A stretch of DNA of 32,000 bases from Pirellula sp. SH-Sr6A (GCF_001610875.1 NZ_CP011272.1:817988-849987); one strand, 5' to 3'. Positions 1-32,000 are shown, counted from the stretch's first letter. Program-made: numbers and translations. Notes: generated from the letters alone by a model not told the origin.

Positions 1-155
1 AAAGCGGATTGGCGTAGAAAAATGCGTTGGCATATTTCGATCGTTCCTAAAACGAAAATCAGCATGACCGGAAGCACGAGCGCGAGCTCCAGCGTCGCAA
101 CGCCGCTTCGGCGATATCGCTGGAATGTTTGGCGTTTCGTACGAAGGGGATGCAT
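1..155 (-). CDS. TadE/TadG-like (Flp-pilus assembly) protein, N-terminal 51 aa only; the gene runs off the left edge
   Basis: The reverse-strand frame is open from an ATG (complement of 153-155) to position 1. It is absent from the ORF track because it is edge-truncated. My translation is MHPLRTKRQTFQRYRRSGVATLELALVLPVMLIFVLGTIEICQRIFLRQSA. A basic stretch, then G-x3-LELALVLPV and a hydrophobic helix, is the classic TadE-like N-terminal signature. It lies 51 bp downstream of the DUF4114 gene on the same strand. Confidence 0.6.
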   Translation of the reverse strand, partial: MHPLRTKRQTFQRYRRSGVATLELALVLPVMLIFVLGTIEICQRIFLRQSA

Positions 156-206
156 AAGGAACGGTCGATTGGATACAGGGAGGCTAGTTGGCCTCGAACT
201 CGGAAC

Positions 207-992
207 CTAATTGGGCAACGTGGATGGGTCATCGGTGAGGGACACAACATTTTCGATCCCGATGTCAACGACGAATAAAGCATCGTTGTAGTCACGGTCT
301 CCACCTCCGAACAAGTCTTCGAAGCCAATGAGGATGTAGGGACTATTGGGGAGTGCAAAGGCAACGACGTGCTGAGTCCCGTCGCTATTTTTCTCAACGT
401 CATTCCAGTACCAAATGAAGTCGTTGGCTTTCCTCTTTTTCTCATTGGCCCAAAGGTTAAATGCATCTCCGATCAAGAAGAAATCTAATTGCCAACCGTT
501 GCCTCCTTTGCCAATCTCGACAAAGTCTCCCGCGCGAATGGGGGCGCTAACGGTCCTCTTCCCTGTACCCACCGAAGCGTTGGGATACATGACACGAGGC
601 GAACCGGGCGTCGGGCTTCCAGCTGGAGTGAACGCAAAGCCAACCGTATTCATGTACCCAGCTCCTTCGGCCAAGAAATATACGCGAATGGTTTCCTTGG
701 CCTGCATTCGCAGGAAGAGTTTCGAAGAGTCGAGTTTGAATCCCGAGGCATTTGTAAAGACGACGCTCTCCGAGAGATTGTCGTTGATGATCTTATTGAA
801 TACGGGCAAGTAGTTCTTATTGAAATCCGCGGAGCGCGCATCGGAGCCTGTAACTTGGACTTGCCCCGCAAGGGTTAGGTTGAGCGGCACCGGTGTCGCC
901 TGCGGGGAAGCAGGGGTCCCTCCCAAGCAAAGGGACGCACTGAGATGGACAAGAGTGAGACTCAGCGATGATTTTGCAAAAAACGATGCCAT
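207..992 (-). CDS. Secreted DUF4114-domain protein
   Basis: The ORF spans 207-1109. I prefer the internal ATG at 992 (MASFFAKSSLSLTLVHLSASLCLGG), which gives a signal peptide. The C-terminal motif ILIGFEDLFGGGDRDYNDALFVVD and the upstream VYFLAEGAGYMNTVGF match the DUF4114 pattern as I remember it. Confidence 0.7.
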   Translation of the reverse strand: MASFFAKSSLSLTLVHLSASLCLGGTPASPQATPVPLNLTLAGQVQVTGSDARSADFNKNYLPVFNKIINDNLSESVVFTNASGFKLDSSKLFLRMQAKETIRVYFLAEGAGYMNTVGFAFTPAGSPTPGSPRVMYPNASVGTGKRTVSAPIRAGDFVEIGKGGNGWQLDFFLIGDAFNLWANEKKRKANDFIWYWNDVEKNSDGTQHVVAFALPNSPYILIGFEDLFGGGDRDYNDALFVVDIGIENVVSLTDDPSTLPN

Positions 993-1310
993 AACCGTGT
1001 TTCCGAATGGGACCAATTGAGGGACTCCACTGAAACCTAGGTCAACTTCAGTTGTCGGCGACTGATAGAGGGCGGGAAACCGCATGAAATACAGCGAAAA
1101 ACGTTCCACGATCGTTATAAGCCGAAAAGTCGTTAAGAACGGCTCGACACCTCGGGAGCGGCTGCCCTCGGTACTCTTGTGGCCAAGGTCAGTACTATTC
1201 TGGCCAAAGATTGTTCAGCATTTGGCCGGGTCAGACGCAGTCATTATTCTGCTGAGGTGTTGGGGCGGAACAGGAATGGAAGAGGTCGGAAATTCGTTCG
1301 GGAGAAAGAT

Positions 1311-2342
1311 ATGTCACAACGGGAGAATCGGAGCCGAGGGTTTACGCTTGTCGAGCTTTTGGTGGTCATTGCCATTATTGGAATCTTGGTGGGATTGCTC
1401 CTCCCGGCAGTTCAAGCGGCTCGCGAGGCAGCACGGCGAATGCAATGCAGCAACAATCTAAAGCAAATTGCATTGGCCACCTTGAACTACGAGTCCACAA
1501 CGCAACGGATCCCCCCCAGTGCGTGCGTGAACCCTAAGGTAACCACGAACGCCTCGTGGAGTATCCATGGCCGCTTGTTCCCGTATTTGGAACAAAACAA
1601 TCTGGCAAACCAAATCGATTTGAGTACTTCGTGGAACCAGTTCCCCATTTTGAGTGGTTATCGTGTCCCCTCTTACGTTTGTCCGTCCGACCCCAAATCG
1701 AATACGCCTCGAGACACTGCAGCGACAGGCAGTTCTGTTTCGTTCCTGCTCTACCCCACCAACTACGCTTTTAACCTAGGGACATGGTTCGTCTACGATC
1801 CGGTAACCAATCGAGGGGGGGATGGTGCGACCCATCCCAACGCCAATTTTCGAGTATCTGCTATCTCGGACGGGATGAGCAATACGCTCTGGGCTGCGGA
1901 GGTGCATGCGTGGCAAGCCTATACGCGCAACGGAGGTCCTCCATCCACGCTCATGCCGCAAACGGTGGAAGAGGCTGCGATCATCGCTGACACGGGGTTG
2001 AAAGATCGCATCTTTCCAGATCGAACTGGAACGGGGCGATGCGAATGGACGAACGGCCATGCCCACCATTCAGGCTTCACGGTTACGTTCGGGCCCAACA
2101 CACGCGTCCCCTACACATACAACGGCGTCCTTTACAATATCGATTACAACTCGCGTCAGGAAGGCAATAGCACGACTTTGCCCTCCTATGCGATTCTCAC
2201 GTCTCGCAGTTTTCACACTGGGTTGGTGCAAGCAGCGCGTCTAGACGGTTCGGTGCAGTCCTTCAGTAGCAGCACGGAACGCTTGGTTTGGCGAGCGCTC
2301 GGCACGCGAGCTGGCGGAGAATCTATTCAGCTTGATCAATAA
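1311..2342 (+). CDS. DUF1559 protein with a prepilin-type N-terminal cleavage/methylation domain (type II pseudopilin-like, planctomycete-expanded family)
   Basis: The ORF spans 1179-2342. The ATG at 1311 is preceded by GGGAGAAAG. The N-terminus [56 protein letters not shown] is the canonical G|FTLVELLVV prepilin motif plus the DUF1559 head. Confidence 0.9.
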
Positions 2343-2351
2343 AATCGTCCG

Positions 2352-3245
2352 TCAGTCTTCAACCCACCCTTTACCTGCAAAGCTCACTTTTTCCTCCGAG
2401 CGATTACCCAGGTGCAGCGATGCGTTCATCGCCTCCTCGATCCAATGGAGATGTTTCGCACGGGTGAGTTTTGTTAGGCCTGACTCAGCGTTGGGGTCTT
2501 CCAACGGAGCGTCGAGTGCAAGCATCGGTTCGGGGGCGGGCAAATTACCGTTTGGTCGATGTACAGGAAAACCGACGGTGACGCAGACTTTCGCGGGAAG
2601 AAACAGGGCGCTGTAGACTTCGGGACCAATCGGTGCACCTTCGATCCAAATGGGGATCAAGGGAACGTCGCTTTTGGCAGCGACCAAGGCTGCACCGGGT
2701 CGGATCGTAAGCAAAGGAGAAGCAGTTCGATTGATACGTCCCTCAGGGAACATTCCGACAAATCCCCCTTGCGACGCATAGCGGATGGCCAGCTTCGTGG
2801 CACCGTTGTCGGCGCCGCCTCGCCGCGTCGGGATCGCTTGATACGATTTCAACAACGGTCCAAAGAGCGGGTGCGGGAAATATTCTGCTGCCACCATCCA
2901 GTGGACTCGTGCACCAGCCGCCAACTGGATGAAAAAAGGATCCACAGACGAACGATGATTCGCGATGAGTACTGCGCCTCCGCGGACTCGCTCTCGCAAT
3001 ACGTCTCGGAATGATGCGTTCGTCGGATGGGAGGAAATATCTTTCCAACGTGGATCCCAGCGAATCTCCACTCTCCAAAGCAGTCTCGCCAGCGTGTAGG
3101 CGGGCGCGTAGAGGCACCTTTCCCAAGGGTTGTATGGCCCTGGAGAAACGAGCTTTCTTCTCGTCATCCAAAGCAGAGTGGCGGCCAGGCCACCAAGCCA
3201 AAGCAAGGATACCCACCAGGAACCAAATGGACCTATCGTTTGCAT
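2352..3245 (-). CDS. Lysophospholipid / 1-acyl-sn-glycerol-3-phosphate acyltransferase family (PlsC-like)
   Basis: It has an N-terminal TM helix, the acyltransferase block I NHRSSVDP (HX4D) and block III FPEGRI. The length is 297 aa. Confidence 0.8.
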   Translation of the reverse strand: MQTIGPFGSWWVSLLWLGGLAATLLWMTRRKLVSPGPYNPWERCLYAPAYTLARLLWRVEIRWDPRWKDISSHPTNASFRDVLRERVRGGAVLIANHRSSVDPFFIQLAAGARVHWMVAAEYFPHPLFGPLLKSYQAIPTRRGGADNGATKLAIRYASQGGFVGMFPEGRINRTASPLLTIRPGAALVAAKSDVPLIPIWIEGAPIGPEVYSALFLPAKVCVTVGFPVHRPNGNLPAPEPMLALDAPLEDPNAESGLTKLTRAKHLHWIEEAMNASLHLGNRSEEKVSFAGKGWVED

Positions 3246-3416
3246 GCGTTATAACCGTCTCAATCCTTGCGAATACTAAAATCGAGTTTATCGAATCCGG
3301 CGGGGCATCGATGGCCGGATTCTGAAATTGCCACTCGGCCAACTACGGGATTGCGTTCTAGGCTTACAGTGATTTCTTGGTCTTACCATTTGGTCCCGTC
3401 GAAGGTGTCGAACTTC

Positions 3417-3710
3417 ATGTCCAGGACTCCGATCATCAGCACACCACTCGCCTCTTCATCACCCTCCAGCGACGAATCGCTTCCAACACTGCCTTTCCCG
3501 GACCGGAGAAAACGAGCCTCCACCGATGCCACATCAGGTCCTCCCGGTGTTGAGAGAAGGCAGTTTGGCAACACGTACAATCATCTCTCCATGGACGGAC
3601 GCGAACTGGCAGAAGCGATCGATCGCTACAAAATACAGCATCGTCGGCGATATGTTACCACGGATGAATTACTTTCCGTCCTAAAAGGTCTTGGGTATAC
3701 ACGAGGTTAA
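3417..3710 (+). CDS. Small hypothetical protein (97 aa) with a Ser/Pro-rich N-terminus and a basic helical C-terminus
   Basis: This is the ATG at 3417 within ORF 3267-3710. There is no motif I can name. The C-terminal sequence ELAEAIDRYKIQHRRRYVTTDELLSVLKGLGY looks like a folded helical module. The coding call rests only on ORF length and position. Confidence 0.45.
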   Translation: MSRTPIISTPLASSSPSSDESLPTLPFPDRRKRASTDATSGPPGVERRQFGNTYNHLSMDGRELAEAIDRYKIQHRRRYVTTDELLSVLKGLGYTRG

Positions 3711-3725
3711 ACCCTCTCCCCTTTT

Positions 3726-4019
3726 TCAATCGGCCGAAAGGGTCGAAGGGCCTTTTCCGACCGTCTTTTCGTACGACCCATCTCCGGTTTTCACGTACTT
3801 CGTGAATCCCAAGCGCTTTAGATTGTCGTCGTTGGTCGATTTACCCATCGCCGAATCCGACCACATCCCACCTATGGACGGAGCGCTCAGTACTCGTCGT
3901 ACCGGTTCGCCTGAGTCTGGGTGTACTTGGAGCGGTTCGTCACTCATACGTTGAATCACTTCGAACGTCTCTGGAGGGTCGACTCCTTCTCGAACAATCT
4001 CGTATACGTAAATCGGCAT
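3726..4019 (-). CDS. FmdB/CxxC_CxxC_SSSS-family-like small protein lacking all four zinc-ribbon cysteines
   Basis: MPIYVYEIVREG...ETFEVIQRMSDEPLQVHPDSGEPVRRVLSAP parallels the FmdB consensus MPIYEYxCxxCG..FEvlqkmsD.pl..CPxCG...kr.isap. It contains no Cys at all. It lies 14 bp downstream of the coiled-coil gene on the same strand. Confidence 0.65.
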   Translation of the reverse strand: MPIYVYEIVREGVDPPETFEVIQRMSDEPLQVHPDSGEPVRRVLSAPSIGGMWSDSAMGKSTNDDNLKRLGFTKYVKTGDGSYEKTVGKGPSTLSAD

Positions 4020-4033
4020 CGCGGTTCCAAATC

Positions 4034-5878
4034 TTAGTTTTGACTGGCTTTGATGAGGATATCTCGAGTCACTTCGTAGACTTTTTGCTGACGTCCAGCC
4101 AGATCCTCTAGTTCTGATTTTAGGTCAGGACTTTGCACTTGGCCAATGGCGTCCTCCGCTTGGTCCAACTGCTTAGCGACCGATTGGGTACGCCGGTTGA
4201 TTCGAAGCTGCAGCGTCTTCAGAAGCCGCAGTTCCGCCAAGCTATCGACCAAAGGTTGCTCCTTGGGATCTTGTTGCTGTCCCTGTTGCATCCCCTGCAT
4301 CTTCTTCTCATTTTCCTCTCGGTTCTTTTGAACCTGTTTGAGCGACTCGAGAAGCTCCTCGAGCCCGGCAATCACCTCGTCCTCGAGAGTTTGAGTGGAT
4401 TCGGAGACATTCCCGCTGACCAATCGTTTGGAGACCTGCTGGCAGTCCTTGACGATCTGTTCCATAGCTTCTGGGAATGCAGTGCTCGAACCTTCGTCTT
4501 GCAATAGGAGCAGTGCTCGCTGCCCCTCCATCACTATTTTTCCTTGCTCAATCGAAAGTTTGTTGGACTGGATTTCCAAACTCCGATCCTTCGCATCCCC
4601 GGTCAGTTCGAATAGCTTTTGGGTCTCACTGCGAACGACTTTTTGCATCTCATTCATCTTGCGAAGACGCGTTTCCAGATCGACCAAAGAACGTTCGATC
4701 TCTTCTTCGCGCAATTGCCGCAGAATTTTCTCGAGCTCCTCCACCGCATCACGCAATTCCTTCTCGGCTGCTTGTTGCTCTTCGACCGCATCCTTTCGAT
4801 TGTTCTCATCGAGCTTTTGCTGAGCTTGCTGCATCTTCTCCCTAGCTCGTTGGACCCGATTTCTGGCCCTTTCCTCTTTGGACTCTGGTTTGCTCGATTC
4901 GCTATTCTCGGGCGAAGAAGAGGAATCCGAGGAGGATGGATCGGATGGGTCTTTCGGCTCAGACGTGTCCGATGGCTTCTGCGTGTCCGATGGCTTCTGC
5001 GTGTCCGATGGTTTCTGGGTGTCCGATGGTTTCTGTGTATCCGACGGCTTCTGTGTATCCGACGGCTTCTGTGTATCCGACGGCTTCTGTGTATCCGACG
5101 GCTTCTGTGTATCCGACGGCTTCTGGGGGTCGGTGTTCTTTGGGGACTCTGCTGCTTGGCCGGAATCGGGGGACTTCCCAGAGTCCTTGGGCTCATTCGA
5201 TGGCGTGGAGTCCTTCGGTACCGCTTGGTTTTCTTTGTTTTCTGATTTGGGATCTTGCAGACTGGATTCGATCGCCTCAACTTGTTGGTTGAGGTCCTTT
5301 TGATCGTTGCTTGCCTGCTTCAGGTCTTGCCCGGCCTCGGTACGCCCTCGCAATGCGCGTTGGATGCTTTCAATGCGTCGCAAGTCGTTGAGAATTTCTT
5401 CGAGCTTGGCTCTTTCATCTCGTATGCGCGAAGCCCGGTTCTCGCTCTGCAGCAGTTCCAGCAATTTCTTAAGGGTGTCGTGAGCGGACTCCTGTTCTTG
5501 GATCGCTTTCGACAACTGCCCTTTTGCGATTAATTCTGCAGCAGAGTAGAGTCTTTGGCGGGTTCCAAGCTGTTTGCTAAGCTGTGCAGCTTGCATCAAT
5601 AGGCCTGCATGGGTTGGGTTCGAAACCGCTTCCAACTCACTCATGCGCAAGAACAGCTCTTCCAGCTTCTGAAATCGTTGAACCAGTTGCTTTTGTTTAG
5701 TCTCGAGCCCCTCCGCCTCGGTCCTCTCTTGGCCAGGAGCTTGTGCCTGCACAGAGCCAGCCCCAGGGAGCAAACCTAACATCGCGACCCAAACCAGGAC
5801 CAGTGCGATCGAGGCGACAAAGCGTGTACGACGCGATCGGGGTTGGTATGGCAATTTGGAAAAGTCGTCTGGGATCAT
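4034..5878 (-). CDS. N-terminally anchored or secreted coiled-coil protein with a KPSDTQ tandem-repeat linker
   Basis: The 614 aa ORF has a basic N-terminus followed by the hydrophobic helix FVASIALVLVWVAMLGLLPGAG. Long heptad-like E/K/Q/L-rich stretches flank an acidic S/P/D/K low-complexity core. There is a Gln-rich patch (MQGMQQGQQQD). The start ATG overlaps the upstream stop (ATGA at 5875-5878). Confidence 0.8.
   Translation of the reverse strand: MIPDDFSKLPYQPRSRRTRFVASIALVLVWVAMLGLLPGAGSVQAQAPGQERTEAEGLETKQKQLVQRFQKLEELFLRMSELEAVSNPTHAGLLMQAAQLSKQLGTRQRLYSAAELIAKGQLSKAIQEQESAHDTLKKLLELLQSENRASRIRDERAKLEEILNDLRRIESIQRALRGRTEAGQDLKQASNDQKDLNQQVEAIESSLQDPKSENKENQAVPKDSTPSNEPKDSGKSPDSGQAAESPKNTDPQKPSDTQKPSDTQKPSDTQKPSDTQKPSDTQKPSDTQKPSDTQKPSDTQKPSDTSEPKDPSDPSSSDSSSSPENSESSKPESKEERARNRVQRAREKMQQAQQKLDENNRKDAVEEQQAAEKELRDAVEELEKILRQLREEEIERSLVDLETRLRKMNEMQKVVRSETQKLFELTGDAKDRSLEIQSNKLSIEQGKIVMEGQRALLLLQDEGSSTAFPEAMEQIVKDCQQVSKRLVSGNVSESTQTLEDEVIAGLEELLESLKQVQKNREENEKKMQGMQQGQQQDPKEQPLVDSLAELRLLKTLQLRINRRTQSVAKQLDQAEDAIGQVQSPDLKSELEDLAGRQQKVYEVTRDILIKASQN
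4965..5126 (-). repeat. Nine tandem 18-bp coding repeats encoding (Q)KPSDT
   Basis: I counted the units directly: 4965, 4983, 5001, 5019, 5037, 5055, 5073, 5091 and 5109. Four units are of the type gtgtccgatgg[c/t]ttctg[c/g/t]. Five are of the type gtatccgacggcttctg[t/g]. The differences are synonymous, so the peptide repeat is perfect. Confidence 0.95.
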
Positions 5879-8277
5879 TTCAACAACTCCAACGCCTTGC
5901 GGTCTTGGTTCTTTTTGTGGGTTTTGGTCTCATTCATCAATTGATCGCTGCTCTGAATGATGTCTCGCAGCATATCGATGATGGCCGTTTGGTCTTGGAT
6001 CTCCAGCATATCTGCCAAGACAGCTTGAAGACGTGACAGGATCTCATCGTTCTTTTTCAAAGCATCGACCACTTGCGAGGGTGGAGGAGTCGGAGGTTCG
6101 GTCGCCTTCGAGAATGTCTTTTCCAGCTCGGCGACATCGCTCGAGAATTCTTTCCAGACGCCATCGAGCATTTGTCTCAAGGGAGCTTGGATCTTTTCTT
6201 GCCAGCGCGTTCGCCGGTCGACGCTATCGATTCGGTTATTGACCAGCTCTTTACTGATTTGTCCAATCTCCTTTTCGACGCCGTTCAATTCTCCCTCCGA
6301 CTTGGAAATCTGGGACATCGCCTGTTGAGATCGCAGCAACTGAATTCTCAAGATTCGGGTTGCATCCATTTCCTCCTCAGTACCCTCCGCATCGGAGCTG
6401 GATGCGGGCTCGCTTCGCTTTTGGATATTCACCAGCAGGTCTCGCAATTGCGTGAGTTCACCGATAATCTGCTCAATCCGCTTACGCATCGCCGCTTCAC
6501 GGCGATCGAGCAAGAGTAGCAATTGATCCGATGTCACAACAGAAAGTTGCACCGTATTCGCTTTCCCAAGATGGGGTTCGCTCACCAAATCGTAATAGTC
6601 CGACGCGACGAGGGTAAGCGCCAACGATCCGCCGGCTTGGATTGGAAGTTTCCCTGCATCTTTGAGTTCTTTGATATCGATCACTTTGGCGAGACTTCCA
6701 TCCACGACGTTTGCAATATCCTCACGAAGCGGGACGCCTTCCCCATACAATGCCTCGATCCAAACCTCTCGAACGTCGTATTCGTCCTTCACTTTGCCTT
6801 GAACAGGTATGGTCGCCACTTCTGTGATCGCCGTTCCGATACCATCGAGCACCATATCGACTTGCGGAGGCTGATCGATAATGGATGAAATTACAAATTG
6901 TTGCACCCGACTGGAGCAGATGCCATCTTTGTCCCAGACGCGAAATTCAGCGAGGATACTGCTGTCGAGCGGGCCAAGGGGAATGGCCCAACTTTCCGAA
7001 GGAGCCTCGTTCTCAAAGGTTTGCTCTTGCAAGTTGCCGTTAGTGGGTTCGGTGGATTTGACGAAGACATAATCACATCGCTCGATCGGCTTGTTGGACG
7101 TCAAAATCAATTCCAACACGGAGCCTTGAGGGAGCCGCAAGCCGGTTTGGTAGGGTAAAGTTTCTTCGCCCCATCGGGTCTGGGTCGATCGCTGAAGGTA
7201 GGGAGGGTATTTTACGCGAACCTCTGCCTTGGTAATCAATGGCCCGTCGACCGCTTGAAGCCGCAAGTCCGCTAGACGTGCATCGCCGCCGACGATACTC
7301 AACGTCAGGGATTGATTGATCGATTCGAGGGGCGGACCGTCGAGGAGGAAGTCTTGTTGTGAGTTTCCCGTCGCGAGGCGCCGCATGTTGGCTCGGCCGC
7401 GATTTCCTTCTTCGTCTCGATAATAAACGGTGCAAAGCTCGGGGACTCGCTTCGCGTCGAGCGATGCGAAGCTCTTCAGGACACCCGATTGGCCTTTGGG
7501 GATCGCGACGCTGTTGTCGACGAAAGGGAGCATATAGCGCCCCCGCGCTCCGCCGCCGGTAAAGCTGGGGACCTCGAACTCGATTCCTGTCACTCCCAAA
7601 ACGACGCTTCGCGGCCAAGGAGCGTTCGAGAGGGCGAACCACCGCTTGCTCCAATGGGCTGTCCATTGGGGGTAGAGCAAACCCAGGGTCAATGAGACAG
7701 CAAGGACCGATCCGAGAGCGATCATCTGCCATTGAAGCGGTCGTGTGCGGACCAAGTTTGCGATTTCGACCGTGGAAATTTGCTCCAAGGCGCGTTGTCG
7801 CGCTAAAGCTAAAAATCCGATCCGATGGGGGTGCTCCTCTCGATCGTCGGTTCGGATCGATGCCAACTCGCCGCGGGCGGGTCTGGTTGCTTGGACGGTT
7901 GTGATCAAGGCGCTTTGGAAATCGGGGTAACGTCTCTCGATCAACAGTGCGATCGCATCGTCGGACCACCTCACCAGCCAGCGCCGCCAAATTTGCTGGT
8001 ATGCGATATAGATCGATCCCAATACCAAGAGGACCAACATTCCAACGCGTACCCATCGCGGAGACTCCGCGGCTCCCAGCATGGCTGGCAAATAGTCGAC
8101 GAATCCAAAAATCCAGAACGCGGTGAAACCCCAGATCAGCCACTGGACCACGGCTTGCGAAAACACGAATCGCCCAAGTAGGCCACGGACCGCTTGCAAG
8201 GTTTCGCGGATCGGAACCGGTAACGAAGCGAGGTCGGAATCGTACGATGGACGGAGAACTTTAGGTGCGGTAGACAT
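5875..8277 (-). CDS. Large membrane protein: three N-terminal TM helices, a beta-rich middle region and a C-terminal coiled coil (possibly DUF4175/TIGR02302-like)
   Basis: The 800 aa ORF has hydrophobic helices at about aa 37-60, 76-94 and 183-202. The C-terminal ~200 aa are heptad-like (LLLLLDRREAAMRKRIEQIIGELTQLRDLL...). The gap to the upstream gene is 26 bp and there is a 4-bp overlap with the downstream gene. The family assignment is from memory of the family description only. Confidence 0.75.
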   Translation of the reverse strand: MSTAPKVLRPSYDSDLASLPVPIRETLQAVRGLLGRFVFSQAVVQWLIWGFTAFWIFGFVDYLPAMLGAAESPRWVRVGMLVLLVLGSIYIAYQQIWRRWLVRWSDDAIALLIERRYPDFQSALITTVQATRPARGELASIRTDDREEHPHRIGFLALARQRALEQISTVEIANLVRTRPLQWQMIALGSVLAVSLTLGLLYPQWTAHWSKRWFALSNAPWPRSVVLGVTGIEFEVPSFTGGGARGRYMLPFVDNSVAIPKGQSGVLKSFASLDAKRVPELCTVYYRDEEGNRGRANMRRLATGNSQQDFLLDGPPLESINQSLTLSIVGGDARLADLRLQAVDGPLITKAEVRVKYPPYLQRSTQTRWGEETLPYQTGLRLPQGSVLELILTSNKPIERCDYVFVKSTEPTNGNLQEQTFENEAPSESWAIPLGPLDSSILAEFRVWDKDGICSSRVQQFVISSIIDQPPQVDMVLDGIGTAITEVATIPVQGKVKDEYDVREVWIEALYGEGVPLREDIANVVDGSLAKVIDIKELKDAGKLPIQAGGSLALTLVASDYYDLVSEPHLGKANTVQLSVVTSDQLLLLLDRREAAMRKRIEQIIGELTQLRDLLVNIQKRSEPASSSDAEGTEEEMDATRILRIQLLRSQQAMSQISKSEGELNGVEKEIGQISKELVNNRIDSVDRRTRWQEKIQAPLRQMLDGVWKEFSSDVAELEKTFSKATEPPTPPPSQVVDALKKNDEILSRLQAVLADMLEIQDQTAIIDMLRDIIQSSDQLMNETKTHKKNQDRKALELLK

Positions 8278-8303
8278 ATCGATTATGGTAACCGATTCGA
8301 CCG

Positions 8304-11231
8304 CTAGTTGGTAACCTGAACACGCTTGTTCATCACTCTACCATCCCCAATTTGCTCGCATTGAAGCCAGATAGTACTTCCCAACAGCTCGCTGGCATCT
8401 TCAAAGACAAATGTTCGGCGCGACCTATCCGTTAGGTTGGCGATCTGCGTCCGTTGCCTTGTCCGACCAGGAATCTTGACGTAGCAATCGAAGCTTCCCG
8501 GTTTGCCCCCTCGATTGATGGCTTCGACTTCTACGATGAGTTCTCCATCGGGCCCCACGTTGTAACTGACTTCGAACTCAAATTCATCGCTCCCGATTTG
8601 CAATTCGTCTTCGGCCGTGATGGTAACCGGACCATCAGGTCCTTCAATCGACGCGACGATTTCGATCGGCGCTGGGCCTGTATTGGCATAGGGACTGAGT
8701 CGAACTGGGATTGCCACCTTCTCCATGCCGTTGGCTTCGACTTGAAATCGTTCAACGGATTGGTCGTCGTTCAGTGCGCTGCAGACAGGCAAAAGTGTTC
8801 CAGAAACGGGAAAAGGGAAAGGATTCTCAAAACTGACTTCGATGAATTCCTCCCGGCCCACCACGACATCTAGTTTTTGAGTCACGATAGACATCCCCAT
8901 TCGCCAACGGGCGGCATAGAGGTCAATCCCCTCGATGACGACCGGCCAATCCCGAATCTCAATCGACTGGATTGGACCTAACGACGATCGTTTATTGTCG
9001 ACTGGAACCGTTCGTCCCCACAGATCGCGAGCTCGAATATTTCGCCCCAAGTACAGATTAGCCTGAACATTTTGTGGCCCCCAGATCAATAGACTGGCTT
9101 GGTCGTCTCGCACCAATACAGCGTTTCTTCCCAGCCTGGCGGTCGGAAGGCTTCCCAGGTTTTGGACACTCGCGAGTGTCGAAGCAAGATTGCGAAACGG
9201 TATGAACATTTCCGCCGGACCACCCGCAGAGGAAAGGATGGCGTTGTTCTCGGACGCGGGATCGAACGCCCAGGCGATCACTTGTCCATTCCAAGGGGAC
9301 TCGGTCAGCATCACCATCCGTTCCGTTAAGTCGCGGACACGCGTTTCGAGACCGTACTGCTTCTGTGAAATAGGTGTGACGGACAGCCAAGGGAGAGATG
9401 GCCGCGAGGAATCGCCCTGACGATTGGTTAGCAGTCGTTTCGTTTCGGAACTTGACATCGCGACCGGACTATGAAGCTGCCAGGTATCGATGCTCGGTGC
9501 GTCGTCCACCTCGACAACCGGATTGTGTGCGGCAATCAACTGAACATCTTGCCCAAAGCGCTTTACTGTCTTTTCGATCGCCTCCAGGGAAGGTTTGAAT
9601 CCCGGGCTGTTTGCAAAGTCTGTTTCATCGTCCCATCCCAATTGAAAATGAACCAATCGCGAGCACATCGATTGGATAACGGGGTCCAGATAGGATTGAG
9701 TTAGATGAGGATCCTCTAAGGAGCTCGCCGTGTCGGCCGTTTTTAGTTTGGGAAAGAACGGGATCAACGAAGGTGGTGGGGTTGCGATCACGCCGACGCA
9801 GCGAATGCCTGAACTTTGAAACTGATCGATGCGCGAGGCCAGCTCAGCCCCTGCGTCCACGTCGCGAGGGTCGAACCATATGGGCAGTTTGATCCTTCCG
9901 ACGTGCATTTCACGCAACAATTCCAGCCAGCGCGTTTTGTCCAGCGATCGATCAAAGGGAACCCGATCCTCAGGAATGGACAATCCGATTTGGTTATTGA
10001 TCAACCCTGTATTCGTATCCGTCAACACAACGAAGCGATCGATCAATTCAAAGCGATCCGCCCGGCTTCGTTCCAACTGCGTCCGAACTTCGTAGTATCC
10101 TGGTTCTAGACCTTCCAACTCCCACCTGCATTCACCTTGCCAGCGATCCGCTTTACCTATCCCTCGTGAGGGCGATGAATGAGCCGGGGAGTTATCTAGA
10201 GCGACCAAGTGAGAAGCCATTGCGTTGGAGCCAGTGAGAGGTTCCAACTCCTTCGTGGCACGTCGAGCGATCCGACCGGTATGGTCTTTCAGTTGCAAGT
10301 CGAGCGACGATTGCAACTCGGTCATTCCGGTCGCGGTGCATTGCACGATGACCTTCTCTCCGACTCGAAAAATGCCAGAGGGCTTGTTAACCTGCAATGC
10401 GAGGCGAGGCGATCGTATTAACTCGATTGCATCGATTCCAAATCGCCCTCGAAACGCTTTCGAGTTCAAGGGTGCGACACGAAGCCGAATCTGTGCAAAA
10501 GCCACTCTCGGATCAAACGGATATTGATCGTTCGTCGTGAGGGATTGCCAGTTCTCAACCCCTCGAAGCGAGCGGGTGGAACGCTCGAGTACGACCTTGC
10601 GATCGCGATCTAGCAATGTCAATGTTGCGGAAAGCTCGTAGCCGAGATCTGGATCGTTCGCCATCCCCTGACAATGGATGCCATAGACCGAATCTCGCTC
10701 CACAGGGAGAAGCGGGGAAACGATTTCGGCAGCCCCCCCATCCATTTGGAACTCCAGATAGGGATTCAGCACCGACCGTTCCAACCACTGATCAAACTCT
10801 TTGGGCGTTGATTCCGGTGTGATTTGCCAAGGAAATTTCTTCAGTTTCCACGCCAACGACCACTGCGAAAATGTCCGTCGAAATTGCTCGATCTCCGCGA
10901 GGTCTTCTTTGGACGTGGCACGTCTCGTGATCCCAATCGATAGGTACTTGGGGTATTGCACCCCCGTACGTCTGGTCCAATCATCCGGCCAGCGATCCGC
11001 CTTGGCGTCTTCGTTGGCTCCAAAGTCCCAACGGTGCACCACGTCCAGTTTGCTCTCTGCGGCACGGAGATCGACCGAAGTCCCGACGCATCCGGAAAGG
11101 ACGAAAGCAGTCGCGATCCATCTCAATCGCATCTTGGCACTCTGCCAAGCAGAGACGATACTTGAGCGAAGCTTCGACTGCGATTGCAGCCGAGGTGCGT
11201 CTTTCCTATTTCGCAGGACACGAGGAATCAT
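8304..11231 (-). CDS. Large secreted or lipid-anchored protein of unknown function
   Basis: The ORF is 975 aa. The alternative start at 11132 (MRLRWIATAFVLSGCVGTS) gives a compact signal peptide with a lipobox-like LSGC. The longer start adds a 33 aa basic N-region. There are no catalytic motifs I can name. The segment LVHFQLGWDDETDF inside an alpha/beta-looking region is faintly reminiscent of clan GH-A TIM barrels, which is speculative. Confidence 0.75.
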   Translation of the reverse strand: MIPRVLRNRKDAPRLQSQSKLRSSIVSAWQSAKMRLRWIATAFVLSGCVGTSVDLRAAESKLDVVHRWDFGANEDAKADRWPDDWTRRTGVQYPKYLSIGITRRATSKEDLAEIEQFRRTFSQWSLAWKLKKFPWQITPESTPKEFDQWLERSVLNPYLEFQMDGGAAEIVSPLLPVERDSVYGIHCQGMANDPDLGYELSATLTLLDRDRKVVLERSTRSLRGVENWQSLTTNDQYPFDPRVAFAQIRLRVAPLNSKAFRGRFGIDAIELIRSPRLALQVNKPSGIFRVGEKVIVQCTATGMTELQSSLDLQLKDHTGRIARRATKELEPLTGSNAMASHLVALDNSPAHSSPSRGIGKADRWQGECRWELEGLEPGYYEVRTQLERSRADRFELIDRFVVLTDTNTGLINNQIGLSIPEDRVPFDRSLDKTRWLELLREMHVGRIKLPIWFDPRDVDAGAELASRIDQFQSSGIRCVGVIATPPPSLIPFFPKLKTADTASSLEDPHLTQSYLDPVIQSMCSRLVHFQLGWDDETDFANSPGFKPSLEAIEKTVKRFGQDVQLIAAHNPVVEVDDAPSIDTWQLHSPVAMSSSETKRLLTNRQGDSSRPSLPWLSVTPISQKQYGLETRVRDLTERMVMLTESPWNGQVIAWAFDPASENNAILSSAGGPAEMFIPFRNLASTLASVQNLGSLPTARLGRNAVLVRDDQASLLIWGPQNVQANLYLGRNIRARDLWGRTVPVDNKRSSLGPIQSIEIRDWPVVIEGIDLYAARWRMGMSIVTQKLDVVVGREEFIEVSFENPFPFPVSGTLLPVCSALNDDQSVERFQVEANGMEKVAIPVRLSPYANTGPAPIEIVASIEGPDGPVTITAEDELQIGSDEFEFEVSYNVGPDGELIVEVEAINRGGKPGSFDCYVKIPGRTRQRTQIANLTDRSRRTFVFEDASELLGSTIWLQCEQIGDGRVMNKRVQVTN

Positions 11232-11232
11232 T

Positions 11233-12012
11233 TTGCCAGGACTACGTGTTGGAATTCAACTCTCCGGATTGAAACTACCCTTCAAGCAAGCATTGCACGC
11301 TGCCGCACGAATGGGAGTCGATGGAATTGAAATCGACGCGCGATACGGACTGCGACCTTCCGAAATTGTCGGCACGGCGCTGCGGCAAATTCGGAAATTG
11401 CTTGAAGATCTAAATTTGCGAGTCGCATCGGTTAGGTACGCCACGCGGCGCGGGTACGATTGCGAAGAGGAATTGGAGCGCCGAATCGCGGGGACGAAGG
11501 AAGCCATGCGCATGGCGTACGATCTCGGTGCAAACGTCGTGGTGAACCACTGTGGCAACATTCCGGAGTCGCCCGACGAACTGTCCTATACGGTGCTGCG
11601 AAGTGTCCTCACGGACCTCGGGAATTACAGTCAGCGCGTAGGTGCATTTCTGGCCTGTGAAACAGGATCTGAACCCCTCGATCGCCTCGGTACCTTGATC
11701 GATTCCCTCCCAGAAGGCTCGGTGGGTATTACCTTGACCCCTGGTAATCTTCTCGTCAATGGCTTTGATCTGCAGCCGTTGCCGCAAGTGGCGAAACACG
11801 TGATGCTGGTCCATGCAAAGGACGGGGTCCGAGACCGTTCGCGCGGACGCGGTTCCGAAGTTGAGTTGGGGAGGGGGATGGCAGAATTTCCTGAAATAGC
11901 AGGAACACTCGAGGAGCAACACTTCAATGGGTATTACATTGTAGAGCGGGATAACCCGCGGAACCCAATCGAAGAGATTGCGACCTCCGTTGAGTTTCTA
12001 AAGAATATGTAA
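11233..12012 (+). CDS. Sugar phosphate isomerase/epimerase (xylose-isomerase-like TIM barrel) family protein
   Basis: The C-terminal 259 aa of ORF 10801-12012 carry the family hallmarks: GVDGIEID, LRVASV, AYDLGANVVVNH, ACETGSEP, VHAKD. The upstream 430 nt of that ORF is antisense to the 975 aa gene, so I use the in-frame TTG at 11233, preceded by GAGGA at 11222-11226. The exact start is uncertain. Confidence 0.7.
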   Translation: MPGLRVGIQLSGLKLPFKQALHAAARMGVDGIEIDARYGLRPSEIVGTALRQIRKLLEDLNLRVASVRYATRRGYDCEEELERRIAGTKEAMRMAYDLGANVVVNHCGNIPESPDELSYTVLRSVLTDLGNYSQRVGAFLACETGSEPLDRLGTLIDSLPEGSVGITLTPGNLLVNGFDLQPLPQVAKHVMLVHAKDGVRDRSRGRGSEVELGRGMAEFPEIAGTLEEQHFNGYYIVERDNPRNPIEEIATSVEFLKNM

Positions 12013-12095
12013 CTGGTGAACACTGCGTTCAGACCCCGACGAACTCGCAACCTATGGACGCTCCCCTCTATTCAGACCGTTTAAGGAACTATTCG

Positions 12096-12587
12096 ATGAA
12101 ATCCACGTTTTGGTCTGGTTTGTTGTTGGCAACGTTGTCCGTTTCATCGTTTCTGATCATTCCCCGCGATCCCTCGGCCGCGCAAGAGCGCGCAGCACAA
12201 TCGAAGCCCCCCGTCGCTGAATTCGAAGAATACCTCAGCAATTCAAAACTAACGGGTGTCTTTACAATCGATGGGAAACCCTTGGAAAAACTGGAAACTG
12301 AAACCTACGAGATCAAGTCTGCGAAGAAGCTCGAGGGTTACGATTCACTTTGGGAAATCGTTGCGAGAATCAAATATGGCGACAAGGATATCGAGGTACC
12401 CGTCGAGATCAACGTCGAATGGATCGGCCGGACGCCAGTCATGGTGATGGACTCGATGGCCATCCCAGGACTCGGTACATTCTCCGCTCGCGTTCTCTTT
12501 CACGACAAGAAGTACTCAGGGACATGGAAGCACGATAATCACGGGGGCCATCTTTTTGGCCGCGTCGAAAAAATGAACGCCAAGTAA
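12096..12587 (+). CDS. Small secreted hypothetical protein
   Basis: The ATG at 12096 follows AAGGAA. The signal peptide is MKSTFWSGLLLATLSVSSFLII. There is no recognisable motif. Confidence 0.55.
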   Translation: MKSTFWSGLLLATLSVSSFLIIPRDPSAAQERAAQSKPPVAEFEEYLSNSKLTGVFTIDGKPLEKLETETYEIKSAKKLEGYDSLWEIVARIKYGDKDIEVPVEINVEWIGRTPVMVMDSMAIPGLGTFSARVLFHDKKYSGTWKHDNHGGHLFGRVEKMNAK

Positions 12588-12686
12588 TGCAACTAAATTC
12601 AATCTCGTCCTTCACGATGCCGAAGCGAATTACCTTGTATTAGAAATGTATTGCAAACGTAGGTTTGCCTTTGGAGTGTGAAGTCG

Positions 12687-13463
12687 ATGAAGGTTGTTTT
12701 ATTTTGTGGTGGACTCGGGATGCGTTTACGCGAGTATTCGGAAGCGATCCCCAAACCCTTGGTGCATGTCGGTAATCGCCCAATCCTTTGGCACATTATG
12801 AAGTACTATGCCCACTACGGCCATAAGGACTTCATCCTCTGTCTGGGATGGAAGGGGGAATTGATCAAAGAGTATTTCCTGAAATACAACGAGTGCTTTT
12901 CCAATGACTTCATCATCAGCGGTGGCACTCACTCCATTGAATTGCTATCTCGCGACATCAATGAGTGGCGAATTACCTTTGTCGATACGGGAATCACGTC
13001 GAACATCGGACAACGATTGAAAGCAGTGCAAAGCCATCTAGAGGGAGAACAAACGTTTCTCGCCAACTACACCGATGGGCTCAGCGATGTCCCGCTCCCG
13101 CAATTGATCGATTGCCATCGAGCCAATCATGCAACGGCAACGTTCATGGCCGTTCGACCCGTTCAAACGTTTCATTGTGTCGAGGCAGATGCTTCGGGCG
13201 CTGTGTCGGATATCATTGCCGTCAGCGAATCGAACCTCTTGGCGAACGCAGGCTTCTTTGTCCTGGAGAAAGAGATTTTCGATGTGATCCAAGATGGAGA
13301 GGAGATCATTCCCACCCCGTTCCAACGCTTGATTTCGCAACGAAAGCTCTACTCCATGCACTATCCAGGCTTTTTTGCTTGCATGGATACCTTCAAAGAG
13401 AAACAGATGTTCGATGACTTGCACGCCCGCGGCGAAACTCCTTGGGAAGTCTGGCGACAATAG
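12687..13463 (+). CDS. rfbF: Glucose-1-phosphate cytidylyltransferase
   Basis: MKVVLFCGGLGMRLREYSEAIPKPLVHVGNRPILWHIMKYYAHYGHKDFILCLGWKGELIKEYF matches the RfbF/DdhA N-terminus nearly position for position. The 258 aa length is typical. The ATG at 12687 is 10 nt after TGGAG. The track start at 12678 is a GTG. Confidence 0.85.
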   Translation: MKVVLFCGGLGMRLREYSEAIPKPLVHVGNRPILWHIMKYYAHYGHKDFILCLGWKGELIKEYFLKYNECFSNDFIISGGTHSIELLSRDINEWRITFVDTGITSNIGQRLKAVQSHLEGEQTFLANYTDGLSDVPLPQLIDCHRANHATATFMAVRPVQTFHCVEADASGAVSDIIAVSESNLLANAGFFVLEKEIFDVIQDGEEIIPTPFQRLISQRKLYSMHYPGFFACMDTFKEKQMFDDLHARGETPWEVWRQ

Positions 13464-13533
13464 ATTTTCTTCCTGCGAACGATCCCCGGCCCGATCGCAG
13501 CCGTCCCGCTCTGGAAAACACGACGAGAATGCA

Positions 13534-14172
13534 ATGAAGTGGAATCCCTTACGCTCTGTTCTATGTTTGGGAGCACACGCGGACGACATCGAGATAGGTT
13601 GCGGCGCGACGTTGCTCGAACTCCAACAGTCCCAACCCGATGTCAAAATCGACTGGGTTGTGTTCTCCAGCAATCCAGTTCGAGCCGCCGAGGCCCAATC
13701 CAGCTTCACCGAGTGGGTCGGAGAACGGAACCGAGGCGAGCTGCGCATTTACTCATTCGAGGACACTCTTTTCCCGGTGCAACGACGCGAGCTCAAGGAG
13801 CGTTTTCAAACGATTTCAATGGGGGTTTCGCCCGACCTTATCTTCACACACCGAATCGAAGACGCGCACCAAGATCATCGATTGGTGGCGGAGCTCACAT
13901 GGAATACATTTCGCGACCACTCGATTCTGGAGTACGAGATCGCAAAATACGAAGGAGACCTTGGAAAGCCCAACGTCTATGTCCCCATCTCCGAGCCCAA
14001 TGCCAATCGCAAATTGCAGGGGCTTATGCGGCTCTATCCGTCACAGCACGAAAAGCCATGGTATAGCACCGAAACCTTTCGAGCTCTCATGTCGCTGCGC
14101 GCCATAGAATGTCGTTCCTCAAGTGGCTTTGCAGAGGCGTTCTATGGGAGAAAGATCACTCTCTCCCCCTGA
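13534..14172 (+). CDS. PIG-L/LmbE-family deacetylase
   Basis: The ATG at 13534 lies within ORF 13375-14172. VLCLGAHADDIEIGCG (the AHPDDE-like motif) and HRIEDAHQDHR (the HxDH metal site) are the LmbE-like signatures. Confidence 0.8.
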   Translation: MKWNPLRSVLCLGAHADDIEIGCGATLLELQQSQPDVKIDWVVFSSNPVRAAEAQSSFTEWVGERNRGELRIYSFEDTLFPVQRRELKERFQTISMGVSPDLIFTHRIEDAHQDHRLVAELTWNTFRDHSILEYEIAKYEGDLGKPNVYVPISEPNANRKLQGLMRLYPSQHEKPWYSTETFRALMSLRAIECRSSSGFAEAFYGRKITLSP

Positions 14173-14233
14173 TACCCATCACAAATGCTCGGGCGACCGC
14201 TCAGGCCATCCAGCCACCGCCTCGGGGATCTCT

Positions 14234-15025
14234 CTATTTTCCGAAGCTAAAACCCTTTGAGCCGGTTCTCATCCGTGCGGAACTGCTCGACGACGATGCG
14301 CTAGCGCGAGCTCTCGCACTGGAAACCGCCGATTTGTGATAATCGTTTGGACTCATGGTCGTTCCACGGAAGTCTGGGCGAGCACCCGCGTTGGGACCGC
14401 TGTAGTAACTCGATTGACGATTGAGCATGGACGCAATCAGATAACCCGTTAGGAATCCTCCAGGACGGTAACCGTAGGGACGGTGATGTCCGTTATTGTC
14501 CGAAGCGACCAATCGCTGGTTCTCTGGATCGATCGTGACGGTGAATTCCTTCGTCTCCCCCGCGTCTTGGATGTTGTTAAGATTGAGATCCTTGAATCCG
14601 ATGATCTCGCCCCCTGCAGCCATAGTGACCCCGACCGGAGATGCCATGACCTGCAGTTTATTCAGCTCCGCTGCGTAACGCTTCAAGAACTCTGCTTCCT
14701 TTGCGGGGTCCTGCTGGATGGGAGCAGCGACAGTTCCATGGACAGCATTGTCTGCAGGCGTTGCACTCGCCGCGTCTGTATCACTCGCATTCTCAGCCGA
14801 GACCGCGACATCGATGGCTCCCCCGCTGTTCACCGCATCCGATCCAGTAGGTTGGCTGTTTCCCGCATTTGCCGTCGCGGCGGACGAGGCTGCCGATTCA
14901 TCGAGCACTGTCGCGAGGGCCTGAAGTACTTTATTCAGATCCACTACGTCGACCGTCGTTGTCGACGCACAACCCAATACGAGCGCGGTGGGAACCAGGA
15001 GGAGAAGGGCTTTGATTTTCGACAT
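14234..15025 (-). CDS. Lipoprotein of unknown function
   Basis: MSKIKALLLLVPTALVLGCAS is a signal peptide plus lipobox. An Ala/Ser/Asp-rich linker follows. The C-terminal GGFLTGYLIASML...GSKGFSFGK is weakly reminiscent of YgiB/DUF1190-type lipoproteins, an assignment I hold with low confidence. Confidence 0.65.
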   Translation of the reverse strand: MSKIKALLLLVPTALVLGCASTTTVDVVDLNKVLQALATVLDESAASSAATANAGNSQPTGSDAVNSGGAIDVAVSAENASDTDAASATPADNAVHGTVAAPIQQDPAKEAEFLKRYAAELNKLQVMASPVGVTMAAGGEIIGFKDLNLNNIQDAGETKEFTVTIDPENQRLVASDNNGHHRPYGYRPGGFLTGYLIASMLNRQSSYYSGPNAGARPDFRGTTMSPNDYHKSAVSSARARASASSSSSSARMRTGSKGFSFGK

Positions 15026-15118
15026 AATTCATTGCTCCCATGGTGGAACAAAATAGAGGGCTCTCGGGAAGCTGTGTTGCTCGCCAAATTATAGCAGAGA
15101 GGTAGGCTGCAGGGTGAA

Positions 15119-17476
15119 TTAACTGGCAGACTGCTTCTCCGGGTATTTGATGCGGCCGTGATAAATGGCAGTCAGGCTCTTAGTAAGCGACGTTTTGATC
15201 AGTTCCAGCTCTTTCAGCGTCAACGCGCACTCCTCAAATTGACCGTCGAGCAACTTTTTCATCGCGATCTGCTCAACGAGGTTCTGAAGGCGCGATGGCG
15301 TTGGCTCTACCAACGCGCGCGACGCACTTTCCACCGCGTCCGCCAACATCAGAACCGCAGCTTCACGCGTCTGAGGCTTGGGGCCGGGATAGCGGTAGGT
15401 GTTCTCGGTGACTTCATCGGCGTGCGGATCCTGTTCGCTTTTCTTCGTCGCCATCCGGAAGAAGTACTCGACCAAAGTCGTGCCGTGATGCTGTTCAATG
15501 AAATCGATGATCCGCTTTGGGAGCTTATGCTTCCGTCCCAAGTCGGCACCGTCTTTGACGTGGGCGATGATGATGAGCGTGCTCATCGCGGGCTGCAAGG
15601 TATCGTGGCGGTTTGCACCAGGGGTTTGGTTCTCAACGAAGTAATTCGGCTTGAACATCTTTCCGATGTCATGAAAACAGGCTCCGACACGGACGAGCAA
15701 TCCGTTTGCCCCAATCGCTTCTGCTGCCGACTCGGCCAACGCCGCTACAGAGATGCTGTGGTTGTAGGTTCCGGGCGCTCGCTGAGCCAATTGCCGAAGA
15801 AGCGGATGACTCATATCGCTGAGTTCCAAGAGGCTTAAATCCGTCTGAACATCGAGGAGACGTTCGAAAACCGGAAGCAAACCGGCCATGAGAGGTCCGC
15901 AAGCGAACACGATTACTGCCTGCCATGCAGCTTCGTTGATCAAACGAACAGGAAATAGACTGTTGGTAAAGGTTTGGATGCCGCTCATCGCGGGACCATC
16001 GGTGATCACTCCCCCCGACTGCCCAGTCATGACTCCCAGTCCGAGCACGGTAAAAAAGACAACCGTTGCGACGCCGAGCCCTACATAAATGAGCCGAGTC
16101 CGGTTCCGAATTCGTCCACACAACAAAGTGGCCGCCGCTGCCGCGCTGGAAAGCACGATAAACTCGGACAGATCGACCCGAGAACAAAACGATATCAACA
16201 AAGAGAGCGCCGCCATCAACATCAAAGACGTGGGGCGACCGAATGCAATCGTGGCTACTATGGCGGTGAGTGTGACCGGAGCAACTTCCGCCCGCAATGG
16301 ATCGCTCGCTGCGAGCACCGACAGAATCACACACCCCAAACACACGCCGAGGACTTGTGTGAGTTTGACCGTGTCGGTGATAAGGGTTCGATCCAACGAT
16401 TGATATATGAAAAAACCGACCAACACGTACAACGCGGTAATCAGACCACAAAATGCAGCGAGTCTTTGAAGGCGTAGTTTCCACGTCAGCTTCGAGGTGT
16501 AAGCAGCATGCTCTGCCCGGAGCAGTGCTATTTCCTTTTCGCCAAGCATCTTACCGATCGGGACGATCGATCCGAAGTTCGGATCGTAGGAGACCATCGC
16601 GGGCTTGACCGCTGCAATCGCTTCCTGCCTGGCTTTGTTACTTCGGTCCGTATTGAGCGTCAGTGTTTCTGGCAAATTGAGCGAAAGGTAATTGAAGACC
16701 AATTGGGCCAAGGTCCTCGATTCCTCATTCGGAAAGAGATTGCGAATCTCTCGTATCAACGAGGTTCGCAATGAGTTGTTCAACTCTGCAAGCCTCACAC
16801 GTTGAACTTCTACGTCGATGTGTTGGTTTTCACTGCCGGGCTTGATGACGCGGATGTAGCGTTGATTCCCCAACTCCAAATCATGAGCCAATGTCTTAAG
16901 CGTCCCGGTCTCCAAAATAGGATCGAGAACCTCGCGCATAGCCGAAGTGTACTTGGACCAATCGGACGAGCTAGCGAGCGTTTTGTGGATTGCTTCCAAT
17001 GCCGCTTCGTGCGGGATCTTTTGGGGCAAAGGCTCGCCATCCGACACCCCGAGCACATCGAGCAACGCGATCTGGGGCTTGGTCAGGGAGGTCACATCGG
17101 GAACTTCGTGAAGGGCCTGAAGCGTATCTCGCAGCGCCCCGGCCAGTTGCACAATCGCTTCATTGCGATTCTCGTACACACAATAGACCTCGCGAGCCGC
17201 TTGAGATTTCAGAACCTCCGTTTTGACTTCGTCGACAACTTGAAAGGGAACTCGAGCCAAGATCGATCGCTGCGGCACGAAGCCTTGGCGATAAGCGAAC
17301 GGGGGCTCCCAAGCTCGTACGAAGACGACGATGAAGACCGCAACGGCGACGGCGATACCGAGCTTTCCGAGCGACTCCCAAGTTGCCGCTTTGGCTAACC
17401 AAGCCCTCCAGGGGTAGCGATCGATTCGCAAATTCGCAGCGCGTTCGCTGCGGGTTCTAGCATTCGTGTTGGACAC
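15119..17476 (-). CDS. pgpH: 7TM-receptor HD/HDIG phosphohydrolase (PgpH/YqfF-like)
   Basis: The 785 aa ORF has an extracytoplasmic N-terminal domain after one TM helix. A central multi-TM block follows, then a C-terminal HD domain with HSISVA, CFHDIGK and EQHHGT. It sits immediately downstream of phoH (18-bp gap), as in many bacteria. Confidence 0.85.
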   Translation of the reverse strand: MSNTNARTRSERAANLRIDRYPWRAWLAKAATWESLGKLGIAVAVAVFIVVFVRAWEPPFAYRQGFVPQRSILARVPFQVVDEVKTEVLKSQAAREVYCVYENRNEAIVQLAGALRDTLQALHEVPDVTSLTKPQIALLDVLGVSDGEPLPQKIPHEAALEAIHKTLASSSDWSKYTSAMREVLDPILETGTLKTLAHDLELGNQRYIRVIKPGSENQHIDVEVQRVRLAELNNSLRTSLIREIRNLFPNEESRTLAQLVFNYLSLNLPETLTLNTDRSNKARQEAIAAVKPAMVSYDPNFGSIVPIGKMLGEKEIALLRAEHAAYTSKLTWKLRLQRLAAFCGLITALYVLVGFFIYQSLDRTLITDTVKLTQVLGVCLGCVILSVLAASDPLRAEVAPVTLTAIVATIAFGRPTSLMLMAALSLLISFCSRVDLSEFIVLSSAAAAATLLCGRIRNRTRLIYVGLGVATVVFFTVLGLGVMTGQSGGVITDGPAMSGIQTFTNSLFPVRLINEAAWQAVIVFACGPLMAGLLPVFERLLDVQTDLSLLELSDMSHPLLRQLAQRAPGTYNHSISVAALAESAAEAIGANGLLVRVGACFHDIGKMFKPNYFVENQTPGANRHDTLQPAMSTLIIIAHVKDGADLGRKHKLPKRIIDFIEQHHGTTLVEYFFRMATKKSEQDPHADEVTENTYRYPGPKPQTREAAVLMLADAVESASRALVEPTPSRLQNLVEQIAMKKLLDGQFEECALTLKELELIKTSLTKSLTAIYHGRIKYPEKQSAS

Positions 17477-17494
17477 AGCAGTCAGTCTAAAGGT

Positions 17495-18481
17495 TTAACG
17501 GTCGACCGGCGGGCTTGGCCTCAATGGGCGCGAGCCAGGCGATTGGGGGCTGTCATACGCGGCGACGATTTTTCGGACGAGCGGATGACGAACGATATCT
17601 CCCTCCGATAGCCGGACAAAGCTAAGTCCGGGAATTCCACTCAGTCTCTGGACGGCGTCTCGAAGACCGCTCGTGGTACCAGGTGGCAAGTCGACTTGCG
17701 ACACATCCCCGGAAACCACGATCTTGGAGCCTTCGCCCATCCGTGTCAAAAACATCTTCATTTGCGCGACAGTGGCGTTTTGCGCCTCGTCCAATATAAC
17801 AAATGCTTGATTCAAGGTTCGGCCTCGCATGTAGGCCAACGGAATGACCTCGATGACGTTCTGCTCCATCAAGTATTTGACTTGATCGAAATCGATCATC
17901 TCGTTGATGGCATCCAGCAGCGGTCGCAAATAGGGATTGAGCTTCTCCTGGAGATCTCCCGGTAGGTACCCCAAACTTTCCCCCGCTTCGACCGCCGGCC
18001 TGACCAAAACAATTTTCCGGATGGACTTAGCCTTCAATGCTTCAACAGCCATGGCGACCGCGAGATAGGTTTTTCCACAACCGGCGGGACCGATGCAAAA
18101 GGTCATATCGTGCTGCCGTATCGCCTCCAGGTAGGCGGCCTGCCCCTCCGTTCGAGGTTTGATCCGCCTGCCGGCATTTCCAATGGCAACTTCGTTCTTG
18201 TCAAATCCTGGCGCAGTTCGTTTGTCCGTCGATCCGCCCAGTGCGTCAGCAACATCGTCGGGCCCCAATGCGCCGGTCCGAAAGACACGGTCCTTCAATC
18301 GCTCCAAAACCTCGGTGGCAATGCGTACCGACTCGCTTGGACCCGAGATGCGAATCTGTCCGTTGCGATGCGTGATCGCGACTCCCAACTGATTTCGGAC
18401 CAACCGCAGATTGTTATCGTTGGGGCCGAACAATTGAAGCGTGATGTGGGGGTCGGATAGAGTGATCGTTGATTCTGACAT
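17495..18481 (-). CDS. phoH: PhoH-family ATPase (YbeZ-like)
   Basis: It has the Walker A motif GPAGCGKTYLAVAMAVEAL, the Walker B-like VILDEAQN, and DLPPGTTSGL. The length is 328 aa. Confidence 0.9.
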   Translation of the reverse strand: MSESTITLSDPHITLQLFGPNDNNLRLVRNQLGVAITHRNGQIRISGPSESVRIATEVLERLKDRVFRTGALGPDDVADALGGSTDKRTAPGFDKNEVAIGNAGRRIKPRTEGQAAYLEAIRQHDMTFCIGPAGCGKTYLAVAMAVEALKAKSIRKIVLVRPAVEAGESLGYLPGDLQEKLNPYLRPLLDAINEMIDFDQVKYLMEQNVIEVIPLAYMRGRTLNQAFVILDEAQNATVAQMKMFLTRMGEGSKIVVSGDVSQVDLPPGTTSGLRDAVQRLSGIPGLSFVRLSEGDIVRHPLVRKIVAAYDSPQSPGSRPLRPSPPVDR

Positions 18482-18551
18482 ATGCTTTCCGGTTGAGACC
18501 GTCTCCTAGTATGGTATGCGTTCGGTCCCAACCCAGTCAAAGTGCTTTGCC

Positions 18552-19490
18552 TTAAAGCTGGGCGATCAATCCTAGGTAACCGATGTAAGAAGCCGGGAGG
18601 ACCGAATCGGTCACATCCCAAACCCCTCCCAAACCCGGAAGCAAATTGCCGCTGTCTTTGGCACCCACGCTCCGCTTGACCATCGATTCCAGCAAATCCC
18701 CTACCAAACCCGCTGTTGTCAACAGAATTGCCAACAATGCGGGGCCCCAACCGGTGAGGCCGGGCGAAACTCCCATCAAAGGTAACGCCCATCGTAGCGC
18801 CAAATATGCCGCCGCAATCGAGAAAAGATAGCCGCCGAGGAGTCCTTCCATCGTTTTCCCGGGAGATACCGAAGGGATTAGTTTGGTTTTACCGAACAGT
18901 TTACCGGAAAAGTAAGCCCCGGCGTCTGCCAGTTTTACGATCGCCAACAAGGCGATGAGCTCATAAAGCCCGCTTGACTCGCCTCGCATGCGAATCACAT
19001 GCCACAGGGATAAGCCCGAGATGACGTAGCAGATGATGACCGAAGAGAGCAACCAGCCGAGCAAGGTTCGCTGGTGCCAAGCATTCTTTTCTTCCTCGCT
19101 CGCGCTCAGTTCGGCAGGTGGACGAAAAAGGGTCAACGCATGAACACCATTCAATCCGACCCCCACCATGGAGCCGATCAAGATCCAGCCTAATCGACCG
19201 ACGGGACAATCGGTGGGATAGCTCTTTTGCATGACCACGCTATACCCGATAGGGAACAAGCCAATCAACAAAGCAATCGATGCGTGCCATGTGACCATTG
19301 GCGCCGAAACAGCCCAACGGCGGCCCAGCAAGGTGGCAAACTCCCAGACAGTCCCCAATGCGAAAAACGCTAACATCGGGATCGTCCAAAGCCCCGCTTG
19401 CCCCCTGACTTGATGATTCAAGTCCAGCCAAATCAGCCCGAGCGAAAGGCTGATCAGAACCGCTGCAGAAAAAAGCCTTCGCGATAGCAC
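18552..19490 (-). CDS. cdsA: Phosphatidate cytidylyltransferase family (CdsA-like), with a divergent signature
   Basis: This is a polytopic membrane protein. SPGKTMEG and the C-terminal SMVKRSVGAKDSGNLLPGLGGVWDVTDS resemble the CDS signature, apart from two substitutions described in findings. Confidence 0.75.
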   Translation of the reverse strand: MLSRRLFSAAVLISLSLGLIWLDLNHQVRGQAGLWTIPMLAFFALGTVWEFATLLGRRWAVSAPMVTWHASIALLIGLFPIGYSVVMQKSYPTDCPVGRLGWILIGSMVGVGLNGVHALTLFRPPAELSASEEEKNAWHQRTLLGWLLSSVIICYVISGLSLWHVIRMRGESSGLYELIALLAIVKLADAGAYFSGKLFGKTKLIPSVSPGKTMEGLLGGYLFSIAAAYLALRWALPLMGVSPGLTGWGPALLAILLTTAGLVGDLLESMVKRSVGAKDSGNLLPGLGGVWDVTDSVLPASYIGYLGLIAQL

Positions 19491-19529
19491 TGGTGGACTT
19501 TCCGAGAGAAATGCAGAACGAGAGGACTC

Positions 19530-20621
19530 TTACACGTTGAACAAGAAGTGGCAAATGTCGCCGTCCTGCATCACATACGACTTGCCCTCCGTCCTCAGTT
19601 TACCAGCTTGCCGGATATCTTTCTCGTTCCCAAAGGTTTCCAAGTCCTCGAGACGGTAAACTTCGGCTCGAATGAATCCACGCTCGAAGTCGCTGTGGAT
19701 CACTCCCGCCGCTTGGGGGGCTGTAGCTCCGATGGGGATCGTCCAAGCCCTCACTTCCTTTTCGCCTGCGGTGAAGTAACTTTGCAAACCGAGTGTTTGA
19801 TAAGCTCTTTGTGCTACCACATGCAACGCCGGCTGCGCCAATCCCACCGCCGCTAACATTTCGCTTCGGTCCGGCTCGTCCAACTCTGCGATCTCGGCCT
19901 CGAGTTTCGCGCACACGGGTACAACCTGAGCCCCGATCTTTTCCGCGAACTCGCGTACCTTTTGAACCGGTTCACTCTTCCCCTCCAAATCGTTCTCGTC
20001 CACGTTGGCGATATAGAGAATCGGTTTTGCCGTCATTAATCCGAAACTGGAAATGGCTTTCGCTTCCGCTTCCTCCAGCTTCAATTTGCGAAGCGGTTCC
20101 TCTTTGTGAAGGAACTCCAAGCAGTGCTGAATGGCCGTCGTTCGCAGCTTCGCTTCCTTGTCCCCCGTTCGAGCAGCCCGTTCCGCTTTGGGCAACGCGG
20201 CTTCGAGCGTCTCGATGTCCGCGAACATCAATTCGGTCTCAATCGTTTCGATGTCCGAAAGAGGATCGACCTTGCCTCCCACGTGAATCACATCGGGATC
20301 GGTAAAACATCGCACGACTTGAAGGATGGCATCCACCTCGCGAATGTGACTGAGGAATTTGTTCCCCAACCCCTGGCCTTCGCTCGCCCCTTTCACGATC
20401 CCCGCAATATCGACTAGCTTCAAAATCGCAGGAATAACTTTTTGCGGAACGATGTACTTGGTGATGCGTGTCAGCCGATCATCGGGAACGCTTACAATTC
20501 CTTCGTTCGGTTCGATGGTGCAGAACGGATAGTTGGCAGCTTGCGCATTCCCCGCTCCCGTCAATGCATTGAACAACGTACTCTTACCCACGTTGGGCAG
20601 TCCGACAATACCAGCTTCCAT
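19530..20621 (-). CDS. ychF: Redox-regulated ribosome-binding ATPase YchF
   Basis: The ATG at 20621 ([21 protein letters not shown]...[11 protein letters not shown]) gives 363 aa, the canonical YchF length. The C-terminal TGS-like end is ...[14 protein letters not shown]. Confidence 0.9.
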
Positions 20622-20655
20622 AACGACTCGACCGAATAAGTTTGGATGGATTGCA

Positions 20656-20688
20656 AAAGGAAAAAAGGCAAGACCCAACGGTCTCGCC
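20656..20688 (-). terminator. Rho-independent terminator downstream of lysS
   Basis: The minus-strand RNA is GGCGAGACC-GUUG-GGUCUUGCC, a 9-bp stem with one G-U pair. It is followed by UUUUUUCCUUUU. It begins 23 nt after the lysS stop. Confidence 0.75.
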
Positions 20689-20710
20689 GTATGCGAGAAA
20701 ACTATCTTTG

Positions 20711-22297
20711 CTACGACTCGTGTCGAAGGAGCGGAAAGAGAATCACGTCCCGGATGCTCTTGGCATTCGTAAGCAACATGATCAATCGGTCGATGCCGAT
20801 GCCGAGACCTCCTGCAGGAGGCATGCCGTGTCGCAGTGCGCGTACGAAGTCATGGTCCATCTTCGCCATGGAGTCCTCTTCCGCCATTCCATCCAATTGC
20901 GTTCGGAACAAGTCCTCCTGGAGGATGGGGTCATTGAGTTCGGTGTAGGCGTTCGCCAACTCCATACCATGAATGAATAGTTCAAAGCGTTCGGCAATCT
21001 CCGGCTTGCCCGTCTTTCGCTTGGTCAACGGGCAGATGCTGGCCGGGTAATCGATAACGAAAATCGGTCCGATCAGCGCGTCTTCGACCTTCTCTTCAAA
21101 GACTTCGCTCTTCACGACATCCGGATGCTTTCCATCGGGCTGGAGTCCAATCTTCTTGGCCAGCTTCGCGATTCCCGCATCGTCATGGAAAGATAAACCG
21201 GTGTGTTCTTCGAACAGATCGCTATACGTTCGGCGTTGGAAGGGAGGAGTGAAATCGATATCGAGATCCCCCCACTTGAGCTGATAGCCTTGACCGGTCG
21301 CTTGGATTGCCTCGCAGATAATCTGCTGGGTCAAATCCATCATGGTCTCGTAATTGGCATAAGCCCAATAGAGCTCAATCATGGTGAACTCAGGGTTATG
21401 CTTTGGGCTGATCCCTTCGTTGCGGTAGACCCGGCCCATTTCATAAACCCGTTCGATGCCCCCGACCAGGAGACGCTTCAGATGAAGCTCCAGGGCGATG
21501 CGTAGGAACAACTGCATATCGAGCGCGTTGTGATGCGTTACGAACGGTTTGGCCGCAGCCCCTCCAGCAATCGTATGCAACGTCGGTCCTTCGACCTCGA
21601 CAAACTGGTGCTTGGCGAGCGTGGAACGGATGGAATGGATGATCTTCGTCCGCTTGGTAAACCGATCGAGCGACTCAGGATTGTAGGTGAGATCCACATA
21701 TCGCATGCGTTGTCGAAGCTCTGGATCTTGCAATCCCGCATGCTTCTCGGGAGGCGGCTCGAGTGTTTTGGTCATAAAGTGAAGCTTGGTCGCGAACACC
21801 GTCAACTCACCGGTGTTGGTCCGCCCCAGCCGCCCATCGATACCTACCAAATCACCGAAATCGAGGAGCTTGATCACATCCAAGTCCTCATCGCTGACCT
21901 GTCCCTTTGCCAGCAAAATCTGAATATCACCTGTCCAGTCCCGGATATTCAAAAACGAAAGCTTGCCAGCGGAACGCAACAGCAAGATTCGGCCTGCAAC
22001 GCGCACCGTAGGACCAATTTCTTCACCTGGGCCCTGCTCCCCCTTCCAAGCCTTGTAGTCGACTGGGGTGCCTGCCGCTGCTAGCTGCTCCAAGTCGGGA
22101 AGTTCGACGAGGGTTCCATCCTCCTTCCGGTACTTGACTTGATCTGCAAGCTCGCGAACACTGCGGATGAAGCTCCTCTCGTCAAAACGCTGCCCCCAGG
22201 GATCGAGCCCCAGAGCTTCTATTTTGTGGAGTTTTTCGAGCCTCGCCGCCTGATGAACGCCTAAACCGGTGTTGTCTTGTTCGCGAGAATCAGCCAT
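20711..22297 (-). CDS. lysS: Lysine--tRNA ligase, class II
   Basis: The ATG at 22297 gives MADSREQ.... There is an OB-fold region ([23 protein letters not shown]). Class II motifs are present: [23 protein letters not shown] and [14 protein letters not shown]. Confidence 0.92.
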
Positions 22298-22437
22298 GTT
22301 TCCGTAGTGGGTTAGGACAGCGTCAAACCGAGTCGCACAACGCCCCATCGGCGCCGTCGAACGGTCCAGCGATGCGTGTCCGAAGCTTGCAGCTGTCGGA
22401 GGCAGTCTGGAAAAGTCGCAAATTGTAGGGAAATCGA

Positions 22438-22896
22438 ATGGAAAACCAAGCTGTCAAACCGCCGATGGTCCTGATTGTCGAATCGGACCCACTCATGTTG
22501 ACGGGATTGGCAGCGATTCTCGATAAAAAGGGCTACCGATGTTTTTTGGCTCGGACAGTCGAAATCGCAGAACAAGCCACGCAGTCGATCGCTTTTGATC
22601 TGATCGTCTATTCCTTTGCGACCGACCCAATCGGGGCCGCCCAAGCCGTTTCGAAGTTGCGCACCACAGAACAAATGCTCGATTGCCCCGTTCTGTTTTT
22701 GGCCGACGCCTACGACCCCAAATGGATCGAACCACTCAACCTCGCCGGCGGCGTCTACTGCTTACCAAAGCCTTTCGAACCAGAAATGTTTCTCGAGCTG
22801 GTCGATAAAACCTTTTGCTTACCCCACCTGGCTGCGGCCAAGGTCGCGCCCCCCAAACCCCATTTTTCCAAAGATTGGGTTCGCCTGTCTTACTAG
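22438..22896 (+). CDS. Stand-alone receiver (REC)-like domain protein, apparently without the phospho-acceptor Asp
   Basis: The 152 aa ORF has a CheY-like pattern: MVLIVESDP..., FDLIVYSF, PVLFLADA, LPKPF. See findings for the active-site analysis. Confidence 0.65.
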   Translation: MENQAVKPPMVLIVESDPLMLTGLAAILDKKGYRCFLARTVEIAEQATQSIAFDLIVYSFATDPIGAAQAVSKLRTTEQMLDCPVLFLADAYDPKWIEPLNLAGGVYCLPKPFEPEMFLELVDKTFCLPHLAAAKVAPPKPHFSKDWVRLSY

Positions 22897-22964
22897 AGCA
22901 CCGGGATCGGTGGCTTAAACAGAATAGGTAACAGGGTTGGGCGTTTCCCCCCACCTCAGGGCAT

Positions 22965-23078
22965 AAAAAAACTGCCCGTTAGAGGCCCTCGCACAAGAGT
23001 ACGACGCTTATGGCTGCTCCACTTAAGTCCTGACCAGGTTCGCGCTTCCCCCTCGCGAGAGCCACTGACGGGCAGTAG
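22965..23078 (-). ncRNA. ffs: Signal recognition particle RNA (small bacterial 4.5S type)
   Basis: The minus-strand read is CUGCCCGUCAGUGGCUCUCGCGAGGGGGAAGCGCGAACCUGGUCAGGACUUAAGUGGAGCAGCCAUAAGCGUCGUACUCUUGUGCGAGGGCCUCUAACGGGCAG followed by UUUUUUU. The domain IV core CCUGGUCAGG...AGCAGCC parallels E. coli ACCAGGUCAGG...AGCAGCC. The long hairpin is supported by CUGCCCGU/ACGGGCAG (8 bp) and GGCUCUCGCG/UGCGAGGGCC (10 bp including G-U pairs). The ends are approximate to within about 5 nt. Confidence 0.8.
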
Positions 23079-23153
23079 CTGTTTCGAGTTGACCAATGGT
23101 ACCAAACAAGCCACCGTTCGGGTAGCTCTCGAGGTGGAATTATCTCCGACAAC

Positions 23154-24431
23154 TCAGCTGCGGACGATACGTCTCGATTTCCCCTCGCTTTTCGGCAGAC
23201 TTCCGATCGGAAGTGGGACCACCGGAATACGCAATCCTAACTGAACCTGCAACGCTTCCTCCAGCAACGTTTGCAATGGCTCGGAACTCTCGATGTCGAT
23301 GGCGACTTCATCGAGCTCCCCCCGTTTCTGAGCACGAATACGAAATTCTTCAATGCCGGGAAACTGACGGATGATCGATTCGATGGCGGTCGGAAAAACG
23401 TTCACACCGCGAACCACGAACATGTCATCGGCTCGACCTAAGATTCCACCCTCCAGTCGGACGAATTCGGTCCCCGACACGTCTCGATCCCAGACCGGCT
23501 GAACAATGTCCTGCGTGCGGTAGCGGAGGACCGGTGCGCCAGCCCTACCCAACGAGGTGATCACCAGTTCACGCCACCTGGGATCGGCGTTGGTTATCGA
23601 TGAGTCCAAAGGCAAAAACTCGGCAATGAACTCGGATTCGATGACATGCAGTCCCTTGCCGTCCGCTGTACCAAATCCCCAAGGTCCAATCTCCGTCGCC
23701 CCCGCATGGTCCATCACTTGAGCTCCGTAAAGCTCTTCTAGCTGGGCTCGCACCGAAGGAATCGAGCCCCCAGGCTCTCCGGCAACAAAGACCGTTCGAA
23801 TGGAACTCTCTCGCAACGAAATCCCTCGCTGCGCCGCTTCCTGCGCTAAGTGCAATGCGTAGCTAGGCGTTCCGAATAAAACCGTGGGTGATGCGGTTCG
23901 AATCAAGTCGATGCGGGCCAATGTGGATAAACCACCCGACGGTATGACCAAACATTCTCTCTGCAAACAAGCATCATGGGCGGACCAAAATCCAATGAAC
24001 GGACCGAACGAAAAAGCCATCAAGATGCGATCGTCGGAATTAATCGAACAAGCATCCAAGACGTATTGCCACGTGGATGTCCACCAATCCCAATCCTCCG
24101 CTGTGTCGAGAATCACCATTGGACGACCGCGGGTCCCACTGGTTCGGTGATAACGCCGGTACCGGTTGGGTGAGTGCGAATGATGTCGCGCGATCCCATC
24201 GATCCCGTCCGATTGCCACTCGGATTTGGTCGACGTAGGGAATTGGCTCCATTGCTCCAACGACTCCAACTGCAAATGCGAAATGCCAAACCGCTCCTGG
24301 TAGTGACGATTAAAAGGCAAGGTTTTCGCAAGCAACTGATTGAGTCGTTCCAGCTGGTATTGCTGCAGTTCCTCGCGAGAAACGGATTGAATGGAACGGC
24401 GAAAAGGGTCCGCAGGAAGTCGTGTTGTCAT
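23154..24431 (-). CDS. Phenylacetate-CoA ligase / coenzyme F390 synthetase family adenylate-forming enzyme (PaaK-like, COG1541)
   Basis: The 425 aa ORF has the P-loop-like RTSGTRGRP (compare TSGTTGKP), then FGTPSY, VFVAGEPG, YGATEIG-like (HAGATEIGPWGF), and the C-terminal RADDMFVVRGVNVFPTAIE. This is the PaaK-type short ANL architecture. Confidence 0.8.
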   Translation of the reverse strand: MTTRLPADPFRRSIQSVSREELQQYQLERLNQLLAKTLPFNRHYQERFGISHLQLESLEQWSQFPTSTKSEWQSDGIDGIARHHSHSPNRYRRYHRTSGTRGRPMVILDTAEDWDWWTSTWQYVLDACSINSDDRILMAFSFGPFIGFWSAHDACLQRECLVIPSGGLSTLARIDLIRTASPTVLFGTPSYALHLAQEAAQRGISLRESSIRTVFVAGEPGGSIPSVRAQLEELYGAQVMDHAGATEIGPWGFGTADGKGLHVIESEFIAEFLPLDSSITNADPRWRELVITSLGRAGAPVLRYRTQDIVQPVWDRDVSGTEFVRLEGGILGRADDMFVVRGVNVFPTAIESIIRQFPGIEEFRIRAQKRGELDEVAIDIESSEPLQTLLEEALQVQLGLRIPVVPLPIGSLPKSEGKSRRIVRS

Positions 24432-24487
24432 CCGAAAGTTGGAAAGTGTGGGCTTTGACCCGTCCGGTCCAAAGCTAAACTGGAGCG

Positions 24488-25099
24488 ATGATTATCGAAG
24501 GCATTATAACGACAGAAAACGCGGACGGTTCGATGCACGTTGCTCCCATCGGACCACACGTCGATCGCGAGCTTCAGTCTTGGAGTGTCAAACCGTTTCA
24601 AACGTCAACAACCTTCCAGAACTTGATTCGCACCAACCGCGCGATATTCCATGTGACGGATGATGCATTGCTCATGGCTGCGTCGGTCTTAGGGATCGGC
24701 AATACTCCCAGCCCAGAAGTATTGCCACCTACACGGCAACAGCATTGGTCGGATCGGATCCAACAGCGTCGCGCATCAAAATGGGTGCACGAGAAAGGCT
24801 GGGTGCTCGAGCAAGCGTGCCGTGCCTTCGCACTTCGAGCGGAACGATGGGATGTGTCGGCTCCCCGCGCCCATGCCGATTGTTCCGTGGTGCATTCCTG
24901 GGAACTGCGCCCTTTTTGGGGATGGAATCGGGCGAAGCATAGCATCCTCGAACTGGCGATCCTGGTCAGTCGCCGACAGTGGTTGCCCCCGAACGAATGG
25001 CAATCGGAATGCGACCGTCATCGCGTCTTCATCGATAAGACAGCCGGGGAGGAAGAGCATGAGGCGTTGGAGTTGCTGCAAGAGGCGATGTCGACATAA
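24488..25099 (+). CDS. DUF447-like (FMN-binding split-barrel-like) protein
   Basis: The 203 aa ORF follows GGAG. The N-terminus MIIEGIITTENADGSMHVAPIGPHV matches my recollection of the DUF447 head (M-I-x-E-x-I-x-T-T...APxG). The family call is from memory and is not verified. Confidence 0.45.
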   Translation: MIIEGIITTENADGSMHVAPIGPHVDRELQSWSVKPFQTSTTFQNLIRTNRAIFHVTDDALLMAASVLGIGNTPSPEVLPPTRQQHWSDRIQQRRASKWVHEKGWVLEQACRAFALRAERWDVSAPRAHADCSVVHSWELRPFWGWNRAKHSILELAILVSRRQWLPPNEWQSECDRHRVFIDKTAGEEEHEALELLQEAMST

Positions 25100-25104
25100 T
25101 GGCC

Positions 25105-25136
25105 ACCGGGCAATTTGACTACCGGGCAATTTGACT
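25105..25136. repeat. Perfect tandem duplication of the 16-mer ACCGGGCAATTTGACT
   Basis: Copies at 25105-25120 and 25121-25136 are identical. They lie in the 62-bp spacer between the DUF447-like stop (25099) and the Hsp70-like start (25162). Each copy contains TTGACT, which resembles a -35 element. Confidence 0.95.
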
Positions 25137-25161
25137 ATACCACCCCATAAGGTCCTACGGC

Positions 25162-26967
25162 ATGGCAGCACAGTTTTGCATTGGAATCGATCTTGGAACG
25201 ACCAACTCTGTCGTTGCGTTCGCCCCCCTGGATGAACCCGATGCGATGGTGGCAGTCCTCCCCATCCCGCAAGTCGTCGCACCAGGAACGGTGGAACGTC
25301 GACTCTCACTCCCGTCGTTTCTTCTACGCACACGCGGACCGATTGACGAGTCGCTCCAAATATCGGGCTTTCGATCCCCGTTTGGTGTGGTGGGCGAATA
25401 CGCTCGCCGCATTGCGAGCGAACAACCAGACCATTGCGTTGCTGCGGCAAAAAGTTGGCTCTGTCACCGAGACGTCGATCGCAACGCACCCCTACTACCT
25501 TGGGGATCGGAGGATCCCGATTCCAAAATCTCGCCCGTCGATGCGACGACGGCGTATCTCACCCATTTGATCGATGCGTGGCATCTCCAATTCCCCGACG
25601 CTCCTTTCCAAGACCAACACATCGTTCTGACAGTCCCCGCTTCCTTTGACCTCGACGCTCGCGAACTGACCAAAATGGCGGCCCTCGCAGCCGGATTCCC
25701 TGAAGCGTTTGTATTCCTCGAAGAGCCTCAAGCGGCCCTTTACAATTGGATTCTTGCCCATGGAAACCAGTGGAGAAAACAACTAAGGAAGCATGACACA
25801 CTTCTCGTTTGCGACGTGGGAGGCGGAACAACCGACTTGACATTGGTCGAAGTCGTCGAGGAGGCAGGAGAACTTCAATTGAAGCGAGTGGCAGTCGGCA
25901 ATCACTTGCTCGTAGGCGGGGACAACATGGACCTAACGCTTGCTCATGTGGCCTCGCAACTGTTCGCAGCTAAAGGTACGAAACTAAACGCATGGCAATC
26001 CATTTCGCTATGGCATTCGTGCCGACTAGCGAAAGAGGCGCTCCTCAAACCGAATGCACCAGCCAGTTTCCCACTCAATGTTCTTGGTCGTGGCAGCAAA
26101 CTGATCGGGGGAACCGTTTCGATCGATCTGGAGCGCTCGATCGTCGAGGCCACACTCGTCGACGGCTTCTTTCCAAAAGTCGGCAAAGGAGAACGCGCCC
26201 TCCAAGACACCGATACGGGTTTTCAGGAAATTGGCCTCCCTTTCGAACCGGACTCCGCCATCACACGCCACATCGCAAGCTTTCTCGACGACCACCTTCG
26301 AAATTCCGATCAACAATCGGTCTCTCACCTTCTGTTCAACGGGGGCGTTTTCAACTCCGAGGCATTCCGCCAACGATTGATTGAAACCATCCGTAGCTGG
26401 CAATCCGATTCCAACGACTCGTCGGGTACGGACTCGCTCCAAGGTCCGCAGGTTCTCGGTGGAATCGAGGAACTGGACCAAGCCGTCGCTTGCGGGGCAG
26501 CATACTATGGATGGGCCAAATCACACGGCGGGATTCGAATCCGCGGAGGAACCGCTAGGAGCTATTACATCGGGATCGAATCGTCCGGCCCCGCTATCCC
26601 CGGAATGCCTCGACCTCTTCATGCCCTGTGCGTCGTTCCGCAAGGAATGGAAGAGGGGACCGAATGCGATATCCAAAGCAAAGAGGTCGGGCTCCGCACG
26701 GGACGCAAAGCGCGTTTCCGATTTTTCTCCAGCACATCACGCTCCGAGGACCGCCCCGGAACACTTCTTCGACATTGGGATGACGAGGAGTTGCTCGAAA
26801 CATCGCCCATGGAAACCGAATTGCCGGCATCCGAAACCCAAGGCCTCGTGCCTGTCCGATTTCACGCCAAAGTAACCGAACTCGGAACATTGGAACTCGC
26901 GTGCAAAAGCACTCGAAATCCAGACGCCTGGAAATTAGAAATCCGCGTCCGCGACGAAGCAGAATAG
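25162..26967 (+). CDS. Atypical Hsp70-family (actin-like ATPase) protein with a non-canonical C-terminal domain
   Basis: IGIDLGTTNSVVAF is phosphate-1 and LLVCDVGGGTTDLTLVEV is phosphate-2. VGGDNMD is present. The adenosine motif is degenerate (LLFNGGVFNSEAFRQRL). The length is 601 aa, with no EEVD tail or helical lid that I can see. Confidence 0.8.
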   Translation: MAAQFCIGIDLGTTNSVVAFAPLDEPDAMVAVLPIPQVVAPGTVERRLSLPSFLLRTRGPIDESLQISGFRSPFGVVGEYARRIASEQPDHCVAAAKSWLCHRDVDRNAPLLPWGSEDPDSKISPVDATTAYLTHLIDAWHLQFPDAPFQDQHIVLTVPASFDLDARELTKMAALAAGFPEAFVFLEEPQAALYNWILAHGNQWRKQLRKHDTLLVCDVGGGTTDLTLVEVVEEAGELQLKRVAVGNHLLVGGDNMDLTLAHVASQLFAAKGTKLNAWQSISLWHSCRLAKEALLKPNAPASFPLNVLGRGSKLIGGTVSIDLERSIVEATLVDGFFPKVGKGERALQDTDTGFQEIGLPFEPDSAITRHIASFLDDHLRNSDQQSVSHLLFNGGVFNSEAFRQRLIETIRSWQSDSNDSSGTDSLQGPQVLGGIEELDQAVACGAAYYGWAKSHGGIRIRGGTARSYYIGIESSGPAIPGMPRPLHALCVVPQGMEEGTECDIQSKEVGLRTGRKARFRFFSSTSRSEDRPGTLLRHWDDEELLETSPMETELPASETQGLVPVRFHAKVTELGTLELACKSTRNPDAWKLEIRVRDEAE

Positions 26968-26974
26968 AATACGC

Positions 26975-27004
26975 TCTTCATCTTATCTTCATCATTTCTT
27001 CATC
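26975..27004 (+). promoter_or_regulatory. Candidate Pho-box-like operator: three TCTTCATC direct repeats with exact 11-bp periodicity
   Basis: TCTTCATC occurs at 26975-26982, 26986-26993 and 26997-27004, separated by tta and att, with ttg after the third copy. TACGAT, a -10-like hexamer, lies at 27014-27019, 9 bp after the last repeat. The phoU ATG is at 27044. Confidence 0.5.
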
Positions 27005-27043
27005 TTGAGTCGCTACGATCTCGCCCATTGAAAGCAATCGCAT

Positions 27044-27742
27044 ATGTCACTCCACCTCAGCCAAGACCTCAACGAAGCCCACAACTCGCTCCTTCGACTC
27101 TCCGGCAGCGTAGAAGAGATGATTGGCAAGTCGGTCCAATCGCTCGTCGAACGCCGCGGTTCGCTGGCCGCCGAAGTCATCGAGCACGATAACGAGATCG
27201 ATCGCGTGGAAGTACGCATCGAGGAGGAGTGCCTCAAGATGCTCGCACTACACCAACCGGTTGCGGCCGATCTTCGCCGCATCACGACCATGATGAAGAT
27301 CAACAACGATCTGGAGCGGATTGCCGACTTGGCATGCAATATCGCGCAGCGCGCAGACAGCCTCTGCGCATTTCCCGAATTCCCGATTCCTGCTGGGATC
27401 GAACAAATGGCCTCGATGACGAACTCCATGGTGCGTCGTAGTCTCGACGCATTCGTCAATCGCGATATCGATGCGGCCTATCGAGTCATCCTGGAGGATG
27501 AAAAAGTCGACGCAAAGAATGTCGAAGTGATCGATGTTCTCAACACCTTGATGTCATCCGACAGGGGATTGATCGCGGCAGCGATGCACTGCTTCTCGGC
27601 TTCACGTCACCTGGAACAGATCGCAGACCATGCGGTCAGTATCGCCGAAGACATTATTTACATGGTCAACGGCGTCATCGTCCGTCACCGTCAATTTTCC
27701 ATCCATTCTGGAATCTCCCCGAACTCCGGAAGCGGGTCGTAG
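27044..27742 (+). CDS. phoU: Phosphate signalling complex protein PhoU
   Basis: The 232 aa ORF has two PhoU repeats with the characteristic D..ID / E..C...LALHQPVAADLR and NDLERIADLACNIA / RHLEQIADHAVSIAEDI motifs. Confidence 0.9.
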   Translation: MSLHLSQDLNEAHNSLLRLSGSVEEMIGKSVQSLVERRGSLAAEVIEHDNEIDRVEVRIEEECLKMLALHQPVAADLRRITTMMKINNDLERIADLACNIAQRADSLCAFPEFPIPAGIEQMASMTNSMVRRSLDAFVNRDIDAAYRVILEDEKVDAKNVEVIDVLNTLMSSDRGLIAAAMHCFSASRHLEQIADHAVSIAEDIIYMVNGVIVRHRQFSIHSGISPNSGSGS

Positions 27743-27766
27743 CTCCCCCACTCTTTTGGAAGACTT

Positions 27767-28456
27767 ATGCCAAGAACGAAAGTACTGGTTGTTGAAGACG
27801 ATCGAGCTCTCTCCGAAGTTCTTCTCTACAACCTCGACAAAGCTGGCTACGAAGTCTTCAAAGCGTTCGACGGTCGAGATGGATTGAATCAAGCCCAACT
27901 CAGACTCCCAGACGTTATCCTGTTGGACGTGATGCTACCGGTGATCGATGGAGTCGAAGTCTGCCGCAGACTTCGCGCCAATCCCGAAACGGCCAAACTC
28001 AATGTCATCCTGCTAACGGCCAAATCCGAGGAAAGCGATCAACTCATCGGCTTCTCCGTAGGCGCGGATGACTATGTGACCAAACCTTTCAGCGTGCGTG
28101 TCCTTCTCGAACGGATCAAATCGCTGCTGCGTCGCAAATCCCTCGCCCTCCTGGATGACAACGACATCGTCACGCGTCGAGGCATCACGCTCGATCGCCG
28201 CAAATACCGAGCTACTGTGGATGAGCAGCCTGTCGAATTAACGAAAAGCGAATTTCGACTGCTCGACACGTTGATGAGGCAGCCAGGCCGCGCCTTCGAA
28301 CGCTGCGAACTTATCGACTCCGCACTCGGCGAAGACACTCTCGTTTTGGAACGGACCATCGATGTCCACATAAGAGCCATTCGCAAGAAAGTAGGCGAAA
28401 AAGCCAACGCTATCGAGACAGTACGCGGTGTCGGCTATCGATTCCAAGACGACTGA
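27767..28456 (+). CDS. OmpR/PhoB-family DNA-binding response regulator
   Basis: The receiver domain has VLVVEDD, DVILLDVMLPVIDG, ILLTAK and KPF. The winged-helix output domain has LTKSEFRLLDTLM and TVRGVGYRF. It starts 24 bp after phoU. Confidence 0.9.
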   Translation: MPRTKVLVVEDDRALSEVLLYNLDKAGYEVFKAFDGRDGLNQAQLRLPDVILLDVMLPVIDGVEVCRRLRANPETAKLNVILLTAKSEESDQLIGFSVGADDYVTKPFSVRVLLERIKSLLRRKSLALLDDNDIVTRRGITLDRRKYRATVDEQPVELTKSEFRLLDTLMRQPGRAFERCELIDSALGEDTLVLERTIDVHIRAIRKKVGEKANAIETVRGVGYRFQDD

Positions 28457-28520
28457 CGTTCGACTGTCGCCCTGGCATGGTCCGCCGTTGAACTCCCTAT
28501 CTTTTGGACGCTGGGTCCTA

Positions 28521-29348
28521 TCAACGCTCCTGCCATGATTCTCGGTAATGCATTTCCAGTTTGGATACCGGGATGCTATTCCCCCACGTCTCCAACTCTC
28601 CAGCCGCGTACGTGCGAAACGTTTTGAGGTTCGCTTCCTGAAGCCATCGTCCCGTATACAAATTCTGAAAAAACTCTCCTCGGGAATCGATATTTCTATT
28701 GCCCTGCACGCTTCGATCATCCAATTGATCGTATGCAAGCTGAATTATCTTCTCGATGTCAGCGATGCGCTCGACGCTGGATCGATTGATCTCCTCGCGG
28801 ATCTGTTTATCGGTCGGTGCAGCGGATTGTTCCCAACGGAATTCGTACGACGTTGTCGCACCCAATACACCGTCGACAATAGCTCGCACGCGAGGATCAG
28901 TACTGACTGCCAAGTGATCCATTTCGTGCTTTATCAAGCGACTTGACCAAGGATCCGGTGGAGAGAAGTCGGACTCAACATGAATAACGTGAGTAATCCG
29001 AAATTTGGGTCGTTGGTACATCACGCGTATGCGTGCCAGCTGAGTCCCTTCCTGCTCTTCCACTTCTACGATCGTATAGGTATACCGATAGCCGATTTGA
29101 AGCTTGAATTCCGTCGCCCCAACTTTATCCTTCTGCAGCAAAAGCGCATCGCTCGCTTGTATGGAAACATTGCCCGCCTGGATCAGTCGAACATACTCTC
29201 CCGGCGCCATGGAAAGCCACTTGGAACGATCGATCGGCGATTGCCCCAACGCGACGCCAGTCACAGCGACCCAACCCCAAAAGAACAACACGCGGCAAAA
29301 TGGGATGCCGTTCAAAAAACGGAGGTGAGGGCGCGCACACGAACTCAT
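28521..29348 (-). CDS. Secreted hypothetical protein with an HExxH motif (possible DUF922-like zinc peptidase)
   Basis: The 275 aa ORF has a hydrophobic N-terminus (VLFFWGWVAVTGVALG). There is a single HEMDH at LIKHEMDHLAV. The start overlaps the purN stop (ATGA at 29345-29348). The family guess is weak. Confidence 0.55.
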   Translation of the reverse strand: MSSCARPHLRFLNGIPFCRVLFFWGWVAVTGVALGQSPIDRSKWLSMAPGEYVRLIQAGNVSIQASDALLLQKDKVGATEFKLQIGYRYTYTIVEVEEQEGTQLARIRVMYQRPKFRITHVIHVESDFSPPDPWSSRLIKHEMDHLAVSTDPRVRAIVDGVLGATTSYEFRWEQSAAPTDKQIREEINRSSVERIADIEKIIQLAYDQLDDRSVQGNRNIDSRGEFFQNLYTGRWLQEANLKTFRTYAAGELETWGNSIPVSKLEMHYRESWQER

Positions 29349-29941
29349 CCGCTATAGCCCCACTTTGTTGCCAAGATCCGTATCGCCTCCGGCAAGGCCT
29401 CGCGTTCTACCCCAAAGACTCGCTTCTGCAACGACTCGGCGGTGTCGTCCTCGAGGACTTCGCATGCCCTCTGGAGCAAAATCGGCCCGTGATCATATTC
29501 ATTATCGACAAAATGCACGGTACATCCTGTGATCCGAACTCCAAAATCGATCGCTGCCTGATGAACCTTCAGCCCATACATACCTTGCCCGCAAAACGAA
29601 GGAATCAAAGATGGATGGATATTGATCACACGATTCTCGAAGTCGGACGGTATCAACACATGCTGCAAATACCCCCCCATCACCACCAACTGGGAACCGC
29701 TTTCTCGAATCGGTGCAAATACTTGTTCGGAATGCTTTTCTGGTGACTGGCCCTTCCGTTTGGATACGACTCGAGCAGGTATCCCTGCGTCGCTAGCAAA
29801 CTTCAATCCCCCAGCATCCGCACGCGAACTGATAACCAGTCGAAACTCGACGGGCAATCGATTCTGTTGTTGCAGATCGATCAAGTTTTTAAGGGTGGTT
29901 CCCCCGCCAGAAATGAGGACAGCAATCGGTAGAGAGGTCAT
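29345..29941 (-). CDS. purN: Phosphoribosylglycinamide formyltransferase
   Basis: IAVLISGGGTTLKNL, VINIHPSLIPSFCG and GCTVHFVDNEYDHGPILLQ are the canonical PurN motifs. The length is 198 aa. Confidence 0.9.
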   Translation of the reverse strand: MTSLPIAVLISGGGTTLKNLIDLQQQNRLPVEFRLVISSRADAGGLKFASDAGIPARVVSKRKGQSPEKHSEQVFAPIRESGSQLVVMGGYLQHVLIPSDFENRVINIHPSLIPSFCGQGMYGLKVHQAAIDFGVRITGCTVHFVDNEYDHGPILLQRACEVLEDDTAESLQKRVFGVEREALPEAIRILATKWGYSG

Positions 29942-30019
29942 TAGGACTTTGAGTGGAAGTGATAAGTGTTTGGATTCAAACTGCAGGAAAACTTACGAAT
30001 AAGTGAAGTGATGGCGATC

Positions 30020-30631
30020 TCACTGTTCCGCAACGGCTGCGGCAAGGGGACCGTCCAAATCCAAGGGAGGTCCGATCCATTCGATCAAGCCTTGCTTCCC
30101 AACAACAAATGCAACCGGAATGGCAATTTGCCCTGAAGCCATCATATAGTCCGTATCGACGGAGCCATCGGTATCCGATCCGAGATTGTATGCCTTCGCC
30201 ACGTCGCCAAGCCGGAAGGTACGTCCATCCGAACGTTGAATCTCCCGCTCTAAGAAGGGCTTAACGAGCTCAGGTGGTTCGGTCGTGATGCCTATCACGC
30301 GAACCCCCGATGACTGATACTTCGTCTGCAAATCCGCCAGATGGGGAATCGTCTGAAAGCAAGGCCCGCAGGTCGTGGACCAAAACTCTACTACATACAC
30401 CCTTCCCGGTTCGAAAACGGTATCCACCGGCAGTCGCCCCATTCCGTCGGTTAGCCAGTGCTCCACTTGCAATCGAGGTGCACGGCCCCCTACAGCGAGG
30501 AGAGGACGGGCGGGTACCTCGGGCGACGGGACCGGATTGGGCATATGATTGTCACATCCGAGCGTGCAAAATAAACCCACGATACCTATTGCGATTCGAG
30601 AAGGTCTGACGCGTTGCGATGAAACTGTCAT
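30020..30631 (-). CDS. TlpA/redoxin-like thiol-disulfide oxidoreductase lipoprotein
   Basis: The signal peptide carries a lipobox (GLFCTLGCDN). The thioredoxin-fold active site is FWSTTCGPCFQTIPHL (CGPC). It starts 7 nt after the upstream gene's stop. Confidence 0.8.
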   Translation of the reverse strand: MTVSSQRVRPSRIAIGIVGLFCTLGCDNHMPNPVPSPEVPARPLLAVGGRAPRLQVEHWLTDGMGRLPVDTVFEPGRVYVVEFWSTTCGPCFQTIPHLADLQTKYQSSGVRVIGITTEPPELVKPFLEREIQRSDGRTFRLGDVAKAYNLGSDTDGSVDTDYMMASGQIAIPVAFVVGKQGLIEWIGPPLDLDGPLAAAVAEQ

Positions 30632-30638
30632 ACGGGCA

Positions 30639-32000
30639 CTATCGATACAACAAAAAGGCTTCGCGACGCTTCAAGAACTCGGACATTCCATCCAGGTAAA
30701 TCTTTTCCATCTCTTCCCAATCCTTTCCATCCAGAATCGCTTGCTCCATCGCTTTGTTACCGAGAAGCCGATTCAGACTCTTTGTTTCCCAGTCTTTCGG
30801 GTGCAGTTTTCGGAGCTGAACGGCGATCATCAAGCCCGTTTGGACCGGCTGAAACGCACTTCGATCGATAACATCGATCTGAATGCCTTGGCAGAGCTCT
30901 TTCGCAAATTTGCTGCTGTCCGGGGTAAACTCAACTGGCAAAAAAACGACGCCAGGCAAACCGACGCGATTGAGTTCCGCGGCTAATTCAGATGCTCGCA
31001 TCCAAGGTGCACCGATCCATTCGAACGGTGTATCGGTCCCTCTACCGACAGAGATATTGGTCGTCTCCAACAATCCAATTCCGGGATACAACAACGCTTG
31101 GTTCAAGGAACGCATATTGGGAGAAGGGTTGATCCAAGGAATCCCAGTGGATTCGTAATACATGGACCGTTCCCATCCCTCGCAAGGCACCACCACCAGA
31201 TCCAATTCTAAATTCAATTCCGCTTTCAACATCTTTGCGATTTCGCCCACGGACATGCCATGCCGAACAGGGAGCTTGTGGTACGCGACAAACGATTCCA
31301 GCTTGTCGTCCAACATCGGCCCAGCGACATCGACACCGTTGATCGGATTGGGGCGATCCAGTACGACAAATCGCTTCTTGTTTTCCGAAGCTGCCCGCAT
31401 CGCCTCCCCCATGGTGGAGATGTAAGTATAAAACCTTGCGCCGATGTCTTGAATGTCGAACACAAGAGTATCGACTGACTCGAGCATCGCAGGAGTGGGA
31501 CGCCTCGTCTCACCATACAGACTATAAATCTTCAATCCCGTCGATGCGTCCTGACTGTCACCCACTTTAGAGATGTCGAGTTTTCCCTCGAATCCATGCT
31601 CAGGCGAAAACAAGGAGGCCAATTGAAAATTCTTCGCCTCCGCAAAAAGTTTGACAATGCCCACTTTGCTCCGCGTCCTCGCGGTGTGGTTCGTAATCAA
31701 TCCCACTTTTCGCCCATCTAAGGCGCGAAACCCATCCCGCTCCAAGCAATCGAGGCCGCTCAAGACATGCTGGTCCTTCGAGATCCTAGTCGCGCGAGCC
31801 AAGTCCGATGCAACCACATTGAGCAGTTTTCCTGAAAGCGGATTAACCAGCCCCTTCCCATCCGGATGAACGCGATTGCTTAAGAAAACAAAGAACAGGT
31901 CTTGGGCTGGATCAATCCAAAGTACTGTACCCGTGAAACCACCATGACCAATCGCATCCGAACTCAGCAGATTCCCCTTGTTCGTCGAGAATCCCGTCTG
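30639..32000 (-). CDS. Fusion protein, 5'-truncated by the window edge: beta-lactamase-fold serine hydrolase (COG1680, AmiE/YbbE-like) N-terminal domain plus DUF1343 (NamZ/YbbC-like exo-N-acetylmuramidase) C-terminal domain
   Basis: The track lists 30639-31817 from a GTG. The same frame stays open to 32000 and reads QTGFSTNKGNLLSSDAIGHGGFTGTVLWIDPAQDLFFVFLSNRVHPDGKG. That is the conserved C-terminal block of beta-lactamase-related hydrolases. Downstream, KVGLITNHTA...LFSPEHGFEG and the rest of the sequence are typical DUF1343. Confidence 0.8.
   Translation of the reverse strand, partial: QTGFSTNKGNLLSSDAIGHGGFTGTVLWIDPAQDLFFVFLSNRVHPDGKGLVNPLSGKLLNVVASDLARATRISKDQHVLSGLDCLERDGFRALDGRKVGLITNHTARTRSKVGIVKLFAEAKNFQLASLFSPEHGFEGKLDISKVGDSQDASTGLKIYSLYGETRRPTPAMLESVDTLVFDIQDIGARFYTYISTMGEAMRAASENKKRFVVLDRPNPINGVDVAGPMLDDKLESFVAYHKLPVRHGMSVGEIAKMLKAELNLELDLVVVPCEGWERSMYYESTGIPWINPSPNMRSLNQALLYPGIGLLETTNISVGRGTDTPFEWIGAPWMRASELAAELNRVGLPGVVFLPVEFTPDSSKFAKELCQGIQIDVIDRSAFQPVQTGLMIAVQLRKLHPKDWETKSLNRLLGNKAMEQAILDGKDWEEMEKIYLDGMSEFLKRREAFLLYR

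Follow-up and report, generated by a model that had tools for sequence, protein, structure and literature searches.

Organization of the locus

We analyzed a window of 32,000 nucleotides (32 kb) from Pirellula sp. SH-Sr6A, in which four minus-strand genes, referred to here as g975, g800, g614, and g97, lie between a divergent and a convergent gene. The features are as follows:

3267-3710, plus strand: convergent ORF of 147 aa without a Pfam family, bounding the 3′ side of the cluster
3726-4019, minus strand: g97 (ORF scan)
4034-5878, minus strand: g614 (ORF scan)
4968-5125, minus strand: 18-bp tandem repeat in the g614 linker (Tandem Repeats Finder)
5875-8277, minus strand: g800 (ORF scan)
8304-11231, minus strand: g975 as first reported by the ORF scan; 8304-11132 after revision of its start
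11233-12012, plus strand: AP_endonuc_2 gene (xylose-isomerase-like TIM barrel), 259 aa, TTG start (Pfam, E = 1.5e-24)
12054-12587, plus strand: ORF of 177 aa without a Pfam family, beside the AP_endonuc_2 gene

The four genes are tightly packed: g975 and g800 are separated by 26 bp, g800 and g614 share a 4-bp ATGA overlap, and g614 and g97 are 14 bp apart, with no terminator-like site found between them on the minus strand. These coordinates and spacings reproduce those given in a preliminary description of the locus, as do the two flanking genes: the divergent gene on the 5′ side is the AP_endonuc_2 gene, whose true start was mapped to the TTG at 11233 by alignment to a homologue, and the convergent gene on the 3′ side is the 147 aa ORF, which is kept at 63-85% identity in three related loci (L001-L003). 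Because the divergent gene starts at 11233, we place the true start of g975 at M34 (nt 11132), which gives a protein of 942 aa; the SH-Sr6A entry VN12_03255, likewise annotated as 942 aa, is 100% identical to it. A Pfam search of the window found no MoxR, DUF58, BatA, or VWA gene within the 32 kb, in agreement with the earlier remark that MoxR/DUF58/VWA genes are missing here, and none of the four proteins matched a Walker or catalytic family in Pfam or NCBIfam.

The g800 and g614 proteins

The g800 protein (800 aa) contains three hydrophobic helices according to hydropathy (residues 42-60, 74-96, and 183-203), as had been proposed for its first ~205 residues; its AF2 model (pLDDT 85.8) has the same three helices, followed by ~600 residues of soluble domains. 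The long beta-rich middle of the preliminary description is found at residues 227-580, where the model shows three Ig/MG-like beta-sandwiches (~227-343, 348-466, and 472-580), and the ~200 aa tail (583-799) is helical, modeled as a bundle. Foldseek matched the model solely to Ig/FN3/macroglobulin domains in the PDB; no enzyme fold was recognized from the model or these comparisons, and no sequence relatives were found in the PDB. A word-index search retrieved 213 homologues, none of them with a Pfam domain, and a profile search retrieved 3097 representative clusters (at 50% identity), a lower bound for the size of the family. The g800/g614 family has so far been seen only in planctomycetes, and no member tested matched any Pfam or NCBIfam model at its curated threshold.

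The g614 protein has a single N-terminal hydrophobic segment (residues 17-45) that resembles a cleavable signal (SVQA/QA), followed by a first helical block (~60-200), an acidic S/P/D/K linker (~200-335), and a second helical block (~340-614) containing the Gln-rich patch MQGMQQGQQQ. The linker repeat (18 bp, 8.8 copies) encodes nine copies of KPSDTQ, so that both this repeat and the Gln-rich patch are present as reported, and the sole Pfam match of g614 (low-complexity Cementoin) falls on the repeat. In a conservation profile of 62 sequences the two blocks are conserved and the linker is hypervariable: the number of KPSD(T/S)Q-type units varies among close relatives (visibly more in L003, fewer in L001), and more distant relatives have acidic linkers unrelated to the KPSDTQ type. 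No paralogy was detectable between the C-terminal bundle of g800 and the blocks of g614.

The two genes are neighbors in 80 of 80 related loci, and the 4-bp overlap recurs in at least 30 of 65. In one MAG, g800-like and g614-like regions are fused into one protein (P0281), with the g800-like part at residues 29-782 and the second g614-like block at 990-1264 (40% identity, E = 6e-46); both g614 blocks are present in the fusion, and there is no hydrophobic segment at its junction. The junction of the fusion and the signal-like N-terminus of g614 are mutually consistent with regard to compartment.

The g800 loop between the second and third helices (97-182) is strongly conserved, with its invariant residues concentrated at 97-152, and it is invariant across the Pirellula clade and its sister clade. 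We consider g800 probably an inner-membrane protein with this loop in the cytoplasm; the charge count of the loops is only weakly informative for an N-in topology, and the C-terminal part of g800, with its soluble domains, is placed in the periplasm mainly because of the signal peptide of g614 and the continuity seen in P0281. The functional unit is probably the bicistronic g800+g614, a two-subunit, periplasm-facing structural module with no recognizable catalytic fold, whose subunits would be in physical contact. The membrane-anchored fibrous scaffold suggested earlier is supported in part, by g800 and g614, which are coupled, anchored, non-enzymatic, and largely fibrous or helical; its proposed partner g975 is unlikely to belong to it (see below).

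Association with Bat-like operons

Bat-like operons include batA-E of Bacteroides fragilis, with homologues in spirochaetes, Riemerella anatipestifer, and Rhizobium leguminosarum. The preliminary description had linked the pair to MoxR/DUF58/VWA "Bat-like" loci, and we recovered this link in sister genera, where, according to tblastn, MoxR-DUF58-BatA_N-VWA genes immediately precede the pair in 12 of 17 informative loci (L060, L061, L064-L066, L070, L071, L074, L075, and L077-L079; the upstream regions of L060 and L065 end at a contig boundary), the other five having no MoxR genes upstream. In L061, for example, Pfam identifies the four genes immediately preceding the pair as AAA_3 (MoxR), DUF58, BatA, and VWA. 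Plasmid pPL62-3, from a distant planctomycete, carries genes annotated as DUF58, BatA, and VWA, and after them the genes for a g800-like protein of 744 aa and a g614-like protein of 542 aa. Since orthologous pairs follow MoxR, DUF58, BatA_N, and VWA genes in the sister genera and on the plasmid, we favor reading the locus in our window as the detached tail of a Bat-like operon, rather than as a complete operon.

The orthologues of g800 and g614 occupy the same operon as the Bat-like genes, after MoxR, DUF58, BatA_N, and VWA and before a TPR-like protein. Similar to BatC, BatD, and BatE, the two proteins are membrane-anchored, appear to face the periplasm, and have no recognizable catalytic fold. 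The differences are that MoxR, DUF58, BatA, and VWA genes are missing from the 32 kb window, and that g800 and g614 constitute a separate family with no Pfam model: neither they nor their distant orthologues contain BatD (PF13584), BatA (PF07584), or VWA Pfam domains at E <= 1, and g800 and g614 do not match a TPR family either. The function of Bat systems is unsettled; in Leptospira biflexa, for instance, no phenotype was seen after deletion of the bat genes (PMC3557215). Bat partners do not stand beside the orthologues everywhere: they do so in the 12 sister-genus loci and on pPL62-3, but most pairs of the Pirellula clade are alone. The trimmed Bat-like locus that the preliminary description had considered is thus borne out in part.

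Possible relationship to DUF4175/TIGR02302 and possible independence of the pair

TIGR02302 proteins have N-terminal TM helices and a long external Gln-rich low-complexity region, and occur as one protein or as two tandem ORFs; according to the preliminary description, DUF4175/TIGR02302 genes usually accompany MoxR/DUF58/VWA "Bat-like" genes. The pair had been compared with this family (DUF4175, PF13779), and it could be a very divergent member, split into two ORFs and sharing the family's role, be it in the envelope or in division, which we regard as possible although on the doubtful side. The gross layout is similar: the three TM helices at the N-terminus of g800 precede a long, presumably extracytoplasmic region, a Gln-rich patch and a linker of low complexity occur in g614, and both split (80 loci) and fused (P0281) forms exist. 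The traits of g614 and the split and fused forms are compositional and do not demonstrate homology. When 38 diverse g800 relatives were searched for DUF4175, one (P0219) gave a match (E = 1.4e-4), of HMM positions 200-330 of 825 to g800 residues 367-518 in the globular beta-sandwich region, scoring 20.5 bits against a gathering score of 27.3. In Rhodobacter sphaeroides, a TIGR02302 protein is part of the CenR regulon for envelope and division (PMC9275681).

Formal membership in the family, however, failed the HMM tests. The g800 and g614 of the window did not match DUF4175 or TIGR02302 at E <= 1 (Pfam and NCBIfam), and DUF4175 was not found in five further g614 and three further g800 homologues; no match at E <= 0.1 was obtained for the four window proteins, for 6 of 6 g614-family proteins, or for 37 of the 38 g800-family proteins, and none of the 44 proteins tested reached the curated DUF4175 cutoff. 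There are three TM helices here versus two in that family, and the low-complexity and Gln-rich parts are in g614, not in g800. The g800 and g614 orthologues on pPL62-3 are labeled "hypothetical protein" by PGAP. In addition, one rhizobial MoxR-DUF58 operon has genes for DUF4159 and a hypothetical protein but none for DUF4175, so the association of DUF4175 with MoxR genes is best taken as tentative.

Another reading, which we consider unlikely, is that the Pirellula-clade pair has become an envelope scaffold or tether in its own right, independent of MoxR/VWA partners. Most loci of this clade have the two genes alone, flanked by opposite-strand or unrelated genes, and the pair is still well conserved there (45-60% identity over the full length). 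However, the cytoplasmic loop of g800, a candidate partner interface, is invariant in both clades, L034, L035, and L042 still have MoxR and DUF58 genes at a distance of ~7-9 kb downstream, and genomic separation is not the same as functional separation. The stand-alone state of the pair in most Pirellula-clade loci, where it may have become MoxR-independent, is also one of the points against our favored reading of a detached Bat-operon pair, together with the lack of Bat-like genes in the window and the five sister-clade loci that have no MoxR genes upstream.

The neighboring genes g975 and g97

The g975 protein was described as a secreted or lipobox-bearing protein of about 940-975 aa; we find a secreted protein of 942 aa, whose lipobox cysteine is not conserved in its homologues (24 were found). 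Its AF2 model (pLDDT 73.9, pTM 0.40) consists of a jelly-roll, an Ig-like domain, an alpha/beta barrel-like domain, and several beta-sandwiches, in this order, and its top Foldseek matches in the PDB are GH2 beta-glucuronidases, an exo-glucosaminidase, and beta-mannosidases (E 1e-15 to 1e-11, with TM-scores of only ~0.12). Although the modeled domain order fits that of GH2-type glycoside hydrolases, no GH Pfam family was found in 23 members of the g975 family (g975 and 22 relatives), there was no NCBIfam GH match, a PDB profile search with g975 gave nothing significant, and the canonical pair of acid/base and nucleophile glutamates, expected on barrel strands 4 and 7, was not found: E503, in the motif QLGWDDE, is nearly invariant and is an acid/base candidate only, with no nucleophile found, and barrel residues 531-587 are modeled with low confidence. 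Since the fold of g975 resembles multidomain GH2 glycosidases, the statement that the locus has no recognizable enzymology is questionable for this protein.

In four genomes (L081, L082, L089, and L090), a g975 homologue has an AP_endonuc_2 gene diverging from it and an ORF of ~170 aa (166-171 aa, equated with the 177 aa ORF by position alone), with no g800 or g614 nearby. Both the divergent AP_endonuc_2 gene and the 177 aa ORF beside it are also found in L001-L003 and L005-L007. The AP_endonuc_2 gene is the conserved divergent partner of g975; a secreted protein, possibly GH2-like, would here be coupled to a gene of sugar-phosphate-isomerase type. Because g975 occurs elsewhere without g800 and g614, it is unlikely to be the "large secreted partner" of the pair, as had been suggested.

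The g97 protein was described as FmdB-like without cysteines, which agrees with its cysteine count of zero and its sub-threshold matches to Zn_ribbon_8 (PF09723; 27.3 bits versus a Pfam cutoff of 34.4) and TIGR02605 (28.1 versus an NCBIfam cutoff of 31.3). It has the MPIYxY N-terminus and is colinear with the whole 41-position Pfam profile, but g97 and the seven homologues inspected (7 of 7 without any cysteine) lack all four zinc-binding cysteines, and g97 carries a conserved C-terminal extension of ~50 residues (GFTKYVKxGDGxYEKT). There are 189 homologues, and those named and inspected span Pirellulaceae to Phycisphaerae; judging from these sequences, the family of g97 is FmdB-like, free of cysteines, and widespread in Planctomycetota. 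It adjoins g614 only in L001-L007, and in the one other context examined (L085-L087) its homologue lies beside purE/purK.

The preliminary description had seen a self-contained four-gene operon, but beyond the closest subclade (L001-L007) neither g975 nor g97 lies beside the pair: the four-gene order is kept in L001-L003 and L005-L007 (L004 ends upstream) and is confined to this one subclade, with g800 identity of at least 60%. In one MAG, g975 (L081, JAYVPJ010000050) and the pair (L026, JAYVPJ010000069) are on separate contigs, and in SH449 (L010) ABC-transporter genes are found upstream of the pair. Two of the four genes, g975 and g97, are therefore scattered among related genomes, while g800 and g614 stay adjacent. 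That all four genes make up one envelope-scaffold operon, in which g975 would be the large secreted partner and g97 a small accessory, is in our opinion very improbable, despite the close same-strand junctions without terminator-like sites and the order shared within the subclade, given how narrowly that order is distributed and the other company that g975 and g97 keep. Since these two are recent neighbors with conserved partners of their own elsewhere, tight packing here does not mean one operon-level function; the 26-bp gap between g975 and g800 without a terminator makes co-transcription, and hence some functional link within the subclade, possible. The cluster is thus probably a mosaic, in which three units of independent origin became neighbors within the SH-Sr6A subclade of Pirellula, with g975 and g97 more plausibly bystanders than members of the core pair. 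Overall, a detached Bat-operon pair with unrelated neighbors is the explanation that we hold with moderate confidence.

A model for the g800/g614 pair

We propose an ancestral planctomycetal Bat-like operon that would have encoded a MoxR AAA+ ATPase, DUF58, BatA_N, and VWA proteins, g800 and g614 (as its genes 5 and 6), and a TPR-like protein of ~370 aa. The three helices of g800 would anchor it in the cytoplasmic membrane, its conserved ~85-residue loop would face the cytoplasm as a candidate contact for the MoxR/DUF58 machinery, and its three Ig-like domains and helical bundle would extend into the periplasm as a stalk. The g614 protein would be exported via its signal peptide and may bind g800 through its two helical blocks, with the variable acidic linker as a flexible spacer. 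Together they could form an extended scaffold of a MoxR-VWA envelope complex, presumably with a role in maintaining the envelope or tolerating stress; the pair of the Pirellula clade would have been split from the MoxR genes and probably still works with them. A more specific idea, which we offer as a rather improbable speculation, is that g800 and g614 are a distinct two-subunit periplasmic stalk, assembled or remodeled by MoxR/DUF58 via the g800 loop, and thereby a tether under ATP control that crosses the unusually structured envelope of planctomycetes, linking the inner membrane with the wall or the outer membrane; if true, such a stalk would give the MoxR-VWA "Bat" systems a concrete structural output.

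To our knowledge, few bacterial gene clusters of still-unknown function are as widespread as the MoxR-DUF58-VWA/Bat operons. The Bat-like system that houses the family was already known but is poorly understood; the g800/g614 family placed in it is large (at least 3097 clusters at 50% identity) and has no Pfam model. Planctomycetes add to the Bat operons a conserved two-protein module, an Ig-stalk membrane anchor that is modeled with high confidence and a secreted helical partner, and this module provides a testable structural component for Bat systems, with the invariant cytoplasmic loop of g800 as the candidate interface.

Gene Layout

The list of open reading frames (ORFs) places four packed minus-strand genes, each named here by its predicted length in amino acids, exactly at the positions proposed in the preliminary description; g97 and g614 are 14 bp apart, g614 and g800 overlap by an ATGA, and 26 bp separate g800 from g975. 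The features used below are:

3726-4019, minus strand: g97
4034-5878, minus strand: g614
4968-5125: 18-bp repeat, 8.8 copies, encoding the KPSDTQ run in the g614 linker
5875-8277, minus strand: g800
8304-11231 (as the ORF was listed), minus strand: g975
11233-12012, divergent from g975: AP_endonuc_2 gene, with a TTG start at 11233
12054-12587: ORF beside the AP_endonuc_2 gene

Elsewhere in the window are housekeeping genes and genes typical of planctomycetes, among them DUF1559/N_methyl, PhoH, a 7TM-HD receptor, YchF, and a class II tRNA synthetase; as had been noted from the sequence, no MoxR, DUF58, or VWA gene was found in the 32 kb (Pfam). The receptor gene (15119-18481, minus strand; 7TMR-HDED, 7TM-7TMR_HD, and HD domains) is co-directional with and directly downstream of the PhoH-like ATPase gene, a common conserved gene pair with no relation to the findings on g800 and g614. 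A 601 aa ORF (25162-26967, plus strand), which lies ahead of the genes for PhoU and for a response regulator of the OmpR type, has a partial and weak Hsp70/actin-fold match (E = 4e-13, residues 152-356), and may encode a divergent Hsp70-like ATPase. The only Rfam match in the window is a bacterial small SRP RNA (RF00169; 22975-23069, minus strand; 42.5 bits against a gathering score of 40). No tRNA genes were found in a tRNA scan of the window, and a scan for promoter and terminator consensus sequences gave fewer matches than in shuffled controls.

Conservation of the g800 and g614 Pair

Using a profile-guided scan with one genome per species, we collected 80 loci encoding relatives of g800 (the membrane-anchored protein), and in all 80 a homologue of g614 (its helical partner) lies directly downstream (tblastn with the window proteins). 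The two genes share a 4-bp start/stop overlap in at least 30 of the 65 loci in which the limits of both ORFs could be set, and are probably translationally coupled. In one MAG (GCA_041747075.1; L088, 10001-13831) they are fused into a single protein of 1276 aa, P0281: residues 29-782 match the g800 profile, residues 990-1264 match the second conserved block of g614 (40% identity, E = 6e-46), and the first block is recognizable between them, with a linker in place of the g614 signal peptide and no hydrophobic segment at the junction. The fusion is known from this single MAG, and may be an assembly or frameshift artefact. A 372 aa ORF that follows the P0281 gene may be a TPR-like operon member. 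Given the invariant adjacency, the recurrent overlap, and a natural fusion lacking a hydrophobic segment at its junction, g800 and g614 are one conserved unit, and their products appear to share a compartment, in keeping with their earlier description as a pair. Local hhalign found no paralogy between the C-terminal bundle of g800 and the g614 blocks; the two g614 blocks have weak similarity to each other (probability 30%).

The other two genes accompany the pair only in L001-L007 among the 80 loci, which are the closest relatives (g800 identity of at least 60%; tblastn). Thus, the order of the four genes is conserved for g800 and g614 but not for g975 and g97, and the self-contained four-gene unit of the preliminary description has to be given up.

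A Bat-Like Operon Upstream of Distant Orthologues

In the more distant Pirellulaceae that we sampled (Neorhodopirellula, Novipirellula, Stieleria, Rubripirellula, and MAGs), the g800 orthologue comes immediately after four genes, which encode MoxR (AAA_3, E = 1e-61), DUF58 (E = 3e-48), a BatA_N protein of 808 aa, and a VWA protein of 910 aa; behind the g614 orthologue comes a protein of ∼370 aa with a weak resemblance to TPR. This Bat-like set was found by tblastn in 12 loci (L060, L061, L064-L066, L070, L071, L074, L075, and L077-L079; L060 and L065 end at a contig edge, so only the proximal genes are visible there), which bears out the suspected Bat-like affinity of the pair; it was not found by tblastn upstream of the pair in five loci with enough upstream sequence, and three further loci are too short upstream to judge. 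Outside the Pirellulales, the same arrangement is carried by the 81-kb plasmid pPL62-3 of Planctomyces sp. SH-PL62 (L083; NZ_CP011276.1, 551-13523), which came from a plasmid tblastn search aimed at bona fide DUF4175 sequences: its annotation lists DUF58, BatA, and VWA, followed by proteins of 744 and 542 aa that are the g800 and g614 homologues, both labelled “hypothetical protein” by PGAP. Its presence on a plasmid suggests that the module can be transferred horizontally. An NPCBM/NEW2 protein of 912 aa encoded downstream of the pair on pPL62-3 was compared with g975 and with the protein P0144, and is unrelated to them.

In the Pirellula clade, the pair is usually alone, between unrelated or opposite-strand genes; in three loci of this clade, MoxR or MoxR and DUF58 sit 7-9 kb downstream of it. 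In Pirellulaceae bacterium SH449 (L010, 6384-9870), genes for an ABC-transporter ATPase and for a protein of 858 aa, whose match to the ABC-2 membrane domain is weak and sub-threshold, lie directly upstream on the same strand, so the slot upstream of the pair has been filled differently across lineages. Since the Bat-like set lies upstream of distant orthologues while the pair of the Pirellula clade usually stands alone, the pair in the window is best read as the detached tail of a Bat-like MoxR-VWA operon. The preliminary description had listed a trimmed Bat-like locus among the outcomes that would overturn its own reading, with Bat-like partners beside the orthologues everywhere else as the sign of it; they are present in the sister clade, but not everywhere.

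The pair had also been likened to DUF4175 (PF13779)/TIGR02302 proteins. The resemblance is reasonable in layout, but membership fails the HMM tests: DUF4175, TIGR02302, BatD, and VWA have no match in the four window proteins (Pfam, NCBIfam) or in distant orthologues, and DUF4175 matches neither the eight distant orthologues nor 37 of 38 diverse g800 relatives. The single match, in P0219, is below threshold: it reaches 20.5 bits, where the gathering score is 27.3. It spans positions 200-330 of the HMM, which correspond to residues 367-518 of g800, within the beta-sandwiches. Because this match falls in a globular region, outside low-complexity sequence, remote homology of g800 to DUF4175 is conceivable, if rather doubtful. 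The association of DUF4175 with MoxR given in the preliminary description was not confirmed: a rhizobial plasmid MoxR-DUF58 operon carries DUF4159 instead, without DUF4175 (plasmid tblastn). The literature on DUF4175 and TIGR02302 yielded incidental mentions only.

Predicted Structure of g800 and g614

The g800 family is sizeable and has no model of its own: at E ≤ 1e-3 the g800 profile finds 3097 representative clusters (50% identity), of which 716 pass E ≤ 1e-30, and Pfam annotation is absent from all 120 homologues listed (word-index search). PDB sequence and profile searches with g800 gave nothing significant. Hydropathy agrees with the three transmembrane (TM) helices proposed earlier (42-60, 74-96, and 183-203). 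The AF2 model is confident (pLDDT 85.8), and consists of long helices up to residue 214, among them the TM segments, followed by three beta-sandwich domains (∼227-343, 348-466, and 472-580) and a bundle of long helices (583-799). Foldseek matches in the PDB are only tandem Ig/FN3/macroglobulin-domain proteins (e.g., complement C3 MG domains and bacterial adhesin repeats), with no enzyme among them. The earlier reading of the pair as fibrous and non-enzymatic is supported. Counts of K/R versus D/E (5 vs 3 at the N-terminus, 0 vs 2 in loop 61-73, and 14 vs 11 in loop 97-182) lend weak support to an N-in topology; loop 97-182, where many family-invariant residues fall, would then be cytoplasmic, and everything beyond the third TM helix periplasmic, consistent with the signal peptide of g614 and with a fusion that has none.

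The g614 protein has one N-terminal hydrophobic segment (17-45, ending SVQA|QA; hydropathy) and two helical blocks (60-200 and 340-614), both well conserved, joined by a linker whose sequence varies but whose composition stays consistent. The KPSDTQ run is confirmed by the 18-bp repeat. KPSD(T/S)Q units vary in number among close strains: the window has nine, SH467 (L003) visibly more, and SH501 (L001) fewer; linkers of more distant relatives are acidic but unrelated. This points to rapid expansion and contraction under compositional constraint. Besides the sub-threshold matches of g97, a low-complexity match on the repeat is the sole other Pfam/NCBIfam match in the four proteins.

The Neighbors g975 and g97

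g975 matches VN12_03255 of Pirellula sp. SH-Sr6A with 100% identity, and that protein is annotated with 942 aa; with the divergent gene starting at 11233, this places the true start at M34 (nt 11132). It has only 24 detectable homologues, four of which (∼40-44% identity) are on contigs with flanking sequence (L081, L082, L089, and L090). Ahead of each of the four lie a divergent AP_endonuc_2 gene (259 aa) and an ORF of 166-171 aa, an arrangement repeated in the window at 11233-12012 and 12054-12587, and no g800 or g614 is near any of them; in the MAG GL72_DN_metabinner_12, for example, the g975 homologue (L081) and the pair (L026) are on separate contigs. By this distribution g975 appears to be a neighbor of the pair, not the large secreted partner it was taken for. 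In L081, the g975 homologue is followed by a small ORF that is not g97-like.

The AF2 model of g975 (pLDDT 73.9, pTM 0.40) contains a jelly-roll, an Ig-like domain, an alpha/beta barrel-like domain, and several beta-sandwiches. Its best Foldseek matches in the PDB are GH2 beta-glucuronidases, an exo-glucosaminidase, beta-mannosidases, and beta-galactosidases (E 1e-15 to 1e-11, with TM-scores of only ∼0.12); no GH Pfam model matches any of 23 family members, and PDB sequence and profile searches gave nothing significant. We read g975 as a putative glycosidase-like secreted protein tied to a sugar-phosphate-isomerase-like gene. The conserved trio of a gene for a g975-like secreted multidomain protein with GH2-like architecture, the divergently transcribed 259 aa AP_endonuc_2 gene (xylose-isomerase-like TIM), and the ∼170 aa ORF without known family (8304-12587 in the window, and the four contigs) may form a small unit for carbohydrate processing that is particular to the Pirellula group.

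As described before, g97 is FmdB-like and has no cysteine, scoring just below threshold for Zn_ribbon_8 and FmdB. Most of its 189 homologues (∼51-99% identity) are labelled FmdB/Zn-ribbon, and the ones whose source is named extend from Pirellulaceae to Phycisphaerae. Named and inspected homologues have MPIYVYE at the start; all seven sequences inspected lack cysteine and share a C-terminal GFTKYVKxGDGxYEKT. g97 represents a conserved cysteine-free branch of the FmdB-like “zinc ribbon” proteins, and is a neighbor rather than a member of the pair. In three metagenome contigs (L085-L087, 6001-6351), purE and purK follow a g97 homologue (62% identical), a zinc ribbon without zinc ligands.

Proposed Role of the Pair

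We propose that g800 would anchor the module in the inner membrane, where its invariant loop may couple it to the cytoplasmic MoxR/DUF58 machine. The Ig-like stalk and helical bundle of g800, with the exported g614, would form an extended periplasmic structure without a recognizable catalytic fold, and the acidic g614 linker could serve as a flexible spacer. The physiological role of the pair is likely envelope maintenance or stress tolerance, an analogy drawn from other MoxR-VWA/Bat loci, whose function is itself unsettled; when the bat genes of Leptospira biflexa were deleted, no phenotype was seen (PMC3557215). Judged by its gene neighborhoods, the pair appears to be an accessory module of Bat-like MoxR-VWA systems, as yet without a family model, that has become genomically detached in the window.
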